A stretch of DNA of 64,000 nucleotides from Macrostomum hystrix. Lineage: Eukaryota; Animalia; Platyhelminthes. The stretch is from positions 3,720,001-3,784,000 of the forward strand of contig CATNEN010000005.1 in the NCBI GenBank assembly GCA_950097015.1, given 5' to 3'. The notes under the pieces were generated by a model, which searched no databases, was not told the origin of the DNA, and saw only the letters and a program-made list of their open reading frames with translations. The translations under genes and the position numbers were made by a program. Below, piece after piece: positions 1-64,000 of the stretch (positions are counted from its first letter, which is position 1; the number at the start of each line of letters is the position of its first letter).

Positions 1-170
1 TTCAGTGGACAGGTTGGAAGAGTCAGCGGACAGATCGGTAATGTCTGTGGACATAATGATTCTGTCAGTGGACTGGTTTTGAATAGTAAAATGACAATAA
101 ATTTAATTTAGTGGACAGATTGGAGCAGTCAGTGGACATGTTGGGACTGTCAGTGGACAGGTCGGGGGCG
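1..170. repeat. Degenerate CAGTGGACAG short repeat (intronic)
   Basis: About six imperfect copies of (GT)CAGTGGAC(AG) with variable spacing. Confidence 0.5.
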
Positions 171-217
171 TCTTTTCGATTGCAAGGCCAACAAACCCCA
201 CTCCTTGAACTGAGCAG

Positions 218-490
218 GGCAATTTGATTGGCCAAGCCGGTAGTCATGGCAACGGCACAGACCAGGTGCTGCAACCCTACGGCGTCACCAGTGACACCAG
301 CGGGCAGGTGATGGTGGCAGACAACAGCAATCACCGAATTCACCTGCTTGGCAGCGATGGTCGGTTTGCAAAATTTGTAGTCAGCAAATTCGACGGCCTC
401 TGGCACCCGATGGCGCTGGCGATAACGCCTGAAGGATTCCTGGCCGTGACGGAAGCACTTGGCAAAGTCAAGGTTTTCAAGTACATGTGA
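218..490 (+). CDS. Terminal exon of an NHL-repeat beta-propeller protein (TRIM2/TRIM3/TRIM71-like); 5' exons lie outside the window
   Basis: Acceptor tgagcAG at 216-217, then GNLIGQAGSHGNGTDQVLQPYGVTSDTSGQVMVADNSNHRIHLL...WHPMALAITPEGFLAVTEALGKVKVFKYM*. The P.GV..D..G...VAD..NHRI motif and VKVFKY ending are typical of NHL repeats. In-frame TGA at 206 upstream; AATAAA at ~760. Confidence 0.85.
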   Translation, partial: GNLIGQAGSHGNGTDQVLQPYGVTSDTSGQVMVADNSNHRIHLLGSDGRFAKFVVSKFDGLWHPMALAITPEGFLAVTEALGKVKVFKYM

Positions 491-828
491 CTGAACTGAT
501 GCGGGATGTTTGAGCACAATTGCGATCCTAAGTTTGTTTCTTAGAAATTGAATTTCTGGTACAAGTTTTCTAGCTGAATCACGCTTGCATATCGATTCTT
601 TAATTAATTTTTTGTTTTCTTAATTATTCAAGAAAAAAATGTCAAAAATTATTCACATTCGCTATTGCTACGTTTAAAAGTAATAAGTAAATATTATTAG
701 AACAGCAACGATTTAGTTGAATTTTTGCTAATAGCAAAATATGCAGCAAAAAATATTTGAATAAATGATCTAATAGTGGTTCGAAATTTTTCATGTCTCT
801 TTTTAGCTATATTTAGTTTTTGGCCTGG

Positions 829-1495
829 AAGAATCGCAAGATTCCTAGAATCGCAAGATTCCTGGAATCGCAAGATTCCTAGAATCGCAAGATTCCTAGA
901 ATCGCAAGATTCCTAGAATCGCAAGATTCCTAGAATCGCAAGATTCCTAGAATCGCAAGATTCCTAGAATCGCAAGATTCCTAGAATCGCAAGATTCCTA
1001 GAATCGCAAGTTTCCTAGAATCGCAAGATTCCTAGAATCGCAAGATTCCTAGAATCGCAAGATTCCTAGAATCGCAAGATTCCTAGAATCGCAAGATTCC
1101 TAGAATCGCAAGATTCCTAGAATCGCAAGATTCCTAGAATCTATTCCTAGAACCTATTCCTAGATTCCTAGAATCGCAAGATTCCTAGAATCGCAAGATT
1201 CCTAGAATCTATTCCTAGAACCTATTCCTAGATTCCTAGAATCGTAAGTTTCCTAGAATCGTAAGTTTCCTAGAATCGCAAGTTTCCTAGAATCGTAAGT
1301 TTCCTATAATCTATTCCTAGAACCTATTCCTAGATTCCTAGAATCGTAAGTTTCCTAGAATCGTAAGTTTCCTAGAATCGTTAGTTTCCTAGAATCGCAA
1401 GATTCCTAGAATCGCAAGTTTCCTAGAATCGCAAGTTTCCTAGAATCGCAAGTTTCCTAGAATCTATTCCTAGAACCTATTCCTATATTCCTAGA
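829..1495. repeat. 17-bp minisatellite CCTAGAATCGCAAGATT
   Basis: Roughly 35 tandem units; variants AAGTTT, CGTAAG and ATCTATTCCTAGAACCTATT accumulate toward the 3' end. Confidence 0.95.
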
Positions 1496-2139
1496 GTAGG
1501 CACATGAATTCTTTCAAAATCGGCTCATTTAAGTAAAATAAAATAAAATGTAAAGGGTGTTTAAAGCTTTAGCACATATTCATATGCATAATTTCTTTGA
1601 GATTAATTTCACTCGTAAAAGATTAGGATTTAAAAATTTTATTATTATAGTAAAAAGGTAATTTAAATGTCTTAAGAATAATGTAACTTTAACTTATCGC
1701 TGAAAAAAATCAAAAAATTTATAGATTAAAATTTAAACAAAATTTAGACGGTACACCAAAGTTGAGTTTTAAATGAAAAATGTGAAATAATGAGAGATTA
1801 TAATACATGAGATTGCACAACAGACCTATAAAACAGTCACTAGAAGATAGGGCATTGATCTTGTGTAAAATAATTATTTTTTTAGAAAACGATTCAAATT
1901 TAGCTAAGCAGACTAGATCTAACACTAGAACGTGGAAAATAGTGATTTTTTAATAAAAGGAATTAATAAAAAGTGGAATGTTTAATATATTTGCTTTCTG
2001 GAATGTGCATAAACTAACACAGCAATGGATAGAGATTTTTAAATTGAATTTATTGCACTGACGTCAGCTGTATCTCGGAAAAAATTGTAAATTGTAAAGA
2101 AAAAAGTATTGCACAAACAGAACAAAGTACAAAAACGAT

Positions 2140-5100
2140 TGAGTAGCTACTCTTTAGTGTAGAGCAGCTAAATATATGAAGGAAGAGTAGCTACTGATTA
2201 TCGATTGAGTAGCTACTGATTAGGGGTTGAGTAGCTACTGATTAGAGGTTGAGTAGCTACTGATTATGGGTTGAAAAGCTACTGATTAGGGCTGAGTAGC
2301 TACTGATTAGGGGTTGAGTAGCTACTGATTAGGGGTTGAGTAGCTACTGATTAGGGGTTGAGTAGCCACTGATTAGGGGTTGAGTAGCTACTGATTAGGG
2401 GTTGAGTAGCTACTGATTAGGGGTTGAGTAGCCACTGATTAGGGGTTGAGTAGCCACTGATTAGGGGTTGAGTAGCTACTGATTAGGGGTTGAGTAGCTA
2501 CTAATTAGGGGTTGAGTAGCTACTGATTAGGGGTTGAGTAGCCACTGATTAGGGGTTGAGTAGCCACTGATTAGGGGTTGAGTAGCTACTGATTAGGGGT
2601 TGAGTAGCTACTGATTAGGGGTTGAGTAGCTACTGATTAGGGGTTGAGTAGCTACTGATTAGGGGTTGAGTAGCCACTGATTAGGGGTTGAGTAGCTACT
2701 GATTAGGGGTTGAGTAGCTACTGATTAGGGGTTGAGTAGCCACTGATTAGGGGTTGAGTAGCTACTGATTAGGGGTTGAGTAGCTACTGATTAGGGGTTG
2801 AGTAGCCACTGATTATGGGTTGAGTAGCCACTGATTAGGGGTTGAGTAGCTACTGATTAGGGGTTGAGTAGCTACTGATTAGGGGTTGAGTAGCCACTGA
2901 TTATGGGTTGAGTAGCTACTGATTAGGGGTTGAGTAGCTACTGATTAGGGGTTGAGTAGCTACTGATTAGGGGTTGAGTAGCCACTGATTAGGGGTTGAG
3001 TAGCCACTGATTAGGGGTTGAGTAGCCACTGATTAGGGGTTGAGTAGCCTCTGATTAGGGGTTGAGTAGCCACTGATTATGGATTGAGTAGCCACTGATT
3101 AGGGGTTGAGTAGCCACTGATTAGGGGTTGAGTAGCCACTGATTAGGAGTTGAGTAGCCACTGATTAGGGGTTGAGTAGCCACTGATTAGGGGTTGAGTA
3201 GCCACTGATTAGGGGTTAAGTAGCTACTGATTAGGGTTGAGTAGCTACTGATTATGGGTTGAGTAGCTACTGATTAGGGATTGAGTAGCTACTGATTAGG
3301 GGTTGAGTAGCTACTGATTAGGGGTTGAGTAGCTACTGATTATGGGTTGAGTAGCTACTGATTAGGGGTTGAGTAGCTACTGATTATGGGTTGAGTAGCT
3401 ACTGATTAGGGGTTGAGTAGCCACTGATTAGGAGTTGAGTAGCTAATGATTAAGGGTTGAGTAGCCACTGATTAGGGGTTAAGTAGCTACTGATTAGGGT
3501 TGAGTAGCTACTGATTAAGGGTTGAGTAGCCACTGATTAGGGGTTGAGTAGCCACTGATTAGGGGTTGAGTAGCTACTGATTATGGGTTGAGTAGCCACT
3601 GATTAGGGGTTGAGTAGCTACTGATTATGGGTTGAGTAGCTACTGATTAGGGATTGAGTAGCTACTGATTAGGGGTTGAGTAGCTACTGATTAGGGGTTG
3701 AGTAGCTACTGATTATGGGTTGAGTAGCTACTGATTAGGGGTTGAGTAGCTACTGATTAGGGATTGAGTAGCCACTGATTAGGGGTTGAGTAGCCACTGA
3801 TTAGGGGTTGAGTAGCCACTGATTAGGGGTTGAGTAGCCACTGATTAGGGGTTGAGTAGCTACTGATTAGGGGTTGAGTAGCCACTGATTAGGGGTTGAG
3901 TAGCCACTGATTATGGATTGAGTAGCCACTGATTAGGGGTTGAGTAGCCACTGATTAGGGGTTGAGTAGCTACTGATTAGGGGTTGAGTAGCCACTGATT
4001 AGGGGTTGAGTAGCCACTGATTAGGGGTTGAGTAGCCACTGATTAGGGGTTTAGTAGCCACTGATTAGGGGTTGAGTAGCTACTGATTATGGGTTGAGTA
4101 GCTACTGATTAGGGGTTGAGTAGCCACTGATTAGGGGTTGAGTAGCCACTGATTAGGGGTTGAGTAGCCACTGATTATGGATTGAGTAGCCACTGATTAG
4201 GGGTTGAGTAGCTACTGATTAGGGGTTGAGTAGCCACTGACTAGGGGTTGAGTAGCCACTGATTAGGGATTGAGTAGCCACTGATTAGGGATTGAGTAGC
4301 CACTGATTAGCGGTTGAGTAGCTACTGATTAGGGATGTAGTAGCCACTGATTAGGGGTTGAGTAGCCACTGATTAGGGGTTGAGTAGCCACTGATTAGGG
4401 ATTGAGTAGCAACTGATTAGGGATTGAGTAGCCACTGATTAGGGGTTGAGTAGCTACTGATTAGGGATTGAGTAGCCACTGATTAGGGGTTGAGTAGCCA
4501 CTGATTAGGGGTTGAGTAGCCACTGATTAGGGGTTGAGTAGCCACTGATTAGGGGTTAAGTAGCTACTGATTAGGGTTGAGTAGCTACTGATTAGGGGTT
4601 GAGTAGCTACTGATTAGGGGTTGAGTAGCTACTGATTATGGGTTGAGTAGCTACTGATTAGGGGTTGAGTAGCTACTGATTATGGGTTGAGTAGCCACTG
4701 ATTAGGGGTTGAGTAGCTACTGATTATGGGTTGAGTAGCTACTGATTAGGGGTTGAGTAGCTACTGATTATGGGTTGAGTAGCCACTGATTAGGGGTTGA
4801 GTAGCTACTGATTAGGGGTTGAGTAGCTACTGATTAGGGGTTGAGTAGCTACTGATTAGGGGTTGAGTAGCCACTGATTAGGGGTTGAGTAGCCACTGAT
4901 TAGGGATTGAGTAGCAACTGATTAGGGATTGAGTAGCCACTGATTAGGGGTTGAGTAGCTACTGATTAGGGATTGAGTAGCCACTGATTAGGGGTTGAGT
5001 AGCCACTGATTAGGGGTTGAGTAGCCACTGATTAGGGGTTGAGTAGCCACTGATTAGGGGTTAAGTAGCTACTGATTAGGGTTGAGTAGCTACTGATTAT

Positions 5101-6215
5101 GGGTTGAGTAGCTACTGATTAGGGATTGAGTAGCTACTGATTAGGGGTTGAGTAGCTACTGATTAGGGGTTGAGTAGCTACTGATTATGGGTTGAGTAGC
5201 TACTGATTAGGGGTTGAGTAGCTACTGATTATGGGTTGAGTAGCCACTGATTAGGGGTTGAGTAGCTACTGATTAGGGGTTGAGTAGCCACTGATTAGGA
5301 GTTGAGTAGCTAATGATTAAGGGTTGAGTAGCCACTGATTAGGGGTTGAGTAGCCACTGATTAGGGGTTGAGTAGCCACTGATTAGGGGTTGAGTAGCTA
5401 CTGATTAGGGGTTGAGTAGCTACTGATTAGGGGTTGAGTAGCCACTGATTAGCGGTTGAGTAGCTACTGATTAGGGGTTGGGTAGCTACTGATTAGGGGT
5501 TGAGTAGCTACTGATTAGGGGTTGAGTAGCCACTGATTAGGGGTTGAGTAGCCACTGATTATGGGTTGAGTAGCCACTGATTAGGGGTTGAGTAGCCACT
5601 GATTAGGGGTTGAGTAGCTACTGATTAGGGGTTGAGTAGCCACTGATTAGGGGTTGAGTAGCTACTGATTAGGGGTTCAGTAGCTAATGATTAGGAGTTG
5701 AGTAGCTACTGATTAGGGGTTGAGTAGCCACTGATTAGGGGTTGAGTAGCTACTGATTAGGGGTTGAGTAGCCACTGATTAGGGGTTGAGTAGCTACTGA
5801 TTAGGGGTTGAGTAGCCACTGATTAGGGGTTGAGTAGCTAATGATTAGGGGTTGAGTAGCTACTGATTAGGGGTTGAGTAGCTACTGATTAGGGGTTGAG
5901 TAGCCACTGATTAGGGGTTGAGTAGCCACTGATTAGGGGTTGAGTAGCCACTGATTAGGGGTTGAGTAGCTACTGATTAGGGATTGAGTAGCCACTGATT
6001 AGGGGTTGAGTAGCTACTGATTAGGGGTTCAGTAGCTAATGATTAGGGATTGAGTAGCCACTGATTAGGGGTTGAGTAGCCACTGATTAGGGGTTGAGTA
6101 GCTACTGATTATGGGTTGAGTAGCTACTGATTAGGGGTTGAGTAGCCACTGATTAAGGGTTGAGTAGCTACTGATTAGGGGTTGAAAAGCTACTGATTAG
6201 GGGTTGAAAAGCTAG
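2140..6215. repeat. 22-bp minisatellite GATTAGGGGTTGAGTAGCTACT (~185 copies)
   Basis: Near-perfect ~4-kb array; variants CTACT/CCACT and TAGGGG/TATGGG/TAGGGA. Confidence 0.97.
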
Positions 6216-6316
6216 TAATTATGGAAGAGTAGACACGCTAAAAGTATAAATTTAAGCTATTTAGCGATTACAACATTACGTTTCTCAGTAAAATCAATTG
6301 ACCAACCAATCAGTAA

Positions 6317-8324
6317 TCAGTAACCTCGATAACCAGCTTGCTGGCCGTATCCGCTGTGAACGGACATTGTGTACGGCTGCGGCTGCTGCTGAGTCAGTCC
6401 ACTGTGCAGCGACATTGTGTATGGCTGCTGCTGCTGCTGCCTGTTGGTACCAGCCGCATAGACGGAACCGGCAGCCGACATAGTCGGAGCTCTAGCCGGG
6501 GCCTGACCGTAGGCGTAGACAGAACCAGCTGCGCCGATGGAGGCCGCATGACGCTGACGTTCAACCTGCTCGTCGCTGTATGACACAAAGTAGAGAAATA
6601 GGCAGCTGACAGCGCTGAGGAAGCAGGACAGAACGGCGAAGGCATAGGACCAGGACAGATGATTGTGATCTGGCCTCGGCATCCAGTTTCTGTCGTCGAT
6701 TTTAACGCCGAAAACGATGACACTGATGAACAGTAGGAGTGCTGAGAATCCCTGCGTGCCAAAGCAGATCGACGACTCGGCATGCCGATTGCCAACCAGA
6801 AGAAAATGGAACAGCATGCAAACTAGGCTGACACAGTGGCTAATGAAGGCTAGGCCGCACATCACCTGGACAGAGATGAACCACGGTGGATCGATCCATT
6901 CCCAGATGCCACGATTCCACAGGTTCCAGTCAAATATCCAATAGCAGCCAGTCCATTCCGTTCCAAAATTGTCCTTGTTAAAAACAATTCAGATAGTATA
7001 TTCTAAATTAATGTAAACATTTAAGTAAAGTTGGCAAACAGTGAACAAAAGAACTATATTTTTTGTTTACTTTTTCCAATACTTCTATACATATTAATTT
7101 AAAATTATAAGAACTTAATGCAGAAAAATAAATGTCAACAAACTTAATCACAATATTTAACAGGATTCACATACTTATACAAAAAAATTGTTTGTTTTTA
7201 ACTTTCTGATTTCAGTAATAATAAGCATAGGCCATAGCCTTAAAATTAAAACCTTACTAGCCATGTTTTCTGGGTCTTGGTAGGCCCAATATCTACACAA
7301 ACAGTAAAAATGCAAAACAGCTTCAAAATATTTTTCCAATTGGTTCCCCATTCCCTATGAGCTTACAGTTGATATATATATCGGCAGTGCTTATCTCCAC
7401 GGTACCGTAGAAATAATTTTTGTCTTATTCCTACGGTACCGTGGGAATAATTTCCTGCTTATCCGCACGGCACACTGACAAGATAGCTGTCCTATCATCT
7501 ATCTTTTTATCATGACTGCAATTTTCTTTTTTTCTTCTGGTTTTTAAAAGCAAGTAAACAAATTAAAGTTTTCTGCTTTTTTCGCAATTAGTTAACCAAT
7601 ACAGTGGCTTTTTTAAGTAGATAGGACAGCTATCTCGTCAGTGTGCCATGCGGATAAGCAGGAAACTATTCCCACAGAATATGTTGAAGATAGGACAGCT
7701 ATCTTGTCAGTGTGCCGTGCGGATAAGCAGGAAATTTTTCCTATGGTACCATAGGAATAAGACAAAAATTATTTCTACGGTACCGTGGGGATAAGCACTG
7801 CCATATATATCTGCATAAAATGTACCTGTAGTTATATAATTTAGCTGATATAACATAGCTTATATAATATCACTTAAAGTGTAATTGTTAATTTTTTCTT
7901 GGTAAACCAATACTCTGAAAGTAGCTAGCTAGCTTCTTTATATCTACAAAGATTGTGCTTATCTTCGTGATCTCATCAATATATATATTAAATTATTTGA
8001 AATTATTTATTTTCAAATTATTGGGCTTTGCAACAATTAAAAAGCTAACTTCGATGATTCAACATTTGTAGTATCGATTAAAAAATCTTAAAAGCATAGG
8101 CCTACCTTTGGGTGAATAAACTTGTCGAAGCAGACGGACCAGAGGCCAACTCTTAGAAATGTGCTTCGCGTATCGGGATAAGCTTCTAACCAATAGGGGC
8201 TGCAGAACGAAAGGAAGTGCAGTAAAATACTTGCTAGCGTTGTACCAATAGCCATATGAAGTGGCAGATCATAAAAAGGGGTCCCATTGGGAAGCGGGAA
8301 GCGCTTCTTTTCCTGCTGATGCAT
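6317..8324 (-). CDS. Invertebrate claudin (PMP22/claudin superfamily; kune-kune/pickel/sinuous-like), 2 exons: 8324-8106 and 6973-6317, ~291 aa
   Basis: Phase-0 intron with AAG|GTAGGC and aacaag|GAC. Protein contains TM1-SPYWL...GLWSVCF...GCYWIF...WFISVQ, three further hydrophobic segments and WMPRPDHNHLSWSY, all hallmarks of invertebrate claudins. Confidence 0.88.
7383..7802. mobile_element. Non-autonomous MITE, Mutator-like (114-bp TIRs, 9-bp TSD), in the claudin intron
   Basis: 7383-7496 is the near-perfect reverse complement of 7689-7802. ATATATATC flanks both ends (7374-7382 and 7803-7811). An extra partial arm copy lies at ~7620-7675. Confidence 0.85.
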
Positions 8325-10091
8325 CTAAGACTCAAATAAAAAGCCGTATGGCCACAAAATAGAATTAATTTATAAAATCAATCGACAATTATCAAACAAC
8401 AAAACACCAACTCAGTCCTGTGAGCCTAAGACTAGACTAATGACCTATTAATCTTAAAAGTAAAAATTTATAATCAATGCGGAACTAAAATGTTAAAAAT
8501 GACACCAGTAATTATTTTTTGTAAACTGTTAAGACAAAAAAATTCTTAGTTAGCTTTTAACTGTTAAATGAAGAATCTAAAAATACTTTTTCTTAAAACT
8601 TAAGAAAAATATAAAATACTACGTTTACTGTGTTTTAATAAGGTGTTCCGTGTTTAAATATTCATGGGACGTAAACTAATAGTGCCTCTATTTATTGTTA
8701 TTGTTTCTCTTTACTAGAACTTTCCTAGCCTCTATTTCTAGAACCTTCTCCTGCGCGAATAAATAAACAAACCCTTCTCCTTCGTGGCCAAATGACTTAA
8801 CTTCTTCGTAATGCACTCACTGGGCTTGTTGCGAGGACTATGTAAAGTAGAGTCTTCTTTCTTACGTAGTCTTTGGATTGTAGACAATTATATCCGTGCC
8901 ATTGATCTTTTCCACAGCAGAACATTATGTTTACAAAACTTAACTTGTGAGCTTTGCCGTATCTCGTTAAAACAAAATTTTATATTGTTTTCTTACCACT
9001 GTGAATACGAAGTGGTAAGCTTTGAATATTCAAAGCACGCTTGAAATAAAGCACGCTTGAATCGCTCGGAATTCCGCTACAAAACTACTTATTTAGAACT
9101 TGTCCACTGGTAGACCAAGCGTCAAAGACGTTTGACTATATGACGTTGGACAAGATATTGGACAAATCACATATATTTATCAAGTTAAAATGTTTATTTT
9201 CGTTGGGATTTTCTAGGAGCGAGGAATGAAGTTGCAATAATTTATTTGCAGGTATGGAATCTGTCACCGTCTGGTCCGTAAGGATTGTAGATCAATCAAC
9301 GATTGAAGGACTATATGGAATCTAGTGAGTCGGTACTTTAAAACTCATGCAAGACTGATCCTAGATATTGCACCAGGATCGGTATAATGACTCCATCAGG
9401 AGCAACGACTACCAGAGCCGCGTTTACTACCGAGCTCATCTGAAGCGCTATAGTTTGTGCTACCTTTATATGTAACAATAATTTGACACATTCACAAAGC
9501 AGAGGGCCATGCGAGCATACGACGAAATTTAATTTGTATCCGTGACCTCACCAAGACATGCTTGTTCTATAATCGTTGCTTTTAGAGAAACCAGCTGTAC
9601 AAATCCGAATGCGTATTGAACTTATCCGATACTCTAAATATTTTCAAAAATCGCTACTCAACTCGCTTTTGGCTCGATCAAAACACTGAGTGTGATGTCT
9701 CATGCAGGCATTCAGATTTTATAACTAAGTGTTCTTTTTGACTCTGCAGAGCACTAGGGTAGAAATTATTGTGGGGAAATCATTGGGGAAACATGGCGAA
9801 GTGTAAGATATTCCTTGCGATCTACCATTATTGTAATGTTTCTGCAACAGACTCATCTCATTCTTTGAAGGAAAAATCAACGAAGTCGTCACCAGCAAGA
9901 AAATCTGAGGATCAGTTCGATGCATGTCGATTCACTAAACCGCTGCTGTTTCAGTCGAATGCGTTCAGAAAAAAGCAAGGGCCATAAATACACCAAAACA
10001 CAGGCTTCCAGTGGAGAAAAGTCTTTTCTGGGCTTTAAACCCGCTGATGAAGCGGTTTTTAGCAATTAAGAACTGCCAATCAATCTCAAAT

Positions 10092-10870
10092 ATGAAAGCA
10101 CTCCATCGCGTTCTTGTGGGTTTCGCTATCCTTGTTGCCATCAGTGTCGGCAAGGCAGTTCTTGGCCGTCAGTTCACAATCAGCTCGAGCCTCGGCTGCT
10201 TTAACGACAATCTGAATGGCATCAGGGACATGAATGGTTCGAAGGACTATGGATTCTATCGAGTCGGCACGGTTTTTGTCACGCAAATCGTACCACAGAT
10301 CAGCAGCGGCCGCATGACGCACGAGCTGTGCAGCACCGTCTGCTCCCAGGGTGGCTTCCGGTACATGGGGCTGCAGAGCTGGAGCCACTGCTTCTGCAGC
10401 AACACCTATGGCTCACTGGGATCTGTTGCTAGCTGGCGTTGCTTTGCGGCTTGCTCGGGAAACCCCGCGCAAATCTGCGGCTATGACTACCTGAACAGCG
10501 TCTTCGAGCTCATCTACAAGGCTGGTCGGTGCTGTCCGAGCGTAGAGCACTTTTCAATGAAATATTTTCCATAGCGAACATGATCAGTTGAGTCACAATG
10601 AGCAGACACCGCCACCCGATTTCAGAGAATCGCAACAGATTCGTGCCCGGAGATCGCAACCTGATCGGCATCAGCAAGCCGGATGCGCCGGCCTACCTGA
10701 CCTTGTGGACGCGCAGTCTGATGCAGTGCGTGAGTCGCTGTCTGATTGGCTGCGAGGCTGTGATTTTCTTCCAGGAGACTGGCATGTGCCACCTGCTGGA
10801 GTACGCTGCCGTGCCTGCTGTGCTCAGCAGTAACGGCACCGTCAGCGGCAAGTACTTCGAAAGAGCCTGA
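10092..10870 (+). CDS. Secreted WSC-domain + PAN/Apple-like protein, copy 1 (exons 10092-10524 and 10626-10870, ~225 aa)
   Basis: Signal peptide MKALHRVLVGFAILVAISVG. WSC signature LGCF...MT..LC...C...GFRYMGLQ...CFCSN......C...CSGN...ICG....NSVF. Phase-1 intron G|GTCGGT...ttcAG. C-terminal SLMQCVSRCLIGCEAVIF...GMCHLL cysteine pattern is Apple-like. Confidence 0.8.
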
Positions 10871-11566
10871 GTTCGAAACATTAGACCGATGGTGAAAGTA
10901 TCTTTAAGCGTGACATTCTGAAAATATCATAGGGTTAAAATCGTAAAAATACAACGATTGACCGCTTTCAAGTCGTTTTTGGCAGAAAACTTGATTGCAT
11001 CAAAATGTTTCGTTAAGGTTGACCGGAAATTAAACTTGATAAGGTTATGTACTCGCGTACTAACGCGATTTCGAATCAGCGAGTCCTTAAAATGACTTTA
11101 CTTGTTTTAATCGATTAAATTTAACGTTTGCCGACAGCGTTTACTAATTCGAACAAATAACGAACCCTTCTGATCGTACGAGTATATCTTGGAACTATGC
11201 CACGGGATACCCAACTCAACTCGTGGTTTTGTCGACCGTCCCTCTCAGTATGAGTGTGATACCTCAAGTATTAAAATTATATATAAGTGCTATTGCTCAT
11301 GACTCGGGGCACCAAAATAGGAATTGCCTTGTGGGACATAAACGAAGCACTGAAGAGACAGAAAATTTTCAGATCAATCCAATGCATGTTGGATCACTAA
11401 ACCGCTGCCGTTACACTTAAGCGCGCTTTGAAAACAATGCGCCAAGGTCCAAAAATACATGCTACATAAAACACACGCATGTAAAGATGAAAAGCTTTTT
11501 CTGAGTTTTTCAAATATGCTGATGAAGCGGTTTTTAGCAATTAAGAACTGCCAATCAATCTCAAAT

Positions 11567-12341
11567 ATGAAAGCACTCCGTCGGGTTCTAGTGGGTTTCG
11601 CAATCCTTGTTGCCATGAGTGTCGGCAAAGCAGTTCTTGGCCGTCAGTTCGCAATCAACTAGAGCCTCGGCTGTTTCACTAATTCGAATGGCATCAGGGA
11701 CATAAGTGGTCTGAAAATCTATGGAATCTATCGAGTCGGCACGTTTTACGCCACAGAATTGAATCACAGATCTTCAGCGGCCGCATGACGTACGAACTGT
11801 GCAGCACCGTCTGCTCCCAGGGTGGCTTCCGGTACATGGGACTGCAGAGCTGGAACCACTGCTTCTGTAGCAATACCTATGGCTCACTGGGATCTGTTGC
11901 TAGCTGGCGTTGCTTTGCGACTTGCTCGGGAAACTCCGCACAAATCTGCGGCTATGACTACCTGAACAGCGTCTTCGAGCTCATCTACAAGGCTGGTCGG
12001 TGCTGTCCGAGCGTAGAGCACTTTTCAATGAAATATTTTCCATAGCGAACATGATCAGTTGAGTCACAATGAGCAGACACCGCCACCCAATTTCAGAGAA
12101 ACGCAACAGATTCGTGCCCGGAGATCGCAACCTGATCGGCATCAGCAAGCCGGATGCGCCGGCCTACCTGACCTTGTGGACGCGCAGTCTGATGCAGTGC
12201 GTGAGCCGCTGTCTGATTGGCTGCGAGGCTGTGATTTTCTTCCAGGAGACTGGCCTGTGCCACCTGCTGGAGTACGCTGCCGTGCCTGCTGTGCTCAGCA
12301 GTAACGGCACCGTCAGCGGCAAGTACTTCGAAAGAGCCTGA
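11567..12341 (+). pseudogene. WSC + PAN-like tandem duplicate, copy 2, disrupted
   Basis: Same signal peptide, intron and exon 2 as copy 1. TCG>TAG stop at 11660-11662, a 3-bp deletion, and a 1-bp deletion near 11762 causing a frameshift. The single-base loss could be a sequencing error. Confidence 0.75.
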
Positions 12342-13459
12342 GTTCGATATATTTTTTTAAATGAGTTCGTCGCGTATTCACTGTAGAAAAAAGAACGATA
12401 ACTAAGCTGCAAACTAAAACGCAACGAATCGCTTTTCTCGTGTTAATTTTATCTAGAATATTTAGAGTGTGTTTCACAGCTCTACCTGGACAGTGAGCCG
12501 AATAACCTAATACGAGTATATAAATTTGCTTATCCAGCTAATTTTGAGGTGATAGTCAGTAGTAATTGTAAGGAAATTATAACAAAAGTATATTTTATAC
12601 ATCATTACAAGTTAAGGAAATTTGTTTAAATATTATGTACACAAGTAGCGAGCGCAGAATGAAATAACAGCTGAACGAAATTTTACTGACAATTTGGAGA
12701 CTCGATTGCCAGCTGGGGATTAAGCACTGATTAATCGAGTAGTAGGGCTGCATGAGAATAGGCGTTGTAGCTGTATAGAGTTCAGTGTGGTTAAGCGGAA
12801 TTGGCATGCTACTGAATTATACTTAAATAGTATTCGAGATAGGGACAATTTAATAATGAATTTATGAAAGATAGTTTTAAGAATAATGATTTAACTTAAA
12901 AGCGAAATAGTTTTTTACTTCTGGCATAAGAACATTGTGCTTTAACATACAAACTGAAAAAATACAGTTTACAATCATAGAAGCATGGTGAGAGGCAAAA
13001 AGTGGTCTTTATCCTTTGATGTAGTTATTTTTAGAGGTAGTCAATTTCCGGTTTCCAGCTTTGATCCTACTAATTAATGTTAATATCGTTCTAACACAAG
13101 TACTTTCAGTGCGTGCAATACTTCTTAATATAAACAATTATACTAATAATAACAACGATTTTAGCAAAATGTAACTATGAAAATAACAATAGAAAATACT
13201 GCAAAACAGGAGAGCGTAGTTTAAGGACCAAATCAGCTGAGTACTTTGAGTTGCTGCAGCCGCTAATGGACTCAGCGATGGCGTAAGCCGAAGAAATTCT
13301 CTGCAATTGAAAATGATTAGCTCATTGCGAACTGAGTCCAACTGTTTCTAAGGAGCCTGGGGACCAATGCGTTACAGCACTTTATATTTTTACTTTCTAC
13401 TTTTGAACCAATATGGATTCGCCATTAAGGTTTATACTGAGCAATATAAGTTGTCCTTG

Positions 13460-16400
13460 TCACCAGGGGCCGTCGACAAGAATTGCTGAATATTTCGATG
13501 ATGCTAACGGCTGACGGACGGCTTTGAAATGTAGTTTATTGTAAAGAGCGTAAAATCATTCGGAGGATTTTCTCGAAAATCGGTCATTCAGTTTTGGAGC
13601 AATCGTGCGGTAGGCAGTGGGTATTAGAAACACTAGTACGGATGTACACAACCTTTGTGGAAGCGTCTTCCAATAGCTGCACTCGATAACTTACTAATTT
13701 GAACATTGTAACATACTTGCCAAACAAATTTCAGGTCTCAGCTGTGTCACATAGAAACATTGTTTAGCTCACCTCTGTTGTACTCGCAGGTGCTTCCAAG
13801 TCGATGTCTGGGACACTCGCAGCGTCCTGTCTGTGGCTGGCACGGAATACCGTCGGCGCAGTCGCACTGATGAATGCAGCCCGCACCGTAGCGACCGGCT
13901 GGGCAGGCTGATTGAGCAAGCAGGTGAATGGGGTGATATTGGTTGGAATGGTAGTAAATTAACCACTAAGATTTTTTTAGATTATCATTATTTTTATTAG
14001 ATGGACTGAAAACTGAATTTTCTAGGGTCGATAAGATAAAATATTCCAACATTAATAAAGTTCAATTTGGAGGCAATTAACTTTATGTCACTACTTAATC
14101 GAAGACTATAAAATATAAGGCTGAGTTTTACTTTTCACTGCAATCTGCTGCTGATAAAAAACCTACATCCAAATGCTAATAACCCTAATAGTCTGCTCTT
14201 AAAAATACATATATCCCTTATCCCATCCCTCCCGTGTCTCAACTCTCCAGCGTCGCATCCCTCCCGTGTCTCATCTCTCCAGCGTCGCATCCCTCCCGTG
14301 TCTCATCTCTCCAGCGTCGCATCCCTCCCGTGTCTCATCTCTCCAGCGTCGCATCCCTCCCGTGTCTCAACTCTCCAGCGTCGCATCCCTCCCGTGTCTC
14401 ATCTCTCCCGTGTCTCATCTCTCCCGTGTCTCATCTCTCCAGCGTCGCATCCCTCCCGTGTCTCATCTCTCCAGCGTCGCATCCCTCCCGTGTCTCATCT
14501 CTCCAGCGTCGCATCCCTCCCGTGTCTCATCTCTCCGGTGTCTCATCTCTCCCGTGTCTCATCTCTCCCGTGTCTCATCTCTCCAGCGTCGCATCCCTCC
14601 CGTGTCTCATCTCTCCAGCGTCGCATCCCTCCCGTGTCTCATCTCTCCGGTGTCTCATCTCTCCCGTGTCTCATCTCTCGCGTGTCTCATCTCTCGCGTG
14701 TCTCAACTCTCCCGTGTCTCATCTCTCCGGTGTCTCATCTCTCCCGTGTCTCATCTCTCCCGTGTCTCATCTCTCCAGCGTCGCATCCCTCCCGTGTCTC
14801 ATCTCTCCAGCGTCGCATCCCTCCCGTGTCTCATCTCTCCAGCGTCGCATCCCTCCCGTGTCTCATCTCTCCCGTGTCTCAACTCTCCCGTGTCTCAACT
14901 CTCCGGTGTCTCATCTCTCGCGTGTCTCAACTCTCCCGTGTCTCATCTCTCCCGTGTCTCATCTCTCCCGTGTCTCATCTCTCCCGTGTCTCATCTCTCC
15001 CGTGTCTCATCTCTCCCGTGTCTCATCTCTCCCGTGTCTCATCTCTCCCGTGTCTCATCTCTCCCGTGTCTCATCTCTCCCGTGTCTCATCTCTCCCGTA
15101 TCTCATCTCTCCCGTGTCTCATCTCTCCCGTGTCTCATCTCTCCCATGTCTCATCTCTCCCATGTCTCATCTCTCCCATGTCTCAACTATCCCGTGTCTC
15201 ATCTCTCCCGTGTCTCAACTCTCCCGTGTCTCATCTCTCCCGTGTCTCATCTCTCCCGTGTCTCATCTCTCCAGCGTCGCATCTCTCCCGTGGCTCATCT
15301 GATTTAGACATTGAGACATTGTCCGTTATCTCTTTTTATACTCATTAATTGTCTCGCATAATAATGTGAGTTTGAGCTCTTATCTAGATACATTAAAACG
15401 AGACGTACTCAAAATCGGACTCACTTTTCTCGCAGGCCTCGCCTGTCCGTCCTGGCGGGCAGTCGCATCTGCCGTCGATCGGACTGCAGTGCGCGCAGCC
15501 CGGAGGGCAGTGCCATTCGCAGCCGCGCCCCCAGCGACCGCGTTGGCAGGTTAGTTCGCAACGGTTTCCATGGAAACCAGGTAGGCAGCGGCACTGGCCG
15601 GTGGCCGCATCGCAGGACTCGCTGCCCGACGCCAGACAGTCGCAAGGCCGCCGACAGCCGGGCCCGAACCAGCCGGCGGGACAGGGTCTCGAGCAGTCAG
15701 GCGAGAGGGTGCCATCCGGGCAGCTGCAGGCTCCGCTGACGTGGTCGCAGGTGGCTCCAGGAGCGCAAACGCACGTGACGGAGCAGCCGGGCCCATATAG
15801 GCCAGCAGGGCAGCGCCTGTCACAGCGATCGCCAGCAAATCCTGCTGGGCAACGGCAGGCCCCAGTAACTGGATCGCAGACTGCGTCGGCGCTGACATTC
15901 GTGCCACTGTCGACGCCGCAGCGGCACGGCTGGGAGCAGAGCGGGCCGTGCCAGCCAGACGGGCAGAGCTCCTCGCAGCGGACTCCGCGGAAGCCGGGAG
16001 GGCAGCGGCAGGCACCGCTCACCGGGTCGCAGGTGTCGCTGGAACCCGCGCCGACGCAGTCGCACCTGTTGGCGCAACCGATGCCGAACCGTCCGGCCGG
16101 GCAGGGGCGTTGACACGAAGCTCCGTGCCAGCCTGCTGGACAGTGACAGGCGCCGGTGACTGGGTGACACTCGACTGCGGCGCCACCTCTGTTGACGCCG
16201 ACGTTGCAGCGGCATAATTGACCACAGTTTGGCCCGAAACGACCAGAGGGGCAAGGACTGAGGCAGCCGGGACCGGAACGGCCGGGTTGGCAGGTGCACT
16301 CGCCAGACACAGGGTCGCACAGACTGCCGCTGACGGAGCAGTTGCAAGCGGAGCTGCAGGCGGAGCCAAAGGTGCCCTCTGGGCAGGTCTGACTGCAGGA

Positions 16401-19400
16401 TGAGCCTGGGAAAGAGGATTCCATTTGGGGATATTTCACAGGACAAAGACTACGGGGGTGAAAAATCTTCTCTTTTTTTTAATTGAACCATGGGCTCGCC
16501 GTAGAGGTTTATCCAGAGCAATGTCAGAACCGGACCGGATGAGATATCCTCACATGCGGATCACATTCTGTGGGCACTGCCGCATTATTTGGCAAATGTA
16601 CACGCACGCACGTGTGCGTACATCAACCACGACTTTCTGATCGTCAGGCAGTGTACACTATCACTGTGCCTTGGAGGTTGGCCCTTATGGAATTTAGTGT
16701 GGCCTCGCCTCTATACTGAGTCGCATCTCACCTGTTTTGCCTGGCGGGCACTGGCACGCACCGGTGCGATGATCGCAAGGCTGTCCACCTGAACAGGTGC
16801 ACGCCTGGCTGCAGTTAACACCGTGCCTGCCCCACGCGCATGGCAGCTCGCAGTGCTGGCCCCTCCAGCCGGCCTGGCAGATGCAGACGCCAGTGGCCGG
16901 GTCGCATCGACCGTCATTCCTACACTGGCAGACCTCCGTGCAGTTGGCTCCGAATCGACCAGCCGGACAGGCCTGGCGGCACAATGGTCCGAGCTTACCC
17001 GGCGGACACCGGCAGGCTCCTGTGGTCGGGTCGCAGTCTTTGGGACAGTCAGCAGGACAGGTTCGCAAACACGATTCGGCTCCCCAGGTGCCAGGCGGGC
17101 AGGCCAGTTCGCAATGTCGACCGCGCCAGCCCGCTGCGCATCGACAAGCGCCGGTGCCAACGGAGCAGACGCCGCCGTTGAGGCAGGCGCAGACGAGGCG
17201 GCAGTCCGGCCCAAACCGTCCCGCTGGGCAGCGGGTGCCGCAGCGAGCGCCGGTGAAACCAGGCCGACAGGCGCAGATGCCGGTATCTCTGGCACAGCCC
17301 TCGGCGCCAGGCAGAACACCGGCGCGATTGCAGTTGCATCGACGCGAACAGCTGAGTCCCCAGGAGCCGGCAGGGCAGGGCTGCTGACAGTCCAGGCCTC
17401 GCCAACCCGACGGACAATGGCAGGCGCCGGTGGTCGGTTCGCAAATTGTGGAAATCGACGACTGGCATTTGCAGCGTTGCAGACAGTCGCGACCGTGGAA
17501 CCCGTCGGGACAGGGACGCGTGCAGGCGGGGCCGAGCCAGCCCGGCTGGCAGATGCAGGCGCCGCTGATGTGGTCGCAGGTGGCGCCGTTCTGGCAGGCA
17601 CAGACCAGCTTGCATCCGGGGCCGTAGGTGCCCACAGGGCACTCTGAAATGCGGGTTGACAGTCGACAATATCCCGTTGCACTCTGGAAAACGGCACTAT
17701 TGACTAGTTTTAGCCTAGTGTTTAGAGCGTCGGACTCACGATTTCAAGGTCGGGGTTCTAATCCCGACTTAGTCGCAACTATTGGTGTCTTTTAGCATGA
17801 CACTTAACTCTGCATTGCTTCAGCTCACCCAGCTCCTTAACAGTAGAAACTACACCTGTGGTCTACACCTGTGGACCTGTGAACTACACCTGTGGTCTAC
17901 ACCTGTGGACCTGTGAACTACACCTGTGGTCTACACCTGTGGACCTGTGAACTACACCTGTGGTCTACACCTGTGGACCTGTGAACTACACCTGTGGTCT
18001 ACACCTGTGGACCTGTGAACTACACCTGTGGTCTACACCTGTGGACCTGTGAACTACACCTGTGGTCTACACCTGTGGACCTGTGAACTACACCTGTGGT
18101 CTACACCTGTGGACCTGTGAACTTCACCTGTGGTCTACACCTGTGGTCTTTCCCCGGGGGGAAATAGCGTGTTCTGTAGTCGTGCAGCGTTAGCACATGT
18201 ACTGATGCCACTCTACTCACTGTCTTCGCATCTGTTGCCTCGCCAACCGGGAGCGCACAAGCATTCGCCCGTGCTCGAGCTACAGCTGGCGCTGTTCAAA
18301 CAGTTGCATTTTTGGTCGCATCCGACGCCCCAACGGCCAGCGGGACAGCCTTTGAAAATGAAGTTGCATTAAAAATGCGTTGCTTTCGAAAGTTAAATTA
18401 ACACGGCTTCAAGGGAGTTACAACAACGAATGAAACATGCCATAAACATGCCATGAAACATGCACAAATACTGATCTATAAAAACATTTATCAGTCACTA
18501 AGGTAAAATAAGTTCAGAGACCTGTAAATAGATAAATGTTTACAACACAAAACTACGTAGTACGAGCTAAATTATATTTTTGTGATCGAATTCAAACTAG
18601 ACAAACCGTCAGGTAATGACAGGGACGCGTCGTCCGACTCAAGTGACTCAGGGAGAGCAGCATCTCCCATCATCACCTCTGCATGGGATGTACAAGAAAA
18701 AGGTTTTCTTAGAAATCGACAGAAAAAAAACTAGAGCGAGTTGATCAATCCGGACCATGTTCCATTGTGTTTTCTTGTATTTTACCTTTCTCGCAGCGGT
18801 CGCCGACAAAACCCGGACTGCATTGACACCTGCCGGTGATAGGGTCGCAGTCTCCGGCGCTGCCGTTGGGACCAGCGCACTGGCACTCATTCATGCAGTC
18901 GATACCGTAACGGCCTCGGGGGCATTCTGAATAAATTTGTGTTAAATTCGTGAATAAATTTCGTGATAATTTGGCGAATGTCTGCCCGCAGACAGCGAGG
19001 AGGCAATTCAGTCCATTCCGCTGACTCCTGAGCACACACTTTCTCATCGTCAGACAGTGTACACTCAGGATGTTGACCCTTCAAGGTCGTCAATTGTAGC
19101 TCGTAAGAGAAGCCCCAAATAAATGTGGCCTCGCCGCGGAATCGAGCTCAGCAAAGTCGGTGCGAGAGGCAAACGCGTTAAACCCTCTCTGCCACTCACC
19201 CCAGGACACCCGGTTGGCTGGCATTGCATATTTGTCTACTACTTACCAGCCGCACATTAAGGGCGAAGCAAAATAGCCGAAGGGACTCACTCTGTTCGCA
19301 TCTATCGCCGAACCAGCCGGACTGGCAGATGCACTTGCCTGTGCGCGGCTCGCAGTCGGCGCCGTTTTGGCATTGACAGCGACTGGCGCAGTTCGGTCCC

Positions 19401-22400
19401 CACTGGCCGCGAAGGCATTCTGCAGGACAAGTTATGGATGATGGATGCGATAAATGTTGGTCAATAAAAATTAAATATCATAGCTAGTCATTTTGTTTAT
19501 TATCATGGGTCAAAAATAGATTTAAAATTGTGCATTAGCAATGGGATTTAAACGCGACTTATTAACATGCATTTTTCGTCTTTTTAATAATGGGATGATT
19601 GATAGCTTGACATATTTGATACGCAAGGCATTTTCAGAATGAAAGGCGTTGAAGTTTATCATTTAAGAATCGAGTATAATGAACAAGAATCTACTATCTC
19701 GAAAATGCCTGCAAAAAAGTTTTCTATCAGCCAAGTAAGTTTAAAGTCTCTTCATGTCATGTTATCTTCAGGTTTTTTAAAAGAACTTATTTTTAGCTTC
19801 CTTGACCCAAGTTAGTTGGGCGTGGAGCAACCCCAGCGCTGTGTTGCTATTTTTAGCTTCTATCTCCTCATTGGTTCGGGAGTTTGGGTAATCCCAGTGC
19901 TGTGTTGCTATTTTTAGCCCCAAGTTGTGTGTTTTGTTTGTGTCCACTATTATTTTATTATTTCTAGACCAGAACTTGTAAAACATGGGAAGGAGAAAAA
20001 ACAAAATGCATATGCGGTTCGTAGAGGCTATTCTGATTTTTTTCTTGTGCCATAAAGCACCGACCCTCGCGGCAGGCTGGACCATAGAATCCTGTCGGGC
20101 AGAAACAGGCGCCGGTCACCGGGTGGCAACCGCGTGGGCCGCAGTGGCGGCAGCTGCCGCTGCAACTCTCGCCAAAGAAGCCAACACTGCAGACTGCAAG
20201 AATCACGCGATAAACTGGAGCATTTATTTAATTGCTTGCAAACGATTGCTCTACAGATTTTGTTAGCATGGAACGATAATGCTCGAACTTTTACTTGAAG
20301 CTGCAAATCGAAATATTATACTGTGCATTTTACATAACAATACAGCCAACGAGGAGGCAATTCTGCCCTTTCCGTTGACTCCAAAGCAAACACGCGCACA
20401 GATACCATACGCAGACACTGCACACTCACAGGTGTGTGCATCTGCGCAGACTTTCTCGTCGTCAGGCAGCGCACACTTCTGACGAGAGCGAGAGGAGGCA
20501 AACGCGTTAACTGCTCTGCTTCTCACCTCGATCACATTTTTTCGATACATATCGACATTTTTTACCTTGCTTCTCTAATTAACGTAATTGAAAAATATAC
20601 TACATTTCCAGGAAAGTCAGCGCTGAAACTTCAAATTCTAAAATGTATCAAGTTATTTTTTCGACACATATCGGCTACTTTAAGCTCCAAGCACTCACGC
20701 CTCTCGCATCTCTCCCCGTGCCGCCCGGGTGGACACTGGGCAAGGCACTGGCCCTGGCGGTGATCGCACTTGGTCCCAGCGGGGCATCGGCACACCAGGG
20801 CGCAGTCTAGGCCATAGAACCCTGGCTCGCATCGGTTCTTGCAGCGGGGCAGTTTGAAGCCAGGCTTGCAACGGCAACTGCCAGTGACCGGGTCGCACGA
20901 ATCGGCGCTATCCCTGGGACAGTCACACCTGCGCTGGCAGCCGGGACCCCAGGTGTCTGGCGGACAGGTGAGGCCGCAGGCCTGGCCGAAACGGCCCGGA
21001 GGACAGACGCAGATTCCGTCGCTTCGTCGGCAATAGCCGCCGTCGCTGCCGCAGTCGATTTCGCATCGCTGACTACAGTCGGCGCCGAAGTAGCCGGGCG
21101 GACAGCCGTCCTGGCAATGGTTGCCAGTGACGCCGGGCGGGCAGGTGCAAGCGCCGGTGGACGGATCGCATGAGCCGCCATTTTGGCAAAGGCAATGTTC
21201 GGCGCACGCTTTGCCGAAGGTGCCCTGTCGAAATATTATTAAGGATAATTTTTCTTTTTGTGCTACTACTAGTAGAGCAACGCTCTCTTCCTAAAGTATC
21301 TCATCCTGCATTTTCAAACTCTCTCTAACTATCTCTCAGATATATAAGCTCCAATATCCAAGTATCTCAGTTCCCAGATTCCAGAACCCCAGATCCCAGA
21401 TATCAGAATCTTAGCTACCAGTTCCCAGATCCCGTTCTCAGGTCCCAGATCCCAGATTCTGAATCAGAAATCCAATATCCCAGTTGTCGGAATCCCGGCT
21501 CCCAAATCCTGACCCGCGGACAGGTGAGGTTGCAGATGATTCCAGTCCAGCCGCTGAGACAGTCGCATCCGTTTTGCTCCATGTTGCAGGCGGCGCCGTT
21601 GCGGCAGGAAGCGCAGGCGAATTCGCAGTCAGGCCCGAAGGTGCCCGGTTTGCAAACTGCGAAACGAATGGAAAATTATATATAAAGTTTCTGCTTAAAA
21701 ATAGTTCTTATAAAGAACGTGCAACTAGAGCTCAAAAACTATTCTGACTTGACGACAAAGTAAAATATTGCATTCTTAATTGAACTGTAAAAAATATATA
21801 TTGTAAGTTTCATACGTTCCCGTTCTAAACACTCACTAATTTTCACACAATGAAAATAGCGTATTTACTAATTGCACTACGATAAAAAATACATTTAATA
21901 AGAAAGGATTTATACGACACCATGCAGATGAAAAAAATTATATTTTTTACGACCTATAAGTGCGAGCGTGTATAAAAAAATAATTTTTTCGTACAAATTA
22001 AAACTAAATCAAAAGCAAGAAAATAATTCGACATTTCATAATGCACAAAAGTTTATAAACGGAGAGGTTCTCAATAAAAAGTTGGCTTATCGATACAGAA
22101 GCAACGACACTGAGCATATTATTTTCTGCTTTAAAAACTTAAACAAAAGTTGACTAGATGTAGTTAAATTAATTGACGGACATTTATACCTCTTTCGGCG
22201 ATTATTCCTGCAAGAAAAGTAGATGTGCGCTTCGTAATTGACACGGAAAGACTCAGTAATATGAATTAAGTAGTTATAATATAATTAACAAATTAGATTT
22301 AGTTGTATAATTGTCATTAAATTAAAGTACGTTTGAGACACTGACTTTTTTAGCTTAGTAAAAATAAAATGAATTTAATTATTTTTAGTGTAAATACGCT

Positions 22401-25400
22401 TTAAATAAATAATGGATCAAGCTTGAAAGCTAAGGCGATAATATATTAAATTAATTTTGAATTTATCATTTCAAAAGAAATGTTAACTATAGGCTGCTGA
22501 TGGCATTTTTAGTTCTTTAAATTATCGCCCAATAGTAGATTTTTGTTACAAAATTATAACTTTATTGAATATATTGTAAACAAAACAACACCGATAATGA
22601 TTTAAATATTGCTACCTTTCACATGAAGCCTGTAGCCGCCATCGGCTGACAATAGGTAACCATCTTCCGGTGATTCGGTGGCTGTTAACAGAAATTAAAG
22701 CAGAGTTATGAATGGCAGAATTTTGGGCAGAACCAGTGACCAAATCAAGTGACAAACTCGCGTGGTGGCTCGATAGGTTTGACCAGCAAAGCCGAAAGCG
22801 CTTTGTTAAAGGCAATTAAAAAATGCAGTTTTATTTTTGCTGTAAACACAAACCTTTCAATGCGTCCTTTCCAGAATGCGTTTTCGAAGGCTCATCTTTA
22901 AGTGTCTTGTCCACTGAGAATTAGAAAAGTTGATTGAATAATGGTAAGGATTAGCAGTAGAACTACCAAGGGGGGAATTCTCCCCCTGACAATTTTTTTG
23001 CTGCACTTGAACGGAACAATGCAAGCACACGAAACTCAAGAACACGGGCCAACTTTTTGTTGCGCATCTTCTGAACTAAGAAACAAGTCGCCAGCTCTTC
23101 AGACCGTCGAGATATTCAATGTTTCTGGCCGAAGGTCAGATTTTTCCCATAAGAGCTAGTGTATTTCATACACCCCTATACACGAATTCGCACTGCGCCT
23201 CAGTGCGGCCTTTCCAGACCTTCAAACTTTATCAGCATGTCACCCGAGTGTGCCTGGATCATCTCCGTCTTCGGTGGTCACCTACCTAAATCTAGACAGA
23301 CTGCTGGACCTTCAAGGGCTATACAACAGGTGGAACTAAGCTGCTATGGACACCCTGACGCGAATTTCTCAAATTTCAATGCTCAAGCCAAAATATTAGG
23401 CGCAGCTCAACCACAGGACATCATCGCCTAGTCTGTCAACCAATCAGTCACCACCCAACGCTGTTAGCTTTCGGGCGCTGCCAAAAAATTGTCAGGGGGG
23501 GGAATCCCCCCCCCTTGGTATAAAAACGGGCGGCAAAATGGCTTGGTAGTCCTTCTGTTAATGCATTTTGTAGTAGACAGTATACGAAACGAAAACGTGT
23601 ACTATAGATGTATTTAATGATGATGCACACTTAATGACGAGAGAGGGTAATTCGCTTTGTCACCAATATTATTTACAATGAGTAGGACATCCGCCAATAA
23701 GTCATTGAGGGAAAGTAACTTCGTGAAGAAACGAGTAATCATTATGCATGGATGCAATGAATGGAATCGCTATTTCAAAGAATGAGTAATCAGTGTACAT
23801 TGAGGGAGAGGAAAGTAGCTGAAGTTATGAGTCATCAGTGTATATTGAGGGAGAGGAAAGTAGCTGAAGTTATGAGTCATCAGTGTACATTGAGGGAAAG
23901 GAAAATAATTTGCATCTGAAATTATGAGTCATCAGTGTACATCGTGTGAAATATATTATTAAAACAATATCATCGTTTCAAATGCTAATGTCTTCAGTAA
24001 ATAAAATCAGAGACTCCTCACCGGTGCAAGAGTGTCCATCGGGTAGCAGTCGATAGCCAGGCAGGCATTCGCAAGCGAAGCTGCCCGCAGTGTTGACGCA
24101 GCGCTGCTGGCAGCCGCCCTGCCTGTCTTGACACTCGTCGATGTCGGTGCAGTTGCAACCGCCGGCTGATCCCGTCTCCGGACCGGACGGCCGAAATCCG
24201 GGATTGCAGGCGCACTGGTAGGAGCCCACAGTGTTCTGACAGGTGTGCTGACAGCAGTGAGTTCCCGTGGCGCACTCGTCAATGTCTATGGGTGAATTTA
24301 TTGACAGATTGATACGTTGATTGGCTAACAGTAGAAAACCCACTATGGCAACCTCTATGGCAAATCTATATTGGTTCTAAAACTTAATAATTAAAATAAT
24401 AATCACTCCAAAATAATTAACAATAACAGCCGACATGGTTACAAGATGAGATGTTTTCAGCAGAAAAATTGTGCCTATATTGGTTGATTTTGATAGATAG
24501 ATTGATAGTCTGATAGATTGATAGTCTGATACATTGATAGTCTGATACATTGATAGTCTGATAGATTGATAGTCTGATAGATTGATAGTCTGATAGATTG
24601 ATAGTCTGATAGATTGATAGTCTGATACATTGATAGTCTGATAGATTGATAGTCTGATACATTGATAGTCTGATAGATTGATAGTCTGATAGATTGATAG
24701 TCTGATACATTGATAGTCTGATACATTGATAGTCTGATAGATTGATAGTCCGATAGATAGAGAGATAGATATATTGATAGAGTGATAGAGCGATATAGTG
24801 ATAGATTGATAGATTGATAGATTGATATTTTGATAGAATGATATTCTGATAGATTAGTGGACTGATATACTGATAGAAAGATAGAAAGATAGAAATATGA
24901 AAAAATTGATATGAGTATATTGATAGATTGACTGGTACTTTGATAAATTGATAGACTGATAGACTGATAATCTCACCTTGGCAGCTTTTGCCATCCGACT
25001 GCAGAGCGAAGCCGGACCGGCAAGAGCAGACAATGGCGCCAAACTGGTTGACGCCGCAGATGTGGTCGCAATTGCCGTTGGACACCTGGCACGGGTCGTG
25101 AACCTCAATCTCGATTCCTAGAAATTCAAATTAAAATCTATTACTCGTAGTTACTATGTTTTAACAAAGCTTCAAACAATTTTTGGAAAACTTTAGAAAA
25201 TCTAAGAATAACGACATTAAGAAAAAAGTAACGACACATGAAATTCATGCTAGTATAATATCATCTTGACATCAAAATTTTACCCCGCGGAAAATGCACT
25301 GGCGTGCTTGATATTCTGTAGTCGAAATCAGCTGTTAAATTGGGATCAGTTTATTCGTTACCAAACTAGTTTTGTTTGTTTGCAGTCATGAGGTGTGTAC

Positions 25401-28400
25401 GTAAATTTGAAGAAATATAGCACTCACGATAACAGGTGTGTCCGTCGGTGCCGATCTGCCAACCGGGGTTGCACTCGCAGGTGTAAGCTCCGTGCACATT
25501 CCTGCATACGTGGTCGCACGGACCGCGACCGCCGTTCTTGTCGCACTCGTTGATGTCTGCGATGATGCCAGGAAAGTAAGGATATTTGCGGGAGGGCTGC
25601 GGGCACTGCATGGGACATCATTTTGGTGACACCAGACCCACAGCCAGCGAGTAGGCGATTCTGCCCATTCCGCTGACTCCTGAGCACACCACGCACGCAT
25701 GTGTGTACATTGCCCTGACCTTGGTGCGAGAGGCAAAATCTTTGGATCGCTTTGCCACTGTAATTTGTCCAAAATCAGTTATAACTTTTTGCCATTCTTC
25801 GAGTACTTGCTAAAAAGCTTTATCCTTGGTATGGTGAATAATCCATGATTCTTTGGTTCTTCAATCGGGAAAATTATCCCTCCCACAATATTGGGATTAT
25901 TAGCATAAAACTGTTTTACCAATGCAGCTCCTCGGATCTCTCGGGCTGACATCGAATCCGGTGTAGCAGCGGCATTCGGCTTTGCCATTCTGATTGGCGC
26001 ACTCGTGTTGACAGCCTCCGTTGCTAACAGCGCACGGGTTCAAAGCTGCGAATAATAAAAACGTTGCTTTGTGTTTTGCTTATTTGAATTTGATTGGCTC
26101 CCGAGGTTCGTTACGTGCGTGCCTCAAAAAGGATTTTCCGCGCTTGTTTCTAAAAATAGTAACAAATCTTCCCGCTCTCTCCTCCTCCGCCAATCAGAAA
26201 TTTTCTCTTTCTGTAGAATATAAAAGACATCAAGACACCAACCAATACTGCGTACAGCTTTTCAGTCTATAGACTTTGCATGTGCAGTCCATGAACATGA
26301 AGCAATGCGAAAATAAGAGTCTAGCTAATAATGTACGCATATTTAAAAAACGTACAAATTTAGCAACAATTTCTTAAATTATATTAGTTTTTTAGACTCA
26401 CAATTGGTTAATTAGATAAAAACTACTTTGACTGCTTTGGAAATATGCCTGATGAATATTCTTTCTTATTAAACTAGAGGGCTATAAGAACGTAATGAAA
26501 CTAAAATCCCTAACTTCCTAACTTTAATAATATTCCAGCAATTTAGCAATCATCTAGCAATTTACCTTTCCTTCGCACTAAGTCATAATATTAGATAATG
26601 AGTAAGTAATTTTATTACTCTTTGCTTAATTTACACTGCTCAGTTGGCTAATTACGAGTAAACAGTTCACAATCAGCATTTAAATTTGGTCGAAACTGAA
26701 GCTGTATCCAACAAACCTTGACAATTCATCTGATCTGGTCCTAGCGTGTAGCCTTCTAGGCATTTACACTGATGCCTGCCCGGCCTAATTACTTCGCAGA
26801 GGTGTTGACAGCCGCCATTGTTCACCTCGCATGGGTTTTGATCTGCGGGATTTTGCGCAGATAAAAACCTGTTTAAATGATTCACTATTATTCTCGACAA
26901 TCACCGAAAAAAGGCAAAAAGATAACGACAGCCTTTAGCCAATAGAAAGTCGGCCAAAAGCTAAAGTGGTTGGCGGAGTGGGGTGGTTGACGGAGTGGGG
27001 TGGCGCAGTAAGATGTCTAGGCGGAGTGGGGTGGTTGAGCGTGGAATTGAAAATTTTCTAATTAAACGACATAAAAAAATAGAAGTTAAGAGAAAAATGT
27101 TGCAATAAATTATAAAAAAAACATCGAATCACAATTAGATATTGCGGCATGCATAAAAACAGTGTCCAAAATCTAGTTTTTGGTCACACTTGTTGTAATT
27201 AACGCTTATTACTATTGTAGAAAGCATGCGATATAAAAAATAGAAATAAAAAATACATAATGTTATTAATCATTAGCTTGTTAAAATGCGCTTACATGGG
27301 CTGACAGTTGTACTATTTTCTGAAACAGAAATATTTTATACTTCAACCCAAGTTAAACCATTAATAGTGTTACGAGAAAAATTGCGTTTTTAAGATGCGT
27401 TTAAATCAAGTAAGCGCATTATCAAACACCCGATTACGTGGAGTTAAAAATTGCAATGTTCTAAGAAAAGCGCGCCAATTTAAATTCGCACTTGCCTTTA
27501 CTGCAAGTCTTTAAATCTGGTTGGAGCAGTAGGCCCGGCGGGCACAGACACCTGTAGCCACCTGGCGTGTTCTCGCACCAGTACTGGCAGCCACCCCTGT
27601 TGTTTACGCACTCATTTATGTCTAAAATATAGCATTTTTATTCGAAAATGTTTACTTGCTGCCAGGCTTCTCGATATAAATTTTAAATACACTACATGCT
27701 GAAATTCAACCTCTAGCCATATAAATGTTGATGGTTCAGTATTTTTTAAACGAACTAAAGAGTCATTGTCAGTTTGAGTGAGATTGTTCTCGGGGTGAGG
27801 TGGCTGCTCGTGGTAATGAGATGGCTACTGGCTGAGTGATGTGGCTAGTCATGGAGTGAGGCGCCTGCTAGTGGAGTGAGGTGGCTGCTAGTGCAGGAGT
27901 GGTGTGGCCGCGGAGTGAGGTGGCTGCCGGTAGAGGTAAGGTGGCTGGTCATGGAGTGAGGTGGCTGCTGGTTGAGCAATGTGGCTAGTCATGCAGTGAG
28001 GTAGCTGCTAGTGCAGTGACGTGGCCGCGGAGTGGGGTGCCTGCTAGTGGAGTGAGGTGGCCGCGGAATGAGGTGGCTGGTTTTGGAGTGAAGTGGCTGC
28101 TGGTAGAGTGAGGTGGCTGATAGTGGAGTTAGGTGGCTGGTAGTGGAGTGAAGTGGCTGGTAGTGGAGTGAGGTGGCTGGTAGTGGAGTGAGGTGGCTTG
28201 TAATGGAGTGAGGTGGCTGCTCATGGAGTGAGGTGGCTGCAAGTGGAGTGTGGTGCTGGCGGAGTGAGTGAAGAATTTTCACTATTTGATTTCTCAGGAC
28301 ACAGATACTGTCAATGAACTGTCTATGAACTCGTGGTACTGTAGCCCACAAGCCAAGCTGTTGCCACACAAACCCAGGCAGCGCTTGTTGTCAGCGGCCA

Positions 28401-31400
28401 GAAAGTAGCCAGACGGGCATTTGCAATAATAAGATCCCGGCGTGTTGCAGCACTCGCCGCCCTCGCAGTTGCCGCTGCGCAAACTGCATTCGTCAATGTC
28501 TGAAAGTAAGTGGTTTTAATGCGAAATACACGACACGCGCACAACATCAATGGATAATAAGCAATTCTTTTGGCAGTAATATCGCGTGCGCTGGTTATTT
28601 AAATGATTACAACATTTTTAAGACAACAATTATGAGAAAATGTTTCGTCCAAGCCTTTTGAAATATTCTTCTAAGTTCTATACTATTTTTCTCGTACCTC
28701 TACTAGTTTTTCTCCATTCTCTTCTCTCTCTTTTCCTCTCTCCTCTTCTCTCTCCTCTTCTCTCTCCTCTCTCCTTCTCTTCTCTCTTCTCTTATCTTCT
28801 ATCCTCTTCTCTTCTCTTCTCTTCTCTCTTCTCTCTTCTATCCTCTCTCTTCTCTTCTCTTCTCTCCTCTCTTCTCTTCTCTCCCCTCTATTCTCTCCTC
28901 TCTCCTTCTCTTCTCTTCTCTCGTCCCTCTTCTATCCTCTCATTTTTCATCTCTCTTCTCTCTTCTATCCTCTCATTTTTCATCTCTCTTCTCTCTTCTA
29001 TCCTCTCATTTTTCATCTCTCTTCTCTCTTCTATCCTCTCATGTTTCATTTCTCTTCTCTCTTCTATCCTCTCATGTTTCATTTCTCTTCTCTCTTCTAT
29101 CCTCTTATTTTTCATCTCTCTTCCCTCTTCTATCCTCTCTCTTCTCTTCTATTCTCTCCTCTCTTCTCTTCTCTCTCTTCTATTCTCTCCTCTCTCCTTC
29201 TCTTCTCTTGTCTCTCTACTGTCTCCTATCTCCTATCCCGTTATAAAAAACTATTGAATTCAACGCACTGCTTGCACTCACGCCACTTGTTTGTGTGCAA
29301 TGTAAAGAAGTAAAAAAATTGACTTGCGCAAAAAATAATTCGCAACACTAATACACCAGCTCATATTCGCAACACTAATACACCAGCTCATATTCGCAGC
29401 ACAGAAAACAGAATCAAAGCGAAGCGAATTCCAAATTAGGAATTTCTATCGTACTTCCATGCTTAAAGAAGATATATCAAGACAATAATTAATTAGCAGA
29501 CGCTAATACGAGTAAATTGAGTATAACAAACCATTTTCGCAGAAACGGCCGTGGAAGCCCGGCTTGCAGATGCAGGGCTGTTCGTCGCTGTTGAGCAGCA
29601 GGCCGCCCGAATTGCTGGCCCGAAACAGATTGCATTGACCACCGTTTGCGCAGAGACCGGGCTGGCAAGCTGCGTGGGCGGATGTTTTAGTGGGCTTCTA
29701 TCATTAGGTGTTCTTATTTAGCGGAGAATCGAACTCACGACCTCAGAAGTCAAGAGCTTTTACCCTGCGTGAAATGAAACACTTTTGCTAGAGGACACAA
29801 ATTGCTCCAGTGAAGAAGGAAATCGAACCCTCGACCTTCAAGTCGTGAGTCCGACGCTCTAACCACTTGGCAAATTCTGAGCCCCTGTCTCAATTTCTCT
29901 CTCCTCTCCTCTCTCCTCCCTTGACTCTCTCCTATCTCCTCTCCCCACTGCTTTCACTCTACTCTCCACTCTCCACTCTACTCTCTCTCCTCTCCTCTCT
30001 CCTCTCCTCTCTCCTCCCTTGACTCTCTCCTATCTCCTCTCCCCACTGCTTTCACTCTACTCTCCACTCTCCACTCTACTCTACTCTCTCCACTCTCCTC
30101 TCTCCACTCTCCACTCTCCTCTCTCCTCTCTCCACTCTCCTCTCCCCTCTCTCCACTCTCCTCTCCCCTCTCTCTACTCTCCTCTCTCCACTCTCCTCTC
30201 TCCTCTCTCTACTCTCCTCTCTCCTCTCTCCACTCTCTCCTCTCTCCTCTCTCCACTCTCCTCTCTCCTCTCCTCTCTCTACTCTCCTCTCTCTTCTCTC
30301 CTCTCTCCTCTCCCCACTCCTTTCACTCTACTCTCCTCTCTCCTCTCTCCTCTCTCCTCTCTCTACTCCCCTCTCTCCACTCTCCTCTCTCCTCTCTCTA
30401 CTCTCCTCTCTCCACTCTCCTCTCTCCTCTCTCTACTCTCCTCTCTCCTCTCTCCACTCTCTCCTCTCTCCTCTCTCCACTCTCCTCTCTCTTCTCTCCT
30501 CTCTCCTCTCCCCACTCCTTTCACTCTACTCTCCTCTCTCCTCTCTCCTCTCTCTACTCCCCTCTCTCCACTCTCCTCTCTCCTCTCTCTACTCTCCTCT
30601 CTCCACTCTCCTCTCTCCTCTCTCTACTCTCCTCTCTCCTCTCTCCACTCTCTCCTCTCTCCTCTCTCCACTCTCCTCTCTCTTCTCTCCTCTCTCCTCT
30701 CCCCACTCCTTTCACTCTACTCTCCTCTCTCCTCTCTCCTCTCTCCTCTCTCCTCTCTCTACTCCCCTCTCTCCACTCTCCTCTCTCCTCTCTCTACTCC
30801 CCTCTCTCCACTCTCCTCTCTCCTCTCTCTACTCCCCTCTCTCCACTCTCCTCTCTCCTCTCTCTACTCCCCTCTCTCCACTCTCCTCTCTCCTCTCTCT
30901 ACTCCCCTCTCTCCACTCTCCTCTCTCCTCTCTCTACTCCCCTCTCTCCACTCTCCTCTCTCCTCTCTCTACTCCCCTCTCTCCACTCTCCTCTCTACTC
31001 CCCACTCTCCTCTCTCCTCTCTCTACTCCCCTCTCTCCACTCTCCTCTCTACTCCCCTCTCTCCTCTCTCCTCTCTCTACTCCCCTCTCTCCACTCTCCT
31101 CTCTCCTCTCTCTACTCTCCTCTCTCCACTCTCCTCTCTCCTCTCTCTACTCTCCTCTCTCCTCTCTCCACTCTCTCCTCTCTCCTCTCTCCACTCTCCT
31201 CTCTCTTCTCTCCTCTCTCCTCTCCCCACTCCTTTCACTCTACTCTCCTCTCTCCTCTCTCCTCTCTCCTCTCTCCTCTCTCTACTCCCCTCTCTCCACT
31301 CTCCTCTCTCCTCTCTCTTCTCTCCACTCTCCTCTCTCTACTCCCCTCTCTCCACTCTCCTCTCTCCTCTCTCTACTCCCCTCTCTCCACTCTCCTCTCT

Positions 31401-34400
31401 CCTCTCTCTACTCCCCTCTCTCCACTCTCCTCTCTACTCCCCACTCTCCTCTCTCCTCTCTCTACTCCCCTCTCTCCACTCTCCTCTCTACTCCCCTCTC
31501 TCCACTCTCCTCTCTCTACTCCTCTCTCTCCACTCTCCCCTCTCCTCTCTCTACTCTACTCTCTCCACTCTCCTCTCTCCACTCTACTATCTCTTCTAGC
31601 AATATGAGAATATCAACAATTGGTTTCATTAGATCTAAATAGAGGTCGGTCGTTAGTCCAGTGGTTCGGAAATGCGTATTTCTGACTAAAAAGTCGGAAG
31701 TTTGTTTCACTTACAAAGGGAAACAAGCTGTGCTGGGGTAGAAATAATTTTATTATTATTTTAAATTTAACACAATTGCTGAATAATTAGTAATGCGACG
31801 AAGCAATTAAAATTAAAATCTTTCTTCTTCAAAAAATCTAATCAAAGACAGGTTTAAAAAATAATTAAGCTGACTGACGCTTGCTCACACACACCTCTGC
31901 AACACAGGCCTAATGAGTCTATGCGAGACTCTTCAGCTCTTGATGAAGTTAGTCAGCAGAGAAAGAGTTCATCAATAATGCTTGACTGACTCTGTCCTAG
32001 AGTATATATATATATCTACATGCATGTAAACTCAAAGTCTATATATACGTTAGACTTGATCAGCCCATGACAAATGGCTTGCGATGCGAAATCTCAGTCT
32101 AGCATTAGAAGTTGAGAAGGTATATACACTGAGTGAGCTGAGTACCTATAAGGGGCTACACTCAAGAAAACGAGCACTTGTATTCCCCGTCAACCGTGAC
32201 TTAATCGGTTCGATTCCCTATTCCCAACTTTGTTGGCAAGATTCCCAACGGGGATATGGGATTTATTCTAAGGGATCAGAGATCTGTTTGGACCTAGAGT
32301 CATTCCTTATCGCTCGCTCTCTCATTCTTTTACATCCTCGATTCCTCATCCATCGCATTAGAAATTGACTCGTCAAATCAATCACAGGAAACAGATGTTC
32401 CACTATGGCAGAAAATGCTGTTTAGGAGGATTTAGATCCTTCTTTATTAAATATTGGAAACTGCAAGAAAAATTTATTTCAAAGCAAAATCTATACAGAT
32501 GGGTCTGTTTATTAAAGACTGCCCTCTAGAAAATCTTTGTTGAGGGCAACAGTAGATTCGGAAACAGTAGATTCGGAACCAGTAGATTCGGAACCAGTAG
32601 ATTCGGAAACAGTAGATTCAGAAACAGTATATTCGGAACCAGTAGATTCGGAAACAGTAGATTCGGAAACGGTAGATTCGGAAAACAGTAGATTCGGAAA
32701 CATTAGATTCGGAAACATTAGATTCGGAAACAGTAGATTCGGAAAAAGAAGATTCGGAAACAGTAGATTCGGAAACAGAAGATTCGGAAACATTAGATTC
32801 GGAAAACAGTAGATTCGGAAACATTAGATTCGGAAAACAGTAGATTCGGAAACCGTAGATTCGGAAACCGTAGATTCGGAAACAGTACATTCGGAAACAG
32901 TAGATTCGGAAACAGTAGATTCGGAAACAGTAGATTCGGAAACAGTAGATTCTGAAACAGTAGATTCGGAAACAGTAGATTCGGAAACAGTAGATTTAAA
33001 AATGGGGACTTAGAAAAAAGTAAATTAGGAATGGACGACTCGGAAATCCACGATTAGGAAATAGACGATTTATTTGGAAATAGGCGATTCGGAAATAGAC
33101 GATTCGGAAACAGTCGATTCGGAAATAGACGATTTAGAAATAGACGATTCGGAAATAGAGTAATCAGAAATAGGCGATTCGGAAATAGACGATTCGGAAA
33201 TAGACGATTCGGAAATAGACGATTCAGAAGTATTAATTTCTTGCAGAATATTTCACAAGGAAGGAATTCCTATAAAAAGGAATGAATCTAGTAAATTAAA
33301 TTTCGTTCTATTTACGACGTTTGCTAAGTGAAATGACTGCGCCAAAGTCTGTAAATAAGTTAAGAGATTTGGACTCGAGAATAGAAATGTAGAGAAGCAG
33401 ATAGAAACTAAATAAAGCAATTTTCTTGAGTGCAAAAGCATGAAGGCATTTGAATGCAACTTCCTAGCCAAATGTACAGTCCTTGCTTTACTTCTAACCA
33501 AAATAAACTAAGCTTGACCTCACGAGGGCGGCAAACGCGGTTGAGTTTGAAAAGACGGCCGGAGTTAAAACAAGTTTTCCATTTCGAATAATTAAAAAAT
33601 GATTCACGAGATGAAGACCTCAAACGCCTGGCATTGTTGCGTAATCTTTGTGTTTTCTTTTGCCCGAAGTCTGCTTTAAACAGTAGTTTTCAAATTTTAG
33701 CCTACTTAACTAAATCAACAAAATTGTTTCGTTTGCTATATTTTAAAATGAAAACTTTAGACATTGAAGATAGCTAAAATAATTTTTGCCACGCAGCAAC
33801 TAAAATTAGATTAATTTGAGCAAATAAAGGTAGGATTTATGCTTGACTGGCTTACAAACAGTTTTTCATTTTTTAAAGACTAAATCCAAATTCTGGGCCA
33901 TCTTGTATGCTGAGTGTCTCCAACGATAAACATTTCGTCGCAGCCTATAGATCATGGAGTGACGAAATAGGGATCATGGAGTGAAAAACTGTAGATCATG
34001 GAGTGACAAACAATGGATCATGGAGTGACTGACTATCGATCATGCATTGACAGACTATGGATCATGAAGTGACAAACTGTAGATCATGGAGTGACAAACA
34101 ATGGATCATGGAGTGAAAAACTGTAGATCATGCATTGACAGACTATGGATCATGGAGTGACAAAACTGTGGATCATGGAGTGACAAACTATGGATCATGG
34201 AGTGAGAAACAAGGGTTTCTTAGGAGGACAAATCACGGATCAAGAAATGACAAACGATTGAATTCTGGTGAAAAAATATGCATGAAGCCCCACACCCACC
34301 ATCAGTGCAGCCGTCTCCGCTGCGCAGCGCCACGAAACCGCGACAGCATTTGTACTCGGTCCTCTCTTGACTTCGATAGACAGTGCGCACAGTAGTAAGG

Positions 34401-37400
34401 TAGCGAACCCTGCGATGAGCAATTCGTGGCAAATATTAGTTAAATTATTAAAAATATTTCTCGTAATTCCACACGCGCCGACACATGGCTTATTCCACGC
34501 ACCACCCCTTTCCTCTCACCCGACACCTCGCTTATCGCACCCACCACCCCATTCCTCACACAGACACCTCGCTTATCGCACCAACCACCCCATTCCTCTC
34601 ACCCGACACATCGCTTATCGCACCCCATTCCTCACACGCGACACCTCGCTTATCGCACCCATTCCTCACACCCGACACCTCGCTTATCGCACTCACCACC
34701 CCATTCCTCACACAGACACCTCGCTTATCGCACCCATTCCTCACACCCGACACCTCGCTTCTCCTACAAACCTTTTCTCATAGCCGATACACCAGTTGCC
34801 CTGACTGTGACAATTTGGTTTCCAAACTTTCACCAGCTTCACAAACGGTTTGGTCTCCTTCTCCTCGATTGGAATCATGTCCAATGCCTTGTAGGGGCAC
34901 ACGTTAGGCCTGAAAATGGTTTAATCGGTTTTTAGATTCTCTAACTAGCAAAACTCAAGGTCAATTCGAGGTCAGGATTGTTAGCCATTAACTTCTACCC
35001 TAAAGAACCATGCTCAATTAGGCAGCACGTTGCTCAAACCTAGGTCTAACCCCACACTTGACTGTCTTGACTTTGCGGCTCATAAATAACTTTTTTAGCC
35101 TGATCGATGTTGGCTGACTCGACTAGCCTAGATAAAGGCATGCAATCTATTTTAGCAGACAGCTCTGAGTAGGAGTCAGATAGTACAGAATCTACATTCA
35201 ACTGACTGCTTTAGCTAATAGCTAAGCACACAAGGCAAAAAATAGCGTTAAAATTTTCAATGAGTAACACTCTGCAGTGATTATTGACTAAACGTTTGAA
35301 ATGTAACTCTGCCTTTCAGAGAGTCCTGCGAATGCAGAGAGTGACTAAAAATTGACTACAATACAGTGACGATATGAAAGTGACTACCAGAGAGTGACTA
35401 TTAGAGAGTGACTATTAGAGAGACTATCAGAGAGTGACTATCAGAGAGACTATCAGAGAGTGACTATCAGAGAGTGACTATCAGAGAGTGACTATCAGAG
35501 AGTGACTATCAGAGAGTGACTATCAGAGAGACTATCAGAGAGTGACTATTAGAGAGTGACTATTAGAGAGTGACTATCAGAGAGACTATCAGAGAGTGAC
35601 TATCAGAGAGTGACTATCAGAGAGTGACTATCAGAGAGACTATCAGAGAGTGACTATTAGAGAGTGACTATTAGAGAGTGACTATTAGAGAGACTATCAA
35701 AGAGTGACTATCAGAGAGTGACTATCAGAGAGTGACTATCAGAGAGTGACTATCAGAGAGACTATCAGAGAGTGACTATTAGAGAGACTATCAAAGAGTG
35801 ACTATCAAAGAGTGACTATCAGAGAGTGACTATAAGAGAGTGACTATAAGAGAGTGACTATCAGAGAGTGACTATCAGAGAGTGACTATCAGAGAGACTA
35901 TCAGAGAGTGACTATCAGAGAGTGACTATCAGAGCGTTACTATCAGAGAGTGACTATCAGAGAGTGACTATCAGAGAGACTATCAGAGAGTGACTATCAG
36001 AGAGTGACTATCAGAGCGTTACTATCAGAGAGTGACTATCAGAGAGTGACTATCAGAGAGTGACTATCAGAGAGTGACTATCAGAGAGTGACTATCAGAG
36101 AGACTATCAGAGAGTGACTATCAGAGAGTGACTATCAGTGAGTGACTATCAGAGATTGACTATCAGAGAGTGACTATCAGAGCGTTACTATCAGAGCGTT
36201 ACTATCAGAGAGTGACTATCAGAGAGTGACTATCAGAGAGTGACTATCAGAGAGTGACTATCAGAGAGTGACTATCAGAGAGTGACTATCAGAGAGTGAC
36301 TATCAGAGAGTGACTATCAGAGAGACTATCAGAGAGTGACTATCAGAGAGTGACTATCAGAGAGTGACTATCAGAGAGACTATCAGAGAGTGACTATCAG
36401 AGAGTGACTATTAGAGAGTGACTATTAGAGAGACTATCAGAGAGTGACTATCAGAGAGACTATCAGAGAGTGACTATCAGAGAGTGACTATCAGAGAGTG
36501 ACTATCAGAGAGTGACTATCAGAGAGTGACTATCAGAGAGACTATCAGAGAGTGACTATTAGAGAGTGACTATTAGAGAGTGACTATCAGAGAGACTATC
36601 AGAGAGTGACTATCAGAGAGTGACTATCAGAGAGTGACTATCAGAGAGACTATCAGAGAGTGACTATTAGAGAGTGACTATTAGAGAGTGACTATTAGAG
36701 AGACTATCAAAGAGTGACTATCAGAGAGTGACTATCAGAGAGTGACTATCAGAGAGTGACTATCAGAGAGACTATCAGAGAGTGACTATTAGAGAGACTA
36801 TCAAAGAGTGACTATCAAAGAGTGACTATCAGAGAGTGACTATAAGAGAGTGACTATAAGAGAGTGACTATCAGAGAGTGACTATCAGAGAGTGACTATC
36901 AGAGAGACTATCAGAGAGTGACTATCAGAGAGTGACTATCAGAGCGTTACTATCAGAGAGTGACTATCAGAGAGTGACTATCAGAGAGACTATCAGAGAG
37001 TGACTATCAGAGAGTGACTATCAGAGCGTTACTATCAGAGAGTGACTATCAGAGAGTGACTATCAGAGAGTGACTATCAGAGAGTGACTATCAGAGAGTG
37101 ACTATCAGAGAGACTATCAGAGAGTGACTATCAGAGAGTGACTATCAGTGAGTGACTATCAGAGATTGACTATCAGAGAGTGACTATCAGAGCGTTACTA
37201 TCAGAGCGTTACTATCAGAGAGTGACTATCAGAGAGTGACTATCAGAGAGTGACTATCAGAGAGTGACTATCAGAGAGTGACTATCAGAGAGTGACTATC
37301 AGAGAGTGACTATCAGAGAGTGACTATCAGAGAGACTATCAGAGAGTGACTATCAGAGAGTGACTATCAGAGAGTGACTATCAGAGAGACTATCAGAGAG

Positions 37401-40247
37401 TGACTATCAGAGAGTGACTATCAGAGAGTGACTATCAGAGAGACTATCAGAGAGTGACTATCAGAGAGTGACTATCAGTGAGTGACTATCAGAGATTGAC
37501 TATCAGAAAGTGACTATCAGAGAGTGACTATCAGAGAGTGACTATCAGAGAGTGACTATCAGAGAGACTATCAGAGAGTGACTATCAGAGAGTGACTATC
37601 AGAGAGTGACTATCAGAGAGTGACTATCAGAGAGTGACTATCAGAGAGTGACTATCAGAGAGTGACTATCAGAGAGACTATCAGAGAGTGACTATCAGAG
37701 AGTGACTATCAGAGAGTGACTATCAGAGAGACTATCAGAGAGTGACTATCAGAGAGTGACTATCAGTGAGTGACTATCAGAGATTGACTATCAGAGAGTG
37801 ACTATCAGAGCGTTACTATCAGAGCGTTACTATCAGAGAGTGACTATCAGAGAGTGACTATCAGAGAGTGACTATCAGAGAGTGACTATCAGAGAGTGAC
37901 TATCAGAGAGTGACTATCAGAGAGTGACTATCAGAAAGTGACTATCAGAGAGACTATCAGAGAGTGACTATCAGAGAGTGACTATCAGAGAGTGACTATC
38001 AGAGAGACTATCAGAGAGTGACTATTAGAGAGTGACTATCAGAGAGTGACTATCAGAGAGACTATCAGAGAGACTATCAGAGAGTGACTATCAGAGAGTG
38101 ACTATCAGAGAGACTATCAGAGAGTGACTATCAGAGAGTGACTATCAGAGAGTGACTATCAGAGAGTGACTATCAGAGAGTGACTATCAGAGAGTGACTA
38201 TCAGAGTGACTATCAGAGAGTGACTATTAGAGAGTGACTATTAGAGAGACTATCAGAGAGTGACTATCAGAGAGACTATCAGAGAGTGACTATCAGAGAG
38301 TGACTATTAGAGAGACTATCAGAGAGTGACTATCAGAGAGACTATCAGAGAGTGACTATCAGAGAGTGACTATCAGAGAGACTATCAGAGAGTGACTATC
38401 AGAGAGTGACTATCAGAGAGTGACTATCAGAGAGTGACTATCAGAGAGTGACTATCAGAGAGTGACTATCAGAGAGTGACTATCAGAGAGAGACTATCAA
38501 AGAGTGACTCTCAGAGAGTGACTATCAGAGTGACTCTCAAAGAGTGACTATCAGAGAGTGACTATAAGAGAGTGACAATATATATAATTTTGTGACTACA
38601 AAAGTGACGCTGAGGGAGTACCTACATCAGCATTATCAGCAACAGAGCAAGGTGTAAAGTTACAGATAAAGTAGATTTGAGACATGGACTTGACTACGAT
38701 CGTGATGCAATAAAGTATCAACTTATTTTATTGACTAAACCTGCACACACGTACCAACTCACGCAACTCACAAGATGAGAGATAGTGAAGCAACATTTCT
38801 TCATCAAATATCTGGTCATCTAACAAGTTGAGAACGGCTATAAAAAATATTTCGCCCCATCGAACCATCGCACAACTGTTCTGGCATTCAATATCGTCCT
38901 ACTCGCCTACTAGAGCATGCAGTCAACTTTAGTGTGATTTCCCCTGGGAGAATTTCAGTCTATCGCATCCTCACGCGAGTTCATTTCCAACTTACAAAAT
39001 AGCTCCTAGTTCTGCCGCAAACTGTGCAATTATTCTCGATTTTCTCATTTCTGCCATCAAACAGACAGGAATTTGGGAGTGGCATGCCGACATTGTAGTG
39101 TGGGACAGTATAGATCTCCGGTTTCAAGTAGGGAAATTTCTGCCCAGACTTTCTTTGACAGATAATTCTCATTTGAATATCTGCCGGAATGCTTAAAGTA
39201 CTTTTTCAAGTATGCTTCATTCCTGTTGATTATTAGCGTTGCAGTGCCAATCAGCCTTGTCAATCTGCAAATCTACCTGTTTATCATTCCATCTGCCTGT
39301 CTATCTGCCAATCTACCTGTCTATCTGCCAATCTACCGGTCTATCTGCCAATCTACCTGTCTATCTGCCAATCTACCTGTCTATCTGCCAATTTACCTGT
39401 CTATCTGCCAATTCACCTGTCTATCTACCAATTTACCTGTCTATCTGCCAATCTACCGGTCTATCTGACGATTTAGCTGTCTATCTAACAATTTACCTGT
39501 CTATCTGCCGATTTACCTATCTATCTGCCAATCTACCGGTCTATCTGACGATTTAGCTGTCTATCTAACAATTTACCTGTCTATCTGCCAATCTACCGGT
39601 CTATCTGACGATTCAGCTGTCTATCTACCAATTTACTTGTCTATCTACCAATTTACCTGTCTATCTGCCAATCTACCGGTCTATCTGCCGATTTACCTAT
39701 CTATCTGCCAATTTACCTGTCTATCTGCCAATCTACCGGTCTATCTGACGATTCAGCTGTCTATCTGCCAATCTACCGGTCTATCTGCCGATTTACCTGT
39801 CTATCTGCCAATCTACCTGTCTATCTGCCAATCTACCGGTCTATCTGACGATTTAGCTGTCTATCTACCAATTTACCTGTCTATCTACCAATTTACCTGT
39901 CTATCTGCCAATCTACCGGTCTATCTGCCGATTTACCTATCTATCTGCCAATCTACCGGTCTATCTGCCAATCTAGATGTATTCTACCAATATACCAGTG
40001 TAACTTCCTATCTATCAGTATATATATTCGGCTACTTGCTTGTAGATTATTTTATCAAATAATTATCGTGTCCATTGCACTGTGGTCCGATCTACCACTG
40101 CTGTCAGGTTTTTCATCGGTATAACAAAAAAATGAAAACAGCGACTCACATGCCATCCTTAAGCCCAGCTGAGACTAGCGCGCAGCAACAAAGGCAGGCT
40201 GTTAGAAATGCCAGGAGTCTAGTCCTCAACGCGAAACCGGTATCCAT
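13460..40247 (-). CDS. MEGF6: Multiple EGF-like domains protein 6 orthologue (signal peptide, EMI domain, EGF/cbEGF repeats, long laminin-type EGF run), ~1580 aa
   Basis: Phase-consistent exons: 40247-40150 ([33 protein letters not shown]), 34909-34772 (PNVCPY...[19 protein letters not shown]), 34409-34300 ([14 protein letters not shown]), 29669-29532, 28499-28374, 27621-27496, 26842-26717, 25556-25428 (GRGPCDH), 25117-24977 ([10 protein letters not shown]), 24285-24022, 22681-22616 (tentative linker), 21656-21514 ([17 protein letters not shown]), 21224-20699, 20193-20065, 19419-19291, 18926-18786, 18349-18221, 17643-16732, 16405-15425, 13907-13773, 13521-13460 (tentative last exon). The EMI, RIE.E and CDC..GWTG.ICN.TCP motifs match MEGF6 as I recall it; no TM segment was found. 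Confidence 0.88.
14222..15300. repeat. 16-bp two-variant minisatellite (CCCGTGTCTCATCTCT / CCAGCGTCGCATCCCT) in a MEGF6 intron
   Basis: ~67 units. A 16-nt period with no stop codon explains the three overlapping + strand ORFs. Confidence 0.95.
16555..16712 (-). mobile_element. SINE family A fragment
   Basis: Reverse complement contains GGCGAGGCCACA...GGGCCAACC..CAAGGCACAGTGA.AGTGTACACTGCCTGACGAT.AGAAAGTC, shared with the 55596 copy. Confidence 0.7.
17700..17845 (+). mobile_element. CORE-type SINE (family B) 5' fragment
   Basis: tRNA-like head CTAGTG.TTAGAGCGTCGGACTCACGA..TCAAGGTCGGGGTTC, then GTGTC..TTAGCA.GACACTTAACT.TGCATTGCTTCAGCTCACCCAGCT. Confidence 0.7.
17847..18148. repeat. 34-bp minisatellite GAACTACACCTGTGGTCTACACCTGTGGACCTGT (~9 copies)
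   Basis: Perfect units starting at 17881, 17915 and onward. Confidence 0.95.
18972..19197 (-). mobile_element. SINE family A copy
   Basis: Reverse complement begins GTGGCAGAG...AACGCGTTTGCCTCTCGCACC...CTCGATTCCGCGGCGAGGCCACATT and includes GTGCTCAGGAGTCAGCGGAATGG...AATTGCCTCCTCGCTG. Confidence 0.8.
20345..20520 (-). mobile_element. SINE family A copy (internally deleted)
   Basis: Reverse complement: GCAGAGCAGTTAACGCGTTTGCCTCCTCTCGC...CTGCCTGACGACGAGAAAGTC...GGAGTCAACGGAAAGGGCAGAATTGCCTCCTCG. Confidence 0.75.
22948..23564. mobile_element. Inverted-repeat-bounded non-autonomous DNA element in a MEGF6 intron
   Basis: TACCAAGGGGGGAATTCTCCCCCTGACAATTTTTT (22964-) pairs with AAAAAATTGTCAGGGGGGGGAATCCCCCCCCCTTGGTA (-23520). 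An outer arm GGATTAGCAGTAGAACTACCAAG also pairs imperfectly with 23542-23564. True ends and TSD are ambiguous (TA if the inner ends are used). Confidence 0.65.
23783..23945. repeat. 45-bp tandem repeat (~3.5 copies)
   Basis: CAGTGTACATTGAGGGAGAGGAAAG at 23791, 23836 and 23881. Confidence 0.85.
24485..24965. repeat. GATA-derived 16-bp repeat (GATAGTCTGATAGATT) degenerating to (GATA)n
   Basis: Direct reading; begins right after the MEGF6 donor at 24976. Confidence 0.9.
25590..25738 (-). mobile_element. SINE family A copy (head fused to 3' part)
   Basis: Reverse complement: TTTGCCTCTCGCACCAAGGTCAGGGCAATGTACACAC...GTGCTCAGGAGTCAGCGGAATGGGCAGAAT...GTGCCCGCAGCCCTCC. Confidence 0.8.
27795..28270. 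repeat. Degenerate ~20-bp G-rich repeat GGAGTGAGGTGGCTGCTAGT
   Basis: About 22 imperfect units. Confidence 0.85.
28715..29240. repeat. CT-rich low-complexity tract containing a 28-bp repeat
   Basis: TCTCTTCTCTCTTCTATCCTCTCATTTT-type units at ~28930-29130. Confidence 0.85.
29765..29875 (-). mobile_element. CORE-type SINE (family B) 5' fragment
   Basis: Reverse complement: GCCAAGTGGTTAGAGCGTCGGACTCACGACTTGAAGGTCGAGGGTTCGATTTCC...GCAATTTGTGTCCTCTAGCAAAAG. A second head remnant lies at ~29720-29760. Confidence 0.75.
29885..31597. repeat. 1.7-kb polypyrimidine (CTCCTCTCTCCA-type) tract
   Basis: Almost purely C/T with sparse A; internally duplicated blocks (CCCCACTCCTTTCACTCTACT recurs). Confidence 0.95.
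32350..32510 (+). mobile_element. Possible decayed non-LTR retrotransposon RNase H remnant
   Basis: Translates to ...KIYTDGSV preceded, in another frame, by PLW. IYTDGS is the RNase H start motif of several LINE clades. Contains stops and a frameshift; only a short motif supports the call. Confidence 0.3.
32548..33230. repeat. 15-bp minisatellite CAGTAGATTCGGAAA grading into ATAGACGATTCGGAA
   Basis: Direct reading. Confidence 0.92.
33950..34210. repeat. 22-bp repeat GATCATGGAGTGACAAACTATG
   Basis: About 12 imperfect units. Confidence 0.88.
34500..34762. repeat. 34-42-bp repeat CACCTCGCTTATCGCACCC...ATTCCTCAC filling MEGF6 intron 2
   Basis: About 7 units, starting ~10 nt inside the donor. 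Confidence 0.85.
35385..38580. repeat. 14-bp minisatellite GACTATCAGAGAGT (12-bp deletion variant interspersed), ~230 units
   Basis: Direct reading; higher-order duplication with a ~1010-bp offset. Confidence 0.97.
39270..39975. repeat. 20-bp minisatellite CTATCTGCCAATCTACCTGT
   Basis: About 35 units. Confidence 0.93.
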
Positions 40248-41139
40248 GGCGACTGCCGAAAAAAGGCAAACTGCCAAAACACGACCGATTGCTGTCACTT
40301 TGGCAGCTGACGGTTGTTAAAACTGACTTTTCTTAGTTTTTTATGGAATTAAAGAAACCTTTTTTGCAACCAATTAAAGTTAAAGAAAAACGGCAGACAG
40401 CAATAAAAAAGCAGTAATATAAATAATCTTGATAGTTAAATTAAAAAATAGACAACTAGATAAAGCCTGCCTATCCTATACCTATATAGCTATCTATGCA
40501 CTGACAATATTGCTTAGGTGCAGTCAGAGGTAGACATTCCTCAGCCTCAATATGGCATCGTTCTACCTACTCAACTTTTAAGGTTGAGCAGTCAGATAGG
40601 GGGGGTTCTGCTCTGGTTGGGGCGAACGCACAATGACCAGCTATGGAATTTCTCGAGACACAATGCGAACAGCTCTCTAAAACTCACTCTCTCACTGTGT
40701 GTGTGTGTGTGTGTGTCTATTTCACTAATTCAATAACATTCTTTTTCCTATTCAGTTCTGTCTCAACTAGCCAAGGGCGAATATAAATTTCTCTTTAGGA
40801 ATTTCTTGCTCTAAGTTTTGAGTTCGCTTATATCGTAGCGTTGATTGGTAGGCGAGAGTTGCAACCAATGGCAACAACCGAACCCTAAAACACGATTAGT
40901 TAGTTAGTTGCTAAGAAAACTAACGATTTTTACAAAAAAAAGTTAAATTTAAACTACTTTGAGCATTCTGCCTGGGAGGTCTGCTCAGCCCTACCATTTA
41001 TTTAGTAATGCATAAGTAGCCTAATTTAGAATGTGCATTCCGCACTAATCATACCTTCCATTTCCATAGCGTTTTCCGCTAAGCCTAAGATAGAGTGTAA
41101 TGCACAACATGAATTTACTATGCACAACACTGAATCTCT

Positions 41140-41900
41140 GCACTCTCACTGAATCTCTCCACTCTCTCCCTGAATCTCTTCACTCTCTCCCTGAATCTCT
41201 TCACTATCTCCCTGAATCTCTCCACTCTCTCCCTGAATCTCTTCACCGTCTCCCTGAATCTCTCCACTCTCTCCCTGAATCTCTTCACTCTCTCCCTGAA
41301 TCTCTTCACCGTCTCCCTGAATCTTTCCACTCTCTCCCTGAATCTCTTCACTCTCTCCCTGAATCTCTTCACCGTCTCCCTGAATCTCTCCACTACCTCC
41401 CTGAATCTCTCCACTCTCTCCCTGAATCTCTCCACTCTCTCCCTGAATCTCTCCACTATCACCCTGAATCTCTTCACTCTCTCCCTGAATCTCTTCACCG
41501 TCACCCTGAATCTCTCCACTATCTCCCTGAATCTCTTCACTCTCTTCCTGAATCTCTTCACTATCTCCCTGAATCTCTTCACCGTCACCCTGAATCTCTT
41601 CACTATCTTCCTGAATCTCTCCACTCTCTCACTGAATCTCTTCACTCTCTTCCTGAATCTCTTCACTCTCTTCCTGAATCTCTTCACCGTCTCCCTGAAT
41701 CTCTTCACTCTCTTCCTGAATCTCTTCACCGTCTCCCTGAATCTCTTCACTATCTCCCTGAATCTCTTCACTCTCTTCCTGAATCTCTTCACCGTCTCCC
41801 TGAATCTCTTCACTCTCTTCCTGAATCTCTTCACCGTCTCCCTGAATCTCTTCACTATCTCCCTGAATCTCTTCACCGTCTCCCTGAATCTCTCCACCTA
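41140..41900. repeat. 21-bp minisatellite CTCCCTGAATCTCTTCACTCT
   Basis: About 36 units; explains the LPESLHS and KRFRERV ORFs. Confidence 0.95.
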
Positions 41901-42671
41901 TCCGTGAGTCTCAGCGCCGAATATTTGCACTCTGGTAGCCGGCACACAAGCTAAACTTCAGTGCGCAGTTGAGCAGTTTTTTGGCTACAAATTGCATAAC
42001 AATAAAATCTCAATTCATTGCAAAGTTTTAAATATTTTTTTACAGAGAACCTTGAGGTGCGATATTGAGACTATAAATTTATTATTTATAGTAAAACATA
42101 CATTCTGCTTGTGAGAAACTGCATAAATATGGAAGAAAACTTTTAATTAAGTGACGGAAATGTTAATTTTCTCTCCGCAAGTATAGCCATGGCCATAAAT
42201 ATTTTTGTGTGGCAAAGCTTTATAAGTTAATTAGCTAATTATGAAATAATGAAATAAGTCCATTTATTTTAAAATACGTGGGAAAGCAGAATTTTTTTGA
42301 AAAAGGCGAAATACTATTTGACGAGTAGTTTAAATTATAAACTGAATTTTAGTAAAACTACTATGAGTAGAAAGTGAAAGAGATTTACTAATAAATATGC
42401 AGAAGAAGGCCAGTAATTTGGTGATAATTCTACTTTGTTAAACTCGGGAACTCATCCTGACAACAACTTGACTGCACAATACTTCTCAGTTCACTAAGCC
42501 TAATAATCATGTGGGTACATTTGTTATAAAATACATAATTATACCAGCGTAGATTATAGTTTCTAGCTGAGTCAAAGATAGATAATAAGCCATGGCAATT
42601 GCTTCACGACAACAGACGGAAGACAGCTTTTAATTTCTGCGAAAACACTCAGTGCAAAGAAATCGATCGGA

Positions 42672-45600
42672 CAAGATTGTTGAAATGTCAGTGAGAGAGT
42701 CAGATAAGATTGTTGAAATGTCAGTGAGAGAGTCAGATAAGATTGTTGAAATGTCAGTGAGAGAGTCAGATAAGATTGTTGAAATGTCAGTGAGAGAGTC
42801 AGATAAGATTGTTGAAATGTCAGTGAGAGAGTCAGATAAGATTGTTGAAATGTCAGTGAGAGAGTCAGATAAGATTGTTGAAATGTCAGTGAGAGAGTCA
42901 GATAAGATTGTTGATCAGACAGTGAGAGAGTCAGATAAGATTGTTGATCAGACAGTGAGAGAGTCAGATAAGATTGTTGAAATGTCAGTGAGAGAGTCAG
43001 ATAAGATTGTTGATCAGAGAGTGAGAGAGTCAGATAAGATTGTTGATCAGACAGTGAGAGAGTCAGATAAGATTGTTGATCAGACAGTGAGAGAGTCAGA
43101 TAAGATTGTTGAAATGTCAGTGAGAGAGTCAGATAAGATTGTTGAAATGTCAGTGAGAGAGTCAGATAAGATTGTTGAAATGTCAGTGAGAGAGTCAGAT
43201 AAGATTGTTGAAATGTCAGTGAGAGAGTCAGATAAGATTGTTGAAATGTCAGTGAGAGAGTCAGATAAGATTGTTGAAATGTCAGTGAGAGAGTCAGATA
43301 AGATTGTTGATCAGACAGTGAGAGAGTCAGATAAGATTGTTGATCAGACAGTGAGAGAGTCAGATAAGATTGTTGAAATGTCAGTGAGAGAGTCAGATAA
43401 GATTGTTGAAATGTCAGTGAGAGAGTCAGATAAGATTGTTGAAATGTCAGTGAGAGAGTCAGATAAGATTGTTGAAATGTCAGTGAGAGAGTCAGATAAG
43501 ATTGTTGATCAGACAGTGAGAGAGTCAGATAAGATTGTTGATCAGACAGTGAGAGAGTCAGATAAGATTGTTGAAATGTCAGTGAGAGAGTCAGATAAGA
43601 TTGTTGATCAGAGAGTGAGAGAGTCAGATAAGATTGTTGATCAGACAGTGAGAGAGTCAGATAAGATTGTTGATCAGACAGTGAGAGAGTCAGATAAGAT
43701 TGTTGAAATGTCAGTGAGAGAGTCAGATAAGATTGTTGAAATGTCAGTGAGAGAGTCAGATAAGATTGTTGAAATGTCAGTGAGAGAGTCAGATAAGATT
43801 GTTGATCAGACAGTGAGAGAGTCAGATAAGATTGTTGATCAGACAGTGAGAGAGTCAGATAAGATTGTTGAAATGTCAGTGAGAGAGTCAGATAAGATTG
43901 TTGATCAGACAGTGAGAGAGTCAGATAAGATTGTTGATCAGACAGTGAGAGAGTCAGATAAGATTGTTGAAATGTCAGTGAGAGAGTCAGATAAGATTGT
44001 TGAAATGTCAGTGAGAGAGTCAGATAAGATTGTTGAAATGTCAGTGAGAGAGTCAGATAAGATTGTTGATCAGACAGTGAGAGAGTCAGATAAGATTGTT
44101 GAAATGTCAGTGAGAGAGTCAGATAAGATTGTTGAAATGTCAGTGAGAGAGTCAGATAAGATTGTTGAAATGTCAGTGAGAGAGTCAGATAAGATTGTTG
44201 ATCAGACAGTGAGAGAGTCAGATAAGATTGTTGATCAGACAGTGAGAGAGTCAGATAAGATTGTTGAAATGTCAGTGAGAGAGTCAGATAAGATTGTTGA
44301 TCAGACAGTGAGAGAGTCAGATAAGATTGTTGAAATGTCAGTGAGAGAGTCAGATAAGATTGTTGAAATGTCAGTGAGAGAGTCAGATAAGATTGTTGAA
44401 ATGTCAGTGAGAGAGTCAGATAAGATTGTTGATCAGAGAGTGAGAGAGTCAGATAAGATTGTTGATCAGACAGTGAGAGAGTCAGATAAGATTGTTGAAA
44501 TGTCAGTGAGAGAGTCAGATTAGATTGTTGAAATGTCAGTGAGAGAGTCAGATAAGATTGTTGAAATGTCAGTGAGAGAGTCAGATAAGATTGTTGAAAT
44601 GTCAGTGAGAGAGTCAGATAAGATTGTTGAAATGTCAGTGAGAGAGTCAGATAAGATTGTTGAAATGTCAGTGAGAGAGTCAGATAAGATTGTTGAAATG
44701 TCAGTGAGAGAGTCAGATAAGATTGTTGAAATGTCAGTGAGAGAGTCAGATAAGATTTTTGAAATGTCAGTGAGAGAGTCAGATAAGATTGTTGAAATGT
44801 CAGTGAGAGAGTCAGATAAGATTGTTGATCAGAGAGTGAGAGAGTCAGATAAGATTGTTGATCAGAGAGTGAGAGAGTCAGATAAGATTTTTGAAATGTC
44901 AGTGAGAGAGTCAGATAAGATTGTTGATCAGAGAGTGAGAGAGTCAGATAAGATTGTTGATCAGAGAGTGAGAGAGTCAGATAAGATTGTTGATCAGACA
45001 GTGAGAGAGTTAGATAAGATTGTTGATCAGACAGTGAGAGAGTTAGATAAGATTGTTGATCAGACAGTGAGAGAGTTAGATAAGATTGTTGATCAGACAG
45101 TGAGAGAGTCAGATAAGATTGTTGATCAGACAGTGAGAGAGTCAGATAAGATTGTTGATCAGAGAGTGAGAGAGTCAGATATGATTGTTGATCAGACAGT
45201 GAGAGAGTCAGATAAGATTGTTGATCAGAGAGTGAGAGAGTCAGATAAGATTGTTGATCAGACAGTGAGAGAGTCAGATAAGATTGTTGAAATGTCAGTG
45301 AGAGAGTCAGATAAGATTGTTGAAATGTCAGTGAGAGAGTCAGATAAGATTGTTGAAATGTCAGTGAGAGAGTCAGATAAGATTGTTGAAATGTCAGTGA
45401 GAGAGTCAGATAAGATTGTTGAAATGTCAGTGAGAGAGTCAGATAAGATTGTTGAAATGTCAGTGAGAGAGTCAGATAAGATTTTTGAAATGTCAGTGAG
45501 AGAGTCAGATAAGATTGTTGAAATGTCAGTGAGAGAGTCAGATAAGATTGTTGATCAGAGAGTGAGAGAGTCAGATAAGATTGTTGATCAGAGAGTGAGA

Positions 45601-46245
45601 GAGTCAGATAAGATTTTTGAAATGTCAGTGAGAGAGTCAGATAAGATTGTTGAAATGTCAGTGAGAGAGTCAGATAAGATTGTTGATCAGAGAGTGAGAG
45701 AGTCAGATAAGATTGTTGATCAGAGAGTGAGAGAGTCAGATAAGATTGTTGATCAGACAGTGAGAGAGTTAGATAAGATTGTTGATCAGACAGTGAGAGA
45801 GTTAGATAAGATTGTTGATCAGACAGTGAGAGAGTCAGATAAGATTGTTGAAATGTCAGTGAGAGAGTCAGATAAGATTGTTGATCAGAGAGTGAGAGAG
45901 TCAGATATGATTGTTGATCAGACAGTGAGAGAGTCAGATAAGATTGTTGATCAGAGAGTGAGAGAGTCAGATAAGATTGTTGATCAGACAGTGAGAGAGT
46001 CAGATAAGATTGTTGAAATGTCAGTGAGAGAGTCAGATAAGATTGTTGATCAGACAGTGAGAGAGTCAGATAAGATTGTTGATCAGACAGTGAGAGAGTC
46101 AGATAAGATTGTTGAAATGTCAGTGAGAGAGTCAGATAAGATTGTTGATCAGAGAGTGAGAGAGTCAGATAAGATTGTTGATCAGAGAGTGAGAGAGTCA
46201 GATAAGATTGTTGATCAGACAGTGAGAGAGTCAGATAAGATTTTG
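42672..46245. repeat. 33-bp minisatellite GTTGA(AATGTCA/TCAGACA)GTGAGAGAGTCAGATAAGATT (~108 units)
   Basis: Two main unit classes; explains the 1230-aa, 623-aa and 572-aa ORFs. Confidence 0.97.
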
Positions 46246-46489
46246 GATTAATATATTTGAACAAAGGTTAAAAAGACACTGGATAACAAATGTAATCATA
46301 AAGACGCAAAAAGTTGCAATTTTTTGCTACTTAGTACGTTTAAAAAGTCTGAAATCATTTTCTATTTTGTTAAAAGCAAAGAGTAGTTAACGGTATTAAT
46401 AAATCCGTTATCTGCATACAAGGAAATAATACGAATGGATTGATTGTGGGAATGCAATTTTTTATCCAAAATGATAACTGTACTTGCTG

Positions 46490-46965
46490 GGATGACTTGT
46501 GAATGGGGGCGGATGGCTTGTGAATGGGGGTGGATGGCTTGTGAATGGGAGCGGATGACTTGTGAATGGCCGGCTGATGGCTTGTGAATGGGGGGCGGAT
46601 GACTTGTGAATGGGGGTGGATGGCTTGTGAATGGGAGCGGATGACTTGTGAATGGCCGGCTGATGGCTTGTGAATGGGTGGCGGATGGCTTGTGAATGGG
46701 GGGCGGATGACTTGTGAATGGGAGGCGGATGGTTTGTGAATGGGGGGCGGATGACTTGTGAATGGGAGGCGGATGGTTTGTGAATGGGGGGCTGATTGCT
46801 TGTGAATGGGGGGCGGATGACTTGTGAATGGCCGGCTGATGGCTTGTGAATGGGGGGCGGATGACTTGTGAATGGGAGGCGGATGGTTTGTGAATGGGGG
46901 GCTGATTCCTTGTGAATGGGGGGCTGATGGCTTGTGAATGGGGGGCTGATGACTTGTGAATGAGG
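46490..46965. repeat. 21-22-bp G-rich repeat GGCTTGTGAATGGGGGCGGAT
   Basis: About 22 units. Confidence 0.9.
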
Positions 46966-47146
46966 GAATGGTTTTAATATGCGTCGGATTAGAAGTACCA
47001 GTTTAAATATTGGATTGTGATTTCAAATGCTGTCACGACAGGAAATATCTGATTTTAACAAAGTGCAAACCGCTGAACAACAGATAAATATGGATCATTT
47101 TATCAGCCTCGTCAGCCATTGGCGATGCTCGTTTGTGTTGCCGGGC

Positions 47147-47731
47147 TTAAAAATATGAGCCACCCCCGACTCCGCGTCTATTGCCGCTCTGCCCGGAGCT
47201 GCCGGCATCAAAAAAGTCGGTGCAGCTCTCGCCGAAGCCTCCGCCGCCGCCGCCGCCGCCGCCTCCACCGCCGCCTGACAAGGAAAAGTTCTGATGCTGC
47301 TGCTGCTGCTGCTGCTGCTGTCGCTTAGTTTTGCGAAATCCTTGCATAGCAACAGACAGTCCGGCACTGGACGAGACACCGGTGCCGTTGCCAGCCAGAT
47401 CGCCGACCTGATGCGCGCCGCTGCCGACTTGTGTAAGACTGCGGCCTCCAGTCGAGGCTGACATCTGGACCCCGCCGGTGGACAAGCCGCCACCGCCGCC
47501 TTTAGAATTCGGGCCATTGTGCCAGCGACCAATCTTTCTCCGATGGTGATAGCGCAGGAATGACACCAGCAGACAGGCGAGAAATAGCAGGGCCAGGGCC
47601 AGGTGTGCCAGCCAGATCGGCCTCGGCGCCGGAGTCAACGATGACACTGCAGACGACGATGTAGCGGCTGCAACCGATGACGCGTCAGCGGAGGTTGTCG
47701 TGAACGTGCCCGCATTGTCCAGTGTAGACAT
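47147..47731 (-). CDS. Orphan single-pass membrane protein (~194 aa): S/T/A-rich N-terminus, TM, basic stop-transfer, poly-Q and poly-G cytoplasmic tail
   Basis: GC-rich ORF with codon style like the neighbouring real exons. IWLAHLALALLFLACLLVSFL is followed by RYHHRRK. Acceptor ttttcAG lies 5 nt before the ATG, with a candidate 61-nt 5'UTR intron (47797-47737). No family recognised. Confidence 0.65.
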   Translation of the reverse strand: MSTLDNAGTFTTTSADASSVAAATSSSAVSSLTPAPRPIWLAHLALALLFLACLLVSFLRYHHRRKIGRWHNGPNSKGGGGGLSTGGVQMSASTGGRSLTQVGSGAHQVGDLAGNGTGVSSSAGLSVAMQGFRKTKRQQQQQQQQHQNFSLSGGGGGGGGGGGGGFGESCTDFFDAGSSGQSGNRRGVGGGSYF

Positions 47732-48409
47732 CTTTTCTGAAAAAAGGAATATCTTTCTCCTAAGCATCGAACTCAAACTCATAGCAGTCCTATTTACTCA
47801 GCTTTCAGTATCCAGCGAGGTCTCAAATCGGGTTGGATCGCCCGGAGAGGAAAAGAAGAAGATGGCTCCCCCCTCTCAATTCCTTCCCCCTATTCGCTTT
47901 GCTTTTCCCAAATTTTTTTCTGTCCTATTTAGCAGTAGGGCAAGCAATCAGTTCAGGGCGTGGCTTAACTGCTGCTACTATCTGCCATAGGCCAGTGAGG
48001 ACTGAATATACACACTATACGAGATAGAGCATCTGCTGGAGATGATAAAGTAGTCATATGCATACATACTAGTATATTTTATCGTCATCTGTCTGTATAG
48101 AGTCAGCTATTCGATTCGAATTAATGGCTAAAGGACTTTGTCTAGCATTCGGGTCAGATGGGTTTGATGTTCTCAATTTTGATTTACATGATGGCAGATT
48201 CCTGTTTCGTATTTTAAAATCCGCCGATTTTCGTTTAGCCACGCTAGTGGATTTAATTAGGAATAATAATGCTAGAATTTTTAATTGGCAATTGAGAGAG
48301 GTTCAGTAAATTTTTATTCAAATATTCACATTTTTGCCGTCACGAGTGGATTCATGTGACTCCCTGTGTCATCAATATCATAGATTTTTTTCTTTTAGAT
48401 TTATTTTAG

Positions 48410-49520
48410 ATAGATTGAGATGATTGAGACACAGGGTGAGATGATTGAGACTCAGGGTGAGATGATTGAGACTCAGGGTGAGATGATTGAGACTCAGGGT
48501 AAGATGATTGAGACTCAGGGTGAGATGATTGAGACTCAGGGTGAGATGATTGAGACTCAGGGTGAGATGATTGAGACTCAGGGTGAGATGATTGAGACTC
48601 AGGGTGGGATGATTGAGACTCAGGGTGAGGTGACACAGATTCAGAGTAAGATGAGAGAGATTTAGAACGAGCTGGGAGAGATTCAGAGTGAGATGGGAGA
48701 GATTCAGAGTGAGATGAGAGAGATTCAGGGCAAGGTGAGAGATTCAGAGTGAGAGGAGAGAGATTCAGATTGAGATGGGAGAGATTCAGAGTGAGATGGG
48801 AGAGATTCAGATTGAGATGGGAGAGATTCAGAGTGAGATGGGAGAGATTCAGATTGAGATGGGAGAGATTCAGATTGAGGTGGAAGAGATTCAGAGTGAG
48901 ATGGGAGAGATTCAGATTGAGATGGGAGAGATTCAGAGTGAGATGGGAGAGATTCAGAGTGAGATGGGAGAGATTCAGAGTGAGATGAGAGAGATTCAGG
49001 GCAAGGTGAGAGATTCAGAGTGAGAGGAGAGAGATTCAGATTGAGATGGGAGAGATTCAGAGTAAGATGAGAGAGATTCAGAGTGAGATGGGAGAGATTC
49101 AGATTGAGATGGGAGAGATTTAGAATGAGATGAGAGAGATTCAGAGTAAGATGAGAGAGATTCAGAGTGAGATGAGAGAGATTCAGGTGAGATGAGAGAG
49201 ATTCAGGGTGAGATGAGAAAGATTCAGAGTGGGATGGGAGAGATTCAGGTGAGATGAGAGAGATTCAGGGTGAGATTAGAAAGATTCAGATTGAGATGGG
49301 AGAGATTCAGATTGAGATGGGAGAGATTTAGAATGAGATGAGAGAGATTTAGAATGAGATGAGAGAGATTCAGAGTGAGATGAGAGAGATTTAGAATGAG
49401 ATGAGAGAGATTCAGATTGAGATGGGAGAGATTTAGAATGAGATGAGAGAGATTCAGATTGAGATGGGAGAGATTTAGAATGAGATGAGAGAGATTCAGA
49501 GTGGGATGGATGAGTTTCAG
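48410..49520. repeat. Two adjacent 21-bp minisatellites (GAGATGATTGAGACTCAGGGT; GAGATTCAGAGTGAGATGGGA)
   Basis: Direct reading; the switch occurs at ~48640-48660. Confidence 0.93.
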
Positions 49521-50032
49521 GATGAGATGATAATATATTTTCCATGTTCGTGTAGCGCAGTGTTTCGTACTATAATAAAGAATGGAGCTGTGTATCATTG
49601 AGTAAAACGTGCCAAATTAGTAAAAATCTTTTCCCAGAAAGGAAGTAGGGAAAAAATAAGAAGAAAAAGGCTGGGCATGACAAATTGAAATCCCTAGTAC
49701 AATGCGGTACAGGGATTTAGATGGGAAATCTGAGACAGTAGGTTTGTGATGCGGGTAATTTGAGAATTAATAATACAGGAGTCCTGTCTGTAGAGTCGAC
49801 TGCAGCCTCTTGCAGTCTTCAATTGAGCTTCCGAGGTTCCGAGTATCCGGATTGAGAAAGATTTCCCGCTTTCTAAGAAATTTCTAAGAAAAGGAAACTA
49901 CTTTCTAGAGCACCACACACAATGAGCCGGCATCCGATTGTTAAGAGGCGAGATTCGCAGGCCCATATAATCCATTGGTTTTTATTTTCATAGTCTGAGC
50001 ACAAAGCAACACTTTTTGCGCCGAGTAATGAG

Positions 50033-50228
50033 TAATGGACTCACGAGTTGAAGGTCAGGGGTGCGATTCCCAATTTCTACCGGAGCAATTTTTCCCCCTT
50101 CAGCAAAACACTTAATATCTGCATTGCTTCAGTTCACCGAACTGTTAAATGGGTGGCGTCCGACCAGTCCATGGACTGAACAGCAATATCTGCGGCTGTG
50201 CTGTCGGCTGCACATCTGGCCTTATTTA
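50033..50228 (+). mobile_element. CORE-type SINE (family B), internally deleted
   Basis: GGACTCACGAGTTGAAGGTCAGGGGTGCGATTCCC...CACTTAATATCTGCATTGCTTCAGTTCACCGAACTGTTAAATGGG...CAGTCCATGGACTGAAC...GCGGCTGTGCTGTCGGCTGCACATCTGGCC; matches the 52625 copy in inverted orientation. Confidence 0.8.
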
Positions 50229-50849
50229 GGCACCAATAATTTATCATTTCCATCGCGCCGGGATTGGAACCATTGACGTCCGTCAAAGCTAACGTGCTTC
50301 AAAGCTAATGATCTCTAGATTCCCGCCTTATATTCTCGCACCTATCAATCACTCAGCTATCTTAGCCCTACAAAAGATACAGTACAGATTCCTTTGAAGT
50401 GCCAGCAAACCTATGGCATATAATAAATTTTCCTATACAATCTTTGATAGCGACACTCACGGCTCGCGCAAATGAAAGGATCTTTAGACGAGTAATAGAA
50501 AGTACTTTTATTATTAATATGAAGTCTCTTTGTAGCTAAGGAACTCTTTTTCAGAATTCGCCAAAAATTCATCAATAGCTGTTGAAGCGTGCCATTCAGG
50601 TGACAGGACGGGATAAAAATGGCCGCTTTTAATCGGCTGAGATTCAGAATAAATCCCACAAAAAGTGTCTGGTCGGTTCTTTTCATATCCTCACACATAC
50701 ATAATCAAACTAAAAGGCAAGGAAGAGACTGAATAATTTCAGAAAGTTTTTCACTTGGCCACGACTTTCGGCGCCAACACCAAACAATTTCTCATTCGCT
50801 CGATTTAGCATAGTGCACGCCTGTTTATCTCACACTCACACACTGCCTA

Positions 50850-52300
50850 TCAATCTCACTCTCTCACACTTTCTGTCTATCAATCTAACTCTCGCCCTCT
50901 CTGTCTATCAATCTAACTCTCGCCCTCTCTGTCTATCAATCTAACTCTCGCCCTCTCTGTCTATCAATCTTACTCTCGCCCTCTCTGTCTATCAATCTCA
51001 CTCTCGCCCTCTCTGTCTATCAATCTTACTCTCGCCCTCTGTGTATCAATCTCACTCTCGCCCTCTCTGTCTATCAATCTCACACACTCTGTCTATCAAT
51101 CTCATTCTCGCCCTCTCTGTCTATCAATCTCACTCTCGCCCTCTCTGTCTATCAATCTCACTCTCTCGGTCTATCAATCTCACTCTCTCGCACTCTGTCT
51201 ATCAATCTCACTCTCTCACAGTCTCTGTCTATCAATCTCACTCTGTGTCCATCAATCTCACTCTCTCAAGTCTCTGTCTATCAATCTCACTCTCTCACAG
51301 TCTCTGTCTATCAATTTCACTCTCTCATAGTCTCTGTCTATCAATCTCACTCTCTCACAGTCTCTGTCTATCAATCTCTCTCTCACACTCTCTGTCTATC
51401 AATCTCTCTCTCACACTCTCTGTCTCTCAATCTCACTTTCTCACACTCTCTGTCAATCAATCTCACTCTCTGTCTATCAATCTTACTCTCTCACACTCTG
51501 TCTATCAATCTCACTCTGTGTCCATCAATCTCACTCTCTCACAGTCTCTGTCTATCAATCTCACTCTCTCAAGTCTCTGTCTATCAATCTCACTCTCTCA
51601 CAGTCTCTGTCTATCAATCTCACTCTCTCACACTCTCTGTCTATCAATCTTACTCTCACACACTCTGTCAATCAATCTCACTCTCTCGCACTCTCTGTCA
51701 ATCAATCTCACTCTCTCACAGTCTCTGTCTAATCAATCTCACTCTGTGTCCATCAATCTCACTCTCTCACAGTCTCTGTCTATCAATCTCACTCCGTGTC
51801 AATCAATCTCACTCTCTCGCACTCTCTGTCAATCAATCTCACTCTCTCACAGTCTCTGTCTAATCAATCTCACTCTGTGTCCATCAATCTCACTCTCTCA
51901 CAGTCTGTCTAATCAATCTCACTCTGTGTCCATCAATCTCACTCTCTCACAGTCTGTCTAATCAATCTCACTCTGTGTCCATCAATCTCACTCTCTCACA
52001 GTCTCTGTCTAATCAATCTCACTCTCTCACACTCTCTGTCAATCAATCTCACTCTGTCGCCCTCTGTCTATCAATCTCACTCTCGCCCTCTCTGTCTATC
52101 AATCTCACAGTCTCTGTCTATCAATCTCACTCCGTGTCAATCAATCTCACTCTCTCGCAGTCTCTGTCAATCAATCTCACACTCGCACTCTCTGTCTATC
52201 AATCTCACTCTCTCACAGTCTCTGTCTATCAATCTCCTCTGTGTCTATCAATCTCACTCTCTCACACTCCCTGTCTATCAATCTCACAAAAATTTGTTTA
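50850..52300. repeat. Variable 20-26-bp repeat CTCTGTCTATCAATCTCACTCT
   Basis: Direct reading. Confidence 0.92.
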
Positions 52301-52624
52301 TCAATCTCACCCAATCTGTATTAGAATTCACTCAAAGTAAAAAGTAACAAAAACAAGCCTTGACAAAAAACTGATTTGTCAATTATTCATAATCACGTTG
52401 GCATTTGACATTGAAACTTGACACAGGACAAAATGCATTTTCAATTGAGACTTTTACTAGTATATTTTTGTTTGATTTATTAAAACAAAACTGTCGGTTT
52501 TGTACCCAATTCTAACGCAAAGACACACTGTTAATAGAAATTAGCATATTACAATTGTAAATGTCCACTAAATGCAGAAAATTGCAAACTATTTAATACT
52601 TAATATTTTTATTTTTAATAATAG

Positions 52625-52915
52625 CTGATTACACCTGCCCCGATTGGGCCAGATGTGCAGCCGACAGCACAGCCGCTGCTATTGCGCGGCGCATCTGAAG
52701 GCTGCGTACAGTCAGTTCAGTCCATGGACTGGGGGGACGCCACACCCACCCTCAATTACCCCAGCTGACCCTGGTACCCATTTAACAGCTGGGTGAACTG
52801 AAGCAATGCACAGTTAAGTATGTTGCTTAAGGACACAAATTGTTCCGTTCGAAATTGGGAATCGAACCTCTGACCTTCAAGGAGTGAGTCCCACGCTCTA
52901 ACCACTAGAGCAGGC
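52625..52915 (-). mobile_element. CORE-type SINE (family B), near full length, in the presumptive SHQ1 3'UTR
   Basis: Reverse complement has A box CTAGTGGTTAGAG and B box GGTTCGATTCC, then TTGTGTCCTTAAGCAACATACTTAACTGTGCATTGCTTCAGTTCACCCAGCTGTTAAATGGG, which aligns by eye to the MIR/CORE consensus (TGTG.CCTTGGGCAAG.CACTTAAC...CTCAGTTT.CTCATCTGTAAAATGGG). Confidence 0.8.
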
Positions 52916-53023
52916 TTGATCAATTTCATAGCACGATTAATCGATTTCATAATCCGATGAAATTCTTTAACATGATAGATCAGTTATCAGGTGATAATTT
53001 AGATTAAAACATGAATCAATCGA

Positions 53024-56000
53024 TCAAGCGTTGTTGTCGTCCCTCGCATCCGCCTCGGCAGCCTCTTCCCAGCTGGTCAGATCCAGTCCAACTTCGGCCT
53101 TCTGAAATTCGGCAGCTCCGTTGAGCACAGAATCGGCCAGGGAGTTGAGCAGGTCACTAGGGCAGGCCTGTAGCCAGCGACACATGTCAGTCACGGTCAG
53201 GTAGTTAATTGGAGCAAATCCGTCCGCCCCAGCTAATAAACGCTCGATTCTTAATAGACAATCTGAAGCTAATTGTTTGTTGCTAAGGACGCTAGCCGTA
53301 TCCATGGCAACCAGGTGGCAGAGTTTCCAGCTGCGCATCAGACTGTAGGCTAGGAGCCGGCGGTAGCAGGACCGAAGCAGCTGAGGCAAGGATGTCAGCG
53401 GACACTGGCACGACAGACAAGCGGCCTGGGTTAGGATTGATCGGGCCGACTCTGGCGTCTGAAATCACAGGTGGAACACAGGGGAGATGCCATTATTTTA
53501 CAGTGACGAAAATCCTGGATGGCCTATAAAATGACACTTGATCACTAATATAGATCACGATGATCAGAATAATCATCGAAGATAAGAATGGTCAAAGACA
53601 GGGAATCGAAATTAGGATGAGGATGGTCATAAGGATGAGAATGGTCATGAGGATGAGGATGGTCATGAGGATGAGAATGGTCATAAGGATGAGAATGGTC
53701 ATGAGGATGAGAATGGTCATGAGGATGAGAATGGTCATAAGGATGGGAATGGTCATGAGGATGAGAATGGTCATGAGGATGAAAATGGTCATAAGGATGA
53801 GAATGGTCATAAGGATGAGAATGGTCATGAGGATGAAAATGGTCATAAGGATGAGAACGGTCATGAGGATGAGGATGGTCATAAGGATGAGAATGGTCAT
53901 GAGGATGAGAATGGTCATGAGGATGAGGATGGTCATGAGGATGAGGATGGTCATGAGGATGAGGATCGTCATGAGGATGAGGATGGTCATGAGGATGAGG
54001 ATGGTCATGAGGATGAGGATGGTTATGAGGATGAGAATGGTCATGAGGATGAAAATGGTCGTGAGGATGAGAATGGTCATGAGGATGAGAACAAACCTGT
54101 TCGCCCTCGCAAACTCGCCAGTCCAGGCAGAAGGCGAACAGCAGATCGGCCAGGGACATGAGGCAGACTCGCAGTTCCCAGCCACTCTCCGGGGGCAGCA
54201 ATGGCTTCCTGGGCAGTTGCATCAGTCGCAACCGACGTTCTTCGGGATCCAGCGGCGGCGGCAGGTTGTCCTTGTCGTTCAAAATACTGACGAGCAGTTC
54301 CGACGGGTCGTATAGGTCAGCCAAATAATATTCCGCATCGAAATGAGCCTCTTCAAGGGCCTCCTTGGCTGCGAGACGATCCGAGTGACTCAACTGAGCC
54401 AGGTCCGGGAGCAGATGGTCTAGACCTGGGGCGAATGGGAGAGTTCAGGTGAGTCAGGGAGAGTTCAGGTGAGTCAGGGAGAGTTCCAGTGAGTCAAGGA
54501 GAGTTCCAGTGAGTCAGGGAGAGTTCCAGTGAGTCAGGGAGAGTTCCAGTGAGTCAGGGAGAGTTCAGGTGACTCAGGGAGAGTTCAGGTGAGTCAGGGA
54601 GAGTTCCAGTGAGTCAGGGAGAGTTCCAGTGAGTCAGGGAGAGTTCAGGTGAGTCAGGGAGAGTTCAGGTGAGTCAGGGAGAGTTCCAGTGAGTCAAGGA
54701 GAGTTCCAGTGAGTCAGGGAGAGTTCTAGTGAGTCAGGGAGAGTTCCAGTGAGTCAGGGAGAGTTCCAGTGAGTCAGGGAGAGTTCCAGTGAGTCAGGGA
54801 GAGTTCCAGTGAGTCAGGGAGAGTTTCAGTGAGTCAGGGAGAGTTCAGGTGAGTCAGGGAGAGTTCAGGTGACTCAGGGAGAGTTCAGGTGAGTCAGGGA
54901 GAGTTCTAGTGAGTCAGGGAGAGTTCCAGTGAGTCAGGGAGAGTTTCAGTGAGTCAGGGAGAGTTCAGGTGAGTCAGGGAGAGTTCAGGTGACTCAGGGA
55001 GAGTTCAGGTGAGTCAGGGAGAGTTCCAGTGAGTCAGGGAGAGTTCCAGTGAGTCAGGGAGAGTTCAGGTGAGTCAGGGAGAGTTCAGGTGACTCAGGGA
55101 GAGTTCAGGTGAGTCAGGGAGAGTTCCAGTGAGTCAGGGAGAGTTCCAGTGAGTCAGGGAGAGTTCAGGTGACTCAGGGAGAGTTCAGGTGAGTCAGGGA
55201 GAGTTCCAGTGAGTCAGGGAGAGTTCCAGTGAGTCAGGGAGAGTTCCAGTGAGTCAGGGAGAGTTCGGGTGAGTCACGTCTGCTTACCTCGAAGCATGGC
55301 AGCTGATTGCTCATCTCGACACCTAAAAGCGAAACCGATGCCACCGCCTTTGATGAAGCCTGCATTTTGGATAGCAAAATTTAAGTTTTGGTTATAATTA
55401 ATCAATAATGCGAAGTAAATTGGGAACTCATAATCATAAAAGCTGGAGCTACGAATCGAGAAATCTAAAACCACGAAATCTTTGAATAACCCGAATCTAG
55501 AACCACGAAATCTTTGAATAACCCGAATCTAGAACCACGAAATCTTTGAATAACCCGAATCTAGAACCACGAAATCTTTGAATAAACTGAATATAGGGTG
55601 TCGGTGGCAGAGCGGTTAACGCGTTTGCCTCTCGCACCAAGGTCCCTAAGTTCGATTCCGCGGCGAGGCCACATTCATTTGAGGCGCAGCCGCAGAGAGA
55701 AGGCTTGGGGGGCTTGTCGTGCAATTTACGCCCTTGAGGGCCAACAGCCAAGGCACAATGAGAGTGTACACTGCCTGACGATGAGAAAGTCAGGGCAGAT
55801 GTACACACCTGTGTGAGTGTGTGCCTGCGTACGGTATCTGTGTGCGTGTGTGCTCAGGAGTCAGCGAAATGGGCAGAATTGCCTCCTCGCTGGCTGCGGG
55901 TCTAGTGTCACTAAATGATGTTCCACTGCCCGCAGCCCTCCTGCAATTATTATTATTTTTATTAACCAGAATCAAAAACTACGAATTTATAAATCTGAAA

Positions 56001-56542
56001 TTTCAAAAATTACATCAGAAAAGCATCGAATTGTTGGACACCAAATGAGACTAACCAGCTGCAGTATGCAAGTCGTGCGTCTCAGAGTTGCCTTCAATGC
56101 TGGGCTCAACAAACCAATCGAGATCAGCCTGGGCCGCTGCCAGGCACTCCGACGGTGGCTCATCGCCAGCAAGAAGTTCTTCTACTAGAAGACGCCTATC
56201 CGACTGAGCAGCCTCGCCAACAGGAACAGTCAGCAATCGATTGAGCATATCCAAGTCTGGAAATTCTCTGCCGTAGTCAGTTTTTTTTATTTTCAAAGTT
56301 AAAATGCCGCCAGCGTCCACGTTGAACTCGGAAGCCGACAGGGCATTGCTAGACGAAGCGTCGTCGGAGTCAACGCACGATCCGGTCAGGTGTAGACGGA
56401 GAAAGTACGGCTCGCAGGTGAACAGCAGGGTGTCGTCGTGAACGCTAGCTTCGAGTTGATCTAGACGACAGACGCCGGTTAGCCAGATGTCGACAATCAC
56501 ATGACCGGAGTCCTGGCTGACACTGAATCTCGGTGTCAGCAT
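53024..56542 (-). CDS. SHQ1: H/ACA ribonucleoprotein assembly factor SHQ1 (exons 56542-56056, 55359-55288, 54425-54097, 53458-53024; ~440 aa)
   Basis: MLTPRFSVSQD...PYFLRLHL (CS domain), F...L.ML..LL, FDAEYYLAD, L.DLLFAFC.D.RV.EGE|TPESA, RRLLAYSLMRSWKL match the SHQ1 family; splice phases are consistent (1,1,0). Confidence 0.92.
53598..54090. repeat. 18-bp minisatellite GAGGATGAGAATGGTCAT in SHQ1 intron 3
   Basis: About 27 units starting 6 nt inside the donor. Confidence 0.95.
54438..55276. repeat. 20-bp minisatellite GAGTCAGGGAGAGTT(CAGG/CCAG)T occupying nearly all of SHQ1 intron 2
   Basis: About 42 units within an 862-nt intron. Confidence 0.96.
55596..55960 (+). mobile_element. SINE family A, apparently full length (tRNA-like head, unique body, (ATT)n tail)
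   Basis: A box GGTGGCAGAGCGG, B box GTTCGATTCC, ends CTCCTGCAATTATTATTATT; five other copies in the window. Confidence 0.85.
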
Positions 56543-56600
56543 CCAGTAGGCTGCAGATGTTGGTTTAAAATAAAAGTTACCGATCTAGAATCCGCGCCCC

Positions 56601-56893
56601 ATTTCGCACCAAGGTCCCTGAGCTCGATTCCGCGGCGAGGCCACATTCATTTGGGGCGCAGCCGCGGAGAGAAGGCTTGGGGGCTTGTCGTGCAATTCAC
56701 ACCCTTGAGGGCCAACCTGTAAGGCACAGTGAGAGTGTACACTGTCTGACGATGAGAAAGTCAGGGCAGATGTACACACCTGTGTGCGTGTGTGCTTAGG
56801 AGTCAGCGAAATGGGCAGAATTGCATTATCGCTGGATCTAGTGCCACCAATTTATGTGCCATTGCCCGCAGCCCTCCTGCAATTATTATTAAT
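56601..56893 (+). mobile_element. SINE family A, 5'-truncated, immediately upstream of SHQ1
   Basis: Colinear with 55635-55960 and has the same AATTATTATT tail. Confidence 0.85.
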
Positions 56894-57544
56894 ATTAGGG
56901 ACAACTCTTCAAGCCACACTGGGAGTAAACTGGCTTGAAATCATCAAGAGGTCGGGAGTTCGAATCTCAAATCTTAAAGAGGTTAATTTTTTTGGTCTTA
57001 AGAAAGACAATTACAAAGACGAAATTGTAATCTGTACGAAACAGCCGCTTAAAATAAGAAGTATCTTAAATATAACTTTCTTGACTACAATTATTTTCGT
57101 CACACTACTCATCAAAAGTAGTACCAACATTACAAAACAACAGATTTTTATTTCACCAATTATGCTCTTATAATTTTGCTAACTCGTTAACAGTTAAATC
57201 AGTAATGCTACTTTAAATAGTATAAATTACAACATAGGCACGACAGTTTTTTAGAAATATAAGGAATGGCACACGAAACCTTTGAAATAACAACAAGTAA
57301 AATCAACCAGGAAAGCTTGGATCAGTATAGCAACATAATATGCTATTTTATATAAGTGGATAATAAACTTGAAAATATTTCTGCACAGCTAGTAATCCAA
57401 ATAATGTCAGCCAGTTAAATAAGTTTGTAATAGTGGATTAACCTTTGACGAAAAAACTATGTACTAAGGACATAGTTAAAAAAGAAATAATTCATATTAA
57501 GAAGGAATGGTCATTAGAAATGACTAAGTATAATACTCGAGCAT

Positions 57545-58100
57545 ACATGATCATAATAGAGTCCATGATCACTGATCATAAGTGGCCACGATCAATGCTC
57601 ATACAAGACTATGACCAATAGTCACACAAGGCCATGATCAATAGTCATACAAGGCCATGATCAATAGTCATACAAGGCCATGATCAATAGTCATACAAGG
57701 CCACGACCAGTAGTCATGCAAGGCCATGACTAACAGTCCTACAAGGCCATGATCAATGGTCATAGTGGGCATGGTCAATAGTCATACAAGGCCATGATCA
57801 ATGGTCATAGTGGGCATGGTCAATAGTCATACAAGGCCACGACCAATGGTCATTCACAGCCATGATTAATAGTCATACAAGGCCATGACTAACAGTCCGA
57901 CAAGGCCATGATCAATGATCATAGGGGTCATCATCAATGGTCATAGGGGTCATGATCAATGGTCATAGGGGACATGATCAAAAGTCATACAAGGCCATGA
58001 TCATAGACATTTTTGTCTTTGATCAAGATCATACGAAACAAAGACAAATGCTCATGACCACAATATATTCATAGAGGTCATCAATGATCAAAACTCTACA
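57545..58100. repeat. Degenerate 23-bp repeat CAAGGCCATGATCAATAGTCATA directly after the VPS53 stop
   Basis: About 20 imperfect units. Confidence 0.85.
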
Positions 58101-58114
58101 TGACTAGGCCAAAC

Positions 58115-61100
58115 TCAAAATCGTTTGAGCAGATTCTCTAAGCGTTTCATTCGACCGCCCTCCTCAGTGGCGGCCGCCCCAGCCGCCGCAGTCGATTGAT
58201 CGCTGAGAGATCCTGGCGACTTGTCGCCGCCATAACTACCCGGCGATTTAGAACGGCCAGCGCTGGATGCCGAGGCTGAGCTGGCTGCGGCTGCGGCTGC
58301 CGACAGACTAGCACCGGAAGGCGACGGCCTCAGAACGGCATCGTTCGGTTTGGCAGCCCGATAGGCGTCAATCAAGGCCATCTGTTCTGATCGTTTGACA
58401 CCCTTCATGTCTAACACTTTTTGATATTCGGTCAGATCCGACTCTGGCAGCAGGCGACAGAAACTGTCAACGAAGGCCTGGTGATTCGTGTGCTCCGAGA
58501 GGACAACCTGCCGTTTTTTGGCAAATTTTGGGATTTATTAAGTACATAATGTGGATTAGTAATGGGATAGAAAACTCAAATTATCGATCTGGGGACAAGA
58601 CTCAAAAAGGATCTGGTCATAAATAAGACTCAGATTAATAATCTGGGGATAAATAATACTAAAATTAAGGATCTGGTCATAAACAAGACTCAAATTAAGG
58701 ATCTGGGGATAAATAAGACTCAAATTAAGGATCTGGTCATTAATAAGACTCAAAAAAGGATCTGGGATAAATAAGACTCAAATTAAGGATCTGGGGATAA
58801 ATAAGACTCAAATTAAGGATCTGGTCATAAACAAGACTACATTAAGGATCTGGGGATAATAAGACTCAAATTAAGGATCTGGTCATAAATAAGACTCAAA
58901 AAAGGATCTGGGATAAATAAGACTCAAATTAAGGATCTGGTCATAAACAAGACTACATTAAGGATCTGGGGATAATAAGACTCAAATTAAGGATCTGGTC
59001 ATAAATAAGACTCAAAAAAGGATCTGGGATAAATAAGACTCAAATTAAGGATCTGGTCATAAATAAGACTCAAAAAGGATCTGGGATAAATAAGACTCAA
59101 ATTAAGGATCTGGGGATAAATAAGACTCACATTAAAGATCTGGGATATTTAAGACTCAAAATAAGGATCTGGGGATAAATAAGACTCACATTAAGGATCT
59201 GGTCATAAATAAGACTCAAATATAGGATCTGGGGATAAATAAGACTCAAATTAAGGATCTGGGGATAAATAAGACTCAAATTAAGGATCTGGGGATAAAT
59301 AAGACTCAAATATAGGATCTGGGGATAAATAAGACTCAAATTAAGGATCTGGGGATAAATAAGACTCAAATATAGGATCTGGGGATAAATAAGACTCACA
59401 TTAAGGATCTGGTCATAAATAAGACTCAAATATAGGATCTGGGGATATTTAAGACTCAAAATAAGGATCTGGGGATAAATAAGACTCACATTAAGGATCT
59501 GGTCATAAATAAGACTCAAATATAGGATCTGGGGATAAATAAGACTCAAATTAAGGATCTGGGGATAAATAAGACTCAAATTAAGGATCTGGGGATAAAT
59601 AAGACTCAAATATAGGATCTGGGGATAAATAAGACTCAAATTAAGGATCTGGGGATAAATAAGACTCAAATATAGGATCTGGGGATAAATAAGACTCACA
59701 TTAAGGATCTGGTCATAAATAAGACTCAAATATAGGATCTGGGATATTTAAGACTCAAAATAAGGATCTGGGGATAAATAAGACTCACATTAAGGATCTG
59801 GTCATAAATAAGACTCAAATATAGGATCTGGGGATAAATAAGACTCAAATTAAGGATCTGGGGATAAATAAGACTCAAATTAAGGATCTGGGGATAAATA
59901 AGACTCAAATATAGGATCTGGGGATAAATAAGACTCAAATTAAGGATCTGGGGATAAATAAGACTCAAATATAGGATCTGGGGATAAATAAGACTCAAAT
60001 TAAGGATCTGGGGATAAATAAGACTCACATTAAGGATCTGAAGAAAACCTACTCAAACTAAGAATCTGTGAATGCTAAGCTAACCAATCTCAATCTGACC
60101 TTCATGAGCATCTCAGCCTTAGTCATCTCGGTGACAACCAGTTTAGTAAAAGCTGCTGGCGGCTTCCGTTGCAACGGGCTAGCCAGACTAGGCAGCGACA
60201 GTAGCAAGGTCTTCAACGAGTGAGTATCCAACAGCAGCTGCTCAGCTCCCACCGTGGACACGGGCCGGCATTTGAACAGGGCCGATCGAAATTTCGGCGC
60301 GAATGCGGACACAAATTTGCTGCAGAACTGGGTGAAATATTTCCTGGAACTCGCCAGACCGTCGCGAATAACTGGCACATTGGTGCTTAGGTGAGATCCG
60401 ATGCTGCTAACATAGGGACTCTGGTCTCCAACAGCTTCAACTGTGTTCCAGGACATCTTCTGCATGGCTGCCAGAGCCGGCTCGCATGCGGATTCAACAT
60501 CGCTGACTAGCAGCTGAACGCAGGCGTTGATTACCTGAACGGTTTTTAGAGATCTTCTGAAGTCACAGAAAAATAACCTGAAGATCACCTGAAGTCACAC
60601 AAAACTAACCTGAAGATCTCCTGAAGTCACAGAAAACAAACCTAAAGATCTCCTGAGGTCACAGAAAACTAACCTGAAGATTCCCTGAAGTCACGGAAAA
60701 CGAACCTGAAAATTCCCTGAAGTCACACGAAACTAAACTGAAGATTCCCTGAATTCACGGAAAACTAACCTGAAGATTCCCTGAAGTCACACGAAACTAA
60801 CCTGAAGATCTCCTGAAGTCACACGAAACTAAAGTGAAGATCCCCTGAAGTCACACGAAACTAACCTGAAATCTCATGAAGCCACAGAAAATGAACCTGA
60901 AGATCTCCTGAGGTCACAGAAAACTAACCTGAAAATCCCCTGAAGTCACACGAAACTAACCTGCAGATCTCTAAAAGTCGCAGAAAATTAACCTGAAGAT
61001 TACCTGAAGTAACGGAAAACTAATTTGAAGATCTCCTGAAGTCATACGAAACTAAACTGCAGATCTCCTGAAGTCACAGAAAACGAACCTGAAGATCCCC

Positions 61101-63673
61101 TGAAGTCACACAAACCTAACCGAAAAATCACCTGAAGTCACAGAAAACTAAAAACCGAAGATCTACAGACCTAGCCTAAAGTTCTCTAAAAGACATAAAA
61201 ACTAACCTGAACATAAAGTCAGTTAAATAGGCGAATCAATCAGGAAATCTCTAAAAACTAACCGAATAAAAATTGTCCCTCTCGCTGCGCAGATCCACCT
61301 GACCGGCCAGTTGTTGACTAATGCGCTCCTTCAACTTATCCTCCAATTGTTTTGTAGTCTCCAGGCAGTACTCGGCAGTGCAGATGACAACGCACACTCT
61401 AGACAAATCTTCGCCAGATAATTTAGTAGACTCGCTGAAGAATGCACCGCCAACACCGCCAGACAGCATCAGCTCTCTGAATAGGTCCTTGGCTGATTGG
61501 GCATTTCTGCCGCCAGTTGGCAAACTGCCAAGCAGGATCCTATTGGCGTACTCGCGCAGGTATTTGGCAAATACGCGAGCCAATTGCAGCATGGGCTGGG
61601 CTGGCGAAAGCTTGGCGCAGGTCTTTAGCGAGTTCTTGTACACCTGATTTTTGGGGGAATAAAAATTTCTGCGATTTTTACAACAAATTTAAGACTCTAA
61701 AAATGCTGTACAATACGAGCGTAGTTATAAAATCTCACTTGTCTCTCTTGGCCCATTATCTAAATCTCAAAATCGAAATCTGCTGTCTTATCTACTTCCT
61801 TCTATCTTATCTACTCTGTAAATAAAATGTAATCTCACTCATTGTCTATCTAAATATCAACACTTTATTTTTATCTGACTAAATCGCATCCTAATCTGTC
61901 TTAATCTCAAACCAAATCTGTCTAAATCTCACCATTTTAACCGTCTGAATCTCGATAGTCTCTTGAAAACTCACAATTTTCAATATGATAGAATAGAGAC
62001 AATTAGATTATCTCTTTAAATCTCACCTTTAATCTTTCAAAATCTCACCCTTAATCTATCTAAATCTCACCCTTAATCTCTCTAATTCTCACTCTTATCA
62101 CTCTGAATCTCACTATAATCTCTCCAAATCTCACTCTAATCTCTCCAAATTTCACTCTTTTCGCTCTAAATCTCACTTTTATTTCTCTAAATCTCACTCT
62201 TATCACTCTAAGTCTCACTCGCGTGCTTCTAGCTCACCTATTGTCTCTAAAAATCCAACTGTATTAGTACTCAAATTCTAGCTTCTGTCCTTCTACATCT
62301 CACCTATTCGTATCAGTTGAAAAATCTTAAACCCATCTCTGATTGAAATCTCACCAATAGACTCAGCTCAGTGAACCAAAGCAGCTACAAAGAATTGAAA
62401 GCAGATCCAAGTCAATAATCTCACCATGAACAGGTCAGCACAGCTAGGCAGCAGTTCAGCTCCTCGCTCCAACGGACAAGTGACATCCTGAGCCCAGCGT
62501 TGAAGCATTTCAGCCAGGCTCCGATCAACCGACTCAGTGTACAGGCCGAGATGAGGCGCGAAGCATTGAGAGATTGCGCCGGTAAACATGTGCTCAGCTC
62601 CCGAGGTAGCAACCGCTGACGACTCACCGGTTGTCGAGACTGTCGCGGGAGTTGATGGCTCCTCTTTTTCTTTGAAAGCAGCAACCACCTGAAGTACCAT
62701 GATAGAGATGAGAATAAGATAGTTGAGACTAGATTTTGCCTAGCTATAGATTGGGATCTATATGGAGACAAGATTTTATAGTAGAGAGTATATTAGATGA
62801 AAGAAAGTAGATTAGATAGAAGAGAGTAGATTTGATAGAAGAGATTAGATTAGATAGAAGAGAGTAGATTAGATAGAAGAGATTAGATTTGATCGAAGAG
62901 AGTATATTTGATAGAAGAGAGTAGATTACATGGAAGAGATTAGATTAGATGGAATAGAGTAGATTTGATAGAAGAGAGTAGATTACATGGAAGAGAGTAG
63001 ATTTGATAGAAGAGATTAGATTAGATAGAAGAGAGTAGATTAGATAGAAAAGAGTAGATTTGATAGAAGAGAGTCGATTAGATAGAAGAGAGTAGATTAC
63101 ATGGAAGAGATTAGATTAGATGGAAGAGATTAGATTACAAGGAAGAGATTAGATTAGATAGAAGAGAGTAGATTAGATAGAAGAGAGTAGATTACATGGA
63201 AGAGATTAGATTAGAAGAAAGAGAGTAGATTAGATGGAAGATATTAGATTAGATGGAAGCGATTAGATTAGATGGAAGAGATTATATTAGATAGAAGAGA
63301 GTAGATTACATGGAAGAGATTAGATTAGATGGAAGAGAGTAGATTAGATAGAAGAGAGTAGATTAGATGGAAGAGAGTAGATTAGACAGAATAGATAAGT
63401 ACTCGTATATCTATCTAGTACCATGATACTAGATAGTTAATAAAATCATACCTGCTCCTCAAACAGTCGAGTCCTTTCAACAGCAAACAGCAACAATTTA
63501 ACGTCCAATTCTTTGGCTCGCTTCTGCATCAGACTGGCTAGTTGGGTTCTGGTGATGTCGCAAAATTCTTTCACTAGACGCTGAGTAACTCGCCATTTGG
63601 TAGGGAACAATCGGGCGTAGCGCTCTTCAAAGCTGAGAACAAACTTCTTCATCCAACCGAAGCGGCTGTCAAT
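58115..63673 (-). CDS. VPS53: GARP/EARP complex subunit VPS53, 3' five exons (63673-63452, 62688-62425, 61643-61263, 60534-60100, 58507-58115); 5' part beyond the window
   Basis: [10 protein letters not shown]...FP..W...EFCDITR...[11 protein letters not shown]; LPSCADLFM; KYLREYA..IL; VGDQSPYV...[10 protein letters not shown]...[13 protein letters not shown]; [11 protein letters not shown]. All introns are phase 0 with GT-AG. Confidence 0.95.
58575..60040. repeat. 30-bp minisatellite AAATAAGACTCAAATTAAGGATCTGGGGAT in the last VPS53 intron
   Basis: About 48 units with a 300-bp higher-order period. Confidence 0.95.
60555..61210. repeat. ~32-bp degenerate repeat AACCTGAAGATCCCCTGAAGTCACACGAAACT
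   Basis: About 19 units filling a VPS53 intron. Confidence 0.88.
62770..63390. repeat. ~20-bp purine-rich repeat GATTAGATAGAAGAGAGTA
   Basis: Direct reading. Confidence 0.9.
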
Positions 63674-63699
63674 CTGAATGATTGGTATTGTTGGGTCAT

Positions 63700-63935
63700 A
63701 GACTGTCAAATGATCGATTTGTGGGGTCATGGACTGTCAAATTATCTATTTGTGGAGTCTTGAACTTTAAATGATCGATTTGTGGAGTCATAGACTGTCA
63801 AATGATCGATTGCTGCGGTCATAGACTGTCAAATGATCTATTTGTGAAGTCATTAACTGTCAAATGATCTATTTGTAGAGTCATAAACTGTTAAACGATT
63901 TGTAGAGTAATAGACTGTTAAATGATCGATTGCTG
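63700..63935. repeat. 31-bp repeat ATAGACTGTCAAATGATCGATTTGTGGAGTC
   Basis: About 7 imperfect units. Confidence 0.85.
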
Positions 63936-64000
63936 CGAGCTTTCATATTATCTTAAATGTTATTATTACCTTAAGTAATAATTGCTAACTACACAAAAAA

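Follow-up and report, generated by a model that had tools for sequence, protein, structure and literature searches.

We found that the two WSC-PAN sequences lying in tandem within the window, i.e., the whole analyzed stretch of 64,000 nucleotides of the Macrostomum hystrix contig CATNEN010000005.1, are most probably a gene and a pseudogene that have undergone interlocus gene conversion, with the strongly divergent patch downstream of the signal peptide being a near-neutral remnant left unconverted. Judging from their coding sequences, the first member of the pair (copy 1) appears intact, and the second (copy 2), located at a distance of 1.47 kb, appears to be a long-dead pseudogene. The differences between the two copies are spread so unevenly that chance is far exceeded. 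All features described below are on the forward strand, and their coordinates refer to the window.

Organization of the gene and its pseudogene

Copy 1 (10092-10870) is a two-exon gene whose reading frame is unbroken from the ATG at 10092 to the TGA at 10868-10870. Exon 1 (10092-10524) encodes a signal peptide (codons 1-25) followed by a WSC domain with eight cysteines (codons ~33-144). It is separated by a phase 1 intron of 101 nt with GT..AG ends (10525-10625) from exon 2 (10626-10870), which encodes a PAN/apple-like module with four cysteines. WSC and PAN modules bind carbohydrates or proteins. The two exons were analyzed separately, and the length of the predicted protein (~225 aa) is an unspliced estimate.

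The WSC domain of copy 1 was identified by Pfam (PF01822) with 51.9 bits (cut-off 27.8, E 9e-14), profile positions 19-81 being aligned to residues 69-130. Its eight cysteines (C36, C80, C84, C100, C102, C117, C121 and C129) are invariant or near-invariant in 45 paralogs. The AlphaFold (AF2) model of exon 1 generated from the 45-paralog alignment had a pLDDT of 87.8, and a Foldseek comparison with the PDB returned the Kremen WSC domain as the top match (E 5e-7, rmsd 1.4-1.7 Å), the WSC domain of yeast Wsc1 also being among the best matches (E 1e-5). Exon 2 scored 16.6 bits with Pfam PAN_1 (PF00024), which is under the cut-off of 21.4 (E 0.007). Its four cysteines are invariant across 26 paralogs, and the best PDB matches of its AF2 model (pLDDT 81.7) were all PAN modules, namely the HGF N domain, plasminogen and Sarcocystis SML-2 (E ~0.01, probability 0.99-1.0, TM 0.45-0.58). 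The assignment of exon 2 as a predicted PAN/apple-like module thus has weak but consistent support. The secreted WSC plus PAN-like architecture of the original prediction was borne out by the signal peptide, the Pfam match and the Kremen/Wsc1 fold, with the PAN part being weak.

The predicted domain shares its fold and the eight-cysteine pattern with Kremen1 (PDB 5FWS) and yeast Wsc1 (PDB 7PZ2). Unlike in these proteins, a long segment separates the first cysteine from the helix (33-45 residues in the family), and a single WSC domain is combined with one PAN-like module. The Pfam WSC profile leaves the N-terminal residues of copy 1 up to residue 68 unaligned.

The MAFFT alignment and three-frame translation revealed that copy 2 (11567-12341) has the layout of copy 1, with an exon 1-like part (11567-11995), an intron (11996-12096) and an exon 2-like part (12097-12341). 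Three lesions were identified: a TAG stop codon at 11660-11662, which arose by substitution; a 3-nt deletion after 11676, which removes an Asp that is invariant in the family; and a 1-nt deletion between 11755 and 11765, outside any homopolymer run. In the three-frame translation, no alternative start codon restored a secreted product. According to the codon table, the stop and both deletions fall in the patch of copy 2 (11643-11776), in agreement with the earlier proposal that the inactivating lesions are confined to this segment.

Mosaic divergence of the two copies and age of the patch

The region 9860-10900 was aligned with 11330-12370 using MAFFT, and the differences were counted in each segment. 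The two copies differ at one of 101 positions in the intron, at three of 245 in exon 2, and at nine of 219 in the 3' part of the WSC domain (10306-10524), where every difference is a C>T or G>A change when copy 2 is read against copy 1. The patch (10168-10305 in copy 1) contains 28 mismatches and four gap columns in 138 columns (79% identity), and its codon table comprises 15 replacement codons, four purely synonymous ones, one TAG, and the 3-nt and 1-nt deletions. This alignment reproduced all the earlier counts, both those of the intron, exon 2 and 3' WSC part and that of patch replacements versus silent changes.

The homogenized tract (10306-10876) extends from the WSC core through the intron and exon 2 to 6 nt beyond the stop codon, with 13 differences in 571 positions. 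It consists of two parts, 10306-10469 with 5.5% and 10470-10876 with 1% divergence; the break at 10470 is marginal (p = 0.06, maximum chi-square with permutation), and two conversion tracts differing in age may be present. At 6-12 nt past the stop codon, the two sequences go from 99% identity to a random level, homology is absent beyond 10882, and a comparison of the 3' flanks of the two copies found no shared homology. On the 5' side, the signal-peptide codons differ at six of 76 positions (dS 0.23). The non-coding flank upstream of copy 1 (9898-10054, matching 11360-11529) is old and unconverted; alignment gives 71% identity and the own-genome search 74% over 194 nt, and 53 of 184 positions differ (29%), as against one of 101 in the intron. 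Immediately downstream of this flank, a 50-nt stretch (10055-10104, corresponding to 11530-11579) shows no difference at all. It is formed by 37 nt of presumed 5' UTR and the first 13 coding nt, it was matched by no other paralog at the DNA level in the own-genome search, and it can be explained as a short conversion tract or as a leader under constraint.

Breakpoints were located near 10043, 10199 and 10326 (p 0.0005-0.0035, maximum chi-square with permutation). These three significant breakpoints support conversion tracts, an essential element of the original prediction. The idea of a framework homogenized by gene conversion holds for the 3' two-thirds of the gene, where it is supported by the silent sites and the breakpoints. 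It does not hold for the 5' side, which is not uniformly homogenized: the leader is identical, yet the signal peptide and the ~190 nt upstream are diverged to the extent given above.

Pairwise dN/dS was calculated by the Nei-Gojobori method with 43 usable patch codons, the broken codons of copy 2 being treated as gaps. In the patch (codons 26-72), 7.0 synonymous differences per 28.7 sites and 19.0 non-synonymous differences per 100.3 sites were obtained, i.e., a dS of 0.295, a dN of 0.218 and an omega of 0.74 (Fisher p 0.60 versus neutrality); under the frameshift placement of the earlier reader, omega is 0.78 (p 0.46). Both values are indistinguishable from 1, and the positive selection originally attributed to the patch was therefore not confirmed. 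The apparent excess of replacements (18 versus four silent) arises because replacement sites outnumber silent sites by ~3.5:1. With two sequences and 43 codons the power is low, and a few selected sites could hide within the average of ~0.75.

The corresponding values for the other segments are a dS of 0.228 (omega 0.16) for the signal peptide, a dS of 0.117 (omega 0.21) for the WSC core, and a dS of 0.018 for exon 2. With a dS of ~0.30, the patch exceeds the remainder of the gene roughly 3.5-fold and approaches the divergence of the upstream flank. When silent differences were pooled, 11 of 49 sites differed in the signal peptide and patch versus six of 102 in the core and exon 2 (Fisher p = 0.005). 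The silent divergence of the patch is as high as that of the old non-coding flank, and the intron differs by 1% as against 29% in this flank; the patch is therefore old, not fast-evolving.

Within the protein, the patch constitutes the N-terminal third of the WSC domain, from the first cysteine, Cys36, to the MTHELC helix. It is not a linker ahead of the domain but lies inside it, and it is predicted to be folded when mapped on the AF2 model (pLDDT 87-93). Codons 26-59 contain the conserved motif GC-x2-D-x5-RD-x2-GL...G, which supplies 8 of the 26 columns that are invariant or near-invariant in the family. Codons 60-73 form a hypervariable loop of 13-22 aa across the family, with an entropy of 2.9 bits versus 1.7 bits in codons 26-59. 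No repeat or unusual sequence feature was found that would mark the patch.

Variation and segment exchange within the family

The own-genome search with exon 1 yielded at least 150 scored matches among 401 candidates. A public protein search returned one relative, a WSC + PAN protein of Macrostomum lignano with 39% identity and a precomputed PF00024 match, which is too distant to be used as an outgroup or regarded as an allele. For the pooled analysis of dN/dS, 15 phylogenetically independent recent pairs were taken from 50 distinct exon-1 sequences. The pooled omega is 0.49 for the signal peptide, 0.40 for codons 26-59, 0.72 for codons 60-73 and 0.48 for the core; the value for codons 60-73 is the highest of all regions and does not differ from 1. 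Family-wide positive selection on the patch is thus not supported, as its dN/dS (0.40-0.72) is under 1 in the 15 pairs, the outcome named beforehand as refuting the original prediction, and the loop formed by codons 60-73 looks relaxed rather than positively selected in these comparisons.

Mosaic pairs are common in the family and are not tied to the patch. The paralogs L039 and L043 share an identical WSC core of ~220 nt between diverged 5' and 3' parts, with a break at codon 72. The paralog L003, when compared with L040 or L027, has a patch divergence of 3.5% and a core divergence of 15-16%, with breaks at codons 116-119. L065 and L067 have the 5' part in common, with a break at codon 56. 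The mosaics of L003 with L040/L027 and of L065 with L067 have a polarity opposite to that of copies 1 and 2, i.e., the patch is the homogenized part. Conversion therefore homogenizes patches elsewhere in the family, which argues against a family-wide selection barring it from the patch. Recombination at a fixed hotspot between patch and core was also considered and rejected, since only one other pair has its break at codon 72 and the others are at codons 56 and 116-119.

Origin of the mosaic and alternative explanations

In order to polarize the changes, the differing residues were compared with 50 distinct exon-1 paralogs. Copy 1 retains the family state at seven patch sites, including Phe37, Asp39, Val63 and Gln65; Asp39, present in all 50 paralogs, is the residue that copy 2 lost through the 3-nt deletion. 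Copy 2 retains the family state at a single site, Leu50 (47/50 paralogs), where copy 1 has Ser. Seven of the eight polarizable patch changes are thus losses of family-conserved residues in copy 2, while 11 of the 19 patch differences are ambiguous, since even the closest outgroups share only about 50% identity with the pair. Copy 1 itself has lost the near-invariant Leu50, and the decay of the pseudogene does not cover every change.

The AT content of copy 2 exceeds that of copy 1 in the flank (G+C fraction 0.40 vs 0.45) and in the patch (0.44 vs 0.49). Copy 2 is also more AT-rich in the converted part, where 10 of 13 differences are GC>AT in copy 2. Taken together with the losses, this composition fits a dead gene drifting to an AT-rich background, not an adaptive variant cassette.

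It should be mentioned that all 10 differences in the segment 10306-10625 are GC>AT transitions in copy 2, which is more one-sided than ordinary decay explains. A RIP-like or CpG-driven cause was rejected for the nine transitions of the WSC part, as, on inspection of their sequence contexts, only three of the nine are at CpA and one at CpG, and they are not strand-coordinated.

The own-genome DNA search of the 220 Mb, 42-contig assembly identified copies 1 and 2 as the only near copies. The next paralogs have about 50% protein identity, with DNA matches restricted to conserved parts, and the sole relative of the copy 2 patch in the assembly is the copy 1 patch (82%). A third-party donor for either patch was rejected, as these searches returned just the pair. 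The suggested library of pseudogene cassettes is reduced to one decayed pseudogene, with no further near copy in the assembly, and the patch of this candidate donor is broken by the stop codon, the frameshift and the lost invariant Asp. Unequal crossover, or the formation of a hybrid gene, was rejected as well, because the 3' flank would have come along and no flank homology exists. In the absence of a shared 3' flank, non-reciprocal conversion ending inside the unit therefore fits better than crossover. The graded identity (100% in the leader, 94.5% in 10306-10469 and 99% in 10470-10876) suggests several tracts of differing age.

The history of the pair would have started with an old tandem duplication, followed by neutral divergence to ~0.3 substitutions/site, as seen in the upstream flank, the silent sites of the signal peptide and the patch. 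Later, non-reciprocal conversion in one or more events would have overwritten the sequence between codon ~73 and a point shortly after the stop codon, as well as, probably, the 50-nt leader, leaving the overwritten parts 95-100% identical. The patch would be the segment missed by the conversion tracts, and much of its near-neutral divergence would be decay of copy 2; the lesions would sit there because those of the converted part were erased or have had too little time to arise. As regards the stop at the patch edge, heteroduplex extension would likely halt at the loop, which is the least conserved part and bears indels, and conversions that brought the stop codon or the frameshift of copy 2 into copy 1 may have been purged by purifying selection. 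A signature of GC-biased conversion was sought and rejected, as the family GC3 does not differ between patch (0.69) and core (0.70).

The original prediction regarded the patch as a recognition loop under diversifying selection, with selection excluding conversion and pseudogenes donating variant cassettes. Codons 60-73 are indeed the most variable part of the domain and have the highest regional omega, paralogs of the family do exchange segments, and copy 1 has a derived Ser at the near-invariant Leu50. We nevertheless consider this explanation unlikely, because omega is below 1 both in copies 1 and 2 and in the 15 family pairs, and silent sites are raised as much as replacement sites. Moreover, in most of the polarizable changes a dead copy lost a conserved residue, the sole pseudogene has a broken patch with no other near copy available, and the patch is the homogenized part in L003 versus L040 and in L065/L067.

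The parallel rise of silent and replacement sites is also what a mutationally hot region would give, and a pair that is young throughout, with a patch, signal peptide and upstream flank that mutate rapidly (e.g., by error-prone repair) and no conversion, has to be weighed against interlocus conversion. At least three separate hot segments would be needed, split by 50 nt of perfect identity, and the patch has no repeat or unusual sequence feature. In addition, other pairs are mosaics whose breakpoints and polarities differ, which fits recombination better, and local hypermutation is accordingly rated as somewhat less probable even than diversifying selection. Near-identical tandem repeats are liable to cross-polishing, and the mosaic or the lesions could in principle be an artefact of assembly, polishing or haplotype merging. 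Such an artefact is the least probable of the three and hardly to be expected for copies that are separated by 1.47 kb, have unrelated sequences as 3' flanks and keep scattered single differences in their 'young' part; furthermore, the 1-nt deletion lies outside homopolymer runs, and the stop codon arose by substitution.

Interlocus conversion between a gene and its tandem pseudogene is a textbook process, exemplified by CYP21A2/CYP21A1P, GBA1/GBAP1, and PKD1 and its pseudogenes. The pair described here resembles these cases in the tandem arrangement of a gene and a pseudogene, in the patchwork identity with near-identity tracts ending inside the unit, and in the restriction of lesions to the unconverted part. 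It differs in that no pseudogene lesion has been carried into copy 1, and it belongs to a functionally uncharacterized family of a flatworm. The chicken immunoglobulin psi-V genes are many-donor arrays with usable variable segments. The likeness to these cassettes is limited to the general idea of an adjacent pseudogene as a donor, whereas the single donor here has a variable segment that is disrupted and lacks conserved residues.

These results call for caution, as a cluster of replacements in near-identical duplicates mimics diversifying selection until it is normalized by site class. The comparison of silent and flanking divergence recasts the "hypervariable patch" as an unconverted, near-neutral remnant. 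Copies 1 and 2 represent an ordinary, well-marked partial conversion inside a large lineage-specific family; they add one clean case of partial gene/pseudogene conversion, and mosaicism is common in the large WSC-PAN family of Macrostomum. It is conceivable, albeit improbable in our estimation, that recurrent short-tract conversion among hundreds of WSC-PAN paralogs amounts to segment shuffling, with the N-terminal WSC subdomain as an exchangeable specificity module, with L003/L040, L039/L043 and copies 1 and 2 as its products, and possibly in rapidly evolving secreted or seminal-fluid proteins.

Our literature search found no paper on this WSC-PAN family, only passing mentions of WSC among the prostate and seminal-fluid candidates of M. 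lignano. These candidates include Mlig-pro46, which is reported to show WSC (WSCD2) homology and whose knock-down lowered sperm competitive ability (PMC6953679), and RNA815_80.4, also with WSC homology (PMC4490696). The proteins studied here are like them in being secreted, in having a WSC domain and in belonging to the same lineage at the genus level, a likeness by description and not by sequence, and a seminal-fluid link of the family may be taken as a lead; a part in immune pattern recognition is just as hypothetical. The role of the family, for which glycan binding, adhesion and seminal fluid are candidates, is a more interesting question than the pair itself.

Differences between the tandem copies

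The intact two-exon WSC-PAN gene (copy 1) was aligned with its tandem pseudogene (copy 2), and the differences were classified. Between 10306-10625 and 11777-12096, copy 2 differs at ten sites, each of them by a G:C>A:T transition; these changes show no strand coordination, and CpG or CpA is the context of only a minority. The changes here are more one-sided than in the patch, the N-terminal third of the WSC domain (19 transitions, 9 transversions), or in the signal-peptide codons (2 transitions, 4 transversions).

Upstream, a 50-nt leader (10055-10104 and 11530-11579) is shared with zero mismatches, whereas identity elsewhere in the surrounding 5' region is 71-92%. At the DNA level, the leader had no match in the other paralogs. 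It contains a TTTTTAG motif, a candidate splice or trans-splice acceptor.

Minisatellite arrays

Dense, long minisatellite arrays of many mutually unrelated units can be observed across 830-63386 (for example 2185-6221, 35379-38576 and 42673-46242), with periods of 14-60 nt and copy numbers of up to 234. Part of these arrays show strong GC and AT skew.

Family members elsewhere in the assembly

An identical exon 1 was found once on contig C1 (L046, C1:27196555) and twice on contig C15 (L047, C15:707261; L048, C15:1918925). Several further C1/C15 matches also have equal scores. Together, these observations suggest that the assembly contains either segmental duplications that are large and recent or unplaced haplotype copies.

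Pseudogenes are dispersed among the WSC-PAN family members, because L010 (C15:1333859) and L013 (C15:1236301) carry an in-frame TAG where the WSC core, the part of the domain 3' of the patch, has its conserved Trp-x-Trp. L039 (C1:21054848) and L043 (C1:20922654), 132 kb apart, have in common a stretch of approximately 220 nt, confined to the WSC core, with 96-100% identity, whereas identity falls to 60-85% in the 5' part of the exon, in the intron and in exon 2. This stretch is therefore a second clean conversion tract in the family.
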